In this document: positions 1 through 64,000 of the stretch, in pieces
How the letters are laid out: each line of letters opens with the position of its first letter
How positions within the stretch are numbered: position 1 is the first letter of the stretch
Sequence record: OQ223305.1
Length of the DNA stretch: 64,000 nucleotides
Source: Escherichia phage EO1
Strand: one strand, 5' to 3'
Translations under genes and position numbers: made by a program
The notes under the pieces: model-generated
The model's database searches: none
What the model saw: the letters and a program-made list of their open reading frames with translations, nothing else
What the model was told of the DNA's origin: nothing

Positions 1-60
1 AGACTAAGAAAGCAGTGAGCGCTTGGTTCAGTGGAAAAAATTGTGAAAGAAGTTTCTTTT

Positions 61-125
61 AGTTGTTTACAAGACTGTTCCTCTGTGGTACTATACAACT
101 ATCAACTACGGAGGAACAGAAAATG
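61..125 (+). repeat. 65-bp promoter cassette, copy 1 (copy 2 at 52673-52737)
   Basis: 60 of 65 positions identical between the copies; all 5 differences lie in one 8-bp block of the -10 region. Confidence 0.8.
65..96 (+). promoter_or_regulatory. early promoter cassette (-35 GTTTAC, -10 region GGTACTATAC) flanked by inverted repeat
   Basis: GTTTAC at 65-70; -10 region 87-96; inverted repeat CTGTTCCTC (75-83) / GAGGAACAG (111-119) brackets it. Confidence 0.65.
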
Positions 126-650
126 AACGCTAAAGATATTTTCAACTTGGTAAACTACAATGATGGTAAATTTAAATCTGAAGCACAAAGTAAGTTCTTT
201 AATGACATCTCAATCGGAGGTGAAATCACTGTTGATGGAGGACAAATTTACAAATCCCGTTGGAATTGGATCGTTATTATTGATGAGATTGGTATTGTAG
301 AAATTTACAAAAATACGAATAAAAATCGTACATTACACTGGTCTCGTGATACTAACGAACAGTACAAAAAGGATAAAGCATCTAAGTTATCTCGTGTAAC
401 TCAAGAAGATATTGAGTTCATCAAGAAAGATATTTTGATGTATGATAACTTAATTGCTGAAGAGCAAGCTGTTATTGATAAATTTGATGAGATTAAAGCT
501 TCTCATAAAATTCCTGATTTTATGAAAGAATCAGTAAATGAACGATACACTCTCATTTCAGAGCGTATTGAAACTTACAAAAAGCAAAGAGCTGAACGCC
601 AGAATACTCTTCGGAAGTTTGAAGAACGGTTAAAGACGGTACTCGCATAA
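123..650 (+). CDS. hypothetical early protein, helical/coiled C-terminus (175 aa)
   Basis: ATG 123 lies 6 nt after GGAGG and just downstream of an early promoter; the six-frame ORF 63-650 N-terminal extension is read-through of the promoter. No recognisable domain. Confidence 0.55.
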   Translation: MNAKDIFNLVNYNDGKFKSEAQSKFFNDISIGGEITVDGGQIYKSRWNWIVIIDEIGIVEIYKNTNKNRTLHWSRDTNEQYKKDKASKLSRVTQEDIEFIKKDILMYDNLIAEEQAVIDKFDEIKASHKIPDFMKESVNERYTLISERIETYKKQRAERQNTLRKFEERLKTVLA

Positions 651-705
651 CCGCTTTATACCAAGGATGGTATAATGGTTCTAAGCCCTTTTAATTGAGA
701 TTATT

Positions 706-1113
706 ATGAAACAGCTGATAATTAAAAGATTGAATTTATTGATATGTTGTTTATGTATAGTAATTGCATATGGTTATTACGCAATTAATGATTATATGCA
801 TTATAAAGATTATGATGTTACTGTAGTTAATACCCTTACAGGAACTCAAGGAAAGGGGTCTAGTTTATCGTTTATTGCCGTATATGAACTCAAAGACGGT
901 TATAGATTTAGCGAATATATTTCCCCAGAGATGTATTCATCAATAGAAAAAGGCGATAATATTACTGTAAGTTTACGTCCTTTCGACGTAAAACAGACAC
1001 TGTTTGATAATATTGTTTGGTTCTTTGGAATGGTATTAGTTCAATCTGTGTGTGGTGCTTATATAGTCTGTTCCATCTTATTCTGTATATTTAGTAAAAT
1101 TGAAATTGAGTGA
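706..1113 (+). CDS. hypothetical small membrane protein (135 aa)
   Basis: ORF with hydrophobic N- and C-terminal segments (LLICCLCIVIAYGYY; FFGMVLVQSVCGAYIVCSILFCIF); preceded by a TATAAT-like -10 at 671-676. Confidence 0.5.
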   Translation: MKQLIIKRLNLLICCLCIVIAYGYYAINDYMHYKDYDVTVVNTLTGTQGKGSSLSFIAVYELKDGYRFSEYISPEMYSSIEKGDNITVSLRPFDVKQTLFDNIVWFFGMVLVQSVCGAYIVCSILFCIFSKIEIE

Positions 1114-1120
1114 GGAAAAT

Positions 1121-2008
1121 ATGTCAGTAGTAATTAATAATGTCAATGCAGTAATTAAATCTTTAGTTAATAAAAAATTGAATGAATGGACTGTACTTCG
1201 TCGTGGAGAGCCAGATAAATTTTTTCATAGATTTAACCCAACTTTGGATTTGAATGTTATTGACAGAGATGTTCATACAGAAATTTTAGATAAATTTAAA
1301 GTTGATATTGGATTTGGATTAGAAAAACATTTACAGCGAACAAACGGGTCTGGAATGGGTTTATCTAATCGCATCATGAAAGCCCTTAATAAAATTGGAG
1401 CATTGTCTCGTATTAACGCGAGTGAAATCCTTCGTAATTATAATAAAGGATATGACCTTTATGGCCGACTAATGCCGAAATTGTCATTCGATCAAATGAT
1501 TGCGGATTTGTGGGAAAATCAACGACGATTATTAGCATTAGGCGCTAGATTAGCTAAAGGTCTAGATAAACAAATGATTTTTAAAACTAATAATACAGAA
1601 GACCTTAAATGCTTTAAATTTAGTACTCGTGGAGATGACTATTACATCAGAGCTCACTCTACAGATTATGTCAATATGGGGCATCATCTCTGTTTAGCTT
1701 TTGAAGTTTTAAAAGAAGCCGGAACATTAGAATATTCATCTGGGGCAAAATGCCCGATTGGTTCAAATTGTATTTTAATTTATCGCCCGAATGAATCCAG
1801 TTCAACTAAATTGCCTACAAAACCTGTACCAGTTCGTAGTAACGAAAAACATTCTGAGCAAATTGATTATTTTAATAAGCAAATTGAAGAACTGAATATT
1901 TCTATTCAACAATATGACGATGAAATCTTTAGACTATCTGGATTGAGTAGTAAAGCTAAATCTGAGCGTGAAAAGTTAATTAAAATTGTTGATTTACTTA
2001 AATCTTAA
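1121..2008 (+). CDS. hypothetical protein, member 1 of coiled-coil-tailed ORF array (295 aa)
   Basis: ATG 1121 follows GAGGAA; C-terminal ~45 aa are heptad-like (IEELNISIQQYDDEIFRL...EREKLIKIVDLLKS). Confidence 0.6.
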   Translation: MSVVINNVNAVIKSLVNKKLNEWTVLRRGEPDKFFHRFNPTLDLNVIDRDVHTEILDKFKVDIGFGLEKHLQRTNGSGMGLSNRIMKALNKIGALSRINASEILRNYNKGYDLYGRLMPKLSFDQMIADLWENQRRLLALGARLAKGLDKQMIFKTNNTEDLKCFKFSTRGDDYYIRAHSTDYVNMGHHLCLAFEVLKEAGTLEYSSGAKCPIGSNCILIYRPNESSSTKLPTKPVPVRSNEKHSEQIDYFNKQIEELNISIQQYDDEIFRLSGLSSKAKSEREKLIKIVDLLKS

Positions 2009-2016
2009 GGAATACC

Positions 2017-3036
2017 ATGAAAACTCGTTCTCAAATTGAAGATATGGTTCGTAATGCCAGCTATACCCGTAATGTTATGACATTTTTGTGCCAAAATAAT
2101 TTAGACCCTGATAGAGTTAATAGTTCCATTCACTTTAAGTATATGAATAGCAGTGAATGGTTACGTCATTTTAGTAAAGCGGGATATATTACACAAATGA
2201 CTGCTCGTGAGCAGCTCACCGATTTCTGTAAAACTATTGATTATAAAAATCCTCTATTTGTTCAAGGCGTTGGTCAGAGTAAGGTTGATTTATCAACAGG
2301 ATTTTTTAATCCAAATCATTATCGTATTGAATGGAGATTTATTGCTCTATTCCGTAAACAATTAAAGCAAATTTTGTCTACTGCTAGTCGATTAAAAGGT
2401 TCTGACATTAACTTAAAGAACCTGAAATTCGATGGTTATACTCTTCAGATGGAAGTAAGACCATTAAAAGAAAATAATAGAACTGCACGAATTAGCTTTA
2501 AACCTAATACAAAAAATTCTCTTTCAATTTGTGAATGCCTTAAATCACAGTTGACAGAAGCATTTAAGTATATGGATGTTGTTGCCGCTGTTCATTCTAA
2601 GATTTTACCTCATTTTGAGCGAAATTGGGAACATACAACAACGTATGAACTTGATATGATCGTTTCATTTAAATACGATTTTTTGAGAAAGGATGAAGTC
2701 CCGCAAGAGAAAAAGCAGGAAGTACAAGATAACTTAAATTTATCTAATTGCTCATCAAACTATCCTAAATTTTGGATGTATAGCTCAGGTAATGAGGATG
2801 CATGGAAATTCAATAAAGTGAATTTTCTTCCTGTTGAAAATCCGAGTCTTAAACCTGTTGAAAAATGGCACGCGGATGCGATTGAGAAGTCTCTTAAGGC
2901 AGTAGATGATGAACTCGTTAAAGCGACCAATGAAGTGCTAGAAGCTGAAAAGATGCTAGAAAAAGCACAAGAAAAAGTCAAAAATCTTACGAAGCAACGT
3001 TCTAAACTGAACAGTGCACTAAATGCACTGAACTAG
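2017..3036 (+). CDS. hypothetical protein, member 2 of coiled-coil-tailed ORF array (339 aa)
   Basis: ATG 2017 follows TAAGGA; C-terminus LVKATNEVLEAEKMLEKAQEKVKNLTKQRSKLNSALNALN is strongly heptad/charged. Confidence 0.6.
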   Translation: MKTRSQIEDMVRNASYTRNVMTFLCQNNLDPDRVNSSIHFKYMNSSEWLRHFSKAGYITQMTAREQLTDFCKTIDYKNPLFVQGVGQSKVDLSTGFFNPNHYRIEWRFIALFRKQLKQILSTASRLKGSDINLKNLKFDGYTLQMEVRPLKENNRTARISFKPNTKNSLSICECLKSQLTEAFKYMDVVAAVHSKILPHFERNWEHTTTYELDMIVSFKYDFLRKDEVPQEKKQEVQDNLNLSNCSSNYPKFWMYSSGNEDAWKFNKVNFLPVENPSLKPVEKWHADAIEKSLKAVDDELVKATNEVLEAEKMLEKAQEKVKNLTKQRSKLNSALNALN

Positions 3037-3065
3037 TTTACTTTGCCACAAGGATGTGGTATAAT
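3036..3065 (+). promoter_or_regulatory. early promoter cassette (GTTTAC, CCACAAGGATGTGG hairpin, TATAAT)
   Basis: GTTTAC 3036-3041, inverted repeat CCACA/TGTGG 3046-3059, TATAAT 3060-3065; 18-bp spacer; drives ORF at 3094. Confidence 0.65.
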
Positions 3066-3093
3066 GTTCTTACTTTCTACTGAGGAGATTAAT

Positions 3094-4095
3094 ATGACTC
3101 GTAACGAATATATCAAATCATTCAATAGAGTTATTGATGATAAAGTTAAACCCATGTCTAGTCAGAACGCTGTTCTTTCTATTATCAATCAATGGCTCAG
3201 CAGTATTGATGCAAGTATTGTTTCTTCCAGTAAATTTATTCATGAAGTTCGTGAAATTTCTAGCCGTGTAGATAAAGATGATATTAAGATAATCTTTAAA
3301 GGGTCTCGTCTTCTTTCATATTTAGTTAATCGGGATATTCTTGGTAATTTTGGGAAAGAAATTAAACGAACCAAAGATGTAATAGGATACAATTGGTTCG
3401 GTGATGTTAATTCTTATCATCTTAATAATAAAGAAGACCCTGAGAATATTTTTACTCGTCGTTGGATTAGTAATTTCAGACTTTTTAAAGGACAAATTCT
3501 AAAATCAGCTTCTAAATTATGTTATGGCGATTATCGTCAAATTCATCCTTTGGCTTCTGATATGATTATCGTAAAAGAATATGAGCTTGATAAAAATAAA
3601 GTAGCTATTTTTGTGAATTACGAATTTTTTACACCAAACGCTAACCAAAAGAATATTAATAAATTTTTCTCAATTGCTAGCACTATAACTCATCAATTAG
3701 AGACGGCTTTGGATTGTATGGAAACTGTAAAAAGTATTCATACTTATCCTTTTAAGAATATGTGTGGTTGGGAAGGATACAAAATTGTAGTTAGTCTTCG
3801 TGAAGTGAAATGTGCTTATTCACCTACTGATAAAGAAATTTATCAACAAAAATGTGAGGAAATTGTGAATACTCCTAAAGAAGAAACTACCCTTGAGGAA
3901 CTAATGGAATGTCTTGATGATTCACCTGAACCGGTAGAAATTCGTCCAGAAGTTATTGCATTAGAAAAAGCTTATAAAGAAGTTCTAGAAATTTCTAATA
4001 AAGCGCAGAAAGAATACGAGCAGGCTAAAAAGATTTGGGAAGAATCTGTCAATCGCTTGGATCGTCTTGAACAAGCTTTACAGTTAATTAAGTAA
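3094..4095 (+). CDS. hypothetical protein, member 3 of coiled-coil-tailed ORF array (333 aa)
   Basis: ATG 3094 follows GAGGAG and its own promoter cassette (3036-3065); the six-frame start at 3043 is a TTG inside the promoter. C-terminal coiled coil (EKAYKEVLEISNKAQKEYEQAKKIWEESVNRLDRLEQALQLIK). Confidence 0.6.
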   Translation: MTRNEYIKSFNRVIDDKVKPMSSQNAVLSIINQWLSSIDASIVSSSKFIHEVREISSRVDKDDIKIIFKGSRLLSYLVNRDILGNFGKEIKRTKDVIGYNWFGDVNSYHLNNKEDPENIFTRRWISNFRLFKGQILKSASKLCYGDYRQIHPLASDMIIVKEYELDKNKVAIFVNYEFFTPNANQKNINKFFSIASTITHQLETALDCMETVKSIHTYPFKNMCGWEGYKIVVSLREVKCAYSPTDKEIYQQKCEEIVNTPKEETTLEELMECLDDSPEPVEIRPEVIALEKAYKEVLEISNKAQKEYEQAKKIWEESVNRLDRLEQALQLIK

Positions 4096-4147
4096 TTTAA
4101 AGCCAAGGATGGCTCGGAGCATAAATCATTAACCAAGTGAGAAGAAC

Positions 4148-5074
4148 ATGAAAACTCGTAAACATTATATTGATTATTTTGACAGTCTTATTACTAAACA
4201 TCGTAATTATCAGATAGGACACAGAGCAGTAATCAATAATATTCTTCGTGATTTTTTAGACTATATTGGATGGGAAAACCATATTTGTAAAGATACACAA
4301 AATGCGTATTCACATTCTCTTGGTTCTTTGCTCGAGTGGTTCAAACGTTCCCGATTACTATCTTCTGTGATAGCTGTTAATAATGTTAAAAAATTTATGT
4401 ATCCAAGCTACATTAAGACTAATGTATCAAATGCTAGTGTTGTTACATTTAATATTATTAACGACGTGAAAAGAACTTATTTAGAAGAATGGTTTTCTAA
4501 AGATAGTAAAGAAAAATTTGCCAGTGAATTTTCACACGAATTCAATAATAACGTGAATATGCTTTTTAAGCATTCTCGTAGACTGTTTTGTCATGGTGAT
4601 AATCGTACTATTAATGTGAATGTAAAAGACTGGGTTACGGCTAAATTCACTCCATCGTCCCAGAATGGACAATTTGATTTGTCAATTATCATTTGTGCTC
4701 CGCATGAGATATATAAAAATCTTCCGTATATGAAACCACGCGAAGCTAATAAACACAATGAAACTATTAGTTCTTTGTCTTATAATTTGCATGAGTTATT
4801 ATCTAATATGGATGTAGTTAAATCATTTGATGATAATACGAATTATGGTCTTTCACTGTTTGAAACTAAATTTGTTATTAAGTTAAAGGACCCTAGTGAA
4901 TTTAAATCTGCACCAAAACCTAATCATGGGAATGATACTATGAAAGAAGAACGTGAATATCTCAATGCCCGTTTGATTGAAGTTGAAAAACAAATTGAAG
5001 AGCATACTAAAGTTCTTAAGGCTTTAACCGCCAAAGCAAATGGTTTACGTAATGCTATTGAGGTATTGAAATGA
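4148..5074 (+). CDS. hypothetical protein, member 4 of coiled-coil-tailed ORF array (308 aa)
   Basis: ATG 4148; C-terminus [42 protein letters not shown]; stop overlaps next ATG (ATGA). Confidence 0.6.
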   Translation: MKTRKHYIDYFDSLITKHRNYQIGHRAVINNILRDFLDYIGWENHICKDTQNAYSHSLGSLLEWFKRSRLLSSVIAVNNVKKFMYPSYIKTNVSNASVVTFNIINDVKRTYLEEWFSKDSKEKFASEFSHEFNNNVNMLFKHSRRLFCHGDNRTINVNVKDWVTAKFTPSSQNGQFDLSIIICAPHEIYKNLPYMKPREANKHNETISSLSYNLHELLSNMDVVKSFDDNTNYGLSLFETKFVIKLKDPSEFKSAPKPNHGNDTMKEEREYLNARLIEVEKQIEEHTKVLKALTAKANGLRNAIEVLK

Positions 5075-5460
5075 AAAAGCGTTTATTAGAAGACATTGCA
5101 GCTTCAAGTAATTCCAGTCTAATTAAAATTATTATGGCTGGTGAAGAAGACGATTTGGAAATGCGTGGAAAGATTCACGGCTGCGACGATTTAGATTTTA
5201 AACCTCCAGCATGGGATGCTATTATGGCTATGGTTGAACGGCGTGAAAGAGCTTCTAAAAACGTTCCTAATTGCCCTGAATGCGGTACTGAACAAGTTCA
5301 ATTGATTAACTGGCGTAAACCAGAGCTTGAATATAAATGCCGTCAATGTAAACATAAATTCAGTAAGCATGCTCCGGAAATGGTTAAATTGCCTGACTCT
5401 ACTGAGTTCTTTAAAGAACTTGTGAGTGTTCAACCAATGCCTAATAATATTTTGGATTAA
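5071..5460 (+). CDS. hypothetical zinc-ribbon protein (129 aa)
   Basis: Paired Cys motifs CPECG...CRQC typical of a zinc ribbon; translationally coupled to the upstream ORF. Confidence 0.5.
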
Positions 5461-5462
5461 AA

Positions 5463-5705
5463 ATGACCAAGCGTAAAGAATATATGGAGGCTGCTGAAAA
5501 GGCAGTCCGTGAATTAGCAATAGCTTATTATAATGAACATGGTAAATTTCCTGATAGATACAGCGTGCTTAAATCTGCTTTAACTCGTTCATATAAAAAT
5601 ATGCTATCAGAAGTAAGTGATATTATATACAAACATAAAGAACAAACGGGCCAAAGTCTTGATTACGACGAGACTTTTAAACAAGTACTAGGAATTAAGG
5701 AATAA
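5463..5705 (+). CDS. hypothetical protein (80 aa)
   Basis: ORF immediately upstream of nrdC, typical T4-like tight packing. Confidence 0.45.
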
Positions 5706-5706
5706 T

Positions 5707-5970
5707 ATGTTTAAAGTATATGGTTATGATAGCAACATCCATAAATGTGTGTATTGTGATAATGCAAAACGTCTTTTGACCGTGAAGAAACAGCCGTTTG
5801 AATTTATCAACATTATGCCGGAAAAAGGTGTTTTTGATGATGAGAAAATCGCTGAGCTTCTGACTAAACTAGGTCGTGATACTCAAATCGGCTTGACAAT
5901 GCCCCAGGTATTTGCTCCTGATGGAAGTCATATTGGTGGATTTGACCAACTGCGAGAATATTTTAAATGA
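5707..5970 (+). CDS. nrdC: phage thioredoxin/glutaredoxin NrdC (87 aa)
   Basis: N-terminus MFKVYGYDSNIHKCVYCDNAKRLL with CVYC redox motif matches T4 NrdC as recalled; 87 aa as in T4. Confidence 0.85.
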   Translation: MFKVYGYDSNIHKCVYCDNAKRLLTVKKQPFEFINIMPEKGVFDDEKIAELLTKLGRDTQIGLTMPQVFAPDGSHIGGFDQLREYFK

Positions 5971-6182
5971 TGCTCGAAGGAACTGACTATATTCATGATT
6001 ACCGCGGAAGCGCGGTATATGTAGGTGATGAAGTTGCAGTTTATTATGGGTATGGAACTTTGATGACAGCCAAGGTTATTCAAATTAAAAATAATCGTGC
6101 TAAACTCGAAGTTTATTATTCTAATGGTGAAAAGTCTATTTCTAAGTGGAAATACGGCGATTGTATGGTTAAATTGGGGTAA
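5967..6182 (+). CDS. hypothetical protein (71 aa)
   Basis: ATG overlaps nrdC stop (ATGA); ORF only. Confidence 0.4.
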   Translation: MMLEGTDYIHDYRGSAVYVGDEVAVYYGYGTLMTAKVIQIKNNRAKLEVYYSNGEKSISKWKYGDCMVKLG

Positions 6183-6184
6183 AT

Positions 6185-6355
6185 ATGATTTACGATATTA
6201 GTGTATCAAGAACTCCGTCAATGGTTACTATTCCAGCCGAAGAACTAGATCGTCTTCAGAAAATTGAAGAACTTCTTTGGGAAATTGAATGTGCCCTGCC
6301 ATCAGGACTAGAATCCTGGATTGACGATGAAGAACTTAATAAATTGCGAAATTAA
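6185..6355 (+). CDS. hypothetical protein (56 aa)
   Basis: Short ORF, acidic C-terminus; below the six-frame track length cut-off. Confidence 0.3.
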   Translation: MIYDISVSRTPSMVTIPAEELDRLQKIEELLWEIECALPSGLESWIDDEELNKLRN

Positions 6356-6365
6356 TTGGTGAAAA

Positions 6366-6686
6366 ATGACTATTGAAAATAAATTAGATGTTGATGCAGT
6401 TCTGAGCGAAATCATTGAAGACCATGATGCATTTTCGGAAAACTATGATTTCGATTTTTCCGATTATCTTAAACCTGTCGAAATAGAAGACTGGGTGCAA
6501 GATGGTAAATGCCAATATCGTCAGTGTGTTTACTTTAGTCCAAAACATAATGTACATGTAGCGGTAAATGAATCTCGGTCAGGTTCTTATCATTCTGACT
6601 GGTATTATGCAGTTCCGACTGTTGAACTAGTCGAGCCCCGTGAACGTGTAGTAACTCAGATAGTACGAGAATGGATTACGCTATAA
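6366..6686 (+). CDS. hypothetical protein (106 aa)
   Basis: ORF with start 4 nt after GGTGAAAA; no recognisable motif. Confidence 0.45.
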   Translation: MTIENKLDVDAVLSEIIEDHDAFSENYDFDFSDYLKPVEIEDWVQDGKCQYRQCVYFSPKHNVHVAVNESRSGSYHSDWYYAVPTVELVEPRERVVTQIVREWITL

Positions 6687-6809
6687 AACCTTGGTGGGCG
6701 GCTAGATGGGAAACTGTAGAGCCAGAGCTGGAAGAACCGGTTTACACTGATGAAGAAACAGTATATAATGAACCAACGATAAATGACTTAATTGATATGG
6801 AGATGGGAC

Positions 6810-7295
6810 ATGATTACAGTAGATAAGTGGTTTAGAATTAATCGTGCTGATACGGGGCTGTGTAATTACTGGCCGGAACTTAGTGCAGGTACTGTCTTTA
6901 AAGTTCGTGAACTTGCAAAAGAATGTGAAGATGATATAGAGCCTGACACTGGAATTATTGAAATTGAACTTTCTGATGGAAAGATTATTAACATCTACGA
7001 TAAGCCAATTACGTATTGGTGCTTGTGGAATACTGAATCAGTCGAAAATGGCGAAATTGAAGAAGTTGTAGAGCGAACTAATCAAGTTGTTCAGAAGCCT
7101 AAAGCCGATTTTCAAGGTGAACGTATTTCATACGCATTAGCTAAATTAGCTGCGCAAGAAAATAACGATGGCTATGAAGGTAACCTGATGCAAGCTGCCG
7201 CAGAATACATTGAATGGCTTGAAACTCAAATTTCTTTTTCTGACCAAAAGATTCGGCAATATAAGCGATTGAATCAAATGTTTTACAATACTTGA
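6810..7295 (+). CDS. pin: Pin-like protein (protease inhibitor position, 161 aa)
   Basis: ATG 6810 follows GGAG; 161 aa and position between nrdC and gene 49 match T4 pin. Assignment is by size and synteny only. Confidence 0.45.
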   Translation: MITVDKWFRINRADTGLCNYWPELSAGTVFKVRELAKECEDDIEPDTGIIEIELSDGKIINIYDKPITYWCLWNTESVENGEIEEVVERTNQVVQKPKADFQGERISYALAKLAAQENNDGYEGNLMQAAAEYIEWLETQISFSDQKIRQYKRLNQMFYNT

Positions 7296-7307
7296 AAATA
7301 ATAAATA

Positions 7308-7337
7308 CCCTTATCTATTTAAGGTAAGGGTTTTATT
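7308..7337 (+). terminator. rho-independent terminator after the pin-like ORF
   Basis: Stem CCCTTA (7308-7313) / TAAGGG (7325-7330) followed by TTTTATT. Confidence 0.55.
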
Positions 7338-7811
7338 ATGTTATTGACTGGCAAATTATATAAAGAAGAAAAACAGAAATTTTATGATGCACAAAACGGT
7401 AAATGCTTAATTTGCCAACGAGAACTAAATCCTGATGTTCAAGCTAATCACCTTGACCATGACCATGAATTAAATGGACCAAAAGCAGGAAAGGTACGTG
7501 GATTGCTTTGTAATCTCTGCAATGCCGCAGAAGGTCAAATGAAGCATAAATTTAATCGTTCTGGCTTAAAGGGACAAGGTGTTGATTATCTTGAATGGTT
7601 AGAAAATTTACTTACTTATTTAAAATCCGATTACACCCAAAATAATATTCACCCTAACTTTGTTGGAGATAAATCAAAGGAATTTTCTCGTTTAGGAAAA
7701 GAGGAAATGATGGCCGAGATGCTTCAAAGAGGATTTGAATATAATGAATCTGACACTAAAACACAATTAATAGCTTCATTTAAGAAGCAGCTTAGAAAGA
7801 GTTTAAAATGA
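7338..7811 (+). CDS. 49: endonuclease VII (Holliday junction resolvase), gp49
   Basis: 157 aa; MLLTGKLYKEEKQKFYDAQNGKCLICQRELNPDVQANHLDHDHEL matches T4 endo VII as recalled. Confidence 0.85.
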   Translation: MLLTGKLYKEEKQKFYDAQNGKCLICQRELNPDVQANHLDHDHELNGPKAGKVRGLLCNLCNAAEGQMKHKFNRSGLKGQGVDYLEWLENLLTYLKSDYTQNNIHPNFVGDKSKEFSRLGKEEMMAEMLQRGFEYNESDTKTQLIASFKKQLRKSLK

Positions 7812-9625
7812 CAATTGAAAAAGAAATTGAAGGATTGATTCATAAAACTAATAAAGACCTTTTAAACGAGAATGCTAATAAAGATTCTCGTGTTTTTCCA
7901 ACTCAACGGGACCTTATGGCTGGTATTGTGTCTAAACACATTGCCAAAAATATGGTCCCGTCTTTTATTATGAAAGCGCATGAAAGCGGAATTATTCATT
8001 TCCACGATATTGATTATTCCCCTGCTCTTCCATTTACTAATTGTTGTTTAGTAGATTTAAAAGGAATGCTTGAGAACGGATTTAAGCTTGGTAATGCGCA
8101 GATTGAAACTCCTAAATCAATCGGTGTTGCTACTGCAATTATGGCACAAATTACTGCACAGGTTGCTTCCCATCAATATGGCGGAACGACTTTTGCGAAT
8201 GTAGATAAAGTACTTTCTCCTTATGTTAAACGCACCTATGCAAAACATATTGAAGATGCAGAAAAATGGCAAATCGCTGATGCGTTGAATTATGCTCAAT
8301 CTAAAACAGAAAAAGACGTATACGATGCATTCCAAGCTTATGAATATGAAGTAAATACTCTCTTTAGCTCAAACGGACAAACACCTTTTGTAACAATTAC
8401 ATTTGGTACAGGAACTGACTGGACTGAACGAATGATTCAGAAAGCAATTCTGAAAAATCGTATTAAAGGTCTTGGTCGTGATGGGATAACTCCTATTTTC
8501 CCTAAACTTGTTATGTTCGTTGAAGAAGGTGTTAATCTTTATAAAGACGACCCGAACTATGATATTAAGCAGCTTGCTTTAGAGTGCGCAAGCAAAAGAA
8601 TGTATCCTGACATCATTTCGGCTAAGAACAATAAAGCTATCACCGGCTCATCTATTCCTGTTTCTCCAATGGGTTGTCGTAGTTTCTTGAGCGTATGGAA
8701 AGATTCGACTGGCAATGAAATTCTTGATGGACGTAATAATCTCGGTGTTGTAACACTGAATCTTCCTCGTATCGCATTAGATTCTTATATTGGAACACAG
8801 TTCAATGAACAGAAATTTGTTGAATTATTCAATGAACGAATGGATTTATGTTTTGAAGCTTTGATGTGTAGAATTAGTTCCTTAAAAGGAGTTAAAGCGA
8901 CTGTTGCTCCTATTCTTTACCAAGAAGGTGCATTCGGGGTTCGTCTTAAACCTGATGACGATATAATTGAGTTATTTAAAAATGGCAGAAGTTCAGTGTC
9001 TCTAGGATACATTGGTATTCACGAATTAAATATTCTTGTCGGTCGTGATATTGGACAGGAAATTTTAACTAAAATGAATGCTCGTCTTAAACAGTGGACT
9101 GAAAGAACTGGGTTTGCTTTTAGCTTGTATTCTACTCCTGCTGAAAACCTTTGTTATCGCTTCTGTAAACTTGATACCGAAAAATATGGAAGTGTAAAGG
9201 ATGTTACCGATAAAGGTTGGTACACTAACAGTTTCCATGTTTCAGTAGAAGAAAATATTACTCCGTTTGAAAAGATTTCTCGCGAAGCACCATATCATTT
9301 CATTGCGACAGGTGGTCACATTTCTTATGTTGAACTTCCAGATATGAAAAATAACTTAAAAGGTCTTGAGGCTGTATGGGATTATGCTGCACAACATTTA
9401 GACTATTTTGGTGTTAATATGCCAGTAGATAAATGTTTTACATGTGGAAGTACCCATGAAATGACTCCTACTGAAAACGGATTTGTTTGTTCTATTTGTG
9501 GAGAAACTGATCCTAAAAAGATGAACACAATAAGAAGAACATGTGGTTATTTGGGAAATCCGAACGAACGCGGATTTAATCTCGGCAAAAATAAAGAAAT
9601 CATGCATAGGGTTAAACACCAATGA
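7808..9625 (+). CDS. nrdD: anaerobic ribonucleoside-triphosphate reductase NrdD (605 aa), uninterrupted
   Basis: 605 aa; C-terminal glycyl-radical region (RRTCGYLG) and Zn-ribbon cysteines (CFTCGS...CSICG); no intron or intron-encoded endonuclease ORF interrupts it. Confidence 0.9.
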   Translation: MTIEKEIEGLIHKTNKDLLNENANKDSRVFPTQRDLMAGIVSKHIAKNMVPSFIMKAHESGIIHFHDIDYSPALPFTNCCLVDLKGMLENGFKLGNAQIETPKSIGVATAIMAQITAQVASHQYGGTTFANVDKVLSPYVKRTYAKHIEDAEKWQIADALNYAQSKTEKDVYDAFQAYEYEVNTLFSSNGQTPFVTITFGTGTDWTERMIQKAILKNRIKGLGRDGITPIFPKLVMFVEEGVNLYKDDPNYDIKQLALECASKRMYPDIISAKNNKAITGSSIPVSPMGCRSFLSVWKDSTGNEILDGRNNLGVVTLNLPRIALDSYIGTQFNEQKFVELFNERMDLCFEALMCRISSLKGVKATVAPILYQEGAFGVRLKPDDDIIELFKNGRSSVSLGYIGIHELNILVGRDIGQEILTKMNARLKQWTERTGFAFSLYSTPAENLCYRFCKLDTEKYGSVKDVTDKGWYTNSFHVSVEENITPFEKISREAPYHFIATGGHISYVELPDMKNNLKGLEAVWDYAAQHLDYFGVNMPVDKCFTCGSTHEMTPTENGFVCSICGETDPKKMNTIRRTCGYLGNPNERGFNLGKNKEIMHRVKHQ

Positions 9626-10092
9626 ATTACGATAGATTTTATCCCTGTGATTTTGTGAATGGCCCTGGATGCAGGGTCGTTCTTTTCGTTACAGGTTGTT
9701 TGCATAAATGTGAAGGGTGTTATAATAAATCAACATGGAATGCTAGAAATGGTATTCCATTCACTGGAGAGACACTAGAGCAATTAATTGAATGTTTGAA
9801 TAATGATTATATAGAAGGATTAACTATAACTGGGGGTGACCCTCTTTATCCTGATAACAGAGACGTGATTCACTCTGTGGTTCAAACAGTAAAAAATCTT
9901 TATCCCAATAAAAGCATTTGGTTGTGGACAGGACATAAGTTTGAAGATATTAAACAACTAGAAATGCTTAAATATGTTGATGTTATTATTGATGGGAAGT
10001 ATGAAAAAAATCTTCCGACTAAAAAGCTGTGGCGAGGATCAGATAATCAGCGACTTTGGTCAAATACCGATGGGGTGTGGACACATGATTAA
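9622..10092 (+). CDS. nrdG: anaerobic RNR activating protein NrdG (radical SAM)
   Basis: 156 aa; cysteine cluster GCLHKCEGCYNK near the N-terminus; follows nrdD with overlapping stop/start. Confidence 0.85.
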   Translation: MNYDRFYPCDFVNGPGCRVVLFVTGCLHKCEGCYNKSTWNARNGIPFTGETLEQLIECLNNDYIEGLTITGGDPLYPDNRDVIHSVVQTVKNLYPNKSIWLWTGHKFEDIKQLEMLKYVDVIIDGKYEKNLPTKKLWRGSDNQRLWSNTDGVWTHD

Positions 10093-10207
10093 ATTGAATT
10101 ACATTATTGATACTATAAATGATATGATTTTTCATTTTGGTCCAGAATTTTATTCGCAATATAGTTTAGTGCTTATCAATGCTTGGTTAATCAATTAAGG
10201 GTAAAAT

Positions 10208-10423
10208 ATGTATAAATTTCGTAAAGGTTTAGCTGATTTTCTTACAACTGTAACATTCTTTCTGTTTATGGCAGTTGGAGCTATTTTCCTTATTCCTTTT
10301 ATTGTTGTATTTTTCGTTATTAGTTTAATTTCTCCAGAAAAGGGCTTATCTTCTAGTGAGTTCAATGAGCGTCTGGATAAAATTACTAACAAGCTGAATG
10401 CTGTTCTTGATAAAAAGGCTTAA
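10208..10423 (+). CDS. hypothetical small membrane protein (71 aa)
   Basis: Long hydrophobic stretch TVTFFLFMAVGAIFLIPFIVVFFVISLI; ATG follows AAGGGTAAAA. Confidence 0.45.
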   Translation: MYKFRKGLADFLTTVTFFLFMAVGAIFLIPFIVVFFVISLISPEKGLSSSEFNERLDKITNKLNAVLDKKA

Positions 10424-10425
10424 TT

Positions 10426-10737
10426 ATGATTAGTTTTGAGCGGTATGTAGTAGAGAGTTGGAATGGTTTTGATATGTTCGGTAATGACTATTATTTCTAT
10501 GAATGTAGTCTGAACCCAAGCTTCTGGGCTGGACGTGAACAAGACCTCGAAGAAATTAATGCTCGTGCCGATTTGTTAGGTGAATTGCCTACTACTTATT
10601 TCACCTTTGATGAATCCGGCTTCGTTATCCAGGTTTATTTTCCTGAAGAAAACTCTGGTGAGGATTCTGTTAACCCGCCATACTGGGCTTATCAAGGAAT
10701 TATTTCTCGTGGAACAAAACTCGAACTTAAAGAATAA
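10426..10737 (+). CDS. hypothetical protein (103 aa)
   Basis: ORF with T4-like codon usage; contains an NPPY tetrapeptide but is far too short for a methyltransferase. Confidence 0.45.
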   Translation: MISFERYVVESWNGFDMFGNDYYFYECSLNPSFWAGREQDLEEINARADLLGELPTTYFTFDESGFVIQVYFPEENSGEDSVNPPYWAYQGIISRGTKLELKE

Positions 10738-11032
10738 GATTGAAGTCTATGGAATTCCAGATGAAGTAGGTCGTTGTCCTGGATGTCAATCAGTTACAAA
10801 ACTTCTAAAGGAGCTCAATGCTCCTTTTACTTTCTATAAAGTTCTTACTAATAATGGTAAGATTGAGTACGATCGCCCATTGATTGTATCTCTTGCCAAA
10901 CGCGCCGGATTCACATCTCTTAATATTCGGTATCCTGTCATTTTCATTAATGATTCTAGACAAAAGAACATTAAACAATTCAAAGAAACTCTCATTTCAC
11001 TTGGATATGATAGAGATATCATAGAAGACTAA
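10709..11032 (+). CDS. nrdH: glutaredoxin/thioredoxin-like redoxin (NrdH position); start uncertain
   Basis: CPGC redox motif (IEVYGIPDEVGRCPGCQSV); no in-frame ATG nearby, GTG at 10709 preceded by AAGGA is proposed. The six-frame ORF start at 10580 overlaps the upstream ORF and is unlikely. Confidence 0.5.
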   Translation: MEQNSNLKNKIEVYGIPDEVGRCPGCQSVTKLLKELNAPFTFYKVLTNNGKIEYDRPLIVSLAKRAGFTSLNIRYPVIFINDSRQKNIKQFKETLISLGYDRDIIED

Positions 11033-11035
11033 GAC

Positions 11036-11059
11036 GGGCCCTCTGGGCCTTTCTTTCTT
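11036..11059 (+). terminator. rho-independent terminator candidate after nrdH
   Basis: GC hairpin GGGCCCTCTGGGCC followed by TTTCTTTCTT. Confidence 0.5.
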
Positions 11060-11130
11060 ACATTCTGTATATTACCATTCTAAGCTATCGTTCCCTTCTT
11101 ATCATTCCCTAAAATAATTTTCACAAAGTT

Positions 11131-11160
11131 GTTTACAACGAGCTCAAACTGTGGTATTAT
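11131..11160 (+). promoter_or_regulatory. early promoter (GTTTAC ... GTGGTATTAT)
   Basis: GTTTAC 11131-11136 and TATTAT 11155-11160 with 18-bp spacer; follows the nrdH terminator. Confidence 0.6.
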
Positions 11161-11190
11161 TAACACATGAATTGCCTTTGAGGAATTGAT

Positions 11191-11373
11191 ATGGTTGTGG
11201 TTGATAAAGAAATTAAAAAGGGACAGTATTATCTCATTAATGGTAATGTTGTTCGTGTTACTTACGTAAATGGTTATGATGTTTATTATCTTATACTTAA
11301 GTTATATAAACACATGATTTGTGACCGTGCTGTATTTAGTTCAGTTGCTAAGGAAATTAAACTCCATGGGTAA
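11191..11373 (+). CDS. hypothetical protein (60 aa)
   Basis: First ORF after the early promoter at 11131-11160; SD GAGGAA. Confidence 0.4.
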   Translation: MVVVDKEIKKGQYYLINGNVVRVTYVNGYDVYYLILKLYKHMICDRAVFSSVAKEIKLHG

Positions 11374-11659
11374 AACGTATCGTCGTAAAGACTTAAAAGT
11401 GCGTGATTATGACTATTTCGGAAAGCGTAAAGCTCCTGATGGGGTAAGTTATAAAGATATGGTTGAAAACATTTTTCGCTCAGATAAATGGCGTAGAATG
11501 AAAGGTATTGATTCAGAAGTTAAAGATGAGCTAAATCGCCAATTACGTGGTGAAGTAAGAAAGTTGAAAAAATCAGTTTACATTGACGATGATTTTGATT
11601 ATAATACTTCTCAACGAGTTGCTAAACGTAAATCAAACGAGTGTTATCGTTACAGCTGA
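11366..11659 (+). CDS. hypothetical basic protein (97 aa)
   Basis: Lys/Arg-rich ORF; ATG 11366 overlaps the upstream stop. Confidence 0.4.
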   Translation: MGKTYRRKDLKVRDYDYFGKRKAPDGVSYKDMVENIFRSDKWRRMKGIDSEVKDELNRQLRGEVRKLKKSVYIDDDFDYNTSQRVAKRKSNECYRYS

Positions 11660-11666
11660 GGAAATT

Positions 11667-11798
11667 ATGAATATCAAACGAATGCTTTTTAAGCAAGGGC
11701 TATATACTTTAAATGTTATTCCAAAAGGCGATACAACTAAGTGGTCAGTAAATGACTGGATTAAATTCATTGATGAAAACGGTAATTGGAAAATTTAA
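11667..11798 (+). CDS. hypothetical protein (43 aa)
   Basis: ATG 11667 after GAGGAAATT; short ORF. Confidence 0.3.
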   Translation: MNIKRMLFKQGLYTLNVIPKGDTTKWSVNDWIKFIDENGNWKI

Positions 11799-11999
11799 AT
11801 GAATCCTGAATCTAAATTATCGCAGCGAATTGCTGAAGCTCGTCGTCAGTTCTTTGAAAATATGATAGCACAAGGTATTGATGACGAAGTTTTTCTGAAC
11901 TGGTTTTGGAATCACAAATACTCAAAATGCTCAGGAGCAATATTAATATCAGCCGCAATGATGTACGAAGGCTGGAAGGGTGCCAAAAAGTTTAGCTAA
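11799..11999 (+). CDS. hypothetical protein (66 aa)
   Basis: ORF followed directly by the terminator at 12000-12017. Confidence 0.4.
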   Translation: MNPESKLSQRIAEARRQFFENMIAQGIDDEVFLNWFWNHKYSKCSGAILISAAMMYEGWKGAKKFS

Positions 12000-12017
12000 G
12001 GGCTTCGGCCCTTTTTT
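12000..12017 (+). terminator. rho-independent terminator (GGGCTTCGGCCC + T6)
   Basis: UUCG-tetraloop hairpin 12000-12011 followed by TTTTTT. Confidence 0.8.
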
Positions 12018-12052
12018 GGATAATAAAATTTTAATGCAATTGAGGATAATGT

Positions 12053-12379
12053 ATGACTATTCAAATTAAAAACGCCATCAATTCTTACGCATATGATAAA
12101 GTAGTTTCTTTGTTAGAAAAAGGCGATATTGTAACTCCTCAAATTTTAGATAAATGGGAAAAAGAGCTTCATCAGATGATGAAACAGAATGATCAGAAGA
12201 TTGGACGCAATACTGTCCGTGAATTGTTGGTTCAATATATCTTGTCAGAATTTGATGTTAAAGCTTTTGGCGTAGAATCTAAAGCTTATCAAAAGCATGA
12301 AATTTCCGATAAAACTATTCGTCGCATGAAAAATCAACGCAAGAAAAAATTTGCAGACCTGAAAATTACTAAGGTATAA
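12053..12379 (+). CDS. hypothetical protein (108 aa)
   Basis: ORF with SD GAGGATAA upstream. Confidence 0.45.
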   Translation: MTIQIKNAINSYAYDKVVSLLEKGDIVTPQILDKWEKELHQMMKQNDQKIGRNTVRELLVQYILSEFDVKAFGVESKAYQKHEISDKTIRRMKNQRKKKFADLKITKV

Positions 12380-12381
12380 TT

Positions 12382-12597
12382 ATGAACGAAGCTCTTATTA
12401 ACGATTTACGTCTTGCTGGATATGAAGTAAATACAAATGGCATTGGTTTAACTCAAATTGAAGGAAACGGATTCATCCTTGAGTATGAATTTAGCCAATG
12501 GTGGTTATATGCCAATTATGGCGAATTGATTGAATATGTTGACCAATTTGATTCACTAGATGCAGCTCTTGGAGCGGCTAAGCTGATGAATGTATGA
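12382..12597 (+). CDS. hypothetical protein (71 aa)
   Basis: Tightly packed ORF, acidic. Confidence 0.4.
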   Translation: MNEALINDLRLAGYEVNTNGIGLTQIEGNGFILEYEFSQWWLYANYGELIEYVDQFDSLDAALGAAKLMNV

Positions 12598-12863
12598 AAT
12601 TTATTAATATTTCTATTACTATTGAAAATTATGGCATTTTCTATGTTGACCAATACATGAAAATTTCATTTTTCCCAAATAAGACTGGTGTTGGATATTG
12701 GGAAAGTCATGTTTCTGAATTAAATGAAAGTGAATATGTTAGCACACATGAAAAGTTTTTAGACTTTTTATATCATGCTGATTTAACTAGTCATTACATA
12801 GATATTCATGAATTTAAAAAGATGATGGAGAAAGTGTTCCAAGCATACTGCTTACTTAGATAA
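12594..12863 (+). CDS. hypothetical protein (89 aa)
   Basis: ORF overlapping the upstream stop (ATGA). Confidence 0.4.
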   Translation: MKFINISITIENYGIFYVDQYMKISFFPNKTGVGYWESHVSELNESEYVSTHEKFLDFLYHADLTSHYIDIHEFKKMMEKVFQAYCLLR

Positions 12864-12876
12864 CTGATATCCTCTA

Positions 12877-12904
12877 TGCTTTAAGATAGATCTTCAAATA
12901 TTAT
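12877..12904 (+). promoter_or_regulatory. middle (MotA-dependent) promoter candidate for gene 55
   Basis: MotA-box-like TGCTTTA at 12877-12883 with TATTAT at 12899-12904. Confidence 0.45.
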
Positions 12905-12941
12905 GATATAATAGATCTATGAATTGAGCTAAGAGGTGAAA

Positions 12942-13499
12942 ATGTCAGAAACTAAGCCTAAATATAATTACGTAAACAATAAAGAGCTTTTACAAGCTAT
13001 TATTGATTGGAAAACAGAATTAGCAAATAATAAAGACCCAAATAAAGTAGTTCGTCAGAATGATACTATCGGATTAGCCATTATGCTTATTGCAGAAGGC
13101 TTATCTAAACGTTTCAACTTTTCAGGATACACCCAGTCTTGGAAACAAGAAATGATTGCAGATGGTATAGAAGCTTCTATTAAGGGGCTTCATAATTTTG
13201 ATGAAACGAAATATAAAAACCCACATGCATATATAACTCAAGCTTGTTTTAATGCATTCGTCCAACGTATTAAAAAAGAACGTAAGGAAGTTGCAAAGAA
13301 ATATAGTTACTTCGTTCACAATGTCTATGACAGCCGTGACGACGATATGGTTGCGTTAGTAGATGAAACTTTTATTCAAGACATCTATGATAAAATGACG
13401 CATTACGAAGAATCAACCTATAGAACACCGGGGGCTGAAAAGAAAAGTGTTGTAGACGATTCTCCTAGTTTGGATTTTTTATATGAGGCTAACGATTAA
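12942..13499 (+). CDS. 55: late-transcription sigma factor gp55 (185 aa)
   Basis: [24 protein letters not shown] and 185-aa length match T4 gp55 as recalled; ATG 12942 follows GAGGTGAAA (the six-frame start at 12936 is a GTG). Confidence 0.85.
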
Positions 13500-13701
13500 C
13501 CTCTCCGGATTCTTGGAAGAAATACCTGAAGTTGAAGCTATTCCCTATTTACTTAAAATGTATCTCAGGGAAGTTTTAGCTCTTGACATTGATATTGATC
13601 CAGAAAATCCGTATGATACCGCTTTTAAATCTAATGGTGTAGAATTAAACTATCGGTATCATTTAACAGATGATGATTTTTATTTTATATTAGAGAAATA
13701 A
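13483..13701 (+). CDS. hypothetical protein (72 aa); start uncertain
   Basis: ORF overlapping the end of gene 55; no clear SD. Confidence 0.3.
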
Positions 13702-13702
13702 T

Positions 13703-14020
13703 ATGACTGATAAACCCGAAATTAATGATGAAGTGGAAAAGCTTATTTCTTCTATTGAAGAAAAGAACCGTCTTGAAGCAGAAAGAAAAGCAAATAAGTT
13801 ATTGTCTAAAAACAAACGCGAACTGAATCGTCTTTATAAGCACGCTCAGATTGCAGCTGAAAATAATAATTTTGCTCAATACGAATATGCTATCAAGAAA
13901 AGTCGGGATATTCTAAAACAGCCATATAACGATGAACTCATCAGTATTCTTTGGAAGACTACTAGATCGCAGATTGAGGATATGATTGATGCTTACACAC
14001 GTAAAATTCAAGCGTCTTAA
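13703..14020 (+). CDS. hypothetical protein, charged/helical (105 aa)
   Basis: ORF with Lys/Glu-rich helical composition. Confidence 0.4.
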   Translation: MTDKPEINDEVEKLISSIEEKNRLEAERKANKLLSKNKRELNRLYKHAQIAAENNNFAQYEYAIKKSRDILKQPYNDELISILWKTTRSQIEDMIDAYTRKIQAS

Positions 14021-14192
14021 AATTAATGCAGGATTTACTGAATCTTTGAATGGTCATCTTTGTGTGAAAATTTCTGAAAAAGAATACCATGATAGTTCAA
14101 TTAAAGAAGTTAATCCTCCTATTGTAAGAGCAGACCCTAATATGAAAGTGTGGGTTGATTCTTATCAAGTCAAAAAATGGTGGCAGTTATGA
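13989..14192 (+). CDS. hypothetical protein (67 aa); start uncertain
   Basis: ORF overlapping the previous ORF end; ATG at 13989 chosen over the six-frame TTG at 13986. Confidence 0.3.
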   Translation: MLTHVKFKRLKINAGFTESLNGHLCVKISEKEYHDSSIKEVNPPIVRADPNMKVWVDSYQVKKWWQL

Positions 14193-14252
14193 AAGATGAA
14201 CACCCAGACTTCTGAAATAGATTATAATAAAGTTCGTTCCTTTAAAGAGGAA

Positions 14253-14282
14253 ATCATGAGACTCTTTAAAGAGTCTCATGAT
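14253..14282. repeat. 30-bp perfect palindrome
   Basis: ATCATGAGACTCTTTAAAGAGTCTCATGAT equals its own reverse complement; lies in the gene 55 / alpha-gt intergenic region. Confidence 0.85.
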
Positions 14283-14368
14283 AAAGCTAAAGCAGAAGGA
14301 ACTATAACATATAAGCGCATAAAATTTAAAAGTTCTAACGAGCCTCTGTATGGCGTATTATGTGGATA

Positions 14369-14390
14369 GGAGCTTCGGCTCCTATATTGC
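14369..14390 (+). terminator. terminator-like hairpin (GGAGCTTCGGCTCC)
   Basis: UUCG-tetraloop hairpin 14369-14382 followed by a weak U-tract. Confidence 0.45.
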
Positions 14391-14435
14391 TTTATAAATT
14401 TTTGGTAAAATAAACCAAAACAAAGAGGATATTAA

Positions 14436-15638
14436 ATGAAAGTATGTATTTTTATGGCTCGAGGTCTTGAAGGTTGTGGTGTAACAAAATTCTCACTCGA
14501 GCAACGTGATTGGTTTATTAAAAATGGTCATAAAGTGACTTTGGTTTATGCTAAAGATAAATCATTTACTCGTAACTGTGCACATGATTATAAATCATTT
14601 TCAATTCCGGTTTTATTGGCAAAAGAATACGATAAAACACTTAAGCTGGTAAATGATTGTGATATTCTAATTATCAATTCAGTTCCTGCTACTTCAGTTG
14701 AAGAAGACACTATTAATAACTATAAAAAAATTATTGATAACATTAAACCTTCTGTTCGTGTTGTAGTTTATCAACATGACCATTCTTCTCTTTCTTTGCG
14801 CCGAAATTTGGGATTAGAAGAAACTGTTCGTCGAGCTGATGTTATTTTTAGCCATTCTGATAATGGTGATTTTAATAAAGTTCTGATGAAAGAGTGGTAT
14901 CCAGAAACTGTTTCTCTGTTTGATGATATTGAAGAAGCACCGACCGTATATAACTTTCAGCCTCCTATGGATATTGCGAAGGTTCGGTCAACTTACTGGA
15001 AAGATGTTTCTGAAATTAACATGAATATCAACCGTTGGATTGGTCGTACGACTACATGGAAAGGTTTTTATCAGATGTTTGATTTTCACGAAAAACATCT
15101 TAAACCTGCAGGACTAAGTACTATTATGGAAGGTCTGGAACGTTCTCCAGCATTCATTCCTATTAAAGAAAAAGGAATTCCATATGAGTATTATCGTCTT
15201 CATCAAGTAGACCAAATTAAAATTGCTCCTAATTTGCCAACGCAAATTCTCGACCGTTATGTAAATAGCGAAATGCTTGAGCGCATGAGTAAATCCGGAT
15301 TTGGTTATCAGCTGAGTAAATTAGATAAAAAATATCTACAGCGTTCTTTAGAATACACTCATCTCGAGCTTGGTGCATGCGGAACAATTCCAGTATTTTG
15401 GAAATCTACTGGCGAAAATTTAAAATTCCGTGTTGATAATACTCCTTTGACCTCGCATGATAGCGGTATCATTTGGTTTGATGAAAATGATATGGAATCA
15501 ACATTTGAACGTATTAAAGAACTGTCATCTGACCGAGCTCTTTATGACCGTGAACGTGAAAAAGCTTATGAATTTTTGTATCAGCATCAAGATTCAAGCT
15601 TCTGCTTTAAAGAACAGTTTGACATTATTACAAAATAA
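14436..15638 (+). CDS. a-gt: DNA alpha-glucosyltransferase (hmC glucosylation), 400 aa
   Basis: 400 aa; sequence closely resembles T4 alpha-gt as recalled (…CIFMARGLEGCGVTKFSLEQRDWFIKNGH…); flanked by terminators. Confidence 0.8.
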   Translation: MKVCIFMARGLEGCGVTKFSLEQRDWFIKNGHKVTLVYAKDKSFTRNCAHDYKSFSIPVLLAKEYDKTLKLVNDCDILIINSVPATSVEEDTINNYKKIIDNIKPSVRVVVYQHDHSSLSLRRNLGLEETVRRADVIFSHSDNGDFNKVLMKEWYPETVSLFDDIEEAPTVYNFQPPMDIAKVRSTYWKDVSEINMNINRWIGRTTTWKGFYQMFDFHEKHLKPAGLSTIMEGLERSPAFIPIKEKGIPYEYYRLHQVDQIKIAPNLPTQILDRYVNSEMLERMSKSGFGYQLSKLDKKYLQRSLEYTHLELGACGTIPVFWKSTGENLKFRVDNTPLTSHDSGIIWFDENDMESTFERIKELSSDRALYDREREKAYEFLYQHQDSSFCFKEQFDIITK

Positions 15639-15639
15639 A

Positions 15640-15656
15640 GGGCTTCGGCCCTTTAG
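15640..15656 (+). terminator. rho-independent terminator after alpha-gt
   Basis: GGGCTTCGGCCC 15640-15651 followed by TTT. Confidence 0.7.
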
Positions 15657-15677
15657 CTTTATACGGAGTTTGATATA

Positions 15678-15818
15678 ATGATATTTCTTGGATATGTGAT
15701 ACTTTTTCTTGCATTTTATCTATTCACTAGAGCATGTTGGATTGGGTTCTTTAGCACACCAGATGGATTTATTTCAATAATTTTATTTTGCATTTCAATG
15801 ACGGTTCTTGATATATGA
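15678..15818 (+). CDS. hypothetical small membrane peptide (46 aa)
   Basis: ATG 15678 is 9 nt after ACGGAG; hydrophobic; stop overlaps the homing endonuclease start. Confidence 0.3.
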   Translation: MIFLGYVILFLAFYLFTRACWIGFFSTPDGFISIILFCISMTVLDI

Positions 15819-16438
15819 AAAAATATATAACTTATTTAACAATATATAGTGGAGATAAACTTCCTCCTTTTTATATTGGATCTACGTCTTTAGATAGGCA
15901 TTTAGCTGGATATCATGGTTCAGTTTTATCTAAAAAGTATAAGAAAATTTATAATAAAGAGCTTTCAGATAATCCTCACTTATTTGATTCATGCATTTTA
16001 GCTGAATTTGATACGCGTGAAGAAGCTATTAAATGCGAGTTATATTATCAACGATTGCATGATGCAGTTAAAAATCCATTATTCTTTAATATGTCATATG
16101 CTGCTCCAGAAGGTTCATTTGGAAGAGATAATAAAGGACAAAATCATCCATTATATGGTTCTCATAATTGTAAAGGAAATATACATTCACATGATCCATT
16201 AACAGGAAAATCTGCCTTTTTGCCTTATATTCCAGAAGGTTATGTAAAAGGAAGGTCAAATAAATTTAAAGCTTCATCACATAATAAAGGTAAAAAATGG
16301 TATAATAACGGAGTTAAGCAAATGTTATGTCATGAACCTCCTGGTCCTGAATGGACAAAAGGAAAAATTAAAGAACTGGTTTCAAAAGCAGCTAAATTAG
16401 GATGGAAAAGACACCATGAAAATACTAAACTTGGGTGA
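15815..16438 (+). CDS. freestanding GIY-YIG homing endonuclease (Seg-like)
   Basis: N-terminal YITYLTIYSG...FYIGSTS (GIY-YIG), conserved R/E/N positions, C-terminal NHPLYG motif; very AT-rich; 3' end overlaps the gene 47 start. Confidence 0.7.
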   Translation: MKKYITYLTIYSGDKLPPFYIGSTSLDRHLAGYHGSVLSKKYKKIYNKELSDNPHLFDSCILAEFDTREEAIKCELYYQRLHDAVKNPLFFNMSYAAPEGSFGRDNKGQNHPLYGSHNCKGNIHSHDPLTGKSAFLPYIPEGYVKGRSNKFKASSHNKGKKWYNNGVKQMLCHEPPGPEWTKGKIKELVSKAAKLGWKRHHENTKLG

Positions 16439-17435
16439 TTGGCATTTAGGCGTTAAAGCTGATGATGAGTGGATTCGCGGTATTCAAATTGATGGAATTA
16501 AGCAAGCGATAGAATATTCTAAGAAAAATGGAATTACTGTATGGATTCAATATGGTGATATTTTTGATGTGCGAAAAGCAATCACACATAAAACTATGGA
16601 GTTTGCCCGTGAAATAGTTCAAATGCTTGATGACGCTGGAATCACATTACATACTATTGTAGGAAATCACGATCTCCACTACAAAAATGTAATGCATCCA
16701 AATGCCTCTACTGAGCTTTTGGCTAAATATCCTAATGTTAAAGTATATGATAAGCCTACTACAGTAGATTTTGACGGATGTTTGATTGATTTGATTCCTT
16801 GGATGTGCGAAGAAAATACTGGTGAAATTCTTGAGCACATCAAAACTTCATCTGCTTCTTTTTGTGTTGGTCACTGGGAACTGAATGGATTTTATTTTTA
16901 TAAAGGAATGAAATCTCACGGTCTTGAACCTGATTTCCTTAAGACTTATAAAGAAGTGTGGTCTGGTCACTTCCATACTATCTCTGAGGCTGCTAACGTT
17001 AGATATATTGGGACACCATGGACACTAACTGCAGGTGACGAGAATGACCCTCGTGGGTTCTGGATGTTTGATACAGAAACAGAACGAATGGAATTTATTC
17101 CAAACAATACTACCTGGCATCGTAGAATTCATTATCCATTTAAAGGAAAAATTGACTATAAAGATTTTACAAATCTATCAGTACGTGTTATAGTAACTGA
17201 AGTAGACAAAAATCTGACGAAGTTCGAATCTGAACTAGAAAAAGTTGTGCATTCATTACGAGTTGTGTCAAAGATTGATAACTCTGTCGAGTCAGATGAC
17301 AGTGAAGAAGTTGAAGTTCAATCTCTTCAGACATTGATGGAAGAATACATTAATGCAATTCCAGACATCACTGATTCTGACCGTGAAGCACTTATTCAAT
17401 ATGCAAATCAGCTATATGTAGAGGCAACACAATGA
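16416..17435 (+). CDS. 47: recombination endonuclease subunit gp47 (Mre11-like), 339 aa
   Basis: 339 aa; phosphoesterase motifs (GDWHLG, GNHD, GHWE); followed by gp46. Confidence 0.85.
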   Translation: MKILNLGDWHLGVKADDEWIRGIQIDGIKQAIEYSKKNGITVWIQYGDIFDVRKAITHKTMEFAREIVQMLDDAGITLHTIVGNHDLHYKNVMHPNASTELLAKYPNVKVYDKPTTVDFDGCLIDLIPWMCEENTGEILEHIKTSSASFCVGHWELNGFYFYKGMKSHGLEPDFLKTYKEVWSGHFHTISEAANVRYIGTPWTLTAGDENDPRGFWMFDTETERMEFIPNNTTWHRRIHYPFKGKIDYKDFTNLSVRVIVTEVDKNLTKFESELEKVVHSLRVVSKIDNSVESDDSEEVEVQSLQTLMEEYINAIPDITDSDREALIQYANQLYVEATQ

Positions 17436-17695
17436 CTTTTGATGAATTTAAAAATGTTATGATGAGTCAGCATTTTGAATGCGAAGTAAAAGATGATATT
17501 GGACATAAAGAAATTATTGAATATTGGTTTGAACCGCTAGAGGTTGAAGATAATTGTATTAAAAAGGTCACGGTCTGCACTGACTGGGCTGTATCTTTTA
17601 ACTTCAACATTTTAGATAATGACACACCTAAATCATTACGAGATATGGCTGTATCTTGTATTAAGGATGCATACTGTGAAGTTTTCGACATTTGA
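17432..17695 (+). CDS. hypothetical protein (87 aa)
   Basis: ORF translationally coupled to gene 47. Confidence 0.4.
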   Translation: MTFDEFKNVMMSQHFECEVKDDIGHKEIIEYWFEPLEVEDNCIKKVTVCTDWAVSFNFNILDNDTPKSLRDMAVSCIKDAYCEVFDI

Positions 17696-17882
17696 CATTA
17701 ATGATGAATTCATAGCAAACATTGATTATACCGAAGAAGATTCTAGATATGTTGGAATAATTTATATCACATCAAAAACAGCACAAGGTGTTGTTTGCAT
17801 GGCTGAATTTGATGAATACTTTTTAGATTATGATGATATGATAGAATGGTCTAAAAGATACATTAAAAGGAATCTTTTGTGA
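17619..17882 (+). CDS. hypothetical protein (87 aa); start uncertain
   Basis: ORF overlapping the previous one; alternative ATG at 17667. Confidence 0.3.
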   Translation: MTHLNHYEIWLYLVLRMHTVKFSTFDINDEFIANIDYTEEDSRYVGIIYITSKTAQGVVCMAEFDEYFLDYDDMIEWSKRYIKRNLL

Positions 17883-19561
17883 AGAATTTTAAACTTAATA
17901 GAGTAAAATATAAAAATATAATGTCAGTTGGTCAAAATGGGATTGACATTCAATTAGATAAGGTTCAAAAAACTCTTATTACTGGACGAAATGGCGGTGG
18001 TAAGTCTACTATGCTAGAAGCCATCACATTTGGGCTTTTTGGCAAGCCATTTCGTGATGTAAAGAAAGGTCAATTAATAAACAGCACAAATAAGAAAGAA
18101 CTTTTAGTTGAACTGTGGATGGAATATGATGAGAAAAAGTACTATATCAAAAGAGGACAAAAACCGAACGTTTTCGAAATCACCGTTAACGGTACACGTC
18201 TTAATGAATCTGCCAGCAGTAAAGATTTCCAAGCAGAATTTGAACAGCTTATCGGAATGTCATATGCCAGTTTCAAGCAGATTGTTGTCCTTGGTACAGC
18301 AGGGTATACCCCTTTCATGGGTTTGTCGACCCCTGCGCGAAGAAAGCTTGTGGAAGACCTGCTCGAGGTAGGAACATTAGCTGAAATGGATAAGCTTAAT
18401 AAAGCACTAATACGTGAATTAAATTCACAAAACCAAGTGCTTGATGTTAAAAAAGATAGTATTATCCAACAAATTAAAATATATAATGATAACGTTGAAC
18501 GCCAGAAAAAATTAACGGGTGACAACCTTACTCGTCTTCAAAATATGTATGATGATTTGGCAAAAGAAGCTAGAACGCTAAAATCGGAAATAGAAGAAGC
18601 TAATGAAAGATTAGTTAATATTGTTTTAGACGAAGACCCGACTGATGCATTTAATAAAATCGGCCAAGAAGCAGTTTTAATTAAATCAAAAATTGACTCG
18701 TATAATAAAGTCATTAATATGTATCACGAAGGTGGATTATGTCCAACCTGTTTGTCACAATTAAGTTCTGGTGATAAAGTTGTTTCTAAAATTAAAGATA
18801 AAGTTTCTGAATGCACGCATTCGTTTGAACAGCTTTCAACACATCGTGATAATTTAAAAGTTCTTGTTGATGAATACCGAGATAATATTAAAACCCAGCA
18901 GTCGCTGGCAAATGATATTCGCAATAAAAAGCAATCTCTAATCACGACGGTAGATAAAGCTAAAAAGGTTAAAGCGGCTATAGAAAAAGCATCTTCTGAG
19001 TTTATTGACCATGCTGATGAAATAGCATTGCTTCAAGAAGAACTTGATAAAATTGTTAAGACAAAAACTAATTTAGTAATGGAAAAATACCACCGAGGAA
19101 TTTTGACTGATATGCTCAAAGATTCTGGTATTAAAGGTGCTATTATTAAAAAGTACATTCCATTATTTAATAAGCAGATTAACCATTATCTTAAAATAAT
19201 GGAAGCGGATTATGTGTTTACATTAGATGAAGAATTTAATGAGACAATTAAATCCCGTGGTCGTGAAGATTTTAGTTATGCTTCATTTAGTGAAGGTGAA
19301 AAAGCAAGAATTGATATTGCTCTTTTATTTACTTGGCGTGATATTGCTTCTATTGTATCTGGTGTTAGTATTAGTACATTAATACTCGATGAAGTGTTTG
19401 ATGGGTCATTTGATGCCGAAGGTATTAAAGGTGTAGCTAATATTATAAATTCAATGAAAAACACTAATGTTTTTATAATTTCGCATAAAGACCATGACCC
19501 GCAAGAATACGGTCAGCATCTTCAAATGAAGAAAGTTGGTCGATTTACTGTAATGGTTTAA
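17879..19561 (+). CDS. 46: recombination endonuclease subunit gp46 (Rad50/SbcC-like ATPase), 560 aa
   Basis: 560 aa; Walker A GRNGGGKST, central coiled coil with CPTC zinc hook, C-terminal signature/Walker B; GTG start as in T4. Confidence 0.85.
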   Translation: MKNFKLNRVKYKNIMSVGQNGIDIQLDKVQKTLITGRNGGGKSTMLEAITFGLFGKPFRDVKKGQLINSTNKKELLVELWMEYDEKKYYIKRGQKPNVFEITVNGTRLNESASSKDFQAEFEQLIGMSYASFKQIVVLGTAGYTPFMGLSTPARRKLVEDLLEVGTLAEMDKLNKALIRELNSQNQVLDVKKDSIIQQIKIYNDNVERQKKLTGDNLTRLQNMYDDLAKEARTLKSEIEEANERLVNIVLDEDPTDAFNKIGQEAVLIKSKIDSYNKVINMYHEGGLCPTCLSQLSSGDKVVSKIKDKVSECTHSFEQLSTHRDNLKVLVDEYRDNIKTQQSLANDIRNKKQSLITTVDKAKKVKAAIEKASSEFIDHADEIALLQEELDKIVKTKTNLVMEKYHRGILTDMLKDSGIKGAIIKKYIPLFNKQINHYLKIMEADYVFTLDEEFNETIKSRGREDFSYASFSEGEKARIDIALLFTWRDIASIVSGVSISTLILDEVFDGSFDAEGIKGVANIINSMKNTNVFIISHKDHDPQEYGQHLQMKKVGRFTVMV

Positions 19562-19616
19562 TTTATAAGAGATTATGCTTTAATTTATTAGAGTATAATC
19601 TCTATGGAGGAAAAAC

Positions 19617-19805
19617 ATGGAATATTCAACTGGACAGCATCTATTAACTTTTCCTGAAATAAAACGATATATTCTGAGAAATAATTTTTCTAATGAAGAG
19701 CATATAGTTACTGAATCTATGCTTAGGAATGCATTTAAAGCAGAATATACAAAAATAATGTCCAATAGAAATGAAGCTTGGACTGTTACTGATTATTATG
19801 ACTAA
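19617..19805 (+). CDS. hypothetical protein (62 aa)
   Basis: ATG 19617 after GGAGG. Confidence 0.4.
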   Translation: MEYSTGQHLLTFPEIKRYILRNNFSNEEHIVTESMLRNAFKAEYTKIMSNRNEAWTVTDYYD

Positions 19806-19814
19806 AGGTGTATT

Positions 19815-20204
19815 ATGACTAAAATTACTGTGAATTATAACGTTGATGTAAAAGATATTCAGCCAAAACACGTGCGTTCTGAATCAAATCCACAAAACCA
19901 AAATAAAATTCGTCGAGCATGGGTTTTGTCTCTTTCTGATAACGCAATGGAAGTTATTCAAAACAAAATTAAATCTGCACCTGCTCGTCATGCGTATTAT
20001 GAAGCTATCGATCGTGAAGTAAGTAATAAATGGATTGAACTAATGCGCAAACATACTACAGAATCCCTAAACGCCGGTGCTAAATTTATTATGACTTCAT
20101 GTGGTGAACGCCTTGAAGATGATTATTGCGGTAATGCAGATGAACGTCTAATTGTTGCTGCTCAAATTGTTGCGGAAACAATTGCGGCTGATTTTAATCG
20201 TTAA
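19815..20204 (+). CDS. rpbA: RNA polymerase binding protein RpbA (129 aa)
   Basis: 129 aa, located between 46 and 45 as in T4. Confidence 0.65.
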
Positions 20205-20205
20205 T

Positions 20206-20228
20206 TGCTTTATTAAATTAGTTATAAA
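20206..20228 (+). promoter_or_regulatory. middle (MotA-dependent) promoter candidate for gene 45
   Basis: TGCTTTA at 20206-20212 and TATAAA at 20223-20228 upstream of gene 45. Confidence 0.45.
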
Positions 20229-20259
20229 ATTAAATCTCATTTGAATTGAAGGAAATTAC

Positions 20260-20946
20260 ATGAAACTGTCTAAAGATACTACTGCTCTGCTTAAAAATTT
20301 CGCTACTATTAACTCCGGTATTATGCTTAAATCCGGTCAATTTATTATGACTCGCGCAGTTAATGGTACAACTTACGCAGAAGCAAATATTTCTGACACT
20401 ATTGATTTTGATGTAGCAATTTACGATTTGAACGGTTTTCTCGGTATTCTGTCCCTAGTTAATGACGATGCAGAAATTTCCCAGTCAGAAGATGGAAATA
20501 TTAAAATTGCTGATGCCCGTTCAACAATTTTTTGGCCAGCAGCCGATCCGAGTACAGTAGTTGCTCCTAATAAACCAATTCCATTCCCGGTAGCATCTGT
20601 TGTTACTGAAATTAAAGCTGAAGACCTTCAACAACTGTTGCGTGTATCTCGTGGTCTGCAGATTGATACAATTGCTATCACGGTAAAAGAAGGTAAAATC
20701 GTAATTAACGGTTTTAATAAAGTGGAAGATTCTGCTTTGACCCGTGTTAAATATTCTTTGACTCTTGGTGATTATGATGGTGAAAATACATTTAATTTCA
20801 TTATCAATATGGCAAATATGAAAATGCAACCAGGAAATTATAAACTTCTGCTCTGGGCAAAAGGTAAACAAGGTGCTGCTAAATTTGAAGGTGAACATGC
20901 GAATTATGTAGTAGCTCTTGAAGCTGATTCTACCCACGATTTTTAA
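20260..20946 (+). CDS. 45: sliding clamp gp45 (228 aa)
   Basis: 228 aa; MKLSKDTTALLKNFATINSGIMLKSGQFIMTRAVNGTTYAE matches T4 gp45 as recalled. Confidence 0.9.
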   Translation: MKLSKDTTALLKNFATINSGIMLKSGQFIMTRAVNGTTYAEANISDTIDFDVAIYDLNGFLGILSLVNDDAEISQSEDGNIKIADARSTIFWPAADPSTVVAPNKPIPFPVASVVTEIKAEDLQQLLRVSRGLQIDTIAITVKEGKIVINGFNKVEDSALTRVKYSLTLGDYDGENTFNFIINMANMKMQPGNYKLLLWAKGKQGAAKFEGEHANYVVALEADSTHDF

Positions 20947-20950
20947 TAGA

Positions 20951-20965
20951 GGGCTTCGGCCCTTT
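20951..20965 (+). terminator. rho-independent terminator after gene 45
   Basis: GGGCTTCGGCCC 20951-20962 followed by TTT. Confidence 0.7.
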
Positions 20966-20997
20966 ATAATTTACACTAAAACTTGAATGAGGAAATT

Positions 20998-21957
20998 ATG
21001 ATTACCGTAAATGAAAAAGAACACATTCTTGAACAGAAATATCGTCCATCTACTATCGATGAATGTATTCTTCCCGCCTTTGATAAAGAAACCTTTAAAT
21101 CTATTACAAGTAAAGGTAAGATTCCACATATTATTCTTCATTCTCCTTCTCCAGGAACAGGTAAAACAACTGTAGCGAAAGCATTGTGTCATGATGTAAA
21201 TGCTGATATGATGTTTGTAAATGGATCAGACTGTAAAATTGATTTCGTTCGTGGTCCTTTGACTAATTTTGCTAGCGCCGCTTCATTTGATGGGCGTCAA
21301 AAAGTAATCGTTATTGATGAATTTGACCGTTCAGGTTTAGCAGAATCTCAGCGACATCTTCGTTCCTTTATGGAAGCTTATAGTTCAAACTGTAGTATTA
21401 TTATTACTGCTAACAATATTGATGGTATTATTAAACCTCTCCAGTCACGCTGCCGAGTTATTACATTCGGTCAACCGACCGATGAAGATAAAATTGAAAT
21501 GATGAAGCAGATGATTCGTCGATTGACTGAAATCTGCAAGCATGAAGGAATTGCTATAGCTGATATGAAAGTTGTAGCAGCTTTGGTTAAAAAGAATTTT
21601 CCTGATTTTCGTAAAACTATTGGCGAGCTCGATAGTTATTCATCTAAAGGTGTTTTGGATGCTGGTATTTTATCACTGGTTACTAACGATCGTGGTGCTA
21701 TTGATGATGTTCTTGAGTCTCTCAAAAATAAAGATGTTAAACAACTCAGAGCTTTAGCACCAAAATATGCGGCTGATTATTCGTGGTTCGTTGGTAAACT
21801 TGCCGAAGAAATCTATTCGCGTGTAACTCCACAAAGTATTATTCGTATGTACGAAATTGTCGGCGAAAATAATCAGTATCATGGTATTGCAGCTAATACT
21901 GAATTGCATCTAGCTTATCTTTTCATTCAGTTAGCATGTGAAATGCAGTGGAAGTGA
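20998..21957 (+). CDS. 44: clamp loader large subunit gp44 (319 aa)
   Basis: ATG 20998 (six-frame start at 20983 is TTG); Walker [11 protein letters not shown]; 319 aa as in T4. Confidence 0.9.
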
Positions 21958-21958
21958 T

Positions 21959-22522
21959 ATGAGCTTATTTGAAGATGATATTCAATTAAACGAGCATCAA
22001 GTTGCTTGGTATTCAAAAGATTGGACAGCTGTCCAATCCGCTGCTGATTCTTTTAAAGAAAAAGCTGAAAATGAATTTTTTGAAATAATTGGAGCTATTA
22101 ATAATAAAACTAAATGCTCTATTGCTCAAAAAGATTATTCAAAATTCATGGTCGAAAATGCATTATCACAATTTCCGGAGTGCATGCCAGCTGTATATGC
22201 TATGAATTTAATTGGATCAGGTTTAAGTGATGAAGCCCATTTTAATTATCTGATGGCTGCAGTTCCTCGTGGTAAAAGATATGGTAAATGGGCAAAACTG
22301 GTCGAAGATTCCACCGAAGTATTGATTATTAAGTTACTTGCTAAGCGGTATCAAGTTAATACAAATGATGCAATTAACTATAAATCAATTCTTACTAAAA
22401 ATGGAAAACTTCCTTTAGTATTAAAAGAACTAAAAGGTTTAGTCACGGATGATTTTTTGAAAGAAGTGACTAAGAACGTAAAAGAACAGAAACAACTCAA
22501 AAAACTAGCATTGGAATGGTAA
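21959..22522 (+). CDS. 62: clamp loader small subunit gp62 (187 aa)
   Basis: ATG 21959 overlaps the gp44 stop; 187 aa as in T4. Confidence 0.8.
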
Positions 22523-22523
22523 A

Positions 22524-22892
22524 ATGATTGAAATTACTCTTAAAAAACCTGAAGATTTTCTGAAAGTAAAAGAAACTTTGACTCGTATGGGAATTGCTAA
22601 TAATAAAGATAAAGTTCTGTATCAGTCCTGTCATATTCTTCAGAAAAAAGGACTATACTATATCGTTCATTTTAAAGAAATGCTTCGTATGGATGGTCGC
22701 CAGGTTGAAATGACAGAAGAAGATGAAGTTCGTCGTGATTCAATTGCATGGCTGTTAGAAGATTGGGAACTGATTGAAATCGTTCCTGGTCAAAGAACTT
22801 TTATGAAAGATTTAACTAATAACTTCCGCGTTATTTCTTTTAAACAAAAACATGAATGGAAACTCGTTCCTAAATATACGATTGGTAATTAA
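22524..22892 (+). CDS. regA: translational repressor RegA (122 aa)
   Basis: 122 aa; MIEITLKKPEDFLKVKETLTRMGIANNKDKVLYQSCHILQKKGLYYIVHFKEMLRMDGRQ matches T4 RegA as recalled. Confidence 0.85.
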   Translation: MIEITLKKPEDFLKVKETLTRMGIANNKDKVLYQSCHILQKKGLYYIVHFKEMLRMDGRQVEMTEEDEVRRDSIAWLLEDWELIEIVPGQRTFMKDLTNNFRVISFKQKHEWKLVPKYTIGN

Positions 22893-22896
22893 GCAA

Positions 22897-22916
22897 GGGG
22901 CTTCGGCCCCTTATTT
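22897..22916 (+). terminator. rho-independent terminator after regA
   Basis: GGGGCTTCGGCCCC 22897-22910 followed by TTATTT. Confidence 0.7.
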
Positions 22917-22970
22917 GGAGTATAATATATCAAGAGCCTAATAACTCGGGCTATAAACTAAGGAATATCT

Positions 22971-25667
22971 ATGAAAGAATTTTATATCTCTATTGAAACA
23001 GTCGGAAATAACATTGTTGAACGTTATATTGATGAAAACGGAAAGGAACGTACTCGTGAAGTAGAATATCTTCCAACTATGTTTAGGCATTGTAAGGAAG
23101 AGTCAAAATACAAAGACATCTATGGTAAAAATTGTGCTCCTCAAAAATTTCCATCAATGAAAGATGCTCGAGATTGGATGAAACGAATGGAAGACATCGG
23201 TCTCGAAGCTCTCGGTATGAACGATTTTAAACTCGCTTATATCAGTGATACATATGGTTCAGAAATTGTTTATGACCGAAAATTTGTTCGTGTAGCTAAC
23301 TGTGACATTGAGGTTACTGGTGATAAATTTCCTGACCCAATGAAAGCTGAATATGAAATTGATGCTATCACTCATTACGATTCAATTGACGATCGTTTTT
23401 ATGTTTTCGACCTTTTGAATTCAATGTATGGTTCAGTATCAAAATGGGATGCAAAGTTAGCTGCTAAGCTTGACTGTGAAGGTGGTGATGAAGTTCCTCA
23501 AGAAATTCTTGACCGAGTAATTTATATGCCATTCGATAATGAGCGTGATATGCTCATGGAATATATTAATCTTTGGGAACAGAAACGACCTGCTATTTTT
23601 ACCGGTTGGAATATTGAGGGATTTGACGTTCCGTATATCATGAATCGCGTTAAAATGGTTCTCGGTGAACGTAGTATGAAACGCTTCTCTCCAATCGGTC
23701 GAGTAAAATCTAAATTAATTCAAAATATGTACGGTAGCAAAGAAATTTATTCTATTGATGGCGTATCTATTCTTGATTATTTAGATTTGTACAAGAAATT
23801 CGCTTTTACTAATTTGCCGTCATTCTCTTTGGAATCAGTTGCTCAACATGAAACCAAAAAAGGTAAATTACCATACGACGGTCCTATTAATAAACTTCGT
23901 GAGACTAATCATCAACGATACATTAGTTATAACATCATTGACGTAGAATCAGTTCAAGCAATTGATAAAATTCGCGGGTTTATCGATCTAGTTTTAAGTA
24001 TGTCTTATTACGCTAAAATGCCTTTTTCCGGTGTAATGAGTCCTATTAAAACTTGGGATGCTATTATTTTTAACTCATTGAAAGGTGAACATAAGGTTAT
24101 TCCTCAACAAGGTTCGCACGTTAAACAGAGTTTTCCGGGTGCATTTGTATTTGAACCTAAACCAATTGCTCGTCGATATATTATGAGTTTTGACTTGACG
24201 TCTCTGTATCCGAGCATTATTCGTCAGGTTAACATTAGTCCTGAAACTATTCGTGGTCAGTTTAAAGTTCATCCAATTCATGAATATATCGCAGGAACAG
24301 CTCCTAAACCGAGTGATGAATATTCTTGTTCTCCGAATGGATGGATGTATGATAAGCATCAAGAAGGTATCATTCCAAAGGAAATCGCTAAAGTATTTTT
24401 CCAGCGTAAAGACTGGAAAAAGAAAATGTTCGCTGAAGAAATGAATGCCGAAGCTATTAAAAAGATTATTATGAAAGGCGCAGGGTCTTGTTCAACTAAA
24501 CCTGAAGTTGAACGATATGTTAAGTTCAGTGATGATTTCTTAAATGAACTATCGAATTATACTGAATCTGTTCTCAATAGTTTGATTGAAGAATGTGAAA
24601 AAGCAGCTACACTTGCTAATACAAATCAGCTGAACCGTAAAATTCTTATTAACAGTCTTTATGGTGCTCTTGGTAATATTCATTTCCGTTACTATGATTT
24701 GCGAAATGCTACTGCTATCACAATTTTCGGCCAAGTTGGTATTCAGTGGATTGCTCGTAAAATTAATGAATACCTGAATAAGGTGTGTGGAACTAATGGC
24801 GAAGATTTCATCGCAGCAGGTGATACTGATTCGGTATATGTTTGTGTAGATAAAGTTATTGAAAAAGTAGGTCTTGACCGCTTTAAAGAACAAAATGATT
24901 TAGTTGAATTCATGAATCAGTTCGGTAAGAAAAAGATGGAACCTATGATTGATGTTGCATATCGTGAGTTATGTGATTATATGAATAACCGCGAGCATCT
25001 GATGCATATGGACCGTGAAGCTATTTCTTGTCCTCCGCTCGGTTCAAAGGGTGTTGGTGGATTTTGGAAAGCGAAAAAACGTTATGCTCTGAACGTTTAT
25101 GATATGGAAGATAAGCGATTTGCTGAACCGCATCTAAAAATCATGGGTATGGAAACTCAGCAAAGTTCAACACCAAAAGCAGTACAAGAAGCTCTTGAAG
25201 AAAGTATTCGTCGTATTCTTCAGGAAGGTGAAGAGTCTGTCCAAGAATATTACAAGAACTTCGAGAAAGAATATCGTCAACTTGACTATAAAGTTATTGC
25301 TGAAGTAAAAACTGCGAACGATATAGCGAAATATGATGATAAAGGTTGGCCAGGGTTTAAATGCCCGTTCCATATTCGCGGTGTGCTAACTTATCGTCGA
25401 GCTGTTAGCGGTCTGGGTGTAGCTCCAATTTTGGATGGAAATAAAGTAATGGTTCTTCCATTACGTGAAGGAAATCCATTTGGCGACAAGTGCATTGCTT
25501 GGCCGTCGGGTACGGAACTTCCAAAAGAAATTCGTTCTGATGTACTGTCTTGGATTGACTACTCAACTTTGTTCCAAAAATCGTTTGTTAAACCGCTTGC
25601 GGGCATGTGTGAATCGGCTGGTATGGACTATGAAGAAAAAGCTTCGTTAGACTTCCTGTTTGGCTGA
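22971..25667 (+). CDS. 43: DNA polymerase gp43 (family B), 898 aa
   Basis: 898 aa; exonuclease and polymerase motifs (DIE, YGDTDS); uninterrupted. Confidence 0.95.
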   Translation: MKEFYISIETVGNNIVERYIDENGKERTREVEYLPTMFRHCKEESKYKDIYGKNCAPQKFPSMKDARDWMKRMEDIGLEALGMNDFKLAYISDTYGSEIVYDRKFVRVANCDIEVTGDKFPDPMKAEYEIDAITHYDSIDDRFYVFDLLNSMYGSVSKWDAKLAAKLDCEGGDEVPQEILDRVIYMPFDNERDMLMEYINLWEQKRPAIFTGWNIEGFDVPYIMNRVKMVLGERSMKRFSPIGRVKSKLIQNMYGSKEIYSIDGVSILDYLDLYKKFAFTNLPSFSLESVAQHETKKGKLPYDGPINKLRETNHQRYISYNIIDVESVQAIDKIRGFIDLVLSMSYYAKMPFSGVMSPIKTWDAIIFNSLKGEHKVIPQQGSHVKQSFPGAFVFEPKPIARRYIMSFDLTSLYPSIIRQVNISPETIRGQFKVHPIHEYIAGTAPKPSDEYSCSPNGWMYDKHQEGIIPKEIAKVFFQRKDWKKKMFAEEMNAEAIKKIIMKGAGSCSTKPEVERYVKFSDDFLNELSNYTESVLNSLIEECEKAATLANTNQLNRKILINSLYGALGNIHFRYYDLRNATAITIFGQVGIQWIARKINEYLNKVCGTNGEDFIAAGDTDSVYVCVDKVIEKVGLDRFKEQNDLVEFMNQFGKKKMEPMIDVAYRELCDYMNNREHLMHMDREAISCPPLGSKGVGGFWKAKKRYALNVYDMEDKRFAEPHLKIMGMETQQSSTPKAVQEALEESIRRILQEGEESVQEYYKNFEKEYRQLDYKVIAEVKTANDIAKYDDKGWPGFKCPFHIRGVLTYRRAVSGLGVAPILDGNKVMVLPLREGNPFGDKCIAWPSGTELPKEIRSDVLSWIDYSTLFQKSFVKPLAGMCESAGMDYEEKASLDFLFG

Positions 25668-25680
25668 TAGAATAAATCTA

Positions 25681-25701
25681 GGGACCTCCAGGTCCCTTTT
25701 T
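25681..25701 (+). terminator. rho-independent terminator after gene 43
   Basis: GGGACCTCCAGGTCCC 25681-25696 followed by TTTTT. Confidence 0.8.
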
Positions 25702-25783
25702 CATACAAGTAATATAAATCTATACTTATGAAAAACAGATGATTCTGGACATTTAGAATTCCCTAAAAAATTTTCACAAAACT

Positions 25784-25815
25784 GTTTACAAGAATGTTCT
25801 TCCATGGTACTATAC
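25784..25815 (+). promoter_or_regulatory. early promoter cassette with conserved 32-bp core
   Basis: GTTTAC 25784-25789; core GGTACTATACAACTATCAACTACTGATACGGA at 25806-25837. Confidence 0.65.
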
Positions 25816-25850
25816 AACTATCAACTACTGATACGGATTTGGATAATAAA

Positions 25851-26087
25851 ATGAAAATTGTTATGGGTTGCTTAGCAGTTTGTTTAGTTGCATTAGCAGC
25901 AGTTCCATTTGTTAGTGTTGAAAATGATACTCAACCTGTGATTGAATCTAGCACTGTTATTCACACTAATGGTAAAATATCAGTTAAAATTGATGATAAT
26001 CTTCATGTGAATACAAATGGATCTTTAGGTGTGCAAATGGGTAATACCTGCATAAGCACTACTGGAGTAATTACTACTTGCATTTGA
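25851..26087 (+). CDS. hypothetical secreted small protein (78 aa)
   Basis: ATG 25851 after promoter core and GGAT; N-terminal signal-like segment MKIVMGCLAVCLVALAAVPFVSV. Confidence 0.45.
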   Translation: MKIVMGCLAVCLVALAAVPFVSVENDTQPVIESSTVIHTNGKISVKIDDNLHVNTNGSLGVQMGNTCISTTGVITTCI

Positions 26088-26097
26088 GGAAATTATT

Positions 26098-26478
26098 ATG
26101 AAAATCGCTATTTTGGTTATTGCATTAGGTCTTACTGGTTGTGTGGCTCAAGGACCGGTAGTAAATCAGTCTGATGCAGGAAAAATTGTAAACTGTTCAA
26201 GCAAGTTTTATAATCCTAATGTCAAGTGTTATAAAGAAGCTCCAAAGCAAACAGTCGAACAAATGCAGGCGAATTTTGACGAAGCTATTCGTCCAGATGA
26301 ATCTGCTCAAGCATATCGTAATTCGGATGTAATTACACGCGAAGAAAAAATTGAAAACTACTGCGCCGAGCTTTGGGCAAATTGGGCTAATAATTACCAA
26401 TGGCGTACCGGTAAAAATGCTCCGATGGAGTATGTAGTGAATTCTTATAATTCATGCGTAAAAAATTTGACTAAGTGA
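26098..26478 (+). CDS. hypothetical lipoprotein (126 aa)
   Basis: Signal peptide with lipobox-like LTGC (MKIAILVIALGLTGCVAQG); adjacent to imm. Confidence 0.5.
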   Translation: MKIAILVIALGLTGCVAQGPVVNQSDAGKIVNCSSKFYNPNVKCYKEAPKQTVEQMQANFDEAIRPDESAQAYRNSDVITREEKIENYCAELWANWANNYQWRTGKNAPMEYVVNSYNSCVKNLTK

Positions 26479-26485
26479 GGAAAAC

Positions 26486-26737
26486 ATGGAAACTTTAGTA
26501 GCAGGTTCAATTTTTATGGTTTTAGTTTCAGGTGTGTTGGCTATTATTATATACATGCTTCCATGGTTTATCGCCTTGATGCGTGGGTCAAAATCGACAG
26601 TAGGAATCTTTTTCACATCTTTACTGTTTAACTGGTCAATTATTGGTTGGTTTATTACATTTATTTGGTCAATTGCGGGTGAAACTAAAAAGTCTGCACA
26701 ACCAAATCAGGTAATTATCATCAGAGAGAAGGAATGA
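26486..26737 (+). CDS. imm: superinfection immunity protein Imm (83 aa membrane protein)
   Basis: 83 aa, two hydrophobic helices, located between 43 and 42 as in T4. Confidence 0.7.
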   Translation: METLVAGSIFMVLVSGVLAIIIYMLPWFIALMRGSKSTVGIFFTSLLFNWSIIGWFITFIWSIAGETKKSAQPNQVIIIREKE

Positions 26738-26883
26738 AAAGCAAAATTATAGCAGTGTTGCTTTTAATCTTGATGATTATAATAAGTATATACTATAGTG
26801 TAACGGTTCCTCTTATGATTCCAACTATTATTTTAGGTTGGGGTTTATTACTGTTACAAGTTAAATATGAATGTATCAATTGA
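26734..26883 (+). CDS. hypothetical small membrane protein (49 aa)
   Basis: ATG overlaps the imm stop (ATGA); hydrophobic. Confidence 0.35.
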   Translation: MKSKIIAVLLLILMIIISIYYSVTVPLMIPTIILGWGLLLLQVKYECIN

Positions 26884-26890
26884 GGTTTAA

Positions 26891-27631
26891 ATGATTAGTG
26901 ACTCTATGACAGTTGAAGAAATCCGTCTTCATTTGGGGCTTGCATTAAAAGAAAAAGATTTCGTAGTTGATAAAACCGGTGTTAAAACTATTGAAATTAT
27001 TGGCGCATCATTTGTAGCAGATGAACCGTTTATTTTTGGCGCTCTTAATGATGAATACATTCAGCGTGAACTTGAATGGTATAAATCTAAGAGCTTGTTT
27101 GTTAAAGATATTCCAGGTGAAACACCAAAGATTTGGCAGCAGGTAGCATCTTCTAAAGGCGAAATTAACTCGAATTATGGTTGGGCTATTTGGTCAGAAG
27201 ATAACTATGCCCAGTATGATATGTGTTTAGCTGAACTTGGTCAAAATCCTGATTCTCGGCGTGGTATCATGATTTATACTCGTCCATCCATGCAATTTGA
27301 CTACAATAAAGATGGTATGTCAGATTTCATGTGTACTAATACAGTACAGTACCTGATTCGTGATAAGAAAGTCAATGCGGTTGTTAGCATGAGAAGCAAT
27401 GATTGCTGGGCAGGCTATCGTAATGATTATGCTTGGCAAAAATACGTACTAGATAAATTAGTATCTGATTTGAATGCAGGCGACCCATCGCGGCAATATA
27501 AAGCAGGTTCTATTATATGGAACGTTGGAAGTCTTCATGTGTACGAAAATCAGTTTTATTTAGTTGACCATTGGTGGAATACTGGCGAAACTCATATTGT
27601 GAAAAAAGACTATAAAGGTGAGTGGAAATGA
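26891..27631 (+). CDS. 42: dCMP hydroxymethylase gp42 (246 aa)
   Basis: 246 aa; thymidylate-synthase-like sequence matching T4 gp42 as recalled (MISDSMTVEEIRLHLGLALKEKDF…). Confidence 0.9.
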   Translation: MISDSMTVEEIRLHLGLALKEKDFVVDKTGVKTIEIIGASFVADEPFIFGALNDEYIQRELEWYKSKSLFVKDIPGETPKIWQQVASSKGEINSNYGWAIWSEDNYAQYDMCLAELGQNPDSRRGIMIYTRPSMQFDYNKDGMSDFMCTNTVQYLIRDKKVNAVVSMRSNDCWAGYRNDYAWQKYVLDKLVSDLNAGDPSRQYKAGSIIWNVGSLHVYENQFYLVDHWWNTGETHIVKKDYKGEWK

Positions 27632-28470
27632 TTCAATTCGTAATTCCAAGTTATCAGCGTGTCGGGGCAGTTTCTGCCCTTGATATGTTTCCGACTAATT
27701 ATGAACCCCATATTGTAGTGCGTGAACATGAAGAAAAAGCTTATTATGATGCCTATGGGTCTAGAGCTAAAATTATAACTATTCCTGACGATGTAAATGG
27801 AATTGCTGGTACTCGTAAAGCAATTACTGATATGTATGCAGGTCAACGAATCTGGATGATTGACGATGATACTACTATTCGTATGAGTTCAATGCGAAAA
27901 AGAGATGACCGTCGTTGTGTAGATAAAGTCAATCAATTAACCCGTGAACAGTTCTATGAATTGATTCAATACGTCGAAGATGCCATGGATTGCGGGTATT
28001 ATCATGGCCATGCTCGTCTACCTATTTTTAAAATTACTTCATCTTGGGGTAATTATCGTGAAAATTCATATGGATTCACGAATACATGGTATGACCTCGG
28101 AAAACTTACGACAGAACAAATTGGGTATGGAAAAATTGATTTATGCGAAGATATGTATGCATTTCTCAATTTAATTAATCAAGGTTATCCGCATTTGGCC
28201 TTGTTCAAATATCTGGTTGTATCTGGAAAAGCACAAGCTCCTGGCGGGTGTAGTTCAATTCGTAGTAATTCTAAACATAATAGAGCGCTTGAGCAAATCA
28301 ATAGAGAGTTTCCAGAGCAAGCTCGTTGGAAAACGTCGAATATTGAAAAACGAAAATCGTTGGGTGAAGAAGACGAGCCATTAAAGGTTCTTCGTATGTG
28401 TGTTTCGCGCAAAGAAAAATCAGAAGCATTTCATAAGTTTAATGCTATTCATCCGATAGCAGTTGATTAA
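27628..28470 (+). CDS. glycosyltransferase with DxD (GT-A-like) motif at the beta-gt locus; possible beta-alpha-glucosyl transferase
   Basis: ATG 27628 overlaps the gp42 stop; motif IWMIDDDTTI; sequence does not resemble T4 beta-gt as recalled. Confidence 0.55.
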   Translation: MIQFVIPSYQRVGAVSALDMFPTNYEPHIVVREHEEKAYYDAYGSRAKIITIPDDVNGIAGTRKAITDMYAGQRIWMIDDDTTIRMSSMRKRDDRRCVDKVNQLTREQFYELIQYVEDAMDCGYYHGHARLPIFKITSSWGNYRENSYGFTNTWYDLGKLTTEQIGYGKIDLCEDMYAFLNLINQGYPHLALFKYLVVSGKAQAPGGCSSIRSNSKHNRALEQINREFPEQARWKTSNIEKRKSLGEEDEPLKVLRMCVSRKEKSEAFHKFNAIHPIAVD

Positions 28471-28525
28471 TGCCTAAATTTATTGTGTTATAATTACTCT
28501 ATCTTTAACCAGTGAGGAAAATATA

Positions 28526-28582
28526 ATGATGCCTATGGAAAAAATGAATGTCTATTGTAGATTTAAAATCCCGTTTGATTAA
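28526..28582 (+). CDS. upstream ORF (18 codons) overlapping the uvsX start
   Basis: ATG 28526 sits 8 nt after GAGGAA, whereas the uvsX ATG (28548) has no good SD; uORF MMPMEKMNVYCRFKIPFD ends 34 nt into uvsX in another frame. Confidence 0.3.
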   Translation: MMPMEKMNVYCRFKIPFD

Positions 28583-29729
28583 AGCTTCCACTTCTAAAAT
28601 GACTGCTGAACTGACTACATCTAAATTCTTTAATGAAAAGGATGTAATCCGTACAAAAATTCCAATGCTGAATATTGCTATTTCTGGTGCGATTGATGGC
28701 GGCATGCAGTCTGGTTTAACTATTTTTGCAGGTCCTTCTAAACACTTTAAATCAAATATGTCTTTGACTATGGTTGCGGCATATTTGAACAAATATCCTG
28801 ACGCGGTTTGTCTATTCTATGATAGCGAATTTGGTATTACTCCAGCTTATTTGCGATCCATGGGAGTTGACCCGGAACGAGTAATTCATACGCCAATCCA
28901 GTCAGTTGAACAGCTGAAAATTGATATGGTGAACCAGCTTGAAGCTATTGAGCGGGGTGAAAAAGTTATTGTATTCATCGACTCAATTGGTAATATGGCT
29001 TCTAAGAAAGAAACGGAAGATGCCTTGAATGAAAAATCTGTGGCAGATATGACTCGTGCTAAATCACTGAAGTCATTATTCCGTATTGTTACTCCTTACT
29101 TTAGCATTAAAAATATTCCATGTGTTGCGGTTAACCATACAATTGAAACAATTGAAATGTTTAGTAAAACCGTGATGACAGGCGGTACAGGCGTAATGTA
29201 TTCGGCTGATACTGTATTCATTATCGGTAAACGTCAAATTAAAGATGGTTCTGATCTTCAGGGGTATCAATTTGTTCTAAATGTAGAAAAATCTCGTACC
29301 GTTAAAGAAAAAAGTAAATTCTTTATTGATGTTAAATTTGACGGTGGTATCGATCCTTATTCTGGATTGTTAGATATGGCTCTAGAATTAGGATTTGTAG
29401 TAAAACCTAAGAATGGTTGGTATGCTCGTGAATTTCTTGACGAAGAAACCGGCGAGATGATTCGCGAAGAAAAATCTTGGCGTGCAAAAGATACTAACTG
29501 CACTACATTCTGGGGTCCTTTATTTAAGCATCAACCATTCCGAGATGCTATTAAACGTGCTTACCAGTTAGGTGCTATTGATAGTAATGAAATTGTTGAA
29601 GCTGAAGTTGATGAATTGATTAACTCAAAGGTTGAAAAATTTAAATCTCCAGAAAGTAAAAGTAAATCAGCAGCTGATTTAGAAACTGACCTCGAACAGT
29701 TAAGTGATATGGAAGAATTTAATGAGTAA
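28548..29729 (+). CDS. uvsX: recombinase UvsX (RecA-like), 393 aa
   Basis: Near-identical to T4 UvsX as recalled (…DLKSRLIKASTSK…, GPSKHFKSN Walker A). Confidence 0.9.
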   Translation: MSIVDLKSRLIKASTSKMTAELTTSKFFNEKDVIRTKIPMLNIAISGAIDGGMQSGLTIFAGPSKHFKSNMSLTMVAAYLNKYPDAVCLFYDSEFGITPAYLRSMGVDPERVIHTPIQSVEQLKIDMVNQLEAIERGEKVIVFIDSIGNMASKKETEDALNEKSVADMTRAKSLKSLFRIVTPYFSIKNIPCVAVNHTIETIEMFSKTVMTGGTGVMYSADTVFIIGKRQIKDGSDLQGYQFVLNVEKSRTVKEKSKFFIDVKFDGGIDPYSGLLDMALELGFVVKPKNGWYAREFLDEETGEMIREEKSWRAKDTNCTTFWGPLFKHQPFRDAIKRAYQLGAIDSNEIVEAEVDELINSKVEKFKSPESKSKSAADLETDLEQLSDMEEFNE

Positions 29730-30066
29730 AGATGATTTAGATTTAGATCTAGAAATTATCGATGAATCCCCCTCTTCGGAGGGGGAAGAAGAAAGAAAAG
29801 AACGTCTTTTTAATGAATCTCTTAAGATAATTAAATCCGCTATGGAAAATGTTATCCAGGAGATTGTCATTAAACTAGAAGATGGTTCTACACATATAGT
29901 GTATGTGACAAAATTAGATTGGGTTGATGGAAAGGTTGTAATGGACTTTGCTGTTCTTGACCAAGAAAGAAAAGCTGAGTTAGCTCCTCATGTAGAAAAA
30001 TGTATTACAATGCAACTACAAGATGCATTTAATAAAAGGTCAAAGAAAAAATTTAAATTCTTTTAA
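29722..30066 (+). CDS. 40: head vertex assembly chaperone gp40 (114 aa)
   Basis: ATG 29722 overlaps the uvsX stop; size and position match T4 gene 40. Confidence 0.65.
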   Translation: MSKDDLDLDLEIIDESPSSEGEEERKERLFNESLKIIKSAMENVIQEIVIKLEDGSTHIVYVTKLDWVDGKVVMDFAVLDQERKAELAPHVEKCITMQLQDAFNKRSKKKFKFF

Positions 30067-30075
30067 GGAGTAAGT

Positions 30076-31503
30076 GTGGTAGAAATTATTCTTTCTCATC
30101 TCATATTTGATCAAGCTTATTTTTCAAAAGTTTGGCCATATATGGATTCAGAATATTTTGAAAGTGGTCCAGCTAAAAATACATTCAAATTAATTAAATC
30201 TCATGTTAATGAGTACCATAGCGTTCCATCTATTAATGCGTTAAATGTTGCATTAGAAAATAGTTCATTTACTGAAACAGAATATTCTGGTGTAAAAACA
30301 CTTATTTCAAAACTGGCTGATTCTCCAGAAGACCACAGCTGGTTAGTAAAAGAAACAGAAAAATATGTTCAGCAAAGGGCGATGTTTAACGCCACATCTA
30401 AAATAATTGAAATTCAAACTAATGCTGAGCTTCCTCCAGAAAAACGAAATAAGAAAATGCCAGATGTTGGTGCTATTCCTGACATCATGCGACAAGCATT
30501 ATCAATTTCATTTGATAGTTATGTTGGTCATGATTGGATGGATGACTACGAAGCACGTTGGCTATCTTATATGAATAAAGCTCGTAAGGTTCCATTTAGA
30601 CTCAAAATTCTAAATAAAATTACTAAAGGCGGAGCTGAGACTGGAACACTGAACGTTTTAATGGCTGGCGTTAACGTTGGTAAATCATTAGGACTTTGTT
30701 CATTAGCAGCAGATTATTTGCAGCTTGGTCATAACGTTCTTTATATCTCCATGGAAATGGCAGAAGAAGTCTGTGCTAAACGTATTGATGCTAATATGCT
30801 CGATGTTTCTCTTGATGACATTGATGATGGACATATTTCTTATGCCGAGTATAAAGGAAAAATGGAAAAATGGCGTGAGAAATCTACTCTCGGTCGTTTA
30901 ATCGTTAAACAGTACCCTACTGGTGGAGCAGACGCTAATACATTCAGGTCTCTCTTGAATGAATTGAAGCTCAAAAAGAATTTTGTTCCAACAATCATTA
31001 TTGTCGACTATCTAGGTATTTGTAAATCTTGCCGCATTAGAGTTTACTCAGAAAATAGTTACACAACTGTTAAAGCCATTGCAGAGGAATTGCGTGCTCT
31101 TGCTGTTGAAACCGAAACTGTTCTTTGGACTGCAGCACAGGTTGGTAAGCAAGCTTGGGATTCTTCTGATGTTAACATGAGCGATATTGCAGAATCTGCC
31201 GGTCTTCCAGCAACAGCCGATTTTATGCTTGCGGTCATTGAAACCGAGGAGTTAGCAGCTGCTGAACAACAACTAATTAAGCAAATCAAATCACGATATG
31301 GTGATAAGAATAAATGGAATAAGTTTTTGATGGGTGTTCAAAAGGGAAATCAGAAATGGGTAGAAATTGAACAAGATTCTACTCCAACTGAAGTGAGTGA
31401 AGTAGCAGGTTCACAACAGATTCAGGCTGAACAGAATCGCTATCAAAGAAATGAATCTACTCGAGCTCAGTTAGATGCTTTGGCAAATGAATTAAAATTT
31501 TAG
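30076..31503 (+). CDS. 41: replicative DNA helicase gp41 (DnaB-like), 475 aa
   Basis: 475 aa, GTG start; Walker A GVNVGKS; matches T4 gp41 as recalled. Confidence 0.9.
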   Translation: MVEIILSHLIFDQAYFSKVWPYMDSEYFESGPAKNTFKLIKSHVNEYHSVPSINALNVALENSSFTETEYSGVKTLISKLADSPEDHSWLVKETEKYVQQRAMFNATSKIIEIQTNAELPPEKRNKKMPDVGAIPDIMRQALSISFDSYVGHDWMDDYEARWLSYMNKARKVPFRLKILNKITKGGAETGTLNVLMAGVNVGKSLGLCSLAADYLQLGHNVLYISMEMAEEVCAKRIDANMLDVSLDDIDDGHISYAEYKGKMEKWREKSTLGRLIVKQYPTGGADANTFRSLLNELKLKKNFVPTIIIVDYLGICKSCRIRVYSENSYTTVKAIAEELRALAVETETVLWTAAQVGKQAWDSSDVNMSDIAESAGLPATADFMLAVIETEELAAAEQQLIKQIKSRYGDKNKWNKFLMGVQKGNQKWVEIEQDSTPTEVSEVAGSQQIQAEQNRYQRNESTRAQLDALANELKF

Positions 31504-31537
31504 TTTACAAGCTGACGAGACTATGGTATAGTAGTCT
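31503..31537 (+). promoter_or_regulatory. early promoter for dmd with -10 inside a stem-loop
   Basis: GTTTAC 31503-31508; TATAGT 31527-31532 lies between inverted repeat AGACTA (31518-31523) / TAGTCT (31532-31537). Confidence 0.6.
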
Positions 31538-31561
31538 TGTTGGTTAAATGAGGAGATTGTT

Positions 31562-31744
31562 ATGGAATTGGTAAAGGTAGTTTTTATGGGGTGGTTTAAG
31601 AATGAAAGCATGTTTACTAAAGAAACCACAATGATGAAAGATGACGTTCAATGGGCTACTACTCAGTATGCTGAAGTTAATAAAGCATTAGTTAAAGCTT
31701 TCATTGATGACAAGAAAGTATGTGAAGTGGATTGCCGAGGATAA
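31562..31744 (+). CDS. dmd: Dmd (discriminator of mRNA degradation; antitoxin against RnlA/LsoA), 60 aa
   Basis: 60 aa, first gene after 41 behind its own early promoter, as for T4 dmd (61.5). Confidence 0.65.
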   Translation: MELVKVVFMGWFKNESMFTKETTMMKDDVQWATTQYAEVNKALVKAFIDDKKVCEVDCRG

Positions 31745-31745
31745 T

Positions 31746-32003
31746 ATGCATATTGTTTTATTTAAACCTACTCCGTATAACGTTAGGAAAAATACTCAAT
31801 TCAAAGCACTTATTGCAGATACGTGGGAATTGGTGTTAGATATTCCATCAGAAGAAAGTCCTCCATTTGGTCGAGTGGAATTTATTAAGTTTGCTGTGCG
31901 CCCTACGAAGCGACAGATTCGTCAGTGTAAAAGGTATTTTCGTAAGATTGTTAAGCTAGAGAAACAGTTTGTAACATGTGATTATGCAGAAGTTTTAAAA
32001 TAA
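31746..32003 (+). CDS. hypothetical basic protein (85 aa), 61.4 position; possible TifA-like anti-toxin factor
   Basis: ATG 31746 overlaps the dmd stop; basic C-terminal half. Functional call is positional only. Confidence 0.4.
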   Translation: MHIVLFKPTPYNVRKNTQFKALIADTWELVLDIPSEESPPFGRVEFIKFAVRPTKRQIRQCKRYFRKIVKLEKQFVTCDYAEVLK

Positions 32004-32061
32004 TTGTTTACTTTTATTGGAAATTGAGATACTATAAACATAAACTACTGAGGAGATTATC

Positions 32062-32355
32062 ATGAAAAAATTTATCTTTGCTGCAATTTTTGCTTTATCT
32101 TCTTGTGCTGCTCAGCCTGCTATGGCAGGTTATGATAAAGATTTGTGTGAGTGGTCTATGACTGCAGACCAGACTGAGGTTGAAACTCAAATTGAAGCAG
32201 ATATTATGAATATCGTTGAGCGTGATCGTCCTGAAATGAAAGCTGAGGTGCAAAAACAACTTAAGTCTGGTGGTGTAATGCAGTATAATTATGTTCTGTA
32301 TTGCGATAAAAACTTTAATAATAAAAATATCATCGCTGAAGTGGTAGGTGAATAA
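32062..32355 (+). CDS. sp: Spackle (periplasmic superinfection-exclusion protein), 97 aa
   Basis: 97 aa with N-terminal signal peptide MKKFIFAAIFALSSCAAQPAMA; size and position match T4 sp (61.3). Confidence 0.6.
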   Translation: MKKFIFAAIFALSSCAAQPAMAGYDKDLCEWSMTADQTEVETQIEADIMNIVERDRPEMKAEVQKQLKSGGVMQYNYVLYCDKNFNNKNIIAEVVGE

Positions 32356-32981
32356 TGCTCTATCAAATGCACAAGTGTAAAGATACATACAAATATAAAG
32401 GTGCCCAGTGTTATATCATTAATCGTGAAAACGCGGGTCCGGGTCATTCACATCAATCACGGTTTGTATTCGTTAAAAACAATGAAATTATAGCAGTTGC
32501 TAATTATATGCTTGTGACTAATGATGTTAATCCGGTGCCTTTTACATATTATAATCTAATGGATTTGGCGTACGATTATAATTGGTTTAATCATGATAAT
32601 TTGGCTCATATTGAAGGCGTAGGATTTGACATCTCTTATTCTAGTTACTCGTTATGTCCTATAAGCAGAGCTCATAAAGAGCCTGAATATTTTTCATTTC
32701 GTCGGCGTGTAGATTTTAAACACAGCACAGAGTATGTCGGTGGAATCTTTGTTAAAGATGATCGAATTACTCGCATTATTTATCCTTTGGGCTGTGGTCA
32801 AAAAGATATTGATGTTGATTTAGACTTTACTGAAAACATCATTAATCATATTGCTTCTGTGTATTTTGATATTGATCACAAAATTGTAATATGTGGATAT
32901 GAATTACCATCAGAAAAACAGTCTAAAGTAGATGTTTCTATTGATGACCAAATTTTTAATGCTTTTATGAATAGAGGTTAA
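32355..32981 (+). CDS. hypothetical protein (208 aa), gp61.2 position (AdfA-like anti-DarT candidate)
   Basis: ATG overlaps the sp stop; 208 aa; positional equivalent of T4 61.2. Confidence 0.45.
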   Translation: MLYQMHKCKDTYKYKGAQCYIINRENAGPGHSHQSRFVFVKNNEIIAVANYMLVTNDVNPVPFTYYNLMDLAYDYNWFNHDNLAHIEGVGFDISYSSYSLCPISRAHKEPEYFSFRRRVDFKHSTEYVGGIFVKDDRITRIIYPLGCGQKDIDVDLDFTENIINHIASVYFDIDHKIVICGYELPSEKQSKVDVSIDDQIFNAFMNRG

Positions 32982-32982
32982 T

Positions 32983-33147
32983 ATGAAAACATATAAAGAA
33001 TTTATTAAAGAAGATATGGTAGCTGGAGATTCAGGTGGTAATCCTGAAAATATCTCCACTGGAACAACGTCAGGTGCTGTAGTAAATAAAGGTCCTGAAC
33101 AGATTCCTAAAAAGAAAAAAGAGGAATCTAAAGAAAAAGAAGAGTAA
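32983..33147 (+). CDS. hypothetical protein (54 aa)
   Basis: Short ORF with Gly/Lys/Glu-rich tail, immediately upstream of gene 61. Confidence 0.35.
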   Translation: MKTYKEFIKEDMVAGDSGGNPENISTGTTSGAVVNKGPEQIPKKKKEESKEKEE

Positions 33148-33149
33148 AA

Positions 33150-34178
33150 ATGTCATCAATACCTTGGATTGATAATGAGTTTGCATACCGTGCATTGGCT
33201 CATTTACCTAAATTCGCACAAGTAAATAATAGTTCAACTTTTAAATTACGGTTTAGATGTCCTGTTTGTGGAGATTCAAAAACCGACCAAAATAAAGCCC
33301 GTGGATGGTATTATGGCGATAATAATGAAGGAAATATTCATTGTTATAATTGCAACTATCATGCACCAATCGGAATATATTTAAAGGAGTTTGAACCCGA
33401 TTTATATCGTGAGTATATCTTTGAAATAAGAAAAGAAAAAGGTAAAAGTCGTCCAGTAGAAAAACCTAAAGAACTTCCTAAACAACCTGAGAAGAAAATA
33501 ATTAAATCTCTTCCGTCATGTATTAGATTAGATAAACTGGCGGAAGACCATCCAATTATAAAATATGTAAAAGCTCGTTGTATTCCAAAGGATAAATGGA
33601 AATATCTTTGGTTTACAACCGAATGGCCTAAATTAGTTAATAGCATAGCACCGGGAACATACAAAAAGGAAATTTCTGAGCCTCGTCTTGTTATTCCAAT
33701 TTATAATGCTAATGGAAAAGCTGAGTCTTTTCAAGGACGTGCATTAAAGAAAGATGCTCCTCAAAAATATATCACCATTAAAGCTTATCCTGAGGCAACA
33801 AAAATTTACGGTGTTGAACGAGTTAAAGATGGCGATGTATATGTTCTAGAAGGACCTATAGATTCACTTTTTATTGAAAATGGTATAGCTATTACGGGTG
33901 GTCAATTAGACCTAGAAGTTGTTCCATTTAAAGATAGGCGTGTGTGGGTCTTAGATAATGAACCTCGTCATCCTGACACTATTAAGCGAATGACTAAATT
34001 AGTTGATGCAGGAGAAAGGGTTATGTTTTGGGATAAATCTCCCTGGAAATCAAAAGATGTTAATGATATGATTAGAAAGGAAGGTGCAACCCCTGAACAA
34101 ATTATGGAATATATGAAAAATAATATTGCCCAGGGATTGATGGCTAAAATGCGGCTATCTAAATATGCTAAGATTTAA
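33150..34178 (+). CDS. 61: DNA primase gp61 (342 aa)
   Basis: 342 aa; N-terminal zinc-binding cysteines (CPVCGDS...CYNC) and TOPRIM region. Confidence 0.9.
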   Translation: MSSIPWIDNEFAYRALAHLPKFAQVNNSSTFKLRFRCPVCGDSKTDQNKARGWYYGDNNEGNIHCYNCNYHAPIGIYLKEFEPDLYREYIFEIRKEKGKSRPVEKPKELPKQPEKKIIKSLPSCIRLDKLAEDHPIIKYVKARCIPKDKWKYLWFTTEWPKLVNSIAPGTYKKEISEPRLVIPIYNANGKAESFQGRALKKDAPQKYITIKAYPEATKIYGVERVKDGDVYVLEGPIDSLFIENGIAITGGQLDLEVVPFKDRRVWVLDNEPRHPDTIKRMTKLVDAGERVMFWDKSPWKSKDVNDMIRKEGATPEQIMEYMKNNIAQGLMAKMRLSKYAKI

Positions 34179-34375
34179 ATTAACCCAACTAAAGCAAATG
34201 CTAAATCTACAAATGTATCAAGAGTAACTACTGGAATATTAATACCATGCGCAATTGCAACAGGTGATAGAATAAAGTTCCAGAGTAAAATTCCTACCAT
34301 AGCAGAAATAGTAAAAGCTATACGTTTTTTATTACCTTTTATGGCATTAACAAGTGCCATTAATTTTTGTACCAT
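34175..34375 (-). CDS. hypothetical small membrane protein on the opposite strand (66 aa)
   Basis: Minus-strand ORF with strong SD (GGAGG, 4 nt spacer) and T4-like codon usage; two hydrophobic segments; stop overlaps the gene 61 stop. Confidence 0.4.
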   Translation of the reverse strand: MVQKLMALVNAIKGNKKRIAFTISAMVGILLWNFILSPVAIAHGINIPVVTLDTFVDLAFALVGLI

Positions 34376-34388
34376 ATGTCCTCCTTAT

Positions 34389-34412
34389 TGCTTTATATAT
34401 TTATTGTATAAT
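34389..34412 (+). promoter_or_regulatory. middle (MotA-dependent) promoter candidate for gene 56
   Basis: TGCTTTA at 34389-34395, 11-bp spacer, TATAAT at 34407-34412. Confidence 0.5.
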
Positions 34413-34448
34413 TAATCTACTAACCCATGAATTGAAAGGAAAAATAAC

Positions 34449-34967
34449 ATGCCACATTTCAACGAATGTAGTCAACTGATCGAAGGCGCTGATAAAGCTC
34501 AAAATGAATATTGGGATATTCTCGGTGATGAAAAAGACCCGCTGCAGGTAATGCTTGACATGCAGAAATCTCTGCAAATTCGTTTAGCTAAAGATAAACC
34601 TGAATATAATCGTCATCCTGATGACTTGGCTACTGCCGGTGAAGTTGTTGATTGGTTGCGTAATCAGAAAGATTATATTGACGATGAATTCCGTGAACTT
34701 CTGACTTCTCTTGGTGGTATGAGTAATGGTGAAAAAGACGCATCTGCTGTATGGAAACCTTGGAAGTCGCAGCATGGTGAGCGTCGTGAAACTCTGATTA
34801 CTGATTTGTCTCCGCAAGACCAGTTAGAAATTAAATTTGAAATGATTGATATTCTTCATTTCGTTCTGAATATGTTCCAGGGTCTTGGTCTTACAGCTGA
34901 AGAAATCTTTAAACTTTATTACCTGAAAAATGCTGAAAATTTCGCACGTCAGGACCGAGGTTATTAA
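34449..34967 (+). CDS. 56: dCTPase/dUTPase gp56 (MazG-like), 172 aa
   Basis: 172 aa; position after 61 and a MotA-box promoter upstream. Confidence 0.7.
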   Translation: MPHFNECSQLIEGADKAQNEYWDILGDEKDPLQVMLDMQKSLQIRLAKDKPEYNRHPDDLATAGEVVDWLRNQKDYIDDEFRELLTSLGGMSNGEKDASAVWKPWKSQHGERRETLITDLSPQDQLEIKFEMIDILHFVLNMFQGLGLTAEEIFKLYYLKNAENFARQDRGY

Positions 34968-35107
34968 TGTCTCGTTTAAATAAACGTCAACTCAAAAAGT
35001 TGAATAAGAAAAGGGCGAAAGCCCTTACTGCTTTATTACGTAATGAAATAACTAAAGAAATAGACCAAGAGATTATTGAACAACTCTGGAAAGCCGCTAA
35101 ATTGTAA
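34967..35107 (+). CDS. hypothetical basic peptide (46 aa); may be non-coding
   Basis: ORF overlapping the gp56 stop; contains GGGCGAAAGCCC hairpin at 35013-35024. Confidence 0.25.
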   Translation: MSRLNKRQLKKLNKKRAKALTALLRNEITKEIDQEIIEQLWKAAKL

Positions 35108-35109
35108 GT

Positions 35110-35117
35110 TATAAATA
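35110..35117 (+). promoter_or_regulatory. late promoter (TATAAATA) for soc
   Basis: Exact TATAAATA 32 nt upstream of the soc ATG. Confidence 0.7.
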
Positions 35118-35148
35118 CACCTGTAATTAAACAATAAAGGAGTTTATT

Positions 35149-35385
35149 ATGGGTGGTTTCGTTAACATCAAGACCTTTACTCATCCAGCAGGTGAAGGCA
35201 AAGAAGTTAAAGGTATGGAAGTTTCTGTAGCATTTGATGTATATTCAAATGAACACCGTATTGCAGATTCTCATTATCAAATCTTTCCGTCAGAAAAAGC
35301 AGCTTATTCTGATGTAGTTTCCGATGCAGCAACTTGGAAAACTAAGAATGCTGCAATGTTTACGCCTACAGAAATAGGTGGTTAA
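35149..35385 (+). CDS. soc: small outer capsid protein Soc (78 aa)
   Basis: VNIKTF...VSVAF...HYQIFPSEKAAYS matches T4 Soc as recalled; late promoter TATAAATA upstream and strong terminator downstream. Confidence 0.75.
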   Translation: MGGFVNIKTFTHPAGEGKEVKGMEVSVAFDVYSNEHRIADSHYQIFPSEKAAYSDVVSDAATWKTKNAAMFTPTEIGG

Positions 35386-35393
35386 TAATTCAA

Positions 35394-35417
35394 GGACTCC
35401 CTAGGGAGTCCTTTTTT
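35394..35417 (+). terminator. rho-independent terminator after soc
   Basis: GGACTCCCTAGGGAGTCC 35394-35411 followed by TTTTTT. Confidence 0.85.
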
Positions 35418-35483
35418 CATTTTACCGGTTTACTTTCCAAAATGAGTATGGTATAATAAAATTATCTTATAGAGGAGAGCACT

Positions 35484-35690
35484 ATGTTAAATCGTTGGAT
35501 TAAACCAAATGAAGATTTAGATATTATCATTTCACGACATGTAATGAAGAAATATGAACTGCAGCCATGGTCCACAGAAGTTGTTGTGCATTCATTTATG
35601 ATGTACGCAGATGGTTCTGTCGAATTTAATGCAGAGATTCGATATGATTATGGCGAGAAGCAAGTTGAATTCAAGAGAGGTTTTTTGTAG
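35484..35690 (+). CDS. hypothetical protein (68 aa)
   Basis: ORF after GGAGAG SD. Confidence 0.4.
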   Translation: MLNRWIKPNEDLDIIISRHVMKKYELQPWSTEVVVHSFMMYADGSVEFNAEIRYDYGEKQVEFKRGFL

Positions 35691-36022
35691 TGTTTATCTT
35701 TAATTGGTTTAAAAGTTTCTTTACGGATTTTTTCTCTACGACTCCTGGGGAAGGTGTAGTTCCTATTTCAAATGACTACCTTCCTTTAACTGTAGTTGAG
35801 TATGTTTATATGGGAGATGGAACAGTAGAAGCAGTTACTATGACTTATGAAGAAGCCCAAGAATATTATAAAAATCCTTGGCGATGGTCAGTACCTACAT
35901 CTTCTAACGAAGTTAAAAGTTCTAATTCTTCATATGATACAAATGTTCCTGTTCACGTATGGGCAAGTGATTCATGCGGAAGTTCTTGTGATTCTAGTTG
36001 TTCATCTACATCTTGTGATTGA
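35690..36022 (+). CDS. hypothetical protein with Cys/Ser-rich C-terminal tail (110 aa)
   Basis: GTG start overlapping the upstream stop; C-terminus [18 protein letters not shown]. Confidence 0.35.
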
Positions 36023-36030
36023 GGAAAATT

Positions 36031-36516
36031 ATGGAAGCAATTTTGTTTGAAATGTTTATTAATAGTATTAGTATGGCGTTTGTCAAGGATGTTCCAATTA
36101 CTGTAGCAGTAATGATTGACAAAAGATATGACAATAGCATGTATCTAGTAGAAGATTTTATTTCAATGCCAGTTCCAGAAGATGTTGAAATAAAACTTAA
36201 AAAGATCGGAATTATTGAAACTGTACAAAATTCTCCATTTACGTCAATTCAAGCATTTACTAAATCTAACTATATTGATGTTGGTGAAGCATTTTATAAC
36301 AATAAACCGCTGTCCTTCTATTCATATGATTCAGTACATGACTGGAAAATAGATAAGGGAAATAAATTCATAATTGCGGAAGAAATTGCGCTATCATATT
36401 TTATTACTTCTTTATGGAATAAATTAACTCCAAATTTGCTAAAAATTCATAAATTTGACGATGCTCCTACTATTGTTTTAGGTAAAATGAATGAAAGTCC
36501 TAAAGAAAATATTTGA
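36031..36516 (+). CDS. hypothetical protein (161 aa)
   Basis: ATG 36031 after GAGGAAAATT. Confidence 0.45.
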
Positions 36517-36694
36517 ATGGTTTAATCGACCAAACTCAATGTATATTGATGATGGCTGGGTTGAACAAGCAAATAAAGAAATGCAGAATGAATCAGAAGA
36601 GTGGATGAAATCTATGATTAAAGCTGAGCAAGAAAAGAAATTAGAGCGCTCAGCGCTTAAATTGATGAGAGACATCTATGGTGATAAATCATGA
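36491..36694 (+). CDS. hypothetical protein (67 aa)
   Basis: ORF overlapping the previous one; Glu/Lys-rich. Confidence 0.35.
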
Positions 36695-36855
36695 CCAAAG
36701 ATATGACGTTAGAAGAGGCTAAAGCTAAAGCAAATGAAGCCTTAGATTTGCTTCTTAAAATCGGTAGTAAAATGATGGAAGAAAATGAGAAGTATATCCA
36801 GGAAAATAAAATTCCTGACGGTCCATTAGTAGGCAAAAGGAAATCACATGATTGA
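36691..36855 (+). CDS. hypothetical protein (54 aa)
   Basis: Short ORF, ATGA overlap with the upstream gene. Confidence 0.3.
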
Positions 36856-37318
36856 AGTAGCAAAATTATATTCAATAGAATTTATGTCTAAAGAAGGTAA
36901 ATCAGTAAATACACTTGATAAAAAGTGCTCATTAATTATTCCTTTAGCAGAAAATCCAGATATTTTAATTAAAAATATAAAAGAAAGAAAATATCCAGAA
37001 AATGTTATTCTAATTATAAAGCATACTGAAGATATTTTGCAGAATACAGATTCACCATTTTCTTCTTCTGAAGCTTTAACTATTAAAGGCTATAAAAGAG
37101 CTCATGAATATGGTCTTTTTGACATGTTTGAAGACGATAAAGTTAAATTAGCGAGTCAACCTTCTAAAAGTAAAACATTCATTATTGAAGATATTAAAGA
37201 TATAAATGCATTTGTTAGGATGGTCTGGGCTCATTTTGATGTTGGACTACGCTGGAGAATGTCCGAAGAAGAAAGAAAGATCATTGAAACTAATCGTAAA
37301 TTTGGTTTTTATCGCTAG
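36848..37318 (+). CDS. hypothetical protein (156 aa)
   Basis: ORF after AAAGGAAATCAC. Confidence 0.45.
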
Positions 37319-37326
37319 GAATTAAT

Positions 37327-37509
37327 ATGGATTTATTTGAGATGTTAGAAGATAATCATTCTACGAATATCCAGAATGATTCTAGTGATTATAAAAAAGA
37401 GTACCGTATAGTATTACAGAATTATGGAATTGAAGCCCCAGATGCTCTTCTAGAAGAACTAGCTTCATACCATCTTGACCCTCCGCCTTGGGCTCCCTGG
37501 GCAAAATAA
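37327..37509 (+). CDS. hypothetical acidic protein (60 aa)
   Basis: ORF; C-terminus PPPWAPWAK. Confidence 0.35.
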   Translation: MDLFEMLEDNHSTNIQNDSSDYKKEYRIVLQNYGIEAPDALLEELASYHLDPPPWAPWAK

Positions 37510-37520
37510 TTCAAAAAGTT

Positions 37521-37576
37521 GTTTACTTTCCTTTCTAACGATGATATGATAGCTTCTGAAGTATACGGAGGCTATC
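37521..37576 (+). promoter_or_regulatory. early promoter and leader hairpin upstream of the first mod-family gene
   Basis: GTTTAC 37521-37526, -10-like TATGAT 37545-37550; inverted repeat GATAGC (37548-37553) / GCTATC (37571-37576) brackets the SD GGAGG. Confidence 0.55.
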
Positions 37577-38200
37577 ATGATTATTAATCCTGCAGATGTT
37601 GAACAGTTATCTATAAAAGCTGAAAGCGTTGATTTTCAATATGATATGTATAAAAAAGTCTGTGAAAAATTTACTGACTTTGAGCAGTCTGTTCTTTGGC
37701 AATGTATGGAAGCCAAAAAGAATGAAGCTCTTCATCAGCAGTTGAATAAAATCGTTAAAAAGCATTTAACTAAATCACCTTATCAGCTATATCGTGGTAT
37801 ATCAAAATCGACAAAAGAACTCATTAAAGATTTACAAGTTGGAGAAGTGTTTTCAACGAACAGGGTAGATTCATTTACTACTAGTTTGCACACAGCATGT
37901 GGTTTTTCTTATGTTGAGTATTTCACTGAAATAATATTTCGCTTAAAAACTGATAAAGCTTTTAATTATTCTGACTATATCAGCGATATTATACTTTCTT
38001 CTCCTAATACTGAGTTTAAGTACACGTATGAAGATACTGACGGGTTAGATTCAGAAAGAACTGATAACTTAATGATGATTGTACATGAACAAGAATGGAT
38101 GATTCCAATTGGAAAGTATAGAATAACTTCTATTTCAAAAGAAAAATTACACGATTCATTTGGAACATTTAAAGTTTATGATATTGAGGTAGTTGAATGA
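37577..38200 (+). CDS. ADP-ribosyltransferase, ModA/ModB family (207 aa)
   Basis: R-S-E signature (LYRGIS, FTTSL, HEQEWMIP); own early promoter; located between soc and dda as T4 modA/modB. Confidence 0.6.
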   Translation: MIINPADVEQLSIKAESVDFQYDMYKKVCEKFTDFEQSVLWQCMEAKKNEALHQQLNKIVKKHLTKSPYQLYRGISKSTKELIKDLQVGEVFSTNRVDSFTTSLHTACGFSYVEYFTEIIFRLKTDKAFNYSDYISDIILSSPNTEFKYTYEDTDGLDSERTDNLMMIVHEQEWMIPIGKYRITSISKEKLHDSFGTFKVYDIEVVE

Positions 38201-38799
38201 AATACTCAATAATGCAACTAAAAGATTTTAAAATAAAATCAATGGATGCATCGGTGCGTGCTTCTATTCGTGAAGAATTGCTTTCTGAAGGGTTTAATTT
38301 ATCTGAAATTGAACTTTTAATTCATTGTATTACCAATAAGCCAGATGACCATACTTGGTTAAATGAAATAATCAAATCTCGTTTGGTTCCAAACGATAAA
38401 CCTCTTTGGAGAGGTGTTCCAGTTGAGACTAAACAGGTGTTAAATCAAGGAATTGATATTATTACATTTGATAAAGTAGTATCAGCTTCATATGATAAAA
38501 ATATAGCTCTACATTTTGCTTCTGGATTAGAATACAACACACAAGTTATTTTTGAATTCAAAGCTCCTATGGTGTTTAATTTCCAGGAGTATGCTATAAA
38601 AGCTTTACGTTGTAAAGAATATAGTCCGAGTTTTAAGTTTCCGGATAGCCATCGCTATCGTAATATGGAATTAGTTTCAGATGAACAAGAAGTAATGATA
38701 CCAGCTGGAAGTGTATTTAGAATTGCGGATAGATACGAGTATAAAAAGTATTCAACATACACTATCTATACTCTTGATTTTGAAGGATTTAATCTATAA
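38197..38799 (+). CDS. ADP-ribosyltransferase, ModA/ModB family paralog (200 aa)
   Basis: Same motif pattern (LWRGVP, VVSASYD, DEQEVMIPAGS); translationally coupled to the upstream paralog. Confidence 0.6.
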   Translation: MKYSIMQLKDFKIKSMDASVRASIREELLSEGFNLSEIELLIHCITNKPDDHTWLNEIIKSRLVPNDKPLWRGVPVETKQVLNQGIDIITFDKVVSASYDKNIALHFASGLEYNTQVIFEFKAPMVFNFQEYAIKALRCKEYSPSFKFPDSHRYRNMELVSDEQEVMIPAGSVFRIADRYEYKKYSTYTIYTLDFEGFNL

Positions 38800-38855
38800 T
38801 GGAAGGACTTAGATTCATTATACCATGAAAGTTTTAAAGCATTTTTCATAAAGTT

Positions 38856-38885
38856 GTTTACAAGCTGAAGTAAAAATGTTATAAT
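38856..38885 (+). promoter_or_regulatory. early promoter (GTTTAC ... TATAAT) for the srd-position gene
   Basis: GTTTAC 38856-38861, TATAAT 38880-38885, 18-bp spacer. Confidence 0.65.
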
Positions 38886-38915
38886 ATAAGTAGTTAACCC
38901 GTCCGTGAGAAAAAT

Positions 38916-39662
38916 ATGAAACTGTCTAAAAATCAAATTCGTAAAATTACACGTCGTCTAGAGCACACTCAGGCATCTGCTAAAAGACGTTCTAAAGATT
39001 TTAACTTAGACTTCAATTACATTAAGAACATTTTAGATCAGAAAGTTTGCGCTTACTCAGGAGAACCTTTTGATAATCGTATTGAAGGAGAGAAATTATC
39101 ATTAGAACGTTTTGATAATAACGTTGGATACATTAAAGGGAATGTTATTGCAGTAAAGAAAAAGTATAATACATTTCGTTCTGATTATACTTTAGAAGAG
39201 TTGATTGAAAAGCGTGATTTATTTGCTTTGCGAATTGGTCGTTCATCTGCGAAAAAAGTTCATAAACTAAATTTAGATGAAAAGAAATGGGCTAAAATCA
39301 AAAAGACTTATAATCAAATTAAAGCTATACAGAAAAAACGTGAAAACCGAATTGAACACATTTCTCAGCTTTCTAAATCAAAACAAACCTCTGACGTTAA
39401 GCTAACGATTGTATCACTCAAAGCTCGTATTGATGGTTCTCGTATAGCAGAAGGCGCTGAAGTTGTTAAACTGAACGTTCTTCTTAAAGGCTCGGATTGG
39501 AAAATTGTGAAAAAGTTGTCAGAAGCAGAAATGCAATATGATATGTGTGATAAAATTATTCAAGGTGTAGAGCGGTATCAAAATTTGTCTTTTATTGATA
39601 AACTTAAACTGAAAAGAGGATATCCGCTAAATTGTTCAATTTTTAAACTTATCCGAGGATAA
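38916..39662 (+). CDS. hypothetical protein at the srd position (248 aa)
   Basis: Own early promoter (38856-38885); size and position fit T4 srd. No motif confirmed. Confidence 0.4.
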   Translation: MKLSKNQIRKITRRLEHTQASAKRRSKDFNLDFNYIKNILDQKVCAYSGEPFDNRIEGEKLSLERFDNNVGYIKGNVIAVKKKYNTFRSDYTLEELIEKRDLFALRIGRSSAKKVHKLNLDEKKWAKIKKTYNQIKAIQKKRENRIEHISQLSKSKQTSDVKLTIVSLKARIDGSRIAEGAEVVKLNVLLKGSDWKIVKKLSEAEMQYDMCDKIIQGVERYQNLSFIDKLKLKRGYPLNCSIFKLIRG

Positions 39663-39663
39663 T

Positions 39664-39975
39664 ATGGTTTATGTATATGCGATAGTTTACCGAGACAAAG
39701 ACGGATTTACGGCGCCAGTTCCGCTTGATGAACATCGTCCTGCTGTGTTTTTTGAAAGAGAGATTGCTGATAGAGTTTTTACTACTCTCAAAGACCAATA
39801 TAAACTAGCTTTAGGTATGGGAATTCCAAGACTAGTTGAGACTCCACGCAAGTTTTGGTTTAATAAAATAGAAGTTAAACATGTTAAGCCTGATGTAGAT
39901 ACACAAAGATTATATCAACGAATTCTAGATACTGGGCGTATTGTTAGTATTCCAATTGCAGGGACTTTCCGATGA
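39664..39975 (+). CDS. hypothetical protein (103 aa)
   Basis: ORF immediately upstream of dda. Confidence 0.4.
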   Translation: MVYVYAIVYRDKDGFTAPVPLDEHRPAVFFEREIADRVFTTLKDQYKLALGMGIPRLVETPRKFWFNKIEVKHVKPDVDTQRLYQRILDTGRIVSIPIAGTFR

Positions 39976-41291
39976 CATTTGATGATTTGACAGAAGGCCA
40001 GAAAAATGCCTTTAACATCGTTATGAGGGCTATTAAAGAAAAGAAACATCATGTAACTATTAATGGACCTGCTGGTACTGGTAAGACTACTCTTACTAAG
40101 TTCATCATTGAAGCTTTAATATCTACGGGTGAAACTGGTATTATTTTAGCAGCTCCTACTCATGCAGCTAAAAAGATTCTTTCAAAACTGTCGGGGAAAG
40201 AAGCGAGTACTATTCACAGTATTCTTAAAATTAACCCAGTTACGTATGAAGAAAACGTTCTTTTTGAACAAAAAGAAGTACCAGATTTAGCTAAATGCAG
40301 GGTATTAATCTGCGACGAAGTGTCAATGTATGATAGAAAGCTCTTCAAAATTTTGCTTTCAACTATCCCACCGTGGTGTACTATAATTGGAATAGGCGAT
40401 AATAAGCAAATTAGACCTGTTGACCCAGGAGAAAATACTGCTTATATCAGTCCATTCTTTACACACAAAGATTTTTATCAGTGTGAACTTACTGAAGTTA
40501 AACGCAGTAATGCTCCTATTATTGATGTAGCTACTGATGTTCGCAACGGTAAGTGGATTTATGATAAAGTTGTTGACGGGCATGGAGTACGTGGATTTAC
40601 TGGTGATACCGCTTTACGTGATTTTATGGTAAATTATTTTTCAATCGTAAAATCATTAGATGATTTGTTTGAAAATCGCGTAATGGCATTTACGAATAAA
40701 TCTGTTGACAAGTTAAATAGCATTATTCGTAAAAAGATTTTTGAAACTGATAAAGATTTTATTGTTGGTGAAATTATTGTAATGCAGGAACCATTAATTA
40801 AAACATATAAAATTGATGGAAAGCCTGTATCAGAAATTATTTTTAATAATGGACAATTAGTTCGTATTATAGAAGCAGAGTATACATCAACATTTGTTAA
40901 AGCTCGTGGTGTTCCTGGAGAATATCTAATTCGTCATTGGGACTTAACAGTAGAAACTTACGGCGATGATGAATATTATCGTGAAAAGATTAAAATAATT
41001 TCATCTGATGAAGAGCTATATAAGTTTAACCTATTTTTAGGTAAAACGGCAGAAACTTATAAAAATTGGAACAAAGGCGGAAAAGCTCCATGGAGTGATT
41101 TTTGGGATGCTAAATCACAGTTCAGTAAAGTGAAAGCACTTCCTGCATCAACATTCCATAAAGCTCAGGGTATGTCTGTAGACCGTGCTTTCATTTATAC
41201 GCCTTGTATTCATTATGCAGATGCTGAATTAGCTCAACAACTTCTTTACGTTGGTGTAACACGTGGTCGTTATGATGTGTTTTATGTGTGA
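39972..41291 (+). CDS. dda: Dda DNA helicase (SF1), 439 aa
   Basis: 439 aa; Walker A GPAGTGKTT; MTFDDLTEGQKNAFNIVMRAI matches T4 Dda as recalled. Confidence 0.85.
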   Translation: MTFDDLTEGQKNAFNIVMRAIKEKKHHVTINGPAGTGKTTLTKFIIEALISTGETGIILAAPTHAAKKILSKLSGKEASTIHSILKINPVTYEENVLFEQKEVPDLAKCRVLICDEVSMYDRKLFKILLSTIPPWCTIIGIGDNKQIRPVDPGENTAYISPFFTHKDFYQCELTEVKRSNAPIIDVATDVRNGKWIYDKVVDGHGVRGFTGDTALRDFMVNYFSIVKSLDDLFENRVMAFTNKSVDKLNSIIRKKIFETDKDFIVGEIIVMQEPLIKTYKIDGKPVSEIIFNNGQLVRIIEAEYTSTFVKARGVPGEYLIRHWDLTVETYGDDEYYREKIKIISSDEELYKFNLFLGKTAETYKNWNKGGKAPWSDFWDAKSQFSKVKALPASTFHKAQGMSVDRAFIYTPCIHYADAELAQQLLYVGVTRGRYDVFYV

Positions 41292-41297
41292 GGCTAT

Positions 41298-41558
41298 ATG
41301 ATTAACATCAATTCAAAATATTTAAATCGTCTAATAGATGGTATAAGGAAGCATACTAATAAGCAAGATAATCTCGATGTTATGGTAACAGGAGCTGAGC
41401 TCCTTCATAAGCTTTATCTTATAAGTGATACTATATTAGCAATTAAACGAATTGAAAAACAATCATATCACAGTAATACAGATACGGTAATTACACTAGA
41501 TGAAAGTGTCTGTAAATTACTAATTAAATTTGAGGAAGCTATTCGTGGAAATAACTAA
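41298..41558 (+). CDS. hypothetical protein (86 aa), member of a local paralog trio
   Basis: ORF after dda; same size class as the two following ORFs. Confidence 0.4.
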   Translation: MININSKYLNRLIDGIRKHTNKQDNLDVMVTGAELLHKLYLISDTILAIKRIEKQSYHSNTDTVITLDESVCKLLIKFEEAIRGNN

Positions 41559-41790
41559 AGATCAGTTTTATCTGCTTCAAGATAAAGTGAGCGAAATTTA
41601 TGAAATAGCTTATAGTAAAAATCGTAGAAATGTAAAAATTGAATCTAGTAAGTTGAGGCTTCAATTAGAAGAAATTGAACGAGATTTAATTGCGTTAGAA
41701 TTCTTTTGTGGTGAAGTGAAAACTGTTACAATCAGTGATTATGTTTTAGGCGAAATTAGCCATCTTTATAAGGCGATTATTAATGATTGA
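41530..41790 (+). CDS. hypothetical protein (86 aa), paralog
   Basis: C-terminus TISDYVLGEISHLYKAI resembles the next ORF. Confidence 0.4.
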   Translation: MRKLFVEITKDQFYLLQDKVSEIYEIAYSKNRRNVKIESSKLRLQLEEIERDLIALEFFCGEVKTVTISDYVLGEISHLYKAIIND

Positions 41791-42025
41791 ATTAAGTTGG
41801 TATCAGTTTAAATCTCTTATGGCAAATGTTAAAGCTGTCATTGAAGAAAATCCGGGTCCTGAAAATATTACTATTCGCGAAAAAGCTTCAAAGATAGTAT
41901 ACAGTCTTGAAGAGATACAAAAAGACATTGAATCTATGGCAAAATTTATTGATGAGCCTATTAATAAAGTTTATATTCAAGACTATACTGTAGGTCAAAT
42001 TCGCGATTTAGCAAGGAAAATTTAA
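41783..42025 (+). CDS. hypothetical protein (80 aa), paralog
   Basis: C-terminus YIQDYTVGQIRDLARKI resembles the previous ORF. Confidence 0.4.
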   Translation: MIELSWYQFKSLMANVKAVIEENPGPENITIREKASKIVYSLEEIQKDIESMAKFIDEPINKVYIQDYTVGQIRDLARKI

Positions 42026-42709
42026 TGTTTGATTTTATTATAGATTTTGAAACAATGGGAAGCGGCGAAAAGGCAGCTGTTATTGATTTAGCTGTAATTG
42101 CTTTTGACCCTAATCCAGAAGTCGTTGAAACATTCGATGAATTAGTTTCACGTGGCATTAAAATCAAATTTGATTTAAAAAGCCAAAAAGGACATCGTCT
42201 TTTTACTAAAAGCACTATCGAATGGTGGAAGAATCAATCCCCTGAAGCTCGAAAAAAATATTGCACCGTCAGATGAAGATGTAAGCACTATTGATGGTAT
42301 TGCAAAATTCAATGATTACATCAATGCGCATAATATAGATCCTTGGAAATCTCAGGGTTGGTGCCGTGGAATGTCGTTTGATTTTCCAATTTTAGTCGAT
42401 CTCATTCGTGATATTCAACGTTTTAATGGCGTTTCTGAGAATGAACTTGACACATTTAAGTTAGAACCATGTAAATTCTGGAATCAGCGTGATATTCGTA
42501 CCAGAATTGAAGCACTTCTGCTCGTTCGTGATATGACCACATGTCCTCTTCCAAAGGGAACTTTAGATGGATTTGTTGCACATGATTCTATTCATGACTG
42601 TGCGAAAGATATTCTGATGATGAAGTATGCTTTGCGATATGCTATGGGTCTTGAAGATCCTCCGTCAGAGGAAGAGTGCGATCCTCTATCTCTTCCAACA
42701 AAACGATAA
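42025..42709 (+). pseudogene. dexA: dexA (exonuclease A) interrupted by a +1 frameshift in an A7 run
   Basis: N-terminal 83-aa ORF (MFDFIIDFETMGSGEKAAVIDLAVIAF) stops at 42276; continuation is in another frame to 42709. Removing one A from the run at 42252-42258 gives one ~227-aa reading frame. Confidence 0.6.
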
Positions 42710-42715
42710 AAAGTT

Positions 42716-42745
42716 GTTTACTTCCTCGGTTAGTTGTGGTATTAT
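42716..42745 (+). promoter_or_regulatory. early promoter (GTTTAC ... GTGGTATTAT)
   Basis: GTTTAC 42716-42721, TATTAT 42740-42745. Confidence 0.6.
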
Positions 42746-42772
42746 AACACCATAGCTACTGAGGATAATAAA

Positions 42773-43273
42773 ATGAAAATTTATCGTGTTGAATCATCGT
42801 TTAGTATTCTTGATTATGAAGATGCTATAACAATACGTCGAAATCTTTGTGTTCAAATAACGCCGTACAGGAGTATAATAGATTCATGGAGCGAAGAGTG
42901 GCTATTACACGTAGGTTATGACAGACCTAATTTTATGCATCATAGCGATAATAATAAAAGAATTCCTTTACCACACGAAGATAAACTATTAGTTAAAAAC
43001 GCTAATATAGTAATTAATACTAAGTTCAAGAAAGATTATGTTGGAGTAGAATATCATATTCCAGGATGGTTTATAGCTCTTTATCATTTTGCTTTCGCTA
43101 GTGAGTATGATATGATGAGATGGTTCACACGAGAAGAGCGGGAAGAATTATCTTCTAAAGGATTTTATCTCGCTGTATACGAAGTTCCTGAAGATGAAGT
43201 TATCATTGGTGGGCACCAAGTAATGTTCCGCAAATCGCATGCTGAACTCGTAGATTTTATTGAAATGAGATAA
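42773..43273 (+). CDS. hypothetical early protein (166 aa), motB-region
   Basis: ATG 42773 behind an early promoter (42716-42745); the six-frame start at 42734 lies in the promoter. Confidence 0.45.
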   Translation: MKIYRVESSFSILDYEDAITIRRNLCVQITPYRSIIDSWSEEWLLHVGYDRPNFMHHSDNNKRIPLPHEDKLLVKNANIVINTKFKKDYVGVEYHIPGWFIALYHFAFASEYDMMRWFTREEREELSSKGFYLAVYEVPEDEVIIGGHQVMFRKSHAELVDFIEMR

Positions 43274-43393
43274 TTATGAAATTTAATTATAATCCTGAAT
43301 ACACACCAAATCCGGTAGCTAAACTGATTGATTTTGATGTTGTAAAGCACTTATGTATGCCCTGTTAAACCACTGGAAATTAAGGAACCTACT

Positions 43394-43816
43394 ATGACTA
43401 CCGCCATTGAAATCGGCAAAACCTACAAACTGGTTGAAACTGAAATTAAAACTACTGAACTAAATTTGGGTTATAAAGCATTGACTAATGCTTTTGGTGA
43501 AGGCGAGTTTGTGGTTAAAAGCTTTTCAAAAAGTAACTGGTATGATAAGAATAAAGCTTACGTGATTCGAGTACGCCGTTTAGATAATGATGAAGTAATT
43601 AAAACTATAGTTTTTGAAGCAGAGTTCATCCTCTTTCAAGAATGCGATCCTACTGACCTTCTAACTCATGCGGTAGCTATCAAGACCCCATTTATTTCGG
43701 TTTGTGGTTGGGTAACAGACCAATGGATTGAAGATGGTGTTGAACTTCTGAACGTTGTTCATGCAGGTGATTTTAGCGTAGTACCTCGTAGTGCAGTGGT
43801 AGCTATTTTGAATTAA
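43394..43816 (+). CDS. hypothetical protein (140 aa), paralog A
   Basis: C-terminal region VCGWVTDQWIEDGVELLNVVHAGDFSVVP resembles the next ORF. Confidence 0.45.
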   Translation: MTTAIEIGKTYKLVETEIKTTELNLGYKALTNAFGEGEFVVKSFSKSNWYDKNKAYVIRVRRLDNDEVIKTIVFEAEFILFQECDPTDLLTHAVAIKTPFISVCGWVTDQWIEDGVELLNVVHAGDFSVVPRSAVVAILN

Positions 43817-43818
43817 TA

Positions 43819-43853
43819 GTTTACAAACTCTTGGGACCAGAGTATAATGGTCC
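43819..43853 (+). promoter_or_regulatory. early promoter with TATAAT in a stem-loop
   Basis: GTTTAC 43819-43824; TATAAT 43843-43848 bracketed by inverted repeat GGACCA (43834-43839) / TGGTCC (43848-43853). Confidence 0.65.
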
Positions 43854-43892
43854 TGTGGAGTATAAAATCTTTTTAACAAGTGAGAGATAACT

Positions 43893-44390
43893 ATGATTAT
43901 TAATATTGGTGAAATTGCTCGTGTATCTGATAAATCCCGTTCTAAAGCAGCAGGAAAATTGGTCGAAATTGTAAGCATTCAGCTTAAACACGGCGTTAAA
44001 GATGAAGATTCTGAAGTAAAAGTGCGTATCATTCCTAAAGATGGAAAGTCTAAACCTCAGTTTGGTTATGTTCGATGGAAATTTCTTGAGCCTGCGTTTT
44101 TGAAAGCTGTTCCCGCTAAAGGAATTGAAACGATTGATACTTCGCATGTAGGTGTAGACTTTAAGTGGAAACTCGGTCAGGCTATTAAGTTCGTTGCTCC
44201 TTATGAATTCGAATTTACTGAAGATGAGGAAGGGGTTGTTCAAAAACACCGTACTCGCGCTATGTGTGCATACATTACTGATCAATGGGTAGAAGACGGT
44301 GTTAAGCTGTACAACGCGGTATTTTTAGGAACATACAAAGTCATTCCTGAAAGTTGGATTAAACACTACAGCAAAGCTCGCTGTGCATAA
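43893..44390 (+). CDS. hypothetical protein (165 aa), paralog B
   Basis: C-terminal region MCAYITDQWVEDGVKLYNAVFLGTYKVIP resembles the previous ORF; own promoter at 43819-43848. Confidence 0.45.
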   Translation: MIINIGEIARVSDKSRSKAAGKLVEIVSIQLKHGVKDEDSEVKVRIIPKDGKSKPQFGYVRWKFLEPAFLKAVPAKGIETIDTSHVGVDFKWKLGQAIKFVAPYEFEFTEDEEGVVQKHRTRAMCAYITDQWVEDGVKLYNAVFLGTYKVIPESWIKHYSKARCA

Positions 44391-44424
44391 AGTTTAAATT
44401 TTTTTTTTTCATAAAACTATATAC

Positions 44425-44467
44425 ATCAGTAGTTGATTATGGTACTATATCAATATCAACTACTGAT
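44425..44467 (+). promoter_or_regulatory. promoter-like stem-loop element: 13-bp perfect inverted repeat bracketing a -10 region
   Basis: ATCAGTAGTTGAT (44425-44437) and ATCAACTACTGAT (44455-44467) flank TATGGTACTATAT; variant of the 32-bp core; no GTTTAC -35. Confidence 0.5.
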
Positions 44468-44491
44468 ACAGAAAATAACTTGGAGAATAAA

Positions 44492-44761
44492 ATGGAAAAT
44501 TTAATTATCATCGAGCAATCTTTCAATGATTATGGTATGGCTTACGGTTATCGTGCGATAATGGAAGATTCTCGTGGATGTGTTATCGATATTGCTGAAT
44601 GTAAAGATTTACTGCAGCTTTTGAAGATTGTTCGCAAAAATTGGGATTGTGAAAACATTAAAGCTCGTGTTGTAACGGAAGAAGAAACTGTTTTTCATGA
44701 TGTAAAATTCGCCAAAGGTGCTGCTACTCTTCTGAAACGCATTGCTCCACTGTTCAATTAA
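44492..44761 (+). CDS. hypothetical protein (89 aa)
   Basis: ATG 44492 after TTGGAGAATAAA downstream of a promoter stem-loop. Confidence 0.4.
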   Translation: MENLIIIEQSFNDYGMAYGYRAIMEDSRGCVIDIAECKDLLQLLKIVRKNWDCENIKARVVTEEETVFHDVKFAKGAATLLKRIAPLFN

Positions 44762-44774
44762 TGAGGAAATTGTA

Positions 44775-44990
44775 ATGAAACGTAAAATTGTTCAGAATTG
44801 CACTAATGACGAATTTGAAGATGTATTATTCGATCCAGATTTGGTAGTAGTTCAAAAGGAACACACCATCAAGTTTACTCACTTGACTTCGGTTTATGTG
44901 TATGAAAAGGTTGGTGATAAACAACCAATTTACGGTGTATTTCGTGAAATTACTGAAGATGGCACAACTTACTGGAAGGAAATTTATTAA
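44775..44990 (+). CDS. hypothetical protein (71 aa)
   Basis: ATG 44775 after GAGGAAATTGTA. Confidence 0.4.
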
Positions 44991-45415
44991 TGGCTATTAA
45001 ATTTGAAGTTAATAAATGGTATCAATTTAAAAATAAACAAGCTCAAGAAAATTTTATTAAAGACCATACTGATAACGGAATCTATGCACGCCGTTTAGGT
45101 ATGCATCCTTTTAAAATTTTAGATGTTGACCATCTTGGTCGTCCTACTAAAATTGTGACATCTACTGGCACAGTTGGATATGCAACACATGGTGATATCC
45201 TTGACGAAAACTTTATCTGGCTTTCTACTACCGAAGCTGGGTTCTTTGATGAAGTGGAAAATCCATACCAGGCAGCTGAAGAGCAAGAGCAGGAAGAGAA
45301 AGAGCAAGAACAAATAGAAGATTTCACAGAATTCCCGGTCATGAAAGTTACTATTGAAAATAATGAACAGGCATGGTCTTTGTATCAGATGTTGAAAGCA
45401 CACTTTAAGGAATAA
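44990..45415 (+). CDS. hypothetical protein with acidic low-complexity segment (141 aa)
   Basis: ORF with [12 protein letters not shown] tract. Confidence 0.4.
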
Positions 45416-45417
45416 TT

Positions 45418-45594
45418 ATGCCAATGTATGATTATAAATGCCAATCCGAAGATTGCGGGCATGAATATGAAAAAATTAAAAAGATTTCTGAACGAGAAAA
45501 TGATGTTTGCCCTAAATGTCATCGTTTGTCTACTCGTCGGCCTTCTGCTCCTAAGCATGTGAATGGCGGTTTTTACGATTTACTTAAAGGGTGA
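45418..45594 (+). CDS. small zinc-ribbon protein (58 aa)
   Basis: CxxC...CPxC arrangement (YKCQSEDCGHEY...DVCPKCH). Confidence 0.4.
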   Translation: MPMYDYKCQSEDCGHEYEKIKKISERENDVCPKCHRLSTRRPSAPKHVNGGFYDLLKG

Positions 45595-45596
45595 TT

Positions 45597-45971
45597 ATGT
45601 TTAAAATCGGTAAGAAATATCGTGTTCGCGAAGGTGAAGAAAAGAAATATCTACTTTCTGCTAGTAATAGGAATGGTTCTATTAATGCCGTAATATCTAC
45701 AAGCGAATTTATCGTTGAAGATATGAAAGGTCATAATGTTACAATGATTAGTACAGCAACTAGCAGAAATGCTGGAAAAATTCTTCACAGTCTGCGGAGT
45801 GAAGTTCTAATTTATGATGAAGAATTTGACTTCTTCGAAGAAGTCACTGAAGATTTTGATTTTGAATGCACTATCACTATGAAATCTGGCGACCCTCTTT
45901 CTTTTACAGTTAAAGATGAAAGAAGTCGCTTGAGAATTATTAGTCTTCTTCAAGCCATTAAATTTGAGTGA
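45597..45971 (+). CDS. hypothetical protein (124 aa)
   Basis: ATG 45597; no recognisable motif. Confidence 0.4.
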   Translation: MFKIGKKYRVREGEEKKYLLSASNRNGSINAVISTSEFIVEDMKGHNVTMISTATSRNAGKILHSLRSEVLIYDEEFDFFEEVTEDFDFECTITMKSGDPLSFTVKDERSRLRIISLLQAIKFE

Positions 45972-45975
45972 AATT

Positions 45976-46236
45976 ATGAAATATATTAATCGTTCTATCG
46001 CAGCATTAGTATTAGCAGTGTCTTTAGCAGGATGTACTGATGCTGATAATGCAACCAAAATTTTGTCATCAAGCGGTTTTACTAATATTGAAATCACTGG
46101 ATACAATTGGTTCGGTTGCTCTGAAAATGATTTCCAACATACTGGATTTCGTGCTATTGGACCTACTGGGCAGAAAGTAGAAGGAACAGTATGTTCTGGG
46201 TTGTTCTTTAAGGATTCAACTATTCGTTTTAAATAA
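45976..46236 (+). CDS. hypothetical lipoprotein (86 aa)
   Basis: Signal peptide with lipobox LAGC (MKYINRSIAALVLAVSLAGCTD); followed by a terminator. Confidence 0.45.
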   Translation: MKYINRSIAALVLAVSLAGCTDADNATKILSSSGFTNIEITGYNWFGCSENDFQHTGFRAIGPTGQKVEGTVCSGLFFKDSTIRFK

Positions 46237-46237
46237 A

Positions 46238-46254
46238 AGGCCTTCGGGCCTTTA
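46238..46254 (+). terminator. rho-independent terminator upstream of gene 39
   Basis: AGGCCTTCGGGCCT 46238-46251 followed by TT. Confidence 0.6.
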
Positions 46255-46305
46255 GCTTTATGATTACCGGAGTATAATATTCCCGAAACCAAACGAGGAT
46301 AAGTG

Positions 46306-48123
46306 ATGATTAAGAATGAAATTAAAATTCTGAGCGATATTGAACATATCAAAAAGCGTAGTGGCATGTACATTGGCTCTTCTGCTAATGAAATGCATGA
46401 GCGCTTTCTGTTTGGTAAATGGGAAAGTGTTCAGTATGTACCTGGTCTTGTTAAGCTTATTGATGAAATTATCGATAACTCAGTCGATGAAGGTATTCGT
46501 ACTAAGTTTAAATTCGCGAATAAAATTAATGTTACCATTAAAAATAATCAGGTAACAGTTGAAGATAACGGTCGTGGTATTCCACAAGCGATGGTTAAAA
46601 CACCTACCGGTGAAGAAATTCCTGGTCCAGTTGCTGCTTGGACTATTCCAAAAGCGGGTGGTAACTTTGGTGATGATAAAGAACGTGTCACCGGTGGTAT
46701 GAATGGTGTTGGTTCTAGTTTAACTAACATTTTTTCTGTGATGTTTGTCGGTGAAACTGGCGATGGTCAAAATAATATTGTAGTTCGTTGTTCAAATGGT
46801 ATGGAAAATAAATCCTGGGAAACTATTCCTGGAAAATGGAAAGGAACTCGTGTTACTTTCATTCCTGATTTTATGTCATTTGAAACTAATGAGCTGTCCC
46901 AGGTTTATCTTGACATTACACTGGATCGTCTCCAGACACTTGCTGTCGTTTATCCTGATATTCAATTTACCTTTAATGGTAAAAAGGTTCAGGGCAATTT
47001 TAAGAAATATGCACGACAGTATGATGAACATGCTATCGTTCAAGAACAAGAAAATTGTTCTATTGCGGTTGGTCGTTCACCGGATGGATTTCGTCAATTA
47101 ACTTACGTGAATAACATTCACACTAAGAATGGTGGTCATCACATTGATTGTGTTATGGATGATATTTGTGAAGACCTTATTCCACAAATCAAACGTAAAT
47201 TCAAAATTGATGTAACTAAAGCACGCGTTAAAGAATGTTTGACTATCGTTATGTTTGTTCGTGATATGAAAAACATGCGATTTGATTCTCAAACTAAAGA
47301 GCGTTTGACTTCTCCATTTGGCGAAATTCGTAGTCATATTCAACTTGATGCTAAAAAGATTTCACGCGCTATTCTAAATAATGAAGCAATTTTAATGCCG
47401 ATTATTGAAGCTGCGTTGGCTCGTAAATTGGCGGCAGAAAAAGCAGCAGAAACTAAAGCAGCTAAAAAGGCTTCTAAAGCTAAGGTTCATAAACATATCA
47501 AAGCGAATCTCTGTGGTAAAGATGCTGACACTACTCTTTTCTTGACTGAGGGTGATTCTGCTATCGGATATCTTATTGATGTTCGTGATAAAGAACTTCA
47601 TGGTGGTTATCCATTGCGTGGTAAAGTTCTCAACAGTTGGGGTATGTCATATGCTGATATGCTTAAAAACAAAGAACTATTTGATATTTGCGCAATCACT
47701 GGATTAGTTCTTGGTGAAAAAGCTGAAAACTTGAATTATCATAATATTGCTATTATGACCGATGCTGACCATGATGGTTTAGGAAGCATTTATCCTTCTC
47801 TGCTCGGATTTTTTAGTAATTGGCCAGAATTGTTTGAGCAAGGACGAATTCGCTTTGTCAAAACTCCTGTAATCATCGCTCAGGTCGGTAAAAAACAAGA
47901 ATGGTTTTATACAGTCGCTGAATATGAGAGTGCTAAAGATGCTCTACCTAAACATAGCATCCGTTATATTAAAGGACTTGGCTCTTTGGAAAAATCTGAA
48001 TATCGTGAGATGATTCAAAATCCAGTATATGATGTTGTTAAACTTCCTGAGAACTGGAAAGAGCTTTTTGAAATGCTCATGGGAGATAATGCTGACCTTC
48101 GTAAAGAATGGATGAGCCAGTAG
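46306..48123 (+). CDS. 39: DNA topoisomerase II large (ATPase) subunit gp39, uninterrupted 605-aa form
   Basis: GHKL ATPase motifs (IDNSVDEG, GRGIP) and TOPRIM region (LTEGDSA) in one ORF; 605 aa, i.e. not split into 39 + 60. Confidence 0.9.
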   Translation: MIKNEIKILSDIEHIKKRSGMYIGSSANEMHERFLFGKWESVQYVPGLVKLIDEIIDNSVDEGIRTKFKFANKINVTIKNNQVTVEDNGRGIPQAMVKTPTGEEIPGPVAAWTIPKAGGNFGDDKERVTGGMNGVGSSLTNIFSVMFVGETGDGQNNIVVRCSNGMENKSWETIPGKWKGTRVTFIPDFMSFETNELSQVYLDITLDRLQTLAVVYPDIQFTFNGKKVQGNFKKYARQYDEHAIVQEQENCSIAVGRSPDGFRQLTYVNNIHTKNGGHHIDCVMDDICEDLIPQIKRKFKIDVTKARVKECLTIVMFVRDMKNMRFDSQTKERLTSPFGEIRSHIQLDAKKISRAILNNEAILMPIIEAALARKLAAEKAAETKAAKKASKAKVHKHIKANLCGKDADTTLFLTEGDSAIGYLIDVRDKELHGGYPLRGKVLNSWGMSYADMLKNKELFDICAITGLVLGEKAENLNYHNIAIMTDADHDGLGSIYPSLLGFFSNWPELFEQGRIRFVKTPVIIAQVGKKQEWFYTVAEYESAKDALPKHSIRYIKGLGSLEKSEYREMIQNPVYDVVKLPENWKELFEMLMGDNADLRKEWMSQ

Positions 48124-48152
48124 TTTACTTTACCACAAGGATGTGGTATAAT
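48123..48152 (+). promoter_or_regulatory. early promoter cassette (second copy of the 3036-3065 type)
   Basis: GTTTAC 48123-48128, CCACAAGGATGTGG 48133-48146, TATAAT 48147-48152; differs from the 3034-3065 copy by one base. Confidence 0.65.
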
Positions 48153-48177
48153 TAATTGGGCAAATGAGGATATTGAA

Positions 48178-48381
48178 ATGAAATCATATAGAGTAAATTT
48201 AGAACTTTTTGATAAAGCAGTTCATCGAGAATATAGAATCATTCAACGCTTTTTCGATATGGGAGAAGCCGAAGAATTTAAAAACCGCTTTAAAGATATT
48301 AGAGATAAAATTCAATCCGACACCGCAACTAAAGATGAACTACTAGAAGTTGCTGAAGTTATTAAGCGTAATATGAATTAA
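48178..48381 (+). CDS. hypothetical protein (67 aa), rIIA.1 position
   Basis: ORF between gene 39 and rIIA behind a promoter cassette. Confidence 0.4.
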
Positions 48382-48391
48382 TGAGGAAATT

Positions 48392-50569
48392 ATGATTATC
48401 ACCACTGAAAAAGAAACAATTCTTGGTAATGGTTCTAAATCAAAAGCATTTAGCATCACAGCATCTCCTAAAGTATTTAAAATTCTGTCATCTGATTTGT
48501 ATACAAACAAAATTCGCGCAGTAGTCCGTGAATTGATTACCAACATGATTGATGCTCATGCACTTAATGGAAATCCTGAAAAATTTATCATACAAGTTCC
48601 TGGACGTTTAGATCCACGATTTGTTTGCCGAGATTTTGGTCCGGGTATGAGTGATTTTGATATTCAAGGTGATGATAATTCTCCTGGGTTGTATAATTCA
48701 TACTTCAGTTCATCTAAGGCTGAATCTAACGATTTCATTGGCGGATTTGGTTTAGGTTCTAAATCTCCGTTTAGTTATACTGATACGTTTAGTATTACTT
48801 CGTATCATAAAGGTGAAATTCGTGGTTATGTAGCTTACATGGATGGTGATGGTCCACAGATTAAACCTACATTCGTAAAAGAAATGGGTCCAGATGATAA
48901 AACTGGTATTGAAATCGTAGTTCCAGTTGAAGAAAAAGACTTTAGAAACTTTGCTTATGAAGTTTCTTATATCATGCGACCGTTCAAAGATTTGGCTATC
49001 ATTAATGGTCTTGACCGCGAAATTGATTATTTTCCGGATTTTGATGACTATTACGGTGTAAATCCAGAAAGATACTGGCCAGATCGCGGTGGATTATATG
49101 CTATCTATGGCGGTATTGTTTATCCTATCGATGGTGTTATTAGAGACCGTAACTGGCTAAGCATTCGCAATGAAGTGAATTACATTAAGTTTCCAATGGG
49201 TTCACTTGATATTGCTCCATCACGTGAAGCTCTTTCATTGGATGATCGCACTCGTAAAAATATTATTGAACGAGTTAAAGAGCTTAGTGAGAAAGCATTT
49301 AATGAAGATGTAAAACGATTTAAAGAATCTACATCTCCCCGTCACACATATCGTGAATTGATGAAGATGGGGTATTCTGCTCGAGATTATATGATTAGTA
49401 ATTCAGTCAAATTCACGACTAAAAATCTGTCATATAAAAAGATGCAGAGTATGTTTGAACCTGACAGTAAGTTATGTAATGCAGGCGTGGTGTATGAAGT
49501 AAATCTTGACCCTCGACTGAAGCGCATTAAGCAAAGTCATGAAACATCAGCCGTTGCGTCAAGTTATCGTCTGTTTGGTATTAATACAACAAAAATTAAT
49601 ATCGTTATTGATAATATTAAAAATCGTGTTAATATTGTCCGTGGATTAGCACATGCGTTAGATGATAGTGAATTTAATAACACTTTAAATATTCATCACA
49701 ATGAGCGTCTTCTGTTTATTAATCCGGAAGTAGAATCGCAGATTGATTTACTACCTGATATTATGGCAATGTTTGAAAGTGATGAAGTTAACATTCATTA
49801 TTTGTCAGAAATTGAAGCTTTAGTAAAAAGTTATATTCCAAAGGTAGTTAAAAGTAAAGCTCCTCGTCCTAAAGCTGCTACAGCATTTAAGTTTGAAATT
49901 AAAGACGGGCGCTGGGAAAAAGAGGAATTATTTACGCTCACATCAGAAGCAGATGAAATTACTGGTTATGTAGCGTATATGCATCGTTCTGATATTTTCT
50001 CTATGGATGGTACTACATCACTTTGTCATCCATCTATGAATATTTTGATTCGTATGGCTAATCTTATTGGCATTAATGAATTTTATGTTATTCGTCCGCT
50101 TTTACAGAAAAAGGTAAAAGAACTCGGTCAGTGCCAATGTATTTTTGAAGCTTTACGTGATTTATATGTAGATGCTTTTGATGATGTAGATTATGATAAG
50201 TACGTAGGTTATTCAAGTTCAGCTCAACGATATATTGATAAAATTATCAAGTATCCTGAACTAGATTTTATGATGAAGTACTTCAGTACAGATGAAGTTT
50301 CTGAAGAATATACACGACTCGCTAATATAGTTAGTTCATTGCGTGGTGTATATTTTAATGGTGGAAAAGATACCATCGGTCATGACATCTGGACAGTAAC
50401 TAATCTTTTTGATGTATTATCAAATAATGCTTCAAAAAACAGTGATAAAATGGTTGCTGAGTTTACCAAGAAATTCCGTATTGTTTCCGACTTCATCGGA
50501 TATCGCAACTCTTTAAGTGATGATGAAGTTTCCCAAATCGCTAAAACTATGAAGGCCCTTGCGGCCTAA
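48392..50569 (+). CDS. rIIA: rIIA protein (725 aa)
   Basis: 725 aa as T4 rIIA; N-terminal GHKL-like region; followed by rIIB. Confidence 0.85.
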
Positions 50570-50580
50570 TAAGGAAAATT

Positions 50581-51519
50581 ATGTACAATATTAAATGCCT
50601 GACCAAAAACGAACAAGCTGAAATTGTTAAACTGTATTCAAGCGGTAATTATACTCAGCAGGAATTGGCTGATTGGCAAGGTGTATCAGTTGATACAATC
50701 CGTCGTGTTTTGAAAAATGCTGAAGAAGCTAAACGCTCTAAAGTTACTATTAGCGGTGATATTACAGTTAAAGTTAATAGCGATGCAGTTATTGCTCCAG
50801 TTACTAAATCTGACATTATTTGGAATGCATCTAAAAAATTCATTTCGATTACTGTCGATGGTGTAACTTATAATGCAACACCTAATACTCATTCAAACTT
50901 TCAGGAAATTCTCAATCTGCTTGTAGCGGATAAGCTGGAAGAAGCGGCACAAAAAATTAATGTTCGTCGCGCTGTTGAAAAATATATTTCCGGCGATGTT
51001 CGAATTGAAGGTGGAAGCTTATTCTATCAAAATATTGAATTGCGGTCTGGTTTGGTTGATCGTATTCTTGATTCGATGGAAAAAGGCGAAAACTTTGAAT
51101 TTTATTTTCCGTTCTTGGAAAATCTGCTGGAAAACCCAAGCCAGAAAGCGGTATCTCGACTTTTTGATTTCTTGGTAGCAAACGATATTGAAATCACCGA
51201 AGATGGTTACTTCTATGCTTGGAAAGTAGTTCGTGACAACTACTTTGACTGTCACTCAAACACCTTTGATAACAGTCCGGGTAAAGTAGTTAAAATGCCG
51301 CGTACTCGTGTGAATGACGATGATACACAAACTTGTTCTCGTGGTCTGCATGTGTGTTCTAAATCTTATATTCGTCATTTTGGCAGTTCAACCAGCCGAG
51401 TTGTAAAAGTTAAAGTTCATCCTCGCGATGTAGTATCAATTCCGATTGATTACAACGACGCTAAAATGCGTACCTGCCAATACGAAGTAGTTGAAGACGT
51501 TACTGAACAATTTAAATAA
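50581..51519 (+). CDS. rIIB: rIIB protein (312 aa)
   Basis: 312 aa as T4 rIIB; follows rIIA. Confidence 0.85.
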   Translation: MYNIKCLTKNEQAEIVKLYSSGNYTQQELADWQGVSVDTIRRVLKNAEEAKRSKVTISGDITVKVNSDAVIAPVTKSDIIWNASKKFISITVDGVTYNATPNTHSNFQEILNLLVADKLEEAAQKINVRRAVEKYISGDVRIEGGSLFYQNIELRSGLVDRILDSMEKGENFEFYFPFLENLLENPSQKAVSRLFDFLVANDIEITEDGYFYAWKVVRDNYFDCHSNTFDNSPGKVVKMPRTRVNDDDTQTCSRGLHVCSKSYIRHFGSSTSRVVKVKVHPRDVVSIPIDYNDAKMRTCQYEVVEDVTEQFK

Positions 51520-51534
51520 GGGCTTCGGCCCTTA
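51520..51534 (+). terminator. terminator-like hairpin after rIIB
   Basis: GGGCTTCGGCCC 51520-51531; weak U-tract. Confidence 0.5.
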
Positions 51535-51547
51535 ACTAAGGAAAATT

Positions 51548-51742
51548 ATGTTAGGTTATCAAGCACGAGTAAAAGAAGAATACGATCAATTAATGCTCAA
51601 AATTAATGCACTGAGTAAATTTTTAGAAAGCGCAAAGTTTCTAACGGTTAGTGCAGTTGAGCAAGAACTGTTACTTTCGCAGTTTATCTCAATGAAATCT
51701 TATGCTGAGTGTCTAGAGAAAAGAATTGCGCAATTCAAATAA
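51548..51742 (+). CDS. hypothetical protein (64 aa)
   Basis: Small ORF flanked by two GGGCTTCGGCCC terminator hairpins. Confidence 0.4.
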   Translation: MLGYQARVKEEYDQLMLKINALSKFLESAKFLTVSAVEQELLLSQFISMKSYAECLEKRIAQFK

Positions 51743-51747
51743 AATAA

Positions 51748-51763
51748 GGGCTTCGGCCCTTTT
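51748..51763 (+). terminator. rho-independent terminator
   Basis: GGGCTTCGGCCC 51748-51759 followed by TTTT. Confidence 0.7.
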
Positions 51764-51824
51764 GTTTTAAGAGAAATTATGATTTATATGAATATCAGTG
51801 ATTCCGACATAAAGGAAAGTTTAA

Positions 51825-52382
51825 ATGCAGAAAACGAATCCGGGGCTACAGAGACTATTTCAGATTCCGACATTTACCCTATCGAACAGTGACTTGACTA
51901 GTGAAATGAAAGTCAAAATTGCTGATACAGCAAGATACTCTTTAAAACAAAACCCGAACCAGGATAAGGCAGAAGTTATCGAAAGATGCCGTATCGCTGT
52001 GTACGCAGAGTTTTTTGTAGCAGATTGGTTAAGCGGGTATGTTAATAAAGGTCAAGAAGATGTCGATGATCCGTACACATATGCATGGGATGTATTGGCG
52101 CATCCAAAATACTGTGGGCTTCGTGTAGAAGTCAAAACACATCAAACTGACTCACGATGGATTTCGGTAACAACCGGATGCAGCGGAGAGTATCCATACG
52201 GTTCTGGAATAAATCTAGGGCCCATTCTGAATCACCAAGTCGCTGACTGTATAATTATATTCAACACTAAAGAAATTCACCCAGGTGTCATCCAGTACAC
52301 TCCGAAATTCATCGGTGATAGAGAAGACCTTCGTAAGGTTGTAAGAAAAAGCAACTACAACGGATGGTATCTTTCCATTTAA
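51825..52382 (+). CDS. denB: endonuclease IV DenB-like (185 aa)
   Basis: 185 aa and position next to rIIB match T4 denB; assignment by size and synteny. Confidence 0.55.
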   Translation: MQKTNPGLQRLFQIPTFTLSNSDLTSEMKVKIADTARYSLKQNPNQDKAEVIERCRIAVYAEFFVADWLSGYVNKGQEDVDDPYTYAWDVLAHPKYCGLRVEVKTHQTDSRWISVTTGCSGEYPYGSGINLGPILNHQVADCIIIFNTKEIHPGVIQYTPKFIGDREDLRKVVRKSNYNGWYLSI

Positions 52383-52397
52383 AAATTTCACAAAACA

Positions 52398-52451
52398 GTT
52401 TACATACCACAAGGACCGTGGTACTATACAACTATCAACTACTGATACAGA
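52398..52451 (+). promoter_or_regulatory. chimeric early promoter cassette
   Basis: GTTTAC 52398-52403, CCACAAGGACCGTGG 52407-52421 (second cassette type) fused to the 32-bp core at 52420-52451. Confidence 0.6.
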
Positions 52452-52570
52452 TTTGGAGAATAAAATGAAAATCGCTGAGATTGAACTATGAGTTCATTAT
52501 GGTGGTGTTTTGTTTGGTTAATTAGTATTCCAGTAATTTGTTTAACATTTACTTTTGTGATGAGGTTATT

Positions 52571-52669
52571 ATGAAAATTTTGAATTCTGTACTTATTGCT
52601 TGTGCGTGGTGGGTTGCGCAAGTTTCAGCAGTAGTAGTTGGTATTCACATTTATTACGAATATTTTTAA
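52571..52669 (+). CDS. hypothetical hydrophobic peptide (32 aa)
   Basis: ATG after GAGG; single hydrophobic helix. Confidence 0.25.
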   Translation: MKILNSVLIACAWWVAQVSAVVVGIHIYYEYF

Positions 52670-52672
52670 AAA

Positions 52673-52737
52673 AGTTGTTTACAAGACTGTTCCTCTGTGG
52701 TATTATTACCCTATCAACTACGGAGGAACAGAAAATG
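52673..52737 (+). repeat. 65-bp promoter cassette, copy 2
   Basis: AGTTGTTTACAAGACTGTTCCTCTGTGGTA[TTATTACC]CTATCAACTACGGAGGAACAGAAAATG, versus CTATACAA in copy 1. Confidence 0.8.
52677..52731 (+). promoter_or_regulatory. early promoter cassette, duplicate of the 61-125 element
   Basis: GTTTAC 52677-52682; inverted repeat CTGTTCCTC (52687-52695) / GAGGAACAG (52723-52731); -10 block GGTATTATTACC. Confidence 0.65.
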
Positions 52738-52848
52738 AAAAAGATTGTTAAAGCTATATGGAATGTAGTTATAATACTAGTAGTTTTGAGTATATTCCCA
52801 ATCGTTTTAATGATTGATGTATTAAACGTTTACTTTGGATTTATGTGA
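52735..52848 (+). CDS. hypothetical hydrophobic peptide (37 aa)
   Basis: ATG 52735 after GGAGG, behind a duplicated promoter cassette; hydrophobic. Confidence 0.35.
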   Translation: MKKIVKAIWNVVIILVVLSIFPIVLMIDVLNVYFGFM

Positions 52849-52855
52849 GGAAAAT

Positions 52856-53053
52856 ATGAAGCGTAAACGCAGTGCTTTTACATTTATTGAATGGTTTTTC
52901 GATAATATTTTTCCGGCTTTATTCATTTTCATGCTGATTTTTGCCTTAGGTTCAGTTGTAGTTGGAATCTATTTGATGGCAGTAGTCGGAATGGATATTC
53001 ATCAAAATGGTTTAAAATCCGCGGTTGAAACAATTTGGAATGGTGTAAAATAA
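52856..53053 (+). CDS. hypothetical small membrane protein (65 aa)
   Basis: ATG 52856 after GAGGAAAAT; two hydrophobic segments. Confidence 0.4.
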   Translation: MKRKRSAFTFIEWFFDNIFPALFIFMLIFALGSVVVGIYLMAVVGMDIHQNGLKSAVETIWNGVK

Positions 53054-53156
53054 GCATTTGGTTTTATATTCTTATGTTTTACATTGGTGCAAATTTTCCA
53101 TATTGGATGGGATGGTCAACAACTGCATTTGGATTTTATACTCCTTGAGGTGAATT

Positions 53157-53372
53157 ATGAAAAGTTTTAAAGATGTAAAAGTTGGTGAAATTTTCTGTTT
53201 AGATAACGGTGATCAGTTAATTCGTATTTCACCTCTTAAGAGCACTAGCGAGAAACCGACAGTTAATGCTACTTTAGCAAATAACAGTAATGAACGTTTC
53301 TGTATTGAAAATGATACTGAAACTTATACCGTAGAAGAGTTTTGGGAATTGAGCGTCGACTGCGACGATTAA
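53157..53372 (+). CDS. hypothetical protein (71 aa)
   Basis: ATG after GAGGTGAATT. Confidence 0.4.
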   Translation: MKSFKDVKVGEIFCLDNGDQLIRISPLKSTSEKPTVNATLANNSNERFCIENDTETYTVEEFWELSVDCDD

Positions 53373-53432
53373 TTTAATGGCTGCGTGTATTCATGCGGCC
53401 TTGGAGTAGAAAATAATTTAGAGGAAATTAAT

Positions 53433-53891
53433 ATGAAATATATGACTGTTACTGATCTGAATAATGCAGGCGCTACTGTTATTGGTACAATCAAGGGCGG
53501 TGAGTGGTTTTTGGGAACTCCACATAAAGACATTTTATCTAAACCTGGATTTTACTTTTTAGTGAGCAAATTAGATGGTCGTCCATTTAGTAATCCATGT
53601 GTGTCTGCACGATTTTATGTAGGTAATCAACGTTCTAAGCAAGGATTCAGCGCAGTTCTAAGTCATATTCGTCAACGTCGGTCTCAGCTTGCACGTACTA
53701 TTGCAAATAACAATGTTCCATACACAGTATTTTATCTGCCTGCTTCTAAGATGAAACCTCTGACGACGGGATTTGGAAAAGGACAGTTAGCTTTAGCGTT
53801 TACTCGTAATCATCATTCCGAGTATCAAACACTTGAAGAAATGAATCGTATGTTGGCTGATAACTTTAAATTCGTTTTGCAGGCATATTAA
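53433..53891 (+). CDS. ndd: nucleoid disruption protein Ndd-like (152 aa)
   Basis: ATG 53433 after GAGGAAATTAAT; size and position (immediately upstream of stp) match T4 ndd. Confidence 0.55.
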
Positions 53892-53971
53892 TGAGTAATT
53901 TCCACAACGAACATGTGATGCAGTTCTATCGCAACAATCTTAAAACTAAAGGCGTCTTCGGACGCCAGTGA
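53891..53971 (+). CDS. stp: Stp peptide (26 aa)
   Basis: Translation [26 protein letters not shown] matches the T4 Stp peptide as recalled. Confidence 0.75.
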
Positions 53972-53978
53972 GGAAAAT

Positions 53979-54137
53979 ATGAATATCGCAAAATTATTAG
54001 GAGTTATTTCATTTATTTGTTGGATAGTAGCATGTGTTTTAACTATCTGTATCGATGCTAGCAGTGTGTTTTCACAAGCTTTAGCCCAGGGTATGTGTGC
54101 ATATTTAACATTTGTGTTGTTATCTACTAATGATTAA
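53979..54137 (+). CDS. ac: Ac (acriflavine sensitivity) small membrane protein (52 aa)
   Basis: 52-aa hydrophobic ORF between stp and gene 52, as T4 ac. Confidence 0.5.
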   Translation: MNIAKLLGVISFICWIVACVLTICIDASSVFSQALAQGMCAYLTFVLLSTND

Positions 54138-54270
54138 GAAAATCTTGGGCTATTCACTAGCCCTTGCTATTTTATTGATAGCATTATATTATGGAGTAAT
54201 GTTCGGATTAATTCAAGTCGTGCTTTTCATTTCTGATGTTATTATGGCACTACATTCACTAGTATGGTAA
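54130..54270 (+). CDS. hypothetical small membrane protein (46 aa)
   Basis: Hydrophobic ORF overlapping the ac 3' end, immediately upstream of gene 52. Confidence 0.3.
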   Translation: MIKKILGYSLALAILLIALYYGVMFGLIQVVLFISDVIMALHSLVW

Positions 54271-54274
54271 ATTT

Positions 54275-55603
54275 ATGCAACTGAATAATCGCGATTTAAA
54301 AAGTATCATTGATAATGAAGCATTGGCTTATGCTATGTACACGGTTGAAAATCGTGCCATTCCAAATATGATTGATGGATTTAAGCCAGTTCAACGATTT
54401 GTTATTGCTCGAGCTCTTGATTTGGCACGAGGAAATAAAGATAAGTTTCACAAACTCGCTTCTATCGCAGGTGGTGTAGCGGACCTTGGATATCATCATG
54501 GTGAAAACTCTGCACAAGACGCAGGTGCTTTGATGGCTAACACTTGGAATAATAACTTTCCTCTGTTAGATGGTCAAGGAAACTTTGGTTCTCGTACCGT
54601 CCAAAAAGCAGCAGCAAGTCGTTATATTTTTGCTCGTGTAAGTAAAAATTTCTATAACGTATATAAAGATACTGAATATGCTCCGGTACATCAAGATAAA
54701 GAACACATTCCGCCTGCTTTCTATTTGCCTATTATTCCTACTGTTCTTCTTAATGGTGTTTCCGGTATTGCAACTGGTTATGCAACTTACATTCTTCCTC
54801 ATAGTGTTTCTTCTGTCAAGAAAGCTGTATTACAAGCTCTTCAAGGAAAGAAAGTAACTAAACCGAAGGTAGAATTCCCAGAATTTCGTGGTGAAGTCGT
54901 TGAAATTGACGGGCAATATGAAATTCGTGGAACATATAAGTTTACTTCACGAACTCAAATGCATATCACTGAGATTCCGTATAAGTATGATCGTGAAACT
55001 TATGTGAGTAAAATCTTAGACCCACTTGAAGATAAAGGCTTCATTACATGGGATGATGCTTGTGGTGAGCATGGTTTTGGCTTTAAAGTTAAATTCCGTA
55101 AAGAATATTCTTTGAGCGATAATGAAGAAGAACGTCATGCAAAAATTATGAAAGACTTCGGGTTGATTGAGCGTCGTTCCCAGAATATTACCGTTATTAA
55201 TGAGAAAGGAAAACTACAAGTTTACGATAACGTAGTTGATTTAATCAAAGACTTCGTCGAAGTTCGTAAAACTTATGTCCAAAAACGAATTGATAATAAA
55301 ATTAAAGAAACTGAGTCAGCTTTTCGTTTAGCTTTTGCCAAGGCACATTTCATTAAGAAAGTAATTTCAGGTGAAATCGTTGTGCAGGGTAAAACTCGTA
55401 AAGAACTGACCGAAGAACTTTCTAAAATTGATATGTATTCTTCTTATGTTGATAAACTAGTTGGAATGAATATTTTTCATATGACTTCCGACGAAGCAAA
55501 GAAACTTGCTGAAGAAGCTAAAGCTAAAAAAGAAGAAAACGAATATTGGAAAACTACTGATGTAGTTACAGAATACACCAAAGATTTAGAGGAAATCAAA
55601 TGA
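54275..55603 (+). CDS. 52: DNA topoisomerase II medium subunit gp52 (442 aa)
   Basis: 442 aa; gyrase-A-like region with active-site Tyr context; matches T4 gp52 as recalled. Confidence 0.9.
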   Translation: MQLNNRDLKSIIDNEALAYAMYTVENRAIPNMIDGFKPVQRFVIARALDLARGNKDKFHKLASIAGGVADLGYHHGENSAQDAGALMANTWNNNFPLLDGQGNFGSRTVQKAAASRYIFARVSKNFYNVYKDTEYAPVHQDKEHIPPAFYLPIIPTVLLNGVSGIATGYATYILPHSVSSVKKAVLQALQGKKVTKPKVEFPEFRGEVVEIDGQYEIRGTYKFTSRTQMHITEIPYKYDRETYVSKILDPLEDKGFITWDDACGEHGFGFKVKFRKEYSLSDNEEERHAKIMKDFGLIERRSQNITVINEKGKLQVYDNVVDLIKDFVEVRKTYVQKRIDNKIKETESAFRLAFAKAHFIKKVISGEIVVQGKTRKELTEELSKIDMYSSYVDKLVGMNIFHMTSDEAKKLAEEAKAKKEENEYWKTTDVVTEYTKDLEEIK

Positions 55604-55749
55604 GTCCATTCATAGGTATTACAAGCGCAGCGCTAGTATCTGGAGGTGTTTTGCTAGCTGGTCTAGGTGTTGTTCCAGCCGTAGCAGGAGGTCTTCTTGC
55701 GTTCGGCATTCAACGTGTTATCATGACAGTTATCACAGTCATGCAGTAA
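55600..55749 (+). CDS. hypothetical Gly-rich hydrophobic peptide (49 aa)
   Basis: ATG overlaps the gp52 stop; GxxxG-type helix (SGGVLLAGLGVVPAVAGGLLAFG); followed by a strong terminator. Confidence 0.35.
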   Translation: MSPFIGITSAALVSGGVLLAGLGVVPAVAGGLLAFGIQRVIMTVITVMQ

Positions 55750-55754
55750 TTTTA

Positions 55755-55780
55755 GGGAGAGCCGAGGCTCTCCCTTTTTT
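55755..55780 (+). terminator. rho-independent terminator upstream of the motA promoter
   Basis: GGGAGAGCCGAGGCTCTCCC 55755-55774 followed by TTTTTT. Confidence 0.85.
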
Positions 55781-55806
55781 ATTTCAAAAATTTTTTTCAC
55801 AAAAAG

Positions 55807-55860
55807 GTTTACAACCAAAGCATACTGTGGTACTATACAACTATCAACTACTGATACAGA
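55807..55860 (+). promoter_or_regulatory. early promoter of motA with conserved 32-bp core
   Basis: GTTTAC 55807-55812; core GGTACTATACAACTATCAACTACTGATACAGA at 55829-55860. Confidence 0.65.
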
Positions 55861-55877
55861 ATTACGGAGATTAGAAA

Positions 55878-56513
55878 ATGTCTAAAGTAACTTACATCAT
55901 CAAAGCTTCTAACGATGTTCTGAATGAAAAAACTGCTGCGATTTTAATTACTATTGCTAAGAAAGATTTCATTACAGCCGCAGAAGTTCGTGAGGTGCAT
56001 CCAGATTTAGGTAACGCAGTAGTTAATAGTAATATTGGGGTATTGATTAAAAAAGGCCTGGTGGAGAAATCTGGTGATGGATTAATCATTACTGGTGAAG
56101 CTCAGGATATTATTTCAAATGCAGCAACTTTATATGCACAGGAAAATGCTCCGGAACTGCTGAAAAAACGAGCAACTCGTAAAGCTCGCGAGATTACTTC
56201 CGATATGGAAGAAGATAAAGACCTCATGTTAAAACTTTTAGATGAAAATGGATTTGTTCTTAAAAAGGTTGAAACTTATCGTAGTAATTATCTTGCTATT
56301 TTAGAAAAACGCACTTACGGAATTCGCAATTTTGAAATTAACAACAATGGAAACATGCGAATTTTTGGATACAAAATGATGGAACATCATATTCAGAAAT
56401 TTACTGATATCGGAATGTCTTGTAAAATCGCTAAAAACGGTAATGTGTATCTTGACATTAAACGTTCGGCAGAAAACATTGAAGCAGTAATCACTGTAGC
56501 ATCTGAACTGTGA
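55878..56513 (+). CDS. motA: middle-transcription activator MotA (211 aa)
   Basis: 211 aa; MSKVTYIIKASNDVLNEKTAAILITIAKKDFITAAEVREVHPDLGNAV matches T4 MotA as recalled. Confidence 0.85.
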   Translation: MSKVTYIIKASNDVLNEKTAAILITIAKKDFITAAEVREVHPDLGNAVVNSNIGVLIKKGLVEKSGDGLIITGEAQDIISNAATLYAQENAPELLKKRATRKAREITSDMEEDKDLMLKLLDENGFVLKKVETYRSNYLAILEKRTYGIRNFEINNNGNMRIFGYKMMEHHIQKFTDIGMSCKIAKNGNVYLDIKRSAENIEAVITVASEL

Positions 56514-56523
56514 GGAATAAATA

Positions 56524-56853
56524 ATGAACAAGTTAGAAATTGTTAATGAACTTCGTCGTTGCGCAGAACCCACTCAAGAGGGTTGGGACATCTGGTATCA
56601 TGGAGCTTATCTTGGAACTATTGTAAAGATTAAGACTGGTAAATACATGATTATTCGTGAAAGTAAAGATGCTCCAGTAGGTATTCGCAATAATTTTATG
56701 GCAGCGATAAGTTCATTTACGGATGCAGCTTACGAAATTTACCTTGCTGATTATAAAGAATTCCAGGAATCTCAACCAGTTATTCGTTCAATTGGTGTTA
56801 ACAAAGCTCAACAGAAAACGTTGTGGCAGCGTATTAAAGGATGGTTTAAATGA
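56524..56853 (+). CDS. hypothetical protein (109 aa)
   Basis: ORF after GAGGAATAAATA. Confidence 0.4.
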
Positions 56854-57311
56854 AAACTTTTAAAGAACGTTTAGCTCTGTTAGATAAAGCTTTGTTACGT
56901 GAGACTCCGGAAAGTCTGGCTGCTAAATTAGCTTCTTACGGCGGTGAATATACAAAACAAAATGTTTTAGATGAAGTTCCTGAAATCTGTTGGCAGACTG
57001 CATATTGGGATGAAAATCAAAAGTATCAACGACGAATTGTCTGTGCAGCCAACCGTTTTAAATTAAAAGATGGACGAACTCTTATTATTCCAGGTGCTCG
57101 TCATTATTCTAAAGATATGGCAGAAGTTTTAGATGTAGTTAAACCTCAATTAGTTACTCAACAAGTTTGTGATGATGACCAAGGGTTTATTGACCAATAT
57201 AGTAATTATTGGACACGTGAAGAAGCAATGATTATTGCAACTTACGCTGGACAAGTACGTATTGAACGTGGTGGTAGTGAAAAAGAACTTTACTCTGAGG
57301 ACCTTTACTAA
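56850..57311 (+). CDS. hypothetical protein (153 aa)
   Basis: ORF; no motif I can name. Confidence 0.4.
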
Positions 57312-57607
57312 TGAATATTAAAAAGTTTCAAATCGATGGAATTATGAATCAAATCCAGGCGTTGGAATATGCCAATAAAATGATGTCAACTAATTGGGGA
57401 ATTTATACCAATGAGCCGGCATTTAAATTTTGTGATATGGAATTTGCCAAAAAGCTTGTAGGAAAAGATTATGTATGTCCATTTAGTTTTCCAGTAAATG
57501 GAATGCTAAAACCTGCTTTACGCGATCTTTATATTGCGATGAACGAAGAAATGATAAAAGAATTAAAACGTCAACTGAAGGTGATTCAATTTGGCCAGGG
57601 AAATTAA
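57311..57607 (+). CDS. hypothetical protein (98 aa)
   Basis: Translationally coupled ORF. Confidence 0.4.
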   Translation: MNIKKFQIDGIMNQIQALEYANKMMSTNWGIYTNEPAFKFCDMEFAKKLVGKDYVCPFSFPVNGMLKPALRDLYIAMNEEMIKELKRQLKVIQFGQGN

Positions 57608-57809
57608 TTCAAAATCTGATTATTTTAATTCTCTCAATGATAAAGATAAAAATCTAATACGGCATTTTATTGTTGAGATGGGATATACCGATACACGCGA
57701 TTTAAGAGAACATATATTTGAATGTGGTGTAGCTAAAAAGTTTTCATTCACATGCAAATGTTTGAGAGAGGTAATTCAGCACTATGAACAATTTAGTCGC
57801 AAAACATAA
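57591..57809 (+). CDS. hypothetical protein (72 aa); start uncertain
   Basis: ORF overlapping the previous one. Confidence 0.3.
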   Translation: MAREINSKSDYFNSLNDKDKNLIRHFIVEMGYTDTRDLREHIFECGVAKKFSFTCKCLREVIQHYEQFSRKT

Positions 57810-57892
57810 TTTTAATAAAGCTTCTGTTCATAAAGATAAGAAGAAAGCGTTTAAAGAATCTAATCGCAAACAGAAACATAAGGGGAAGGTCT

Positions 57893-58171
57893 ATGATTAT
57901 TGATTCTCAGTCCGTGGTTCAATACACAATCAAAATTGATATTCTAGAAAAGCTATATAAGTTTCTACCAAATTTATACCACTCAATTGTTAATGAATTA
58001 GTTGAAGAACTACATCTCGAGAATAATGATTTCTTGATTGGAACTTATAAAGACCTCTCAAAAGCAGGATATTTTTACGTAATTCCAGCTCCAGGAAAAA
58101 GTATTGATGATGTATTAAAAACTATAATGATTTATGTCCATGATTATGAAATTGAAGATTATTTCGAATGA
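57893..58171 (+). CDS. arn: Arn-like protein (92 aa)
   Basis: 92 aa and position between motA and asiA match T4 arn; acidic. Confidence 0.55.
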   Translation: MIIDSQSVVQYTIKIDILEKLYKFLPNLYHSIVNELVEELHLENNDFLIGTYKDLSKAGYFYVIPAPGKSIDDVLKTIMIYVHDYEIEDYFE

Positions 58172-58320
58172 GTCATAATCTTGAAAAAGTAATCGAGCAT
58201 AATGTAGCTCAGGAACGTGAGTCGTTCAAGGAATTCGTAGAAAAAATTTTTCAAGAAAATAACACAGACCAGTTTACAAAACAAACGTCTGATGATATTA
58301 TAACAAAGTCAACTAATTGA
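58168..58320 (+). CDS. hypothetical protein (50 aa)
   Basis: ATG overlaps the arn stop. Confidence 0.3.
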   Translation: MSHNLEKVIEHNVAQERESFKEFVEKIFQENNTDQFTKQTSDDIITKSTN

Positions 58321-58332
58321 GTGGTATAGTTA

Positions 58333-58605
58333 ATGAATAAAAATATTGATACAGTTCGTGAAATTATTACCGTTGCGTCTATTTTGATTAAATTTTCCAG
58401 AGAAGATATTGTTGAAAATCGTGCTAATTTTATTGCATTTCTGAATGAGATTGGAGTAACGCATGAAGGTAGAAAATTAAATCAGAATTCATTCCGTAAA
58501 ATTGTTTCTGAATTAACTCAAGAAGATAAGAAAACCCTCATCGACGAATTCAACGAGGGTTTTGAGGGTGTATATCGATATCTAGAGATGTATACGAACA
58601 AATAA
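58333..58605 (+). CDS. asiA: anti-sigma70 factor AsiA (90 aa)
   Basis: 90 aa; MNKNIDTVREIITVASILIKFSREDIVENRANFIAFLNEIGVTHEGRKLNQNSFRKIVSELTQEDKKTLIDEF matches T4 AsiA as recalled. Confidence 0.85.
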   Translation: MNKNIDTVREIITVASILIKFSREDIVENRANFIAFLNEIGVTHEGRKLNQNSFRKIVSELTQEDKKTLIDEFNEGFEGVYRYLEMYTNK

Positions 58606-59262
58606 TTATTTAGCCCTTCCTAATATTCTGGCCGCCTGAGCACATATTGATTCAAGGCGGTCATTACTTATATGATCATTTCTATACCAGTACATAGTTA
58701 TCGTTCCAGCATAGATATTATCCAAATTAAAATATGGACAACTGTACATGTAGTTTATTTCGGGAGTAGGCTTTTTAGTTGGTAAAAAAGCAAATTTTGA
58801 GTTGGAATAATAATGACGTCCATTTAAATGAACTGTATATTCATCCATAGTTTTATCAACAGGATATCCTCCAAGTGATTTTTCACTTATTGTTGAAGGT
58901 AATTTTCCTTCATATGCTATAATATCAACAAAATAGTTTAAGTTTTTAGGGCGGAAAGAATACACCGCACTAAAGTCTGCCTCAGATGATATATGAACTA
59001 TCTGGAGTTGTTCCAGGGCGACAGATTCAAAGCGTGCATTTCTTTCCTTTTCAATAATTTCACTGTATGTTTCATACTTTGATTGCTTATAGTACTCAAA
59101 GAAACTATCTCCCCTATACCAAACAATCGCCATTATAAACAAAAGAATTACGACAGCTACCCGGGAAGCAAGAACATTCCCGGTAGCGTTATCTTTGAAC
59201 AAGCGATCTAGAACACCCAACAGAATATCAGAGGGCGAAAATGATATTCTAGGTACTGCCAT
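58606..59262 (-). CDS. t: holin T (218 aa)
   Basis: 218 aa; one N-terminal transmembrane segment and large C-terminal domain; late promoter TATAAATA and AGGAGG SD upstream on the minus strand. Confidence 0.85.
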   Translation of the reverse strand: MAVPRISFSPSDILLGVLDRLFKDNATGNVLASRVAVVILLFIMAIVWYRGDSFFEYYKQSKYETYSEIIEKERNARFESVALEQLQIVHISSEADFSAVYSFRPKNLNYFVDIIAYEGKLPSTISEKSLGGYPVDKTMDEYTVHLNGRHYYSNSKFAFLPTKKPTPEINYMYSCPYFNLDNIYAGTITMYWYRNDHISNDRLESICAQAARILGRAK

Positions 59263-59280
59263 AGACCCTCCTTTTAAGGA

Positions 59281-59288
59281 TATTTATA
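59281..59288 (-). promoter_or_regulatory. late promoter (TATAAATA) for holin t
   Basis: Minus-strand TATAAATA (plus-strand TATTTATA at 59281-59288), followed by AGGAGG SD and the ATG at 59262. Confidence 0.7.
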
Positions 59289-59307
59289 TGCTGAGAGGTA
59301 TTACCAT

Positions 59308-60087
59308 TTAAATCCAGGAACCGTAGATCGTGCCTGTTGCACCCCATGATGGTGAAGAACCAAATACCGCTCTACCTGGAGCACCACCGCCGGATCTAGA
59401 TAAGTGATTACCCCATCCATCTCCACCCCGACCTCCAGCATCACCGCCATTGCCTCCGCCGAATTGGGAAGTGTAACCGGCACCGCCCGGGGCGTCATAA
59501 CTAGCATTACCACCCGGCCAATTAACGCCGCCTCCGCCGATGCCAAATGGTCTACCACCACCGCCACCTGCTGTAGCATTTGGCGCCCAGCTATTCTGTA
59601 ATGACACTGCACCACCACCACCGCCGCCTGATGCAATAACGCCATAGTTCCAAATACGAAGTCTTCCGCCGATATCATTTTGGATTACATCGCCGCCATT
59701 TGTGCCTGGGTTTCCGTTTACAGTACCGTTACCACCTCGTCCCCACATATGAACTCCACCATGAATATTCAAAGTAACATATTCATTTGGCGTATCGCCA
59801 TACATAAAGAATAATGGAACATCTTTACTATATGATACCAAATTTCCGGTGATATTAAACACTATAGGTGCACTACCTGCCTCAAAACATCTATCTCGGA
59901 ACCATTGACCATTGAAGTTATGGTCTGCTCCAAGCGTGTGAATAATTTCTCGTGAGCGACCTGCAAATTGACTCATCCAGCAAGGAACACCCAATCTTAA
60001 TTGACCAGCCGCTTGACTCATCCAGCGCTGTCCAGTTTCATTTGCGGCTGAACTTCCAATCCAACCAGGAACACTAACTACTGCCAT
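59308..60087 (-). CDS. 38: receptor-recognising adhesin gp38, T2-type with glycine-rich motifs (259 aa)
   Basis: Poly-Gly tracts ([39 protein letters not shown]) separating variable segments; immediately downstream of gene 37. Confidence 0.8.
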
Positions 60088-60123
60088 AATTTATACTCCA
60101 AAGGGGGCGTTGCCCCCTTGTTG

Positions 60124-63100
60124 TTAGAATTTAAAATATTTACTAATTTTTCGAGCAATTTTAGTAAAGAAAGGCGTTTTCAATTCTTTAATTTCCTCAC
60201 TCATTTCCTGAATAGCCTTAATTAAAAGAGCATTCACAGCAGAGTTAGAAATTGTCAGAACATCAGATCCATCAACTTCAACTTTAGATACAGCTTCCAG
60301 TAATTCCTTTTCAAGGTCCTGAGCAATAATACCAACTTCACGTTTAATAACACTACGGTCTTTAATAGACTTAACTTTATCGTAAGTATAAACTTTCAGA
60401 CGGCATACTTTTTCAAGTGCTCCGTTTTCTAACTCTTCTTTATTAATCTTAAGACGATCATCAGAACGAATATAAACATCGTTAAAGTTACCATTACCAG
60501 GACAGTAAAAAGTACCATCATGATGGAACTCGAATACAGCTTGAGGATGACCAGCCGCTGGCGAGTTCTCCGCAGATCCAACACGAATGATTGCTTGCCC
60601 CCAATTTTGAGGAACACGACGCATACCAAAATCTACGGCAGTTGTATATCCTTGATTGGTGATTAAACTTCTGCCTTTAATAATTGGATAATAGCTATCC
60701 GGTCCAACATAGCCATGATCGACGAATATCGGAGCTTCTAAGCCCCATTGGTCGTTCCAACCTCCAGATTGACTAGCAGTCCAACGTTCACCATGAACAT
60801 AGAATCGAACGTTATTGACATGAGTCATTTCGATGCCTTTTGGACTTAGCGCGATATCCCCTCCGTTTGTAATGTATATACCGCCTTGCGTAACGTAACT
60901 GTAAAAACCTAGACCATTGTTTGCGCCACCTTTACCAATATACCAATTATTGACCCCGGCCGTATCAGAACGAATAAATGATGAATCACTGGCCAAAGGA
61001 GGATTAAGAACTATTCCAGCAGCATCTTTATTAATCCAAAGAGCGCCGGTCATCGTATCGCCTTCTTTGGCAACACGAGTAGCTATTGCATCACGAATAT
61101 TTGTAGTGTCTCCCGCAGAAGTAAACGTTTTCCAAATATCCGAGAAAATATTACCATTGCGAGCAATAGTAGCTTCACCGCCGCCGACCTGAACGTTATT
61201 GGGGAAATTAACTGTACCATCAGCATTAAATCTTGATGTATGGCCCTGTGATCCATCTTCTTTCAGATGATGTAAAACAAATGTACCCGAATTAATTTCA
61301 GTACCTAAAGACCAAACAGCTTTACTGTTTAAAAACTTCTGTTTAACAATAGGATAATATTTACTTACTGCGTCATCATCGATTTCCTGGAAAATAGGAG
61401 CTGCTTGAACATATTGAATATCATAACCACCAGCGCCTGCGCCGTGACCAGTAAATTTAATATAGCCGTTTGCTGCGAACGTATTGTAACTTGATTGTAA
61501 ATCTGGAATAGTAACTTTACCGGTATCTAAAGCCATACTAAACGGGCGAAGTGGACCGATATCACCATGTTTACCTTCACCATAAGCAGTTGGAATAATA
61601 TGAAGACTACCTTCTGAACGTCTAAAAATGGCTCCATAATCTGCATTCCAAATGCGAAGTGCATTCACAGCCCCAGATGAAATTTCGCCTGTTGTGTGAA
61701 CTCCTCTATTTCCAGCAGTAACACCAGATGATTCAAATGAACCGTTAACGTTCATTTCTATTTCACCGGTAGTAAGTCTTTGAATATAGCTCATCCAGCT
61801 AGTTGCATCGGAAATTTCCATGACATTTTTGCGATTACCTTCGCTAGGATTAGTAAATGTATTACCCCACACAGAAATTGTCATGTTATCCACAGAACTA
61901 CTACCTGTTGTGTTACCTCTAAACATCAGTGTAGAAGCATTATTTCTACCATCGATATTAACAGAACCACCAATAACGTCAATATTGCCTGGAGTAACTA
62001 ACAAACCGCCGTGAGTATTAATGTTTGTAGTGCCCTTGCCGCGGAAATAATGATGATAGTTACCGCCTTGATAATATCCTAAAAGAGTCTGACCATCTCC
62101 AAACGCGTTATTATCATGATATGTAACAACAGTAGCAAGAGCATAATTTTCAGTTGGAGGAGTAGTTAAATCGGTTCCGTTAGTAGAATATCCAGCTACA
62201 AATTTTCTTAGGCTAGTTGTTTCGCTAGGACTAAATAAAAACGTTTTTGTTCCATTATTAACGCTAAAATAATATCCATCTTGATGCCATTTAAATCCAG
62301 TATCATTATCTCCTAAAGCAATACTAGATGGTCCTAATATTGAATAATCTTTATTACCAGGTGTTAAACCAATAGAAATTGAGTGACTTGATTTAATTCC
62401 GCCGCTCCAAGTAAATGACCAAAGATAGGTGTCAAGTCCATCACCTGCATACCAAGTTATTCCATCATTATCTTTAACTTCATGGAAAATACCAGAACCA
62501 ACGGCATTACGCATGACACGAAGATGATTAATAGCAGTAGTGCTTTCAGACAATGGAACATTGTCTGCCATCGAATAGATGTCATAATCACCCGTAGATT
62601 TATTATTAGTAATGACTTTGTTGGTCAGAATTTGTGGAGACGAAATAGATTTCCATGCTGATACTTCAGGTGAAGTAAATAGTCCACTGCCTGAAAATGC
62701 ATAAGTGCTTTCGCTACCAGCGGCGTAGTCTTGAACCCTGATATTAAGTACTTGTGTAGTTAAACCATCATTAGCCGGGGCATAAATGATTCCGCGTTCG
62801 CGACTATTGTTATCGAAAAAACGAACATGCGCTGTACCTGAACTTTTTGTAATAAGTTCTCCGCCTTCAGTCATAATCTGCCCGGCGGCAATAATATCGC
62901 GAGTTACTCGAGCAATACCAGTTAAATTAAAATTACCAGTCTGAGTGAAGACGCCATTTAAAGTATAATCGCCAGTTTGGTTATAATTGCCTGTATGAAT
63001 AACATTCCCGTCAATACTACCGCCTTTAGCAAAACCCAGATCAATAATATTTCCTTGGTCATCTTTAGTAAAAAGTACACGGTCTTTTAAGTTTATAGCC

Positions 63101-63186
63101 AATTCACCTTCGGCTAATACTGAAGCGGCAGGACGTGCTCCTGCAGTTTTGCTTCTTTTAAATTGTATTTGTTTTAAAGTAGCCAT
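60124..63186 (-). CDS. 37: long tail fibre distal subunit gp37 (1020 aa)
   Basis: 1020 aa; N-terminus MATLKQIQFKRSKTAGARPAASVLAEGELAINLKDRVLF; order 36-37-38. Confidence 0.9.
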   Translation of the reverse strand: MATLKQIQFKRSKTAGARPAASVLAEGELAINLKDRVLFTKDDQGNIIDLGFAKGGSIDGNVIHTGNYNQTGDYTLNGVFTQTGNFNLTGIARVTRDIIAAGQIMTEGGELITKSSGTAHVRFFDNNSRERGIIYAPANDGLTTQVLNIRVQDYAAGSESTYAFSGSGLFTSPEVSAWKSISSPQILTNKVITNNKSTGDYDIYSMADNVPLSESTTAINHLRVMRNAVGSGIFHEVKDNDGITWYAGDGLDTYLWSFTWSGGIKSSHSISIGLTPGNKDYSILGPSSIALGDNDTGFKWHQDGYYFSVNNGTKTFLFSPSETTSLRKFVAGYSTNGTDLTTPPTENYALATVVTYHDNNAFGDGQTLLGYYQGGNYHHYFRGKGTTNINTHGGLLVTPGNIDVIGGSVNIDGRNNASTLMFRGNTTGSSSVDNMTISVWGNTFTNPSEGNRKNVMEISDATSWMSYIQRLTTGEIEMNVNGSFESSGVTAGNRGVHTTGEISSGAVNALRIWNADYGAIFRRSEGSLHIIPTAYGEGKHGDIGPLRPFSMALDTGKVTIPDLQSSYNTFAANGYIKFTGHGAGAGGYDIQYVQAAPIFQEIDDDAVSKYYPIVKQKFLNSKAVWSLGTEINSGTFVLHHLKEDGSQGHTSRFNADGTVNFPNNVQVGGGEATIARNGNIFSDIWKTFTSAGDTTNIRDAIATRVAKEGDTMTGALWINKDAAGIVLNPPLASDSSFIRSDTAGVNNWYIGKGGANNGLGFYSYVTQGGIYITNGGDIALSPKGIEMTHVNNVRFYVHGERWTASQSGGWNDQWGLEAPIFVDHGYVGPDSYYPIIKGRSLITNQGYTTAVDFGMRRVPQNWGQAIIRVGSAENSPAAGHPQAVFEFHHDGTFYCPGNGNFNDVYIRSDDRLKINKEELENGALEKVCRLKVYTYDKVKSIKDRSVIKREVGIIAQDLEKELLEAVSKVEVDGSDVLTISNSAVNALLIKAIQEMSEEIKELKTPFFTKIARKISKYFKF

Positions 63187-63194
63187 AAGTCCTC

Positions 63195-63851
63195 TTAATA
63201 ATAGCCGAAATCTTGAACAGAATCCTTAATAACAATTTGGTCAAATCGTGGAACATGCGAGGGTTGAGATGCAGGATTCTGTGAAAAAAGGTTTGGCGCA
63301 GTTAAATTTCCTGTCATAGTGTCTCCAGAGCGTAATACCCTAGAGTTTGCGTTTGCGGTAACAATATTTATTGCTCCATCAACATAATCTTTCCGCGTAA
63401 GGTCATAATTATTTACTGGTGATAACGAAGTTACACGGATTTGTGATGCTTCAATTACGCCCTTTGAACTAATATCTCCGTTTCGCGTGTTAATTACTAC
63501 AGTTCTACCTGCTGCCCCTTGTGATGATTTAAAGCCGATACCATACCATGAAACAATATCCATATTTGTAGTATCATATGTGGCATTATCACCAGGACCG
63601 GCAAAAATGCCGTTGTCACCTGACCCAGCACCAGGAACAGTCATTCCTTTATTAAAAATTACTTTATTTAAATAAGTACCACCATTAGCTTTAGAAACGA
63701 AATCGTTATCAGTTGCTTGTGGTTTATTATATTCTGAATATATTTTAAATGATTTATAGAGTACATCGTCACCGGCTGGATTCAATGGAAAATTTCCTTG
63801 ATGCCAAATGACAGAGCCTCCAGTTGTTGAACCTACTTTTAAATCAGCCAT
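63195..63851 (-). CDS. 36: long tail fibre distal connector gp36 (218 aa)
   Basis: 218 aa; late promoter TATAAATA (rc at 63875-63882) upstream; precedes gene 37. Confidence 0.8.
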   Translation of the reverse strand: MADLKVGSTTGGSVIWHQGNFPLNPAGDDVLYKSFKIYSEYNKPQATDNDFVSKANGGTYLNKVIFNKGMTVPGAGSGDNGIFAGPGDNATYDTTNMDIVSWYGIGFKSSQGAAGRTVVINTRNGDISSKGVIEASQIRVTSLSPVNNYDLTRKDYVDGAINIVTANANSRVLRSGDTMTGNLTAPNLFSQNPASQPSHVPRFDQIVIKDSVQDFGYY

Positions 63852-63874
63852 TGTATGCCCCTTTATTTTAATAG

Positions 63875-63882
63875 TATTTATA
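63875..63882 (-). promoter_or_regulatory. late promoter (TATAAATACTATT) for gene 36
   Basis: Minus-strand TATAAATA (plus TATTTATA 63875-63882) between the gene 35 terminator and the gene 36 ATG. Confidence 0.7.
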
Positions 63883-63883
63883 A

Positions 63884-63908
63884 AGAAAAAGGGAACCCGA
63901 AGGCTCCC
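63884..63908 (-). terminator. rho-independent terminator after gene 35
   Basis: Minus-strand GGGAGCCTTCGGGTTCCC (plus 63891-63908) followed by TTTTTC on the minus strand. Confidence 0.7.
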
Positions 63909-63913
63909 TCAAT

Positions 63914-64000
63914 TTAAACTTCTCTAAATTCTTGTCCAAACACTTTACCAGTTTTAGACGATGCTTGTGTAGGAAGTACCATTATATCTGGAGGCGAAGC
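63914..64000 (-). CDS. 35: long tail fibre hinge protein gp35, C-terminal 28 codons (5' end outside window)
   Basis: Open frame from the window edge to a stop at 63914-63916 on the minus strand, followed by a terminator hairpin; upstream neighbour of gene 36. Confidence 0.5.
   Translation of the reverse strand, partial: ASPPDIMVLPTQASSKTGKVFGQEFREV

Follow-up and report, generated by a model that had tools for sequence, protein, structure and literature searches.

A conserved dam.1-type gene converges on primase gene 61 in Escherichia phage EO1 and encodes a predicted single-pass membrane protein

Introduction

In the T4 arrangement, a DPPY-type methyltransferase frame of about 259 aa (dam) is placed between primase gene 61 and gene 56. 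We analysed a stretch of 64,000 nucleotides of Escherichia phage EO1 (OQ223305.1), called here the window, where no such frame is found between these two genes and where a short reading frame on the opposite strand runs towards gene 61 and shares its last letters with it. It is natural to ask whether this frame is a gene at all, or an accident of a region which carries several signals of the other strand, and, if it is a gene, when it would be expressed and what kind of protein it would give. The initial annotation of the locus, made from the letters alone, had proposed a genuine opposite-strand membrane-protein gene converging on gene 61 in an interval devoid of dam, and each element of this description was verified in our analysis, save the second of the two helices attributed to the product.

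Results

The frame occupies positions 34175..34375 of the minus strand and consists of 66 codons and a stop, as had been claimed and as both direct reading and the listing of open reading frames confirm; the 66-aa product, MVQKLMALVNAIKGNKKRIAFTISAMVGILLWNFILSPVAIAHGINIPVVTLDTFVDLAFALVGLI, is a member of the dam.1 family of small membrane proteins (phrog_2024). Length alone is not beyond chance for a frame in this AT-rich window, and many spurious ones are found in the same listing. The start codon ATG (34375-34373) is preceded by a Shine-Dalgarno sequence AAGGAGG (34380..34386, minus strand, by direct reading), whose GGAGG part, at 34380-34384, is separated from the ATG by the 4-nt spacer ACAT, so that the strong ribosome-binding site noted initially is indeed present. 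GGAG(G) stands 4-6 nt 5' of the start codon in all of the 11 other lineages examined as well.

The convergent neighbour is the DNA primase gene 61 (33150..34178, plus strand; phrog_47, E 1e-106), with a product 99-100% identical to the Tequatrovirus primases, and the divergent one is the dCTPase/dUTPase gene 56 (34449..34967, plus strand), recognised by its match to phrog_173 and named gene 56 in relatives. The stops of the two convergent genes overlap just as described before: the minus-strand TAA (34175-34177) and the TAA of gene 61 (34176-34178) both lie within the palindrome ATTTAAAT (34173..34180, direct reading), which reads Ile-stop on each strand and gives the two genes 4 nt in common. 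The primase gene is overlapped in the same way, by 4 nt, in AR1, G50, T4T, Mosigvirus, JS10, Marfa, Kosakonia 305, Moon and the b copy of UPEC01. A terminator scan of the plus strand returned a terminator-like hairpin at 34341..34369 (8-bp stem, AACA loop, then UUAAUUUUUG), located downstream of gene 61 and within codons 6-12 of the minus-strand frame; its RNA fold has an energy of -8.9 kcal/mol and a z of -2.6, and the records of SA21RB and fPS-90/fPS-65 mark a rho-independent terminator at the same site. On the minus strand no terminator was found between the stop of the frame and the start of gene 61; PKO111 has a strong hairpin between the ORF and the primase gene.

The interval between genes 61 and 56 measures only 270 nt and holds no DPPY-type methyltransferase frame, in agreement with the first reading. 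A tblastn search with T4 Dam showed that a Dam/DPPY methyltransferase is absent from the whole 64-kb window (best E-value 0.78), where ORFs of 100 aa or more contain [DNS]PP[YFW] motifs only elsewhere, at 10672 and 31857.

Codon usage of the frame is T4-like, as had been stated: it scores 0.349 log2-odds per codon, the 31 long ORFs of the window average 0.355, and the other frames score from -1.3 to +0.04, which makes the usage gene-like in this frame only; it is also the only frame of the region that is open in all lineages compared. The dN/dS ratio is 0.1-0.4 overall. Within Tequatrovirus most pairs give 0.11-0.22, and the closest pairs, with only 3-12 differing sites, reach up to about 0.6-0.7; the ratio is 0.2-0.45 between genera, where synonymous sites are saturated (pS 0.6-0.8 vs pN 0.3) and the amino-acid sequence is kept. 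Compared with the Mosigvirus homologue, the differences fall on the three codon positions as 28/13/42, second positions changing least. Conservation, dN/dS, ribosome-binding site and codon usage of the ORF are beyond chance, and, judged by sequence comparison, it is a genuine protein-coding gene under purifying selection and an orthologue of T4T dam.1.

The phrog_2024 profile is matched with an E-value of 1.4e-31 (residues 2-66 against positions 1-65 of 65), and the 13 diverse homologues that were compared all match it too; the window protein carries the W-N, P, G and P positions and falls within the length range of 62-74 aa which characterise the family. By tblastn the ORF is present in 692 phage records, phage T4 included, where it lies at 17738..17938 of the plus strand, with at least 80% length cover in 686 of the records, so the absence from close relatives, which the initial annotation had named as the observation contrary to its proposal, was not seen. 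The protein is 100% identical in Shfl2, CM8, G4498 and others. All proteins returned by the profile search measure 41-74 aa, and many are encoded on contigs of ~160-175 kb. The gene adjoins the primase gene in Tequatro-, Mosig-, Gapriver-, Dhaka-, Marfa-, Kanagawa-, Jiaoda-, Moon- and Gelderlandvirus, and its convergent place after gene 61 is kept in all nine examined T-even-like genera having the family (eight of Tevenvirinae, and Marfavirus); in Krischvirus, Slopekvirus, Biquartavirus and Hadassahvirus the primase gene has no such ORF after it. As far as these sequence comparisons reach, the family does not extend beyond Tevenvirinae and Marfavirus.

The dam.1 gene of T4T (T4Tp032, ADJ39749) and its orthologues AR1_033, KMC09_gp033 and SA21RB_034 are the same gene as the one described here: 66 aa, 97-100% identity, convergence on gene 61 with the 4-nt overlap, the same ribosome-binding site and the same NATAAATA box upstream. 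A more distant subfamily, b, is represented by JS10, Marfa, ZX14 and the second tandem copy in the Gapriverviruses UPEC01 and TH44. It has the same length, primase-adjacent position, late-type box, phrog_2024 assignment and W-N...P...G...P...acidic motif as the window protein, but only 18-30% identity to it, and is distinguished by an N-terminus MG[ST]IFYQIWKL and by an Asp inside the transmembrane segment; some Gapriverviruses carry it in tandem with a copy of type a, and in DK-13 and TH40 it has decayed.

Beyond phrog_2024, no match to the family was obtained in Pfam or PADLOC, NCBIfam gave only chance matches to single members (E at least 0.008), a sequence profile search of PDB gave a best E of 0.26 with generic transmembrane segments only, and Foldseek against BFVD returned family members only. 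A phmmer search of 1.84 billion representatives gave 9 proteins at E up to 0.001, among which are three full-length family members and three truncated relatives (P0029-P0031). The long repeat proteins P0032, P0036 and P0037, also returned by phmmer, were rejected because their scores add up over many repeats, among them those of a soluble propeller with the PQQ-like motif 'LLWNF..SSPAVANG'. IMG/VR contributed 5 near-identical loci only, too few for population-level statistics.

The initial annotation had given the product two hydrophobic helices, of which one stands and the other does not. Residues 19-42 form a credible transmembrane segment, while the C-terminal 12-residue helix (52-63) is not transmembrane, its insertion scoring from +4 to +13 kcal/mol in every family member. 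For the window protein, a membrane-insertion scale used without position weighting gives +0.4 kcal/mol over residues 19-37 and +6.5 over the C-terminal 19 residues, and the same pattern is seen in 13 of 13 members. A second transmembrane helix at the C-terminus was rejected on these family-wide scores and on the short charged tails of the Moon and Kosakonia-type proteins. An AlphaFold2 model of moderate confidence (pLDDT 73) places helices at residues 2-11, 15-42 and 52-63, and the charges flanking the transmembrane segment are +5/-0 on the N-terminal side and +0/-2 on the C-terminal one. The likely topology, according to these predictions, is N-in/C-out with one transmembrane helix and a short periplasmic helix. 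W32, N33, P38, G44 and P48 are invariant in alignment A1; in alignment A2 the first three are invariant, and A40, G44 and P48 are at least 90% conserved.

Upstream of the gene, on its own strand, a AATAAATA box (34398..34405) ends 22 nt before the ATG and has the form of a T4-type late (gp55) promoter, with a predicted leader of ~17 nt; transcription would be expected to start some 6 nt downstream of the box, near 34392 (near 17720 in T4). The core NATAAATA is rare, occurring only 8 times in the 128 kb of both strands of the window. Besides the box described here, four have a ribosome-binding site and an ATG after them, and the genes they introduce, soc, the holin gene t, a tail-fibre gene and gene 49, are all late-expressed in T4. 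A NATAAATA box is positioned 15-22 nt 5' of the ATG in 10 of 12 lineages, the window among them (9 of the 11 others); the perfect TATAAATA box is seen in Marfa, ZX14 and Kosakonia 305, and Moon and CGG4-1, having no exact NATAAATA, both have the variant ATTAAATA. T4 late genes, which depend on gp55, gp33 and gp45, have a TATAAATA-type box roughly one helical turn upstream of the transcription start and lack a -35 element; the box found here, rare in the window and kept across genera, agrees with this. Position -13 departs from the consensus, being A in the window, G in T4 (GATAAATA) and C in Gaprivervirus; in phage Lutter the homologous GATAAATA carries a promoter annotation. Among variants of the T4 late promoter A(-13) is the most frequent, with 9 of 50 listed sites, and a TA->AT change is found in one (PMC2988020). 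T4 early and middle transcripts share one polarity and late ones take either, and at some sites both strands are copied into RNA, each at its own time (PMC2988020). The strand of the ORF is opposite to that of genes 61, 56, sp and 61.x, a polarity which fits the late class. The sole candidate for a sigma-70 promoter of the minus strand, a weak 9/12 match inside and antisense to gene 56, was rejected; early and middle transcription has the opposite polarity.

The same upstream region coincides with the promoter of gene 56 on the plus strand, as had been proposed: a MotA box TTGCTTTA (34388-34395) and, after 11 nt, a -10 TATAAT (34407-34412) make up a divergent MotA-type middle promoter at 34388..34412, seen by direct reading, which can be aligned with P(M)16.53, a documented T4 promoter that has its mot-box and -10 marked in X01416. 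The late box (34398-34405) sits in the spacer of this promoter. Such interdigitation is a feature of the window phage and of AR1-like phages, where dam is absent, whereas in T4, T4T and T2 dam lies on the other side of the ORF and the late box is outside the gene 56 promoter. According to the T4 record, the gene 56 transcript is the oriA primer RNA.

Discussion

Taken as a whole, the locus is best explained as a genuine dam.1-type gene with putative late expression and a predicted single-pass inner-membrane product, and we hold this explanation to be highly probable. The ORF itself is already known: it is present as a hypothetical protein in hundreds of GenBank records and is named dam.1 in T4T. 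Our literature search found no paper on the dam.1/phrog_2024 gene. What is added here is the conserved putative late box, which the initial annotation did not mention, the predicted single-transmembrane topology and the range of the family.

The gene is probably switched on late in infection. Its transcription would be carried out by gp55-bearing RNA polymerase from the AATAAATA box at 34398-34405; late timing is the most likely one because the ORF is on a strand which is unused by T4 early and middle transcription, and the conserved late box would account for the expression of a minus-strand gene within an early/middle region. Since the late box of this dam-less phage falls into the spacer of the MotA promoter, the two promoters would stand back to back, probably being active at different times. 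Because no terminator follows the ORF, the late transcript probably continues into gene 61 as antisense RNA. The translated product would be a single-pass inner-membrane protein with an amphipathic cytoplasmic N-terminus ending in a KGNKKR cluster, a transmembrane helix at about residues 19-42, in which Trp-Asn and Pro are invariant, and a tail of about 24 residues in the periplasm. This tail would contain the Gly and the Pro that are invariant, together with a conserved acidic residue, and would form a short amphipathic helix.

Three other explanations have to be weighed against this gene reading. Spurious ORFs of 60-100 aa are numerous in the AT-rich window, a plus-strand terminator-like hairpin and a middle promoter overlap the 5' end and the upstream region of the ORF, and the frame is left unannotated in the RefSeq records of T4 and JS10, all of which would suit a chance antisense frame in a region conserved for plus-strand signals, namely the 3' end of gene 61, the terminator and the gene 56/dam promoter. 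We regard this as very improbable, as amino acids are conserved across genera despite synonymous saturation, dN/dS is well below 1, second codon positions vary least, codon usage is gene-like in the frame of the ORF only, and the ribosome-binding site is kept in every lineage; the hairpin, in sequences read by eye, is not conserved outside Tequatrovirus, and the protein is. It could also be suggested that the peptide is secondary and that the unit acts mainly at the RNA/DNA level, late antisense transcription into gene 61 and occlusion of the gene 56 middle promoter (in T4 the promoter of the oriA primer) leading to a late shut-off of primase expression and origin firing. The open path for antisense transcription from the stop of the ORF to the start of gene 61, the tail-to-tail overlap of the genes in most genera, the position of the late box within or next to the MotA promoter where dam is absent, the identity of the gene 56 transcript in the T4 record and the transcription of both strands at some T4 sites at different times (PMC2988020) are all in line with such a role. 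It nevertheless seems improbable to us: the protein itself is under purifying selection, with five invariant residues, and therefore the peptide is not incidental; the dam gene of T4 and T2 puts ~0.9 kb or more between the late box and the gene 56 promoter, so that promoter occlusion is not a conserved feature; and the strong hairpin of PKO111 stands between the ORF and the primase gene.

Only slightly better placed, and still unlikely in our opinion, is the suggestion that the protein is a holin or a pinholin-like lysis protein, which follows the 'Holin' names given to the OE5505 orthologue in UniProt and to a relative in EAWsc9. The product is small, hydrophobic and predicted to be membrane-embedded, a late-type promoter precedes its gene, and the predicted segment 19-42 supplies the one or more transmembrane domains expected of a small holin. 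Those names, however, are submitter or automatic labels without a cited test, and the window already has the T-even holin T (58606-59262; phrog_860, E 5e-107) with its own TATAAATA box. Holins typically end in a hydrophilic, highly charged cytoplasmic C-terminal tail, while the dam.1 product has one transmembrane segment and a hydrophobic C-terminus, ...DLAFALVGLI, with a net charge of -2 and no basic residues. Searches of PHROGs, Pfam and NCBIfam gave no holin family for it, and no endolysin or spanin gene is adjacent, the neighbours being the primase and dCTPase genes, so that neither the charged tail nor the family match nor the linkage to lysis genes is found. Holin T of T4 (class III) is an inner-membrane protein with a single transmembrane segment in N-in/C-out orientation, and it is likewise driven by a late promoter, the box and gene t being seen in the window; with 218 aa, a large periplasmic domain and its own family, phrog_860, it has no sequence or profile similarity to the ORF product.

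Returning to dam.1 as a late gene for a membrane protein, our best guess for its role, a tentative one, is that of a late accessory factor on the cell envelope, for example in lysis timing or lysis inhibition, in late superinfection exclusion or in membrane-associated assembly. Such a factor would most plausibly act by attaching to a membrane protein of the host or of the phage. T4 has in Imm, Sp (spackle) and RI short membrane or periplasmic proteins that alter the behaviour of the envelope; RI is a secreted periplasmic antiholin, and the genes of Imm and Sp are early ones of the opposite strand, sp being found in the window at 32062-32355 (plus strand), 2 kb upstream. None of the three has detectable homology to the ORF, and the likeness is one in kind only, which does not speak for a shared function. 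A bolder proposal, to which we attach a rather low probability, is that dam.1 is an overlooked late envelope component, for example a modulator of holin T or of lysis inhibition, or a late superinfection-exclusion factor, and that in dam-less phages its late promoter may also silence the MotA promoter of gene 56.

The ordinary outcome of this work is that an annotated hypothetical gene was recognised correctly from raw sequence. T4 is the reference organism of this phage group, and yet its RefSeq record (NC_000866.4) lacks a gene which is under clear purifying selection. Analyses keyed to that annotation are blind to dam.1 because the record omits it, and the main T4 transcriptome/proteome study counted the genes of NC_000866.4 only. 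If the bolder proposal is true, dam.1 may have escaped decades of T4 genetics, and recent omics too, through a reference omission, and in dam-less phages a late-transcription switch would be coupled to a shut-off of origin-dependent replication. Including dam.1 in the reference would cost little, and work on the gene could reveal one more small membrane protein that acts late in infection.

Results

The window is a segment of a Tequatrovirus (T4-like) genome, and its 61-56 region shows 98.2% identity with Shigella phage Sf23 and ~97% with phage AR1. Between gene 61 (primase, 33150..34178, plus strand) and gene 56 (dCTPase, 34449..34967, plus strand) the opposite strand carries an ORF of 66 codons (34175..34375, minus strand), whose orthologue is named dam.1 (T4Tp032) in the Karam-laboratory T4T record. 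The ORF listing and direct sequence reading reproduce to the base the 66-aa frame of the initial annotation, and the sequence bears out the Shine-Dalgarno element that it described, AAGGAGG with a 4-nt spacer before the ATG, as well as the overlap of stops: the TAA of dam.1 (34175-34177) and that of gene 61 (34176-34178) both lie within the palindrome ATTTAAAT, which reads Ile-stop on either strand. The gene 56 product begins with MPHF in the window and with MAHF or MAYF in relatives, and a small indel or substitution cluster falls directly at the gene 56 start codon (34440-34460, plus strand). A 46-aa lysine-rich ORF (phrog_14392; 34967-35107, plus strand) begins at the gene 56 stop codon, upstream of soc.

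The ORF length proves nothing by itself, because the window listing holds many antisense ORFs of similar size, and it is on four independent lines, namely codon usage, purifying selection, family match and retention, that dam.1 is a gene. Under codon log-odds derived from the 31 long ORFs of the window, its frame scores 0.349 per codon against a long-gene mean of 0.355 (66-codon pieces of long genes: mean 0.370, 5th percentile 0.165; other five frames at the locus: -1.31 to +0.04), in agreement with the T4-like codon usage noticed earlier. Most comparisons within Tequatrovirus give dN/dS of 0.11-0.22, ~0.6 being reached in the most similar pairs, where only a handful of sites differ; against Mosigvirus and Gaprivervirus homologues pS is 0.6-0.8 and pN 0.3, with typically 28/13/42 differences at first/second/third codon positions. 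The whole length of the protein aligns with phrog_2024 (E 1.4e-31), as holds for 13/13 diverse homologues gathered. Retention in relatives, on which the initial annotation had staked its claim, is wide: tblastn matches to the ORF come from 692 phage records, with at least 80% of its length covered in 686.

Nine genera have a homologue at the corresponding site, facing the primase gene tail to tail and in most cases overlapping it by the same 4 nt: Tequatrovirus (AR1, G50, SA21RB, T4, T4T, T2), Mosigvirus (G2469), Gaprivervirus (DK-13, UPEC01, TH40), Dhakavirus (JS10), Marfavirus, Kanagawavirus (ZX14, Kosakonia 305), Jiaodavirus (PKO111), Moonvirus and Gelderlandvirus. W32, N33, P38, G44 and P48 are invariant family-wide; near position 53 an acidic residue is almost invariant. 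The family has two sequence subfamilies, and some Gapriverviruses hold one of each in tandem, as in UPEC01 (L007 1995-2192 and 2201-2401) and TH44; the second copy is decayed in DK-13 (L006, about 2200-2375) and TH40 (L008, about 2200-2420), where ATG is directly followed by TGA. All matches of a profile search against 5.8 billion proteins are 41-74 aa long, many of them lying on contigs of about 160-175 kb, and in Krischvirus, Slopekvirus, Biquartavirus and Hadassahvirus the primase gene is not followed by a dam.1-type ORF; the family therefore appears limited to Tevenvirinae plus Marfavirus. The primase-dUTPase gap of Krischvirus KFS-EC (NC_055757) is filled by an unannotated 187-aa ORF (L024 2044-2607, plus strand) that, by the look of its sequence, may be an HNH/AP2-type homing endonuclease.

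The 61-56 interval itself (34179-34448) is an insertion/deletion hot spot throughout which dam.1 is retained (loci of relatives inspected: L002 2797-3447, L006 2372-3121, L023 800-1360, L004 2347-3126). G50-like phages and DK-13 have homing-endonuclease genes inserted here, T2-type phages an extra 186-aa ORF, and T4 as well as the T2-type phages the dam gene; as the initial annotation said of this interval, no DPPY-type methyltransferase ORF is found, dam being absent from the entire window.

The dam.1 strand is opposite to that of the early/middle genes 61, 56 and sp. According to the review of Geiduschek and Kassavetis (PMC2988020), early and middle transcripts of T4 all share one polarity, either polarity occurring only among late transcripts, and the late promoter is an 8-bp box, TATAAATA, lying roughly one turn of the helix ahead of the transcription start; of 50 listed sites 32 have the perfect box, nine have A(-13) and one is a TA->AT variant. 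A putative late box, AATAAATA (34398-34405, minus strand), ends 22 nt upstream of the dam.1 ATG. The motif NATAAATA occurs only 8 times in 128 kb (both window strands), and its combination with a ribosome-binding site and ATG is found at four other places (7300-7811 and 35110-35385, plus; 58606-59288 and 63195-63882, minus), ahead of gene 49 (endonuclease VII), whose box is the AATAAATA variant, soc, gene t for the holin, and a tail-fibre gene that resembles gene 36. All four are expressed late in T4, so in this genome the arrangement appears diagnostic for late genes. In 9/11 other lineages a box lies 15-22 nt upstream of the start codon in otherwise diverged sequence: perfect TATAAATA in Marfa, ZX14 and Kosakonia 305, AATAAATA in Mosigvirus, JS10 and PKO111, GATAAATA in T4 and Lutter, and CATAAATA in Gaprivervirus; the other two lineages, Moon and CGG4-1, have the variant ATTAAATA. 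In the record of phage Lutter the equivalent 8 bases carry a promoter annotation, and with this recurrence the predicted late transcription of dam.1 from the putative box is well supported by comparison.

The upstream region coincides, as first noted, with the MotA-type middle promoter of gene 56 (TTGCTTTA at 34388-34395, 11 nt, TATAAT at 34407-34412, plus strand), the late box lying inside its spacer. This promoter aligns with T4 P(M)16.53, the mot-box and -10 of which are marked in X01416; the T4 record gives the gene 56 transcript as the primer for origin oriA. In Mosigvirus, JS10 and Gaprivervirus the late box directly adjoins the MotA box or overlaps with it, whereas in T4 the dam gene separates it from the gene 56 promoter; the promoters interdigitate in the window because dam is absent, and this is not a conserved feature. 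Just upstream of the middle promoter, within dam.1 codons 6-12, a terminator-like hairpin (34341-34360, plus strand, -8.9 kcal/mol, z -2.6) is followed by a U-run to 34369; other annotators have flagged it as well, and it may plausibly terminate transcription of gene 61. No minus-strand terminator was found downstream of dam.1, so that its late transcript would continue antisense into gene 61.

Discussion

Hydropathy of the dam.1 product gives one strongly hydrophobic stretch, residues 19-42, and helices are placed at 2-11, 15-42 and 52-63 by an AlphaFold2 model built from 36 aligned sequences (mean pLDDT 73). On a simple membrane-insertion scale applied without position weighting, residues 19-37 score +0.4 kcal/mol and the last 19 residues +6.5, the C-terminal stretch scoring +4 to +13 in every member of the family, which speaks against a two-helix hairpin. 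Net charge is always positive on the N-terminal flank (+5/0 in dam.1) and negative on the C-terminal one. Together, scores and charges favour a single-pass form, and we consider the protein most likely an N-in/C-out inner-membrane protein with a predicted short amphipathic periplasmic helix. Of the two hydrophobic helices initially proposed, segment 19-42 thus stands as a credible membrane-spanning one and the second does not; the observation and interpretation of the ORF were otherwise correct.

No likeness outside the family was found by sequence, profile or fold. A holin is a weak reading: UniProt gives this name to the OE5505 orthologue and one tblastn match in the EAWsc9 record carries it, no test being cited, but the phage already has a holin, T, whose gene carries a consensus late box, and a charged tail at the C-terminus is missing from the dam.1 protein, which matches no holin family. 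That the unit acts purely at the RNA level is contradicted by selection on its amino-acid sequence. Our working view is that the protein would act on the envelope (lysis timing, lysis inhibition or late exclusion) or in membrane-associated assembly, possibly through contacts of the invariant Trp-Asn/Pro/Gly/Pro/acidic motif.

The gene is already annotated, as a 'hypothetical protein', in hundreds of GenBank records, and we found no paper mentioning it. Wrong names have propagated among homologues ('DNA packaging ATPase', 'dCTP pyrophosphatase', 'thymidylate synthase'), and GenBank/UniProt records misnamed in this way, 'Holin' included, can be seen at, for example, L007 2201-2401 and L020 1501-1725, loci of relatives. 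T4 encodes the protein at 17738..17938 (plus strand); in its RefSeq (NC_000866) and in AF158101 nothing is annotated in the 309 bp that separate dam from gene 61, and the JS10 RefSeq likewise leaves the ORF unannotated. A time-resolved T4 transcriptome/proteome study could not see dam.1, because only NC_000866.4 features were quantified. We conclude that dam.1 is a real, conserved small membrane-protein gene (phrog_2024, listed as hypothetical), probably expressed late. The feature is of modest interest, and the practical point is its omission from the T4 reference annotation, owing to which it has gone unmeasured.

What the first reader, a model, noticed from the sequence alone, without database searches (positions are those of the whole stretch)
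35690..36022. ORF with a Cys/Ser-rich C-terminal tail
The 110-aa ORF ends in [18 protein letters not shown], six cysteines regularly spaced among serines. The tail could bind metal or be a substrate for modification. No neighbouring modification enzyme is evident, so this is only a weak lead.
Basis: seen in the sequence. Interest (0 to 1): 0.3.

Follow-up and report, generated by a model that had tools for sequence, protein, structure and literature searches.

The report
T4 Mrh.1 orthologue, conserved Cys tail
The ORF is the already catalogued but uncharacterised early gene mrh.1 of a T4-like Shigella phage; its serine/cysteine tail has four cysteines rather than six, is conserved across T-even phages, and has no known function, while the gene is dispensable in the laboratory.

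Summary
The window is Shigella phage Sf23 (Tequatrovirus). ORF 35690-36022 is Sf23 gp148, the orthologue of T4 Mrh.1 (Pfam DUF7206, PHROG 2031, function unknown). The tail string is exactly as reported but holds four cysteines (C96, C100, C104, C109; C-x3-C-x3-C-x4-C), not six.

The tail is real and selected. Among 15 Tequatrovirus genes its dN/dS is 0.08, against 0.06 for the folded core and 0.33 for the linker. Homologues from at least 8 Tevenvirinae genera all end in a Ser/Gly/Asp/Tyr-rich tail with a penultimate Cys, a terminal Asp or Glu, and a second Cys 4-8 residues upstream. The codons differ between genera. Only these two Cys are universal. Tequatroviruses carry Cys where other genera have Tyr or Ser.

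AlphaFold2 predicts a small beta-hairpin core and a disordered tail. In T4 the transcript is early, the protein is nearly invisible to tryptic mass spectrometry, and transposon mapping calls the gene non-essential. No peptide-maturation enzyme is annotated in the window, and no RiPP or metal-motif family matches.

My best guess, at low confidence, is a flexible thiol-bearing arm that binds a metal or cycles between dithiol and disulfide in an early accessory protein. This is a catalogued gene with a previously undescribed motif and modest interest.

The parts
35392..35421 (+). Intrinsic terminator after soc (9-bp stem, T-run)
   Evidence: Terminator scan. The same hairpin is present in T4.
35429..35457 (+). 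Early sigma-70 promoter of the mrh.2-mrh.1-mrh-srh transcription unit (TTTACT-17-TATAAT with an extended -10 TG)
   Evidence: Promoter scan, 10 of 12 matches. The T4 record M30001 annotates 'early promoter 14.95' at the homologous place.
35484..35690 (+). mrh.2 (68 aa, PHROG 1873, unknown function). Its TAG stop overlaps the mrh.1 GTG start by 1 nt.
35674..35680 (+). Shine-Dalgarno-like AGAGAGG, 9 nt upstream of the GTG start of mrh.1
   Evidence: Read directly from the sequence.
35690..36022 (+). mrh.1 orthologue (Sf23 gp148), 110 aa, Pfam DUF7206, PHROG 2031
   Evidence: Pfam scores 92 bits against a cutoff of 25.6 and covers residues 3-110 of the protein (profile positions 1-107 of 107).
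35690..35731 (+). N-terminal aromatic, amphipathic helix (aa 1-14, [14 protein letters not shown]). The family motif is M-phi-x-W/F-L/F-K-x-L/F-F.
   Evidence: AF2 helix at residues 4-14. Hydrophobic moment 0.43-0.79 in Tevenvirinae members and no transmembrane-grade hydrophobicity. K8 is invariant.
35741..35767 (+). Conserved TPGEGVVPI motif (aa 18-26)
   Evidence: P19, G22, V24 and P25 are invariant across genera.
35789..35869 (+). Folded core: a beta-hairpin around the invariant EY.Y.GDG..E.V, followed by a short helix (aa 34-60)
   Evidence: AF2 strands at 34-40 and 46-52 and helix at 53-60, pLDDT 70-74. The same hairpin appears in the second model. Invariant columns are listed. dN/dS for residues 1-67 is 0.06.
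35891..35962 (+). Variable Ser/Thr/Asn-rich linker (aa 68-91), predicted disordered, tolerant of indels, and the site of module insertion in mosaic variants
   Evidence: pLDDT below 50. dN/dS 0.33 with indels. The 164-aa mosaic form is in Sf24.
35963..36019 (+). C-terminal tail [19 protein letters not shown] (aa 92-110). Cys codons lie at 35975-35977, 35987-35989, 35999-36001 and 36014-36016. The stop codon is 36020-36022.
   Evidence: One search gives the sequence. dN/dS is 0.08, with 5 synonymous-only and 0 non-synonymous columns from D94 to D110. The cross-genus rule of a penultimate Cys followed by a terminal acid is shown.
36021..36516 (+). Downstream mrh (Mrh transcription modulator, PF24070). 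Its GAGG ribosome-binding site overlaps the mrh.1 stop codon, and its ATG is at 36031.

Best explanation
Shown: the ORF is the Sf23 orthologue of bacteriophage T4 Mrh.1 (Pfam DUF7206). It is a small accessory gene transcribed from an early promoter together with mrh.2, mrh and srh, and it is translationally coupled to mrh.2. The predicted protein has a short N-terminal amphipathic helix, a small beta-hairpin core (EY.YMGDG..EEV), a variable disordered linker and a disordered C-terminal tail. Across T-even phages the tail is built from units of a serine run, then Tyr or Cys, then Asp. It always ends ...S-C-(D/E)-COOH, with a second Cys 4-8 residues upstream. In Tequatrovirus two further positions carry Cys where other genera have Tyr or Ser, which gives the four cysteines seen here. 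The tail is under purifying selection as strong as that on the folded core. Inferred, with low confidence: the tail works as a flexible, solvent-exposed, thiol-bearing arm. The favoured version is that the Cys thiolates and neighbouring Asp carboxylates chelate a metal ion such as Zn2+ or Fe. This could occur within one chain in the four-Cys Tequatrovirus form, or between two chains or with a partner protein in the two-Cys forms. The arm would then tether or titrate a host or phage partner during early takeover. A reversible dithiol/disulfide arm is the close alternative. It is not a RiPP precursor.
For: Identity: the window matches Sf23 at 100% and the ORF is gp148, 'similar to T4 Mrh.1'. DUF7206 matches residues 3-110 of the protein at E = 4.5e-26, and the T4 Mrh.1 tail is identical. 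Expression: an early promoter lies upstream, a ribosome-binding site and a 1-nt stop/start overlap link it to mrh.2, and the T4 transcript is classed 'early' (PMC9697503 Table S2). Selection: tail dN/dS is 0.08 against 0.33 for the linker, with 5 synonymous-only and 0 non-synonymous columns from D94 to D110. Eleven of the last 17 residues are invariant across divergent members. The penultimate Cys plus terminal D/E and a second Cys 4-8 residues upstream (gap 4-8) occur in every intact member from at least 8 named genera and in further metagenomic lineages, with different Ser, Cys and Asp codons. Importance of thiols: Cys makes up only 1.35% of the window's ORF residues. The two Cys never vary within Tevenvirinae. 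Extra Cys have appeared in Tequatrovirus (two more) and in the possible relatives P0035 (4 Cys) and P0034 (5 Cys). A flexible rather than folded site is suggested by pLDDT below 50 in two AF2 models and by the variable Gly/Ser spacer.
Against: No experiment or structure supports metal binding or redox activity. Only two Cys are universal, and the other two Tequatrovirus Cys align with Tyr or Ser elsewhere, so a conserved Cys4 site is excluded. There are no C-x-x-C knuckles. A possible distant relative (L028) has the same Ser-Tyr-Asp repeat tail with no Cys at all, although its homology is uncertain (hhalign probability 56%). The gene is non-essential, with no conditional phenotype in T4 or Bas37 transposon screens (10.1101/2025.11.20.689424). 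The protein was not detected in the T4 proteome. That absence is weak evidence, because its tryptic peptides are 8, 53, 4 and 48 aa long.
Confidence: 0.35

Rival explanations
1. The tail is a Ser/Tyr/Asp low-complexity module whose function does not depend on thiol chemistry. It could be an interaction tail, or a pseudo-substrate or acceptor for a modifying enzyme (phosphorylation, or ADP-ribosylation of Ser, Tyr, Cys or Asp).
For: Tyr, Cys and Ser interchange at aligned positions between genera. The repeat grammar holds across the family: Ser precedes Tyr/Cys/Trp in 63 of 79 cases, and Asp or Glu follows in 43 of 80. The L028 protein has a Cys-free tail of the same grammar. The gene lies in the same early cluster as the ModA and ModB ADP-ribosyltransferases. 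In two metagenomic phage contigs a look-alike gene lies about 1.1 kb (L027) to 1.4 kb (L028) from a WGR-PARP enzyme.
Against: Within Tevenvirinae the two terminal Cys are never replaced by Tyr or Ser in any intact member examined. ModA and ModB are arginine-specific enzymes (established knowledge), and the tail has no Arg. The link to ADP-ribosyltransferases rests on one syntenic block plus one uncertain lineage. The resemblance to BY-kinase tyrosine clusters is loose when tested, and the window's tail has no Tyr.
Confidence: 0.25
2. The tail is a redox-active C-terminal dithiol swing arm, analogous to the C-x4-C tail of class Ia ribonucleotide reductase R1 or the C-terminal Cys pairs of some thioredoxin reductases. 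It would be reduced by, or would trap, host or phage thioredoxin or glutaredoxin, acting as a redox decoy or sensor.
For: Two conserved Cys are separated by 4-8 small residues in a disordered tail next to the C-terminus. The phage encodes its own thiol carriers, NrdC thioredoxin and NrdH glutaredoxin. The analogy to RNR R1 and TrxR tails is from established knowledge and was not tested here.
Against: No redox enzyme domain is attached. No sequence similarity to those tails was demonstrated. Disulfides are disfavoured in the reducing cytoplasm. There is no phenotype.
Confidence: 0.15
3. The ORF is a ribosomally synthesised peptide precursor whose Cys/Ser-rich C-terminus is the core for thioether, thiazoline or similar modification, as in lanthipeptides, SCIFF/ranthipeptides or methanobactin.
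For: The C-terminus is rich in Cys and Ser/Thr. The phage encodes one radical-SAM protein, NrdG.
Against: NrdG is the dedicated activase of NrdD and lies about 26 kb away. No cyclodehydratase, LanB/C/M or SPASM maturase is annotated in the 64-kb window. NCBIfam, which I recall (not checked here) includes curated RiPP precursor models, gives no hit. The protein has a conserved folded N-terminal part, and its distribution is restricted to lytic T-even phages.
Confidence: 0.03
4. The tail is a chance low-complexity ending of a dispensable or untranslated ORF and has no function.
For: Composition alone is only marginally unusual (P about 0.12 anywhere in the window). The gene is non-essential. The protein was not seen in proteomics. 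A frameshifted variant that loses the tail exists (P0006).
Against: dN/dS is 0.08 in frame. The tail is conserved at the protein level with divergent codons in at least 8 genera and about 770 phage records. It is retained in mosaic variants that have a 50-aa insertion. The failure to detect the protein by mass spectrometry is explained by its peptide lengths.
Confidence: 0.03

Closest known systems
Bacteriophage T4 Mrh.1 (UniProt P20706; Pfam PF23836 DUF7206; PHROG 2031)
   Same: It is an orthologue: 88% identity over aa 1-92, an identical tail apart from one flanking residue (AGDSC... against ASDSC...), the same soc-mrh.2-mrh.1-mrh synteny, and the same early promoter.
   Different: Sf23 uses a GTG start where T4 uses ATG, and its linker is 3 aa shorter. 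The family has no assigned function.
Redox-active C-terminal dithiol tails (E. coli NrdA C754/C759; the C-x4-C-G tail of Plasmodium thioredoxin reductase), recalled from established knowledge
   Same: Two Cys are separated by a few small residues on a flexible tail within 1-2 residues of the C-terminus.
   Different: Those tails belong to large redox enzymes and shuttle electrons to an active site. Mrh.1 has no enzyme domain. The spacer length varies from 4 to 8. No similarity was shown by any tool.
Cysteine metal sites (zinc ribbons and fingers, metallothionein, intermolecular zinc hooks or clasps)
   Same: Clustered Cys flanked by acidic residues. The four-Cys Tequatrovirus form could in principle form a Cys4 site, and the two-Cys forms could contribute half of an intermolecular site.
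   Different: There are no C-x-x-C knuckles and no predicted fold around the Cys. Only two Cys are conserved. Neither Pfam nor NCBIfam reports a metal-binding family.
RiPP precursor peptides (lanthipeptides, SCIFF/ranthipeptides, methanobactin MbnA)
   Same: A Cys- and Ser/Thr-rich C-terminal stretch.
   Different: No maturase is annotated in the window, there is no match to curated precursor families, the protein has a conserved structured N-terminal part, and it occurs in a lytic-phage early operon.
C-terminal tyrosine clusters of BY-kinases (E. coli Wzc, Etk)
   Same: In genera other than Tequatrovirus the tail carries 2-4 Tyr among Ser, Gly and Asp at the extreme C-terminus. The neighbouring gene mrh has been linked to sigma-32 phosphorylation (RB51 annotation; PMC8076793).
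   Different: Wzc and Etk tails have 6-7 Tyr in about 16 residues, no Cys, and are not Ser-dominated. The window's tail has no Tyr.

Membership tests
T4 Mrh.1 / Pfam DUF7206 (PF23836) | Match to the family HMM above Pfam's gathering score, over the full length | tested here: met
   92 bits against a cutoff of 25.6, E = 4.5e-26, residues 3-110 on profile positions 1-107 of 107. PHROG 2031 matches at E = 3.9e-35.
T4 Mrh.1 / Pfam DUF7206 (PF23836) | Orthologous position: after soc and mrh.2, and before mrh/srh, in the early cluster of a Tevenvirinae genome | tested here: met
   Sf23, T4, T2, T6, RB51 and IME08 annotations.
T4 Mrh.1 / Pfam DUF7206 (PF23836) | Family hallmarks derived here: the EY.Y.GDG hairpin, and a tail ending in a penultimate Cys followed by Asp or Glu | tested here: met
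RiPP precursor peptide | A cognate maturase (radical-SAM/SPASM, YcaO, LanB/C/M, MbnBC) encoded nearby or elsewhere in the genome | tested here: not met
   Annotation of the whole 64-kb window shows only NrdG, the activase of NrdD. The remaining roughly 100 kb of the Sf23 genome was not inspected. T4 is not known to encode such enzymes (established knowledge).
RiPP precursor peptide | Match to a curated precursor family | tested here: not met
   NCBIfam and Pfam return no such hit for this protein or five relatives.
RiPP precursor peptide | Post-translational modification of the core peptide | not testable with these tools
   This needs mass spectrometry of the protein from infected cells.
Cys4 zinc finger or zinc ribbon | Four conserved metal-ligand residues, usually as two C-x-x-C (or C-x-x-H) knuckles on a folded scaffold | tested here: not met
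   Spacing is C-x3-C-x3-C-x4-C. Only two Cys are conserved across genera. The tail is predicted disordered.
Metal-binding tail (generic) | Stoichiometric metal binding by the tail | not testable with these tools
   This requires purified protein with ICP-MS or spectroscopy.
Redox-active C-terminal dithiol arm | Two conserved Cys on a flexible segment next to the C-terminus | tested here: met
   This is a sequence-level feature only.
Redox-active C-terminal dithiol arm | Thiol-disulfide exchange with a thioredoxin or glutaredoxin, or with an enzyme active site | not testable with these tools
   No biochemical data exist, and no redox domain is present in the protein.
BY-kinase-type C-terminal tyrosine cluster | A dense run of Tyr (at least 5 in about 15 residues) at the C-terminus | tested here: not met
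   The window's tail has 0 Tyr and other genera have 2-4. The Wzc and Etk tails were fetched and compared.

The most novel reading that the evidence does not exclude
The (Ser)n-[Tyr/Cys]-Asp repeat tail with its invariant ...S-C-D/E-COOH ending could be a new kind of phage effector module. It would be a disordered, multi-nucleophile decoy arm that is covalently modified or oxidised during infection, or that captures a host factor through its thiols. Examples would be an acceptor or sink for ADP-ribosylation by the co-clustered transferases, or a trap for host thioredoxin, glutaredoxin or metal pools. T-even phages would use it in early takeover under conditions not sampled in laboratory screens.
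Probability: 0.1. Interest if true: 0.6.

Novelty: already known. Interest (0 to 1): 0.27.

Why it matters
[quoted passage not shown] Mrh.1 is one of them, and it sits in the early operon that also encodes Mrh, Srh, ModA and ModB. This analysis gives a precise, testable handle on it: two invariant cysteines, one always penultimate, followed by a terminal acidic residue. That motif is selected as strongly as the folded core and is kept through recombination and across genera. The analysis also explains why proteomics has missed the protein and shows that the RiPP idea can be dropped. If the tail proved to be a covalent acceptor, a redox trap or a metal trap, it would add a new type of small host-takeover effector. 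As things stand it is a descriptive refinement of a known gene of unknown function, with no phenotype.

Tried and rejected
- Structure by sequence. A profile search of PDB sequences found nothing up to E = 10. Foldseek of the AF2 model against PDB gave no match better than E = 0.5, and the model is mostly low-confidence.
- Deep homology. A profile search of 1.84 billion representative proteins gave only 13 hits, all T-even-type Mrh.1 fragments or homologues plus spurious KEYVYKG-repeat proteins.
- Tail as a portable module. A tail-only profile against 5.8 billion proteins recovered only DUF7206 members and two metagenomic oddities at marginal E-values. There is no evidence that the tail is a module on other protein families.
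- Metagenomic look-alikes. Homology of P0035 and the L028 protein to Mrh.1 could not be established (hhalign probability 56%, N-terminus only). The neighbouring PARP enzyme is therefore only a lead.
- BY-kinase tyrosine-cluster mimicry. E. coli Wzc and Etk C-termini were fetched and compared, and the resemblance is loose.
- Membrane protein. No segment reaches transmembrane-grade hydrophobicity.
- DNA or RNA explanations for the conservation. There is no tandem repeat and no Rfam family, and codons differ between genera.
- RiPP precursor and Cys4 zinc finger. Both were rejected in the membership tests.
- Literature. Searches for 'mrh.1' and 'DUF7206' found no paper on the protein. The T4 structural-genomics paper covers Mrh but not Mrh.1.
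- Apparent tail-less natural variant. L050 lacks the tail, but its neighbouring gene is fragmented too, so sequencing error or a pseudogene is likely.

Full report
**1. What is there.**
The window is 100% identical to Shigella phage Sf23 (Tequatrovirus; NC_054941.1 / MF158046.1), in reverse-complement orientation. ORF 35690-36022 (+ strand, GTG start, 110 aa) is Sf23 gp148, annotated 'similar to phage T4 Mrh.1'.
- It matches Pfam DUF7206 over residues 3-110 of the protein (92 bits, cutoff 25.6, E = 4.5e-26) and PHROG 2031, which has no known function.
- The T4 protein (P20706, 113 aa) has the same tail.
- The neighbours are the classical T4 early host-takeover cluster: gp61 primase, gp56 dCTPase, soc, mrh.2, mrh.1, mrh, srh, modA.4, modA.3, modA.2, modB, modA.

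**2. Observation check.**
The tail reads ...[20 protein letters not shown] exactly as reported. It contains four cysteines (C96, C100, C104, C109; C-x3-C-x3-C-x4-C), not six, and these are the only Cys in the protein.
- Composition alone is only marginally unusual. Shuffles give P about 0.12 for such a cluster anywhere in the window's + strand ORFs, and P about 0.015 for one at a C-terminus.
- There is no tandem DNA repeat and no Rfam element.

**3. The gene is expressed as part of an early operon.**
- A terminator after soc lies at 35392-35413. It is followed by a strong sigma-70 promoter at 35429-35457 (TTTACT-17-TATAAT with an extended -10 TG). The T4 record annotates 'early promoter 14.95' at the homologous place.
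- The mrh.1 start overlaps the mrh.2 stop by one base: TAGTG in Sf23 and TAATG in T4. An AGAGAGG ribosome-binding site lies 9 nt upstream.
- In T4 the transcript is classed 'early' and the protein 'NA', meaning not detected (PMC9697503 Table S2).
- That absence says little. T4 Mrh.1 gives tryptic peptides of 8, 53, 4 and 48 aa, so it is almost invisible to standard shotgun proteomics.
- In-frame purifying selection, described next, is the main evidence for translation.

**4. The tail is conserved and selected.**
Within Tequatrovirus I compared 15 distinct genes, including T4, T2, T6 and RB51.

| Region | dN/dS |
|---|---|
| Residues 1-67 (N-terminal helix and folded core) | 0.06 |
| Linker (also carries indels) | 0.33 |
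| Last 19 residues | 0.08 |

- From D94 to D110 there are five synonymous-only columns and no non-synonymous one.
- Among 14 cluster members and the representatives, the only tail substitution seen is S103G.
- A 164-aa mosaic allele (Sf24, and P0003 from Escherichia phage 235Ecol030PP; KRT47 gives the same split two-piece match, its protein not translated) carries a 50-aa insertion of a Dhakavirus-type middle module and still keeps the tail.

Beyond the genus, tblastn with divergent members finds about 770 phage records, all T-even-type phages of Enterobacterales. I translated the gene from several genera and from further metagenomic types:

| Lineage | Tail |
|---|---|
| Dhakavirus, Gaprivervirus | WTGDSSYSSYDSGSCDSSSSSCD |
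| Mosigvirus | WPGDSGSSYSDCGSSSGSCE |
| Moonvirus | SGDSYDSGSYSSCDSSSPGGCD |
| Winklervirus | GGSYDSGSCDSGGGSCD |
| Kanagawavirus | GGYDPGYSSCDSGSSGGSCD |
| An unclassified Klebsiella phage | SSYDSGSSYSSCDSGSVSCD |

- Every intact member ends with a penultimate Cys followed by Asp (Glu in Mosigvirus).
- Every intact member has a second Cys 4-8 residues upstream (gap of 4-8 between the two), usually followed by Asp.
- The codons for these Ser, Cys and Asp residues differ between genera (TCN/AGY, TGT/TGC, GAT/GAC), so the constraint acts on the protein.
- Only these two Cys are universal. The two extra Tequatrovirus Cys align with Tyr or Ser elsewhere, which is a single transition (TAT to TGT).
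- The tail follows a repeat grammar of a serine run, then Tyr/Cys, then Asp/Glu. Ser precedes Tyr/Cys/Trp in 63 of 79 cases, and an acid follows in 43 of 80.

**5. Architecture.**
Two AlphaFold2 runs, one for the window protein and one for a divergent non-Tequatrovirus homologue (P0029, metagenomic; Gaprivervirus-like tail), agree.
- There is a short N-terminal amphipathic helix.
- There is a beta-hairpin around the invariant EY.YxGDG..E.V, with pLDDT about 70.
- The middle part is variable, and the tail has low confidence (pLDDT below 50), indicating disorder.
- No segment is hydrophobic enough to span a membrane.
- There is no PDB relative by sequence or by fold.

**6. Function: what is known.**
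Nothing has been published on Mrh.1 itself. The T4 structural-genomics survey covers Mrh but not Mrh.1.
- Transposon mapping (HIDEN-SEQ preprint 10.1101/2025.11.20.689424, Extended Data Table 6) finds all 31 TA sites of T4 mrh.1 disrupted and classifies the gene as non-essential.
- The conditional comparisons that could be retrieved for T4 and for the Bas37 orthologue show no significant effect (adjusted p = 1).
- A T4 Δ(39-56)12 deletion mutant is used in published infection experiments (PMC6071114); from T4 genetics (my knowledge, not checked here) this deletion spans the region holding mrh.1.

**7. Function: inference.**
- The only radical-SAM protein annotated in the window is NrdG, the activase of NrdD. 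It lies about 26 kb away. No cyclodehydratase or lanthipeptide-type enzyme is annotated in the window.
- Curated precursor and metal-peptide families do not match.

A conserved Cys4 metal site is also excluded, because only two Cys are universal. What the data favour is a flexible arm whose chemistry depends on two thiols placed at a fixed distance from the free C-terminus and flanked by carboxylates.
- I rank metal chelation first. In two-Cys forms this might be intermolecular, and in the four-Cys Tequatrovirus form it could be self-sufficient.
- A reversible dithiol/disulfide arm comes second. The phage encodes NrdC thioredoxin and NrdH glutaredoxin, and the analogy to RNR R1 and TrxR tails comes from general knowledge and is untested.
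- A serious rival is that the Ser/Tyr/Asp repeat is what matters, as an interaction or acceptor module, and that Cys is incidental.
  - For this rival: Tyr, Cys and Ser interchange, and a possible distant relative (L028) has the same repeat tail without any Cys.
  - Also for it: that protein and P0035 sit next to a WGR-PARP ADP-ribosyltransferase, while Mrh.1 sits in the ModA/ModB cluster.
  - Against it: the homology of those proteins is unproven (hhalign probability 56%, N-terminus only), and the two terminal Cys are strictly invariant within Tevenvirinae.
- The BY-kinase tyrosine-cluster resemblance was tested against E. coli Wzc and Etk and is loose.

**8. Verdict.**
The ORF is a known, catalogued gene of unknown function (T4 mrh.1, DUF7206). 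Its tail is truly conserved and selected, and its defining rule (two Cys, one penultimate, with a terminal acid) was not found described in the searchable literature. There is no phenotype and no biochemical evidence, so the mechanism remains a low-confidence inference. Interest is modest.

Noticed in passing
window 35688-35692 (mrh.2 stop / mrh.1 start): One A-to-G difference from T4 (TAATG to TAGTG) changes the mrh.2 stop from TAA to TAG and the mrh.1 start from ATG to GTG at the same time. In the 97%-identical phage Sa45lw the gene is annotated from an internal Met as a 70-aa protein (P0004). This probably happened because the non-ATG start was missed.
   Followed up: partly
L010:1007-1501 (Shigella phage Sf24); P0003: A mosaic 164-aa Mrh.1 allele has a T4-type N-terminal half, a 50-aa Dhakavirus-type middle module (MEEIIRQPEKAGNVG...AVSSW), and then the four-Cys T4-type tail. 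This is evidence of inter-genus recombination inside this small gene.
   Followed up: partly
window 36031-36516 and 36848-37318: Mrh and ModA.3 are paralogues. Both match PF24070 T4_MRH at about 1e-38, and they sit about 330 bp apart in the same early operon.
   Followed up: no
public records matching window 36690-37510: Many GenBank phage records label T4 modA.2, modA.3 and modA.4 homologues as 'molybdenum ABC transporter periplasmic molybdenum-binding protein'. This is an annotation error propagated from the shared gene name ModA.
   Followed up: no
window 34175-34375 (- strand) and 34967-35107: Between primase gp61 and soc, Sf23 lacks T4's dam and segF. Instead it has a 66-aa opposite-strand ORF (gp153, predicted membrane protein) and a 46-aa ORF (gp151).
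   Followed up: no
L027:500-3310 and L028:2157-5408 (metagenomic phage contigs): A conserved block contains a WGR+PARP-type ADP-ribosyltransferase, an unknown protein, an 82-aa lipoprotein, a small protein with N-terminus MFGWFKKKK and a Ser/Tyr/Asp(/Cys) repeat tail, and then SSB and a weak (sub-threshold) VWA match. A DUF1559-type pseudopilin nearby hints at a Planctomycetota-like host. The L028 protein also has a glycine-zipper-like hydrophobic middle.
   Followed up: partly
P0006 (141 aa, from a 175-kb contig); L050:1045-1269; L007: Frameshifted or truncated mrh.1 alleles that lose the tail occur in a few assemblies. In L050 the neighbouring gene is fragmented too, so these may be sequencing errors rather than natural loss.
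   Followed up: partly

Follow-up and report, generated by a model that had tools for sequence, protein, structure and literature searches.

Old paralogs of the DexA.1/DexA.2 family, with a putative third member, between dda and dexA of a T4-like phage

The stretch of DNA analysed here (the window: 64,000 nucleotides of Escherichia phage EO1, sequence record OQ223305.1) belongs to a Tequatrovirus, that is, a T4-like genome, and its + strand is the reverse of the T4 map direction. Over the 3.3 kb from 41200 to 44500 it is 95-97.5% identical to many Tequatrovirus genomes, with ECML-363 as the best match. The order of genes, assigned from annotated relatives and from T4, is as follows:

39972-41291, + strand: dda helicase, a 439-aa ORF with 100% identity to Dda of several Tequatrovirus records and T4 synteny; upstream anchor of the array
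41298-41558, + strand: ORF A, 86 aa; putative cryptic third paralog of the DexA.1/DexA.2 family
41545-41790, + strand: ORF B, 81 aa, ortholog of T4 dexA.2 (Y00H); start GTG at 41545
41783-42025, + strand: ORF C, 80 aa, ortholog of T4 dexA.1 (Y00G)
42025-42709, + strand: dexA (exonuclease A), downstream anchor of the array; two ORFs, 42025-42276 and 42371-42709, in different frames
42773-43273: motB.2
43394-43816, + strand: motB.1-type gene, 140 aa
43893-44390, + strand: motB, 165 aa
44480-44761: 93-aa ORF (phrog_3720) between motB and cef
about 44775-44990: cef
44990-45415: goF
45418-45594: 39.2
45591-45971: 126-aa ORF between 39.2 and 39.1
45964-46236: 39.1

Between dda and dexA, ORFs A, B and C are three translationally coupled genes: the GAGG Shine-Dalgarno of ORF A overlaps the dda stop, B and C overlap by 8 nt (ATGATTGA), and the stop of C overlaps the start of dexA (TAATG). 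The mechanically called ORF B begins at TTG 41530, and the GTG start used here, together with the GAGGA at 41532-41536, is the same in T4. Promoter-like sites inside the A-B-C array are none stronger than 9/12; upstream of motB, at 43820-43848, lies a promoter-like TTTACA-17-TATAAT. The split of dexA comes from an extra A in the run at 42252-42258 (A7 here versus A6 in Sa45lw). Exact matches in IMG/VR number three for the A6 allele and zero for A7, which is either an error of homopolymer sequencing or a frameshift private to this genome. Two other homopolymer runs also differ from Sa45lw. At 43344-43346 there is AAA here versus AA, which parts a 30-codon ORF (43276-43368) from the 140-aa motB.1 ORF; relatives annotate a single 179-aa protein there, spanning the whole phrog_2333 profile, and T4 MotB.1 starts near the ATG at 43394 of the window. 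The T-run at 44399-44403, just 3' of motB, is five bases longer (T11 here versus T6). At the position of the 93-aa ORF (44480-44761) T4 has only a gap of ~170 nt.

An earlier note on this DNA, made from its letters, had reported a C-terminal motif common to the ORFs at 41530-41790 and 41783-42025. The ORFs and peptides are present where it placed them, and the similarity extends beyond the motif to essentially the full length of the proteins: BLASTP aligns B and C at 29% identity over 80 aa (E = 1e-8), and their Smith-Waterman score of 84 compares with 27 +/- 5 in 2000 shuffles (z = 11.2), none of which reaches 84. Formal pairwise alignment is significant both for this pair (E 1e-8) and for the second pair of the note, MotB.1 and MotB (E 3e-11), and each is a pair of adjacent true paralogs within the dda-39 interval of a T4-like genome; neither contains a nucleotide-level repeat.

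B (93% identical to T4 DexA.2) and C (100% identical to an ECML-363 protein) are direct orthologs of T4 DexA.2 and DexA.1, with ~93% identity, the same position and the same overlapping junctions. The Pfam family PF26837 (Phage_T4_Y00H_G) is precomputed on proteins 86-100% identical to B and C, as well as on every B-type and C-type protein found in a large protein collection, and it already covers, besides both T4 paralogs, the genes present as single copies in Dhakavirus, Gelderlandvirus, Karamvirus and the Klebsiella T4-like phage K65. As UniProt calls DexA.2 Y00H and DexA.1 Y00G, the paralogy of B and C is already curated in Pfam. With our own family HMM, C reaches 145 bits and B 123 bits; a Pfam scan of A, B and C with a model set that lacks PF26837 gave no match, and an NCBIfam scan of the three gave chance-level matches only, far below the curated cut-offs. 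A lead to phrog_11451 ('CI-like repressor'; Dhakavirus copy E 2.6e-4) was rejected as chance, since it matches only 2 of 40 family members. The family consists of a single small domain of 76-86 aa, for which the models of A and B predict a beta-alpha-alpha-beta-alpha fold, that is, three helices and a short two-strand element; the AF2 model of B (pLDDT 95.4, pTM 0.84) places these elements at E5-9, H10-29, H33-60, E65-69 and H70-84.

Two points concern the records of these genes. DexA.2 is labelled 'dextranase' (T4, NC_000866, 5644-5889), and DexA.1 and DexA.2 are labelled 'exonuclease', in RefSeq and many GenBank records; both names appear to have been propagated from the gene name dexA and are unsupported by sequence, profile and fold searches. 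In phage ime09 (JN202312, 1461-1940), a 159-aa 'DexA.1' is an in-frame DexA.2::DexA.1 fusion that arose through loss of 1 nt close to the end of dexA.2, and such a fusion of B and C explains the length of phrog_1700 (160 positions). The fusion was considered as a sign that B and C cooperate and rejected, as it is a single record with a 1-nt deletion that may be a sequencing error.

Members of the family lie between dda and dexA in the window, T4, Dhakavirus, Gelderlandvirus, Karamvirus, K65, Tegunavirus and two metagenomic contigs, and 496 phage records carry B (at least 80% identity) and 479 carry C. Counted in one genome per genus (two for Mosigvirus), copy number among T4-like genera ranges from 0 to 3 between dda and dexA:

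Mosigvirus, Bragavirus: 0 copies, dda and dexA directly adjacent
Dhakavirus: 1 clear family copy (about 50 records)
Gelderlandvirus, Karamvirus, Klebsiella phage K65: 1 clear family copy each
Marfavirus, Kanagawavirus: 1 copy of a different type, of doubtful family membership
Tegunavirus fHe-Yen9-01: 2 copies, one of each type
T4: 2 copies and the scar of A
this window: 3 copies

The two copies of Yersinia phage fHe-Yen9-01 (KY593455, 3001-3455) are a PF26837 member followed by an ORF of Kanagawavirus type. The ORFs of Marfavirus/Kanagawavirus type were rejected as firm members (hhalign E 4e-4, probability 35%; Foldseek probability 0.5) and are counted as possible members only. Acinetobacter phage 133 has three small ORFs at 3887-4714, the dexA-adjoining one of which matches C at 2.7e-4; the two others, two ORFs of RB43 and an Aeromonas phage ORF downstream of dda have no detectable sequence relation to the family. 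When 1.84 billion representative proteins were searched exhaustively with a profile, only 20 matched at E <= 1e-3: 19 are proteins of 39-112 aa (76-82 aa for full-length members), and the remaining one, a 653-aa repeat protein, is a spurious match. No relative outside small phage proteins was thus found among the 1.84 billion representatives, and the family is found almost only in T4-like phages.

Between genera, identity within the family is 18-42%, as against 59-75% for Dda and 58-84% for DexA, and pN/pS among Tequatrovirus sequences lies at 0.1-0.5 in A, B and C (~0.25 for ORF A) as against 0-0.04 for dda. On these comparisons A, B and C evolve about ten times faster than Dda, and they are real genes under purifying selection that is much weaker than that on dda.

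As to what the proteins do, Foldseek found no fold match for the B model in the PDB (best E 1.6), only hydrophobic positions are invariant in the family, and conserved catalytic-type residues are absent. Most members are mildly acidic (pI 4.2-5.4), with ORF A (pI 7.9) and the Dhakavirus copy (6.6) near neutral. In T4, dda.1-dda-dexA.2-dexA.1 are transcribed as one unit, mainly in the middle phase (bioRxiv 10.1101/2024.04.04.588121), which disagrees with the description of these genes as 'early' in the earlier note. Cells infected with T4 have yielded a DexA.2 peptide (PMC10097602). Both recombinant proteins, Y00H and Y00G, are soluble, and an unnamed E. coli protein of ~9 kDa co-elutes with His-Y00G (PMC8076793), although heterologous co-elution of this kind can be unspecific.

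Being soluble, mostly acidic, fast-evolving and devoid of catalytic-type residues, A, B and C are most likely protein binders that would act stoichiometrically on other proteins, probably those of the host. A host target is preferred to DexA or Dda because two genera keep dda and dexA without such genes and because the family evolves much faster than either enzyme; this weakly suggests that A, B and C bind host proteins. Each paralog may have diverged toward a different target or target variant, and the fixed place before dexA would probably reflect inherited gene order and shared transcription, not an obligatory partnership with DexA. We tentatively propose, as one possibility, that the array is a set of diversifying host-directed binders serving takeover or anti-defence, with A, B and C each neutralising a separate host protein or a separate allelic variant of one. 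If so, the presence or absence of A within Tequatrovirus and the copy number of 0-3 would track host range, and the first target would be the E. coli protein of ~9 kDa seen to co-elute with T4 DexA.1 (PMC8076793). The pattern of duplication, divergence and loss makes these genes reasonable choices for screens of host interaction.

It is also conceivable, though we consider it unlikely, that A, B and C are accessory subunits or regulators of DexA or Dda, made in proportion to DexA by translational coupling: a family member lies directly 5' of dexA in every genus that has one, Acinetobacter phage 133 with its C-matching, dexA-proximal ORF included, stop and start codons overlap at B/C (ATGATTGA) and at C/dexA (TAATG), and T4 cotranscribes dda.1-dda-dexA.2-dexA.1. 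In Mosigvirus and Bragavirus, however, dda and dexA are adjacent without any such gene, and the family diverges at a rate far above that of either enzyme, as would be unusual in an obligate partner. Moreover, gene order and overlapping codons are conserved in T4-like genomes even among functionally unrelated genes. Recombinant DexA, finally, is soluble and multimeric on its own, without proteins of the A/B/C type (PMC8076793).

The earlier note had taken its pairs as products of recent duplication, and here the evidence points the other way. B and C are only 28-30% identical, with no DNA similarity left between them, and the conservation of each among some 480-500 Tequatrovirus records is 85-96%. 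In a neighbour-joining tree (~80 columns, capped Poisson distances, 500 bootstraps), C groups with the single copy of Dhakavirus in 87% of bootstraps and never with B (0%), although an acceleration of B following a duplication specific to Tequatrovirus could pass for an older split in such a tree. Such a young tandem duplication, in which a very fast B only looks old, would fit the single copy of Dhakavirus, the nearest genus with the gene, and the way in which B keeps the N-terminal 'TKDQFY' of Dhakavirus and C its C-terminal 'DYTVGQIRDL', a pattern of subfunctionalising duplicates. We nevertheless regard it as improbable, as B and C are sisters in 0 of 500 bootstraps, no nucleotide similarity remains, and B is conserved like C within Tequatrovirus (86-96%), so that any acceleration must have ended before the genus radiated. 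Even under a Tequatrovirus-specific origin, the event predates roughly 500 sequenced Tequatroviruses and is thus not recent. The copies between dda and dexA are best explained by an old duplication that was followed by divergence and accompanied by differential loss between lineages.

The interval singled out by the earlier note (41298-42025) includes ORF A, which the note left undiscussed. Pairwise comparison of ORF A with B and with C gives nothing significant, its score against an HMM of the B/C/Dhakavirus clade is only 2.8 bits, and A-type proteins have no precomputed Pfam match. It matches phrog_4967 and, at E 1.8e-5, phrog_5263, the PHROG of the single-copy genes of Gelderlandvirus and K65 (B matches the latter at 1e-7 and C at 1.4e-3). 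A profile of 24 single-copy orthologs from other genera, of Gelderlandvirus, Karamvirus and K65 type, from which A, B and C were excluded, was searched against 365 stop-to-stop ORFs of the window (at least 50 aa, six frames). Just three of these match, B at 3e-11, C at 2e-9 and A at 2e-5, and the best of the others is at 0.16; hhalign joins the A family to the ortholog set over 74 columns (probability 91%, E 9e-7). Only four near-identical sequences went into the AF2 model of A (pLDDT 85.6; E2-5, H6-22, H26-52, E64-67, H69-84), which has the same beta-alpha-alpha-beta-alpha order of elements as that of B, the two short strands included. Its best Foldseek matches in BFVD after itself are small T4-like phage proteins, including DexA.2 of BECP11 (TM 0.69/0.73) and the Karamvirus CC31 protein that is the dda-dexA ortholog (TM about 0.7), the top matches having a probability of 1.00. 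The B model retrieves the same set of T4-like phage proteins from BFVD, and in this reverse search an A-type entry is absent from the top 50. By profile-profile comparison and fold, and not by Pfam's own threshold, ORF A is thus a putative remote member of the family, a membership that rests on intermediate profiles and predicted folds. Compared with T4, the phage of the window, like the 308 phage records in which ORF A is present, would therefore have a third and much more diverged member, and an ORF recorded as 'hypothetical protein' in ~300 phage genomes can be assigned, on this predicted relationship, to the DexA.1/DexA.2 family.

T4 itself retains a trace of ORF A. Directly after dda it has ATGATTAAATTTGAGGAAGCTATTCGTGGAAATAACTAA, which is the first two and the last ten codons of A, in frame, forming a scar of 12 codons (MI joined to KFEEAIRGNN). 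ATTAA stands at both ends of the segment missing from T4, and two other A-less contigs have the identical junction. From the in-frame scar, the ATTAA at the ends and the shared junction we infer that A is ancestral in this lineage and that the T4 type lost it by one deletion, which would have occurred across the ATTAA microhomology. That A is instead a small helical ORF of unrelated origin, brought in between dda and dexA.2 by insertion, its resemblance convergent or a small-bundle artefact, would suit its missing pairwise similarity to B and C, the lack of a Pfam match on record and the frequency with which small helical models reach TM 0.5-0.7 by chance, but is very improbable in view of a full-length profile match (E 2e-5) that is the sole one in the window besides B and C, the hhalign and independent phrog_5263 matches, top Foldseek matches that are specifically small T4-like phage proteins (DexA.2 and the Karamvirus ortholog among them), an identical order of beta and alpha elements, and a T4 scar that keeps the start codon and last 10 codons of A in frame, as a deletion should and an insertion hardly would.

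The second pair, for which the earlier note had described a longer common C-terminal motif (43394-43816 and 43893-44390), proves to share a 32-residue block, with 50% identity over 32 aa in BLASTP (E = 3e-11; z = 15.7, 0 of 2000 shuffles):

43697-43792, + strand: shared block in MotB.1, residues 102-133 (SVCGWVTDQWIEDGVELLNVVHAGDFSVVPRS), from BLASTP
44259-44354, + strand: shared block in MotB, residues 123-154, from BLASTP

Outside this C-terminal block MotB.1 and MotB give no alignment, and a sequence search of the PDB found no relative of either. The Pfam family motB (PF17613) matches MotB.1 at residues 102-135, corresponding to profile positions 120-153 (34.8 bits versus a gathering score of 25), and MotB (43893-44390) over its full length (E 4e-97, profile positions 1-160 of 162). 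The protein of 43394-43816 does not have the full MotB architecture (a KOW-like N-terminal and a C-terminal domain); it shares a domain with MotB and is not its ortholog. Its N-terminal part belongs to phrog_2333, which the protein matches at E 8e-59. With T4 MotB.1 it aligns only at residues 72-112, having a different N-terminal domain and extending past the end of T4 MotB.1 through the part of the block that T4 lacks. In the neighbouring motB.2 (42773-43273), a match to the SRA (SET and RING associated) domain (E 0.09, 13 bits versus a cut-off of 30) was set aside as too weak. SRA domains flip modified cytosines out of DNA, and one in motB.2 would be of interest in a phage whose DNA carries hydroxymethylcytosine.

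A conserved C-terminal core in MotB and the upstream MotB.1, with duplication as the proposed origin, was described by Patterson-West et al. (2021, Viruses 13:84; PMC7827196), and the window resembles T4 in that MotB and an upstream MotB.1-type gene have this core in common; the MotB.1-type protein of the window probably falls in one of the non-T4 categories of that paper, which have another N-terminal domain. T4 MotB is a non-specific DNA-binding protein that alters the binding of H-NS to DNA (PMC6070864, PMC7827196), so that the 'unknown function' which the earlier note ascribed to its small genes is not quite right for MotB. A recent origin does not fit this pair either, given that Dhakavirus and Kanagawavirus each have annotations of both MotB and MotB.1 (in Mosigvirus there are two motB-like genes) and that only the C-terminal domain is common to them, which indicates mosaicism at the level of domains and not a young duplicate of a whole gene. 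The relation of MotB.1 to MotB is an old, domain-level paralogy separate from that of A, B and C.

Both reported paralogies are thus real and significant, but ancient and mostly already recorded (Pfam PF26837; the 2021 paper). Taken as a whole, the combination of old A/B/C paralogs with differential loss, a separate domain-level paralogy of MotB.1 and MotB, and a likely binder role is in our view the best explanation, and we hold it with fair assurance. What is added here is the putative third family member A, the T4 deletion scar, and the pattern of old duplication, fast divergence and repeated loss; the importance beyond annotation is small.

The same interval holds a third local paralog set. 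GoF (44990-45415) and the 126-aa ORF at 45591-45971 both match phrog_622 (3e-41 and 7e-30, respectively), and the 126-aa ORF, which is absent from T4, is a GoF paralog. The N-terminal domain of MotB.1, GoF and Frd.2 have been assigned to a family with an LSm-like fold (Kim et al. 2025, PMC12152347), a paper in which the 126-aa paralog is without mention. Like A, B and C, this family has local paralogs within the dda-39 interval, although fold and family differ. The 126-aa ORF also matches the MotB.1 PHROG at 1.7e-4, and its N-terminal part gives weak BLASTP alignments to GoF and MotB.1.

Follow-up and report, generated by a model that had tools for sequence, protein, structure and literature searches.

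The dexA locus and its single-base lesion

The window, that is, the whole stretch of DNA analysed here (64 kb of the Escherichia phage EO1 record OQ223305.1), is a segment of a Tequatrovirus (T4-like) genome, and its plus strand runs in the direction of early transcription. On this strand dda (39972-41291) is followed by three small ORFs, dexA, a motB.2-like ORF, two MotB-family paralogues, and cef with the genes after it. The dexA gene, encoding exonuclease A, a DEDDh 3'-5' exonuclease, extends over 42025-42709 (+) and sits at the position typical of its family, with dda and dexA.1/.2 before it and the motB cluster after it. Its start codon, the ATG at 42025, overlaps the TAA of the upstream 80-aa ORF. 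As the sequence is written, the gene is broken by a 1-nt insertion. The frame that opens at 42025 runs into a TGA at 42274-42276 after 83 codons, and its product (42025-42276, +) consists of 77 native DexA residues, including the D7-x-E9 Exo I motif, followed by KYCTVR, so that the chain ends ...EARKKYCTVR. The rest of DexA, residues 77-227, is read by ORF translation and tblastn in the +1 frame (42254-42709, +), which is open from before the A run through to the TAA at 42707-42709. These coordinates confirm the preliminary description, which had identified the gene as dexA, with a frame from 42025 that stops at 42276 and a remainder that continues in another frame to 42709. Both halves match DexA in consecutive frames by tblastn, so the split does not come from a chance arrangement of ORFs.

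The lesion itself is an A7 homopolymer at 42252-42258 (+) where all relatives examined have A6. The A6 tract spans codons 76-78 of dexA, and the inserted A puts the sequence after codon 77 out of frame. When dexA is aligned with T4 (NC_000866) and ECML-363, one extra A in this run is the sole indel in 685 columns. Deleting one A gives a 684-nt ORF of 227 aa that is identical at 225 of 227 residues to the crystallised T4 DexA chain 8KEL_A; the only differences, L133F and A212P, are both private to the window. The earlier proposal that a single extra A at this run breaks the gene, and that its removal restores a 227-aa frame, is borne out by both the alignment and the match to the crystallised chain. 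The repaired ORF matches the Pfam family PF16473 (DexA / Rv2179c-like DEDDh 3'-5' exonuclease) with E = 2.4e-22 and 79.9 bits against a cut-off of 27, and the 83-aa N-terminal piece alone still matches it with E = 5.9e-13. Profile and match to the characterised T4 enzyme both place the repaired ORF in this family.

In the published structural work on DexA, the catalytic set is given as D7, another acidic residue in the first motif, D119, H186 and D191, with W152 and D169 as the residues that recognise 5hmC (PMC12153337). The second acidic residue is printed as "E12" in a figure legend of that paper; the sequence reads D7-F8-E9. As written, no single polypeptide of the window carries all catalytic residues: D7 and E9 lie in frame 1, and D119, H186 and D191 lie in the +1 frame. 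The 83-aa product contains the first motif only and lacks D119, W152, D169, H186 and D191. Because D119, H186 and D191 are missing, this fragment should be inactive, and no active exonuclease A is expected from the locus as written. In the +1 frame, the first canonical start is an ATG at 42371, which opens a 112-aa ORF holding the remaining catalytic and recognition residues. Ahead of this ATG we found no convincing Shine-Dalgarno sequence on reading the sequence, and the 112-aa ORF alone has no Pfam match. According to the same paper, dexA is conditionally dispensable and is needed on optA hosts (PMC12153337). A promoter-like site (TTTACT-17-TATTAT with a TG, identified by consensus match only) lies between dexA and the next gene at 42717-42745 (+); if it is functional, the downstream genes would be independent of read-through from dexA, and polarity need not follow.

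A second split gene lies 1.1 kb downstream of the dexA A7 run. It is a MotB-family paralogue (PF17613; 43276-43816, +) divided into ORFs of 30 and 140 aa by an extra A at 43344-43346, where the window reads GTAAAGC and the relatives read GTAAGC (A2 to A3). This insertion is also private to the window. In 10 of the 10 relatives that carry this ORF variant, the gene lacks the extra A and is a single ORF of 179-182 aa, and the N-terminal 39 residues of the split ORF are conserved in the ten relatives. Gene callers sometimes call a 140/141-aa form despite an intact long ORF (L006, L080 and L081). The region after the motB.2-like gene reads as a hypervariable accessory cluster. Across 43276-44390 and the corresponding loci L065-L084, the motB.2-like gene is followed by two or three MotB-family paralogues of 136 to 182 aa, depending on the relative. 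In ECML-363 (OL631483.1, 6074-7850), the deposited annotation has no CDS between dexA and an 89-aa ORF; the DNA of that record nevertheless contains intact motB.2-like and MotB-family ORFs, which the public annotation lacks.

Homopolymers elsewhere in the window were also surveyed. A T11 run at 44399-44409 is intergenic, between the MotB gene and the next ORF, and length-polymorphic, with T6-T7 in other relatives; it was considered as a third private expansion and set aside, since a Logan contig, SRR27844721_38 (L086), has T10 there, which makes it a polymorphism of the lineage. A7 runs occur at just two other places in the 64 kb, 10004-10010 and 14724-14730, each within a long ORF and of the same length as in the references. 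In total the window has 47 A6 and 3 A7 runs, counts consistent with an avoidance of longer runs.

Distribution and age of the extra A

The comparison with T4 dexA that the preliminary description had suggested as a check gives A6 in T4 and in every relative examined, against A7 in the window. None of 35 fetched dexA loci carries the extra A (0/35): by blastn of the fetched loci, all 35 homologues have A6 and an intact 684-nt ORF. Among the fetched loci are 25 contigs that were reached through identical Dda, dexA.1-like or motB.2-like neighbour proteins, and all 25 have a 227-aa dexA call. The closest records of the phage collection are 95-98% identical to the window, and the nearest records are 96-99% identical locally. 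A 1101-nt query from the window aligns to 1100 nt in every listed phage record, consistent with A6 in each. Probing of the phage collection gave the same picture: a 41-nt A7 probe, of which every 28-mer seed was forced to span the A7, found 0 records, and the matching 40-nt A6 probe found 87.

We also searched at the protein level with a 27-residue peptide that spans the shift (HRLFTKSTIEWWKNQSPEAR followed by KKYCTVR). By tblastn it matched 485 phage records at at least 99% identity, and the top-ranked matches all end at residue 21. Since matches are ranked by coverage times identity, no high-identity match covers the out-of-frame tail; thus, judged from the top-ranked matches and the ranking order, an extension into the frameshift peptide was found in none of about 496 phage records. 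The A7 pattern had 0 matches in IMG/VR and 0 in the JGI metagenome contigs. The A6 pattern had 39 matches in IMG/VR, and five fetched loci among these proved to be dexA homologues. A degenerate A7 pattern gave 19 matches in GTDB genomes, in unrelated bacteria and MAGs; none of them aligned to dexA by blastn of all fetched loci, and they were treated as chance. Exact look-ups in assembly collections for the 83-aa, the 112-aa and the repaired 227-aa products of the window lineage all came back empty. A conserved split dexA in some lineage was rejected, as phage records, IMG/VR, JGI metagenomes and the identical-neighbour contigs contain no A7 copy of dexA. In these searches, the extra A is private to the EO1 isolate.

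How old could the insertion be? The Logan contig L086 is identical to the window over 40657-42336 (1.68 kb), with the extra A as the sole difference. Downstream of the shift, the codon differences from the nearest relative comprise 14 synonymous and 2 non-synonymous changes, and those private to the window comprise 5 synonymous and 2 non-synonymous changes. The downstream codons thus still show purifying selection (14 synonymous against 2 non-synonymous), which makes the event very young: until very recently, the part after the shift was evolving as a translated reading frame of DexA. The lesion has the form of a recent frameshift allele: it differs from intact orthologues by one inserted base, and the frame downstream has not decayed any further. 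An old pseudogene is ruled out by the synonymous/non-synonymous pattern together with the identity to L086. The insertion is therefore either evolutionarily very young or absent from the DNA.

A mosaic junction lies inside dexA. After the stretch of identity over 40657-42336, ten differences from L086 fall at 42337-42664. This pattern suggests a recombination patch from an unsampled lineage, which would end about 80 nt downstream of the A7 run.

Allele, artefact or recoding

Our findings describe one of two things: a one-base insertion of an ordinary kind, private to the isolate and very recent, in a homopolymer within a dispensable gene, or an error of base calling that looks like such an insertion. 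We give a probability of about 0.5 to the first of these, a real null allele of the dispensable dexA. In the mechanism that we propose, a single A would have been added to the A6 tract at codons 76-78, most likely by replication slippage on the homopolymer, and the extra A would be present in the phage DNA and not merely in the assembly. Translation would then end after 83 residues, and the product of this null allele would retain nothing of the DEDDh active site beyond its first acidic motif. Such A runs are classic spontaneous frameshift hot spots of T-even phages.

The chief rival, which we consider quite possible although short of an even chance, is a sequencing or assembly artefact: dexA would be intact in the phage DNA, with A6, and the additional A of the sequence would be a homopolymer over-call or a consensus error. 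The site is indeed a homopolymer, and several sequencing platforms typically err by a +1 call in a run of 6-7 bases. The A7 allele is unique among the relatives examined, with no other sample carrying it, and the 1.68 kb around the site are otherwise identical to an independent contig. An artefact, too, would leave the downstream frame undecayed. For this lineage, no record elsewhere of the frameshifted or of the repaired protein favours either reading. The remainder of the window, however, gives no sign of homopolymer noise. It is free of ambiguous bases, and no real gene has a nonsense codon; of 255 reference ORFs compared across the 64 kb, 2 are split; 66 of 73 long homopolymers (runs of at least 6 A/T or at least 5 G/C) show no length change against the references; and isolated indels of single-base type number 5 to 9 against each reference, at about 3-4% nucleotide divergence. 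A pervasively error-prone assembly is not supported by these counts. Both splits fall in dispensable genes, and the window's large essential replication genes are free of them. The second insertion can be read in two ways: with two private +A insertions 1.1 kb apart, the assembly could equally be weak at this place, but a homopolymer miscall does not typically turn A2 into A3. A second private frameshift outside a homopolymer, and in an accessory gene, agrees better with real mutations of dispensable genes than with miscalled homopolymers.

Of the three options put forward in the preliminary description, a sequencing error and a genuine inactivating mutation in a non-essential gene both remain live. 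The third, expression by slippage on the A run, is disfavoured as a designed mechanism, and we reject the A7 site as a programmed recoding signal on the features that can be read from it. The main criterion for such a signal is a conserved layout, and the split arrangement is conserved in no relative. The tract is phased CGA-AAA-AAA and contains, formally, an X_XXY_YYZ heptamer, A_AAA_AAA. This heptamer favours a -1 shift, whereas the ribosome would have to shift by +1 (or -2), or the transcript to lose one A, for the DexA frame to be reached. A -1 slip on A_AAA_AAA would read KKILHRQMKM and then meet a stop, after 10 codons. Programmed -1 frameshifting was rejected for this reason and for the lack of a downstream structure: the fold of 42240-42340 (101 nt) has -12.7 kcal/mol with z = +0.72, and 157 of 200 shuffles are at least as stable. 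On reading the sequence near the A7, we saw no Shine-Dalgarno-like stimulator upstream; the A site holds no slow or stop codon, and the codon after the run is an ordinary TAT. In short, a conserved two-ORF layout, a substantial trans-frame product in the favoured direction and a stimulatory element are all absent, and the run of seven A is too short.

Run length bears on transcriptional slippage in particular. T4-type phages transcribe with the host RNA polymerase. E. coli RNA polymerase is reported to bypass indels only on runs of at least 7 T, or of a still larger number of A (PMC6260861), and the documented rescue of frameshifted genes by transcriptional slippage occurs at runs of about 8-9 A or more (PMC1088944), against A7 here. 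Leaky or purposeful slippage would mean that some transcripts lose one A, or that some ribosomes shift +1 on AAA-AAA, so that some full-length DexA is made, possibly at a lowered dose. A +1 re-pairing of tRNA-Lys from AAA to AAA on CGA-AAA-AAA would indeed give the exact wild-type R-K-N-I, and rescue of this general kind is documented, though in longer runs. Against the missing conservation, the missing stimulators, the unremarkable fold, the early -1 stop and the demands of the polymerase, we nevertheless judge such slippage improbable, and any slippage rescue of dexA is expected to be at background level. A further step, in which the A7 would be a low-efficiency switch that yields a small, tuned amount of full-length DexA beside abundant 83-aa fragment, for example to limit attack on the phage's own 5hmC DNA, is very unlikely in our estimate; if true, a T-even phage would be setting the dose of an accessory nuclease, or switching it by phase variation, through a homopolymer. 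Finally, assembly of an active enzyme from the 83-aa N-terminal fragment and the 112-aa C-terminal fragment (ATG 42371) is scarcely credible: the two ORFs together hold all five catalytic residues, but residues 78-115 are missing from both pieces, the second ORF has no convincing ribosome-binding site and no Pfam match of its own, and such an arrangement occurs in no relative.

Significance and comparison with known systems

The main value of this analysis lies in annotation and quality control. The proper annotation of the locus is a frameshifted dexA (a pseudogene or a "sequence to be verified"), not two hypothetical proteins. If the allele is real, EO1 would be a natural dexA null that also has a broken MotB-family paralogue, and it would offer a ready-made control for the roles of DexA in host-DNA scavenging, intron homing and recognition of 5hmC DNA. 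In that case, no growth on optA hosts is predicted. The event is of a well-known kind and has no bearing on open recoding questions; beyond annotation, its possible use is as a natural dexA-null isolate.

Three known systems can be compared with the EO1 locus. The first comprises genes rescued by slippage, such as Thermus dnaX (A9), Shigella mxiE (T9), IS elements (A8-A9) and the poly(A) tracts of endosymbionts (PMC1088944). As in these genes, the frame of dexA is broken within an A run and would be restored in an mRNA that had gained or lost one A. The dexA run, however, has only 7 A, below the productive lengths, and its layout is conserved in no relative.

The second system is T4 DexA itself (NP_049629; PDB 8KEL/8KEN). 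The 227-aa product of the repaired ORF shares 225 of 227 residues with it, and the two genes have the same genomic position (dda, small ORFs, a dexA.1-like ORF, dexA, a motB.2-like ORF) and the same TAATG overlap of the start with the upstream ORF. The copy in the window differs by the extra A after codon 77 and by L133F and A212P, and as written it encodes an 83-aa fragment.

The third system is the frameshift hot spots of T4. In Streisinger's slipped-strand model, A:T runs, for example the A6 runs of rIIB, are hot spots of spontaneous frameshift mutation in T4. The window differs from these cases in that it comes from a deposited genome and not from a selected mutant, and in that its mutational origin is one that we infer. 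Like them, it has a one-base addition in a run of six A, in a T-even gene that is dispensable under laboratory conditions.
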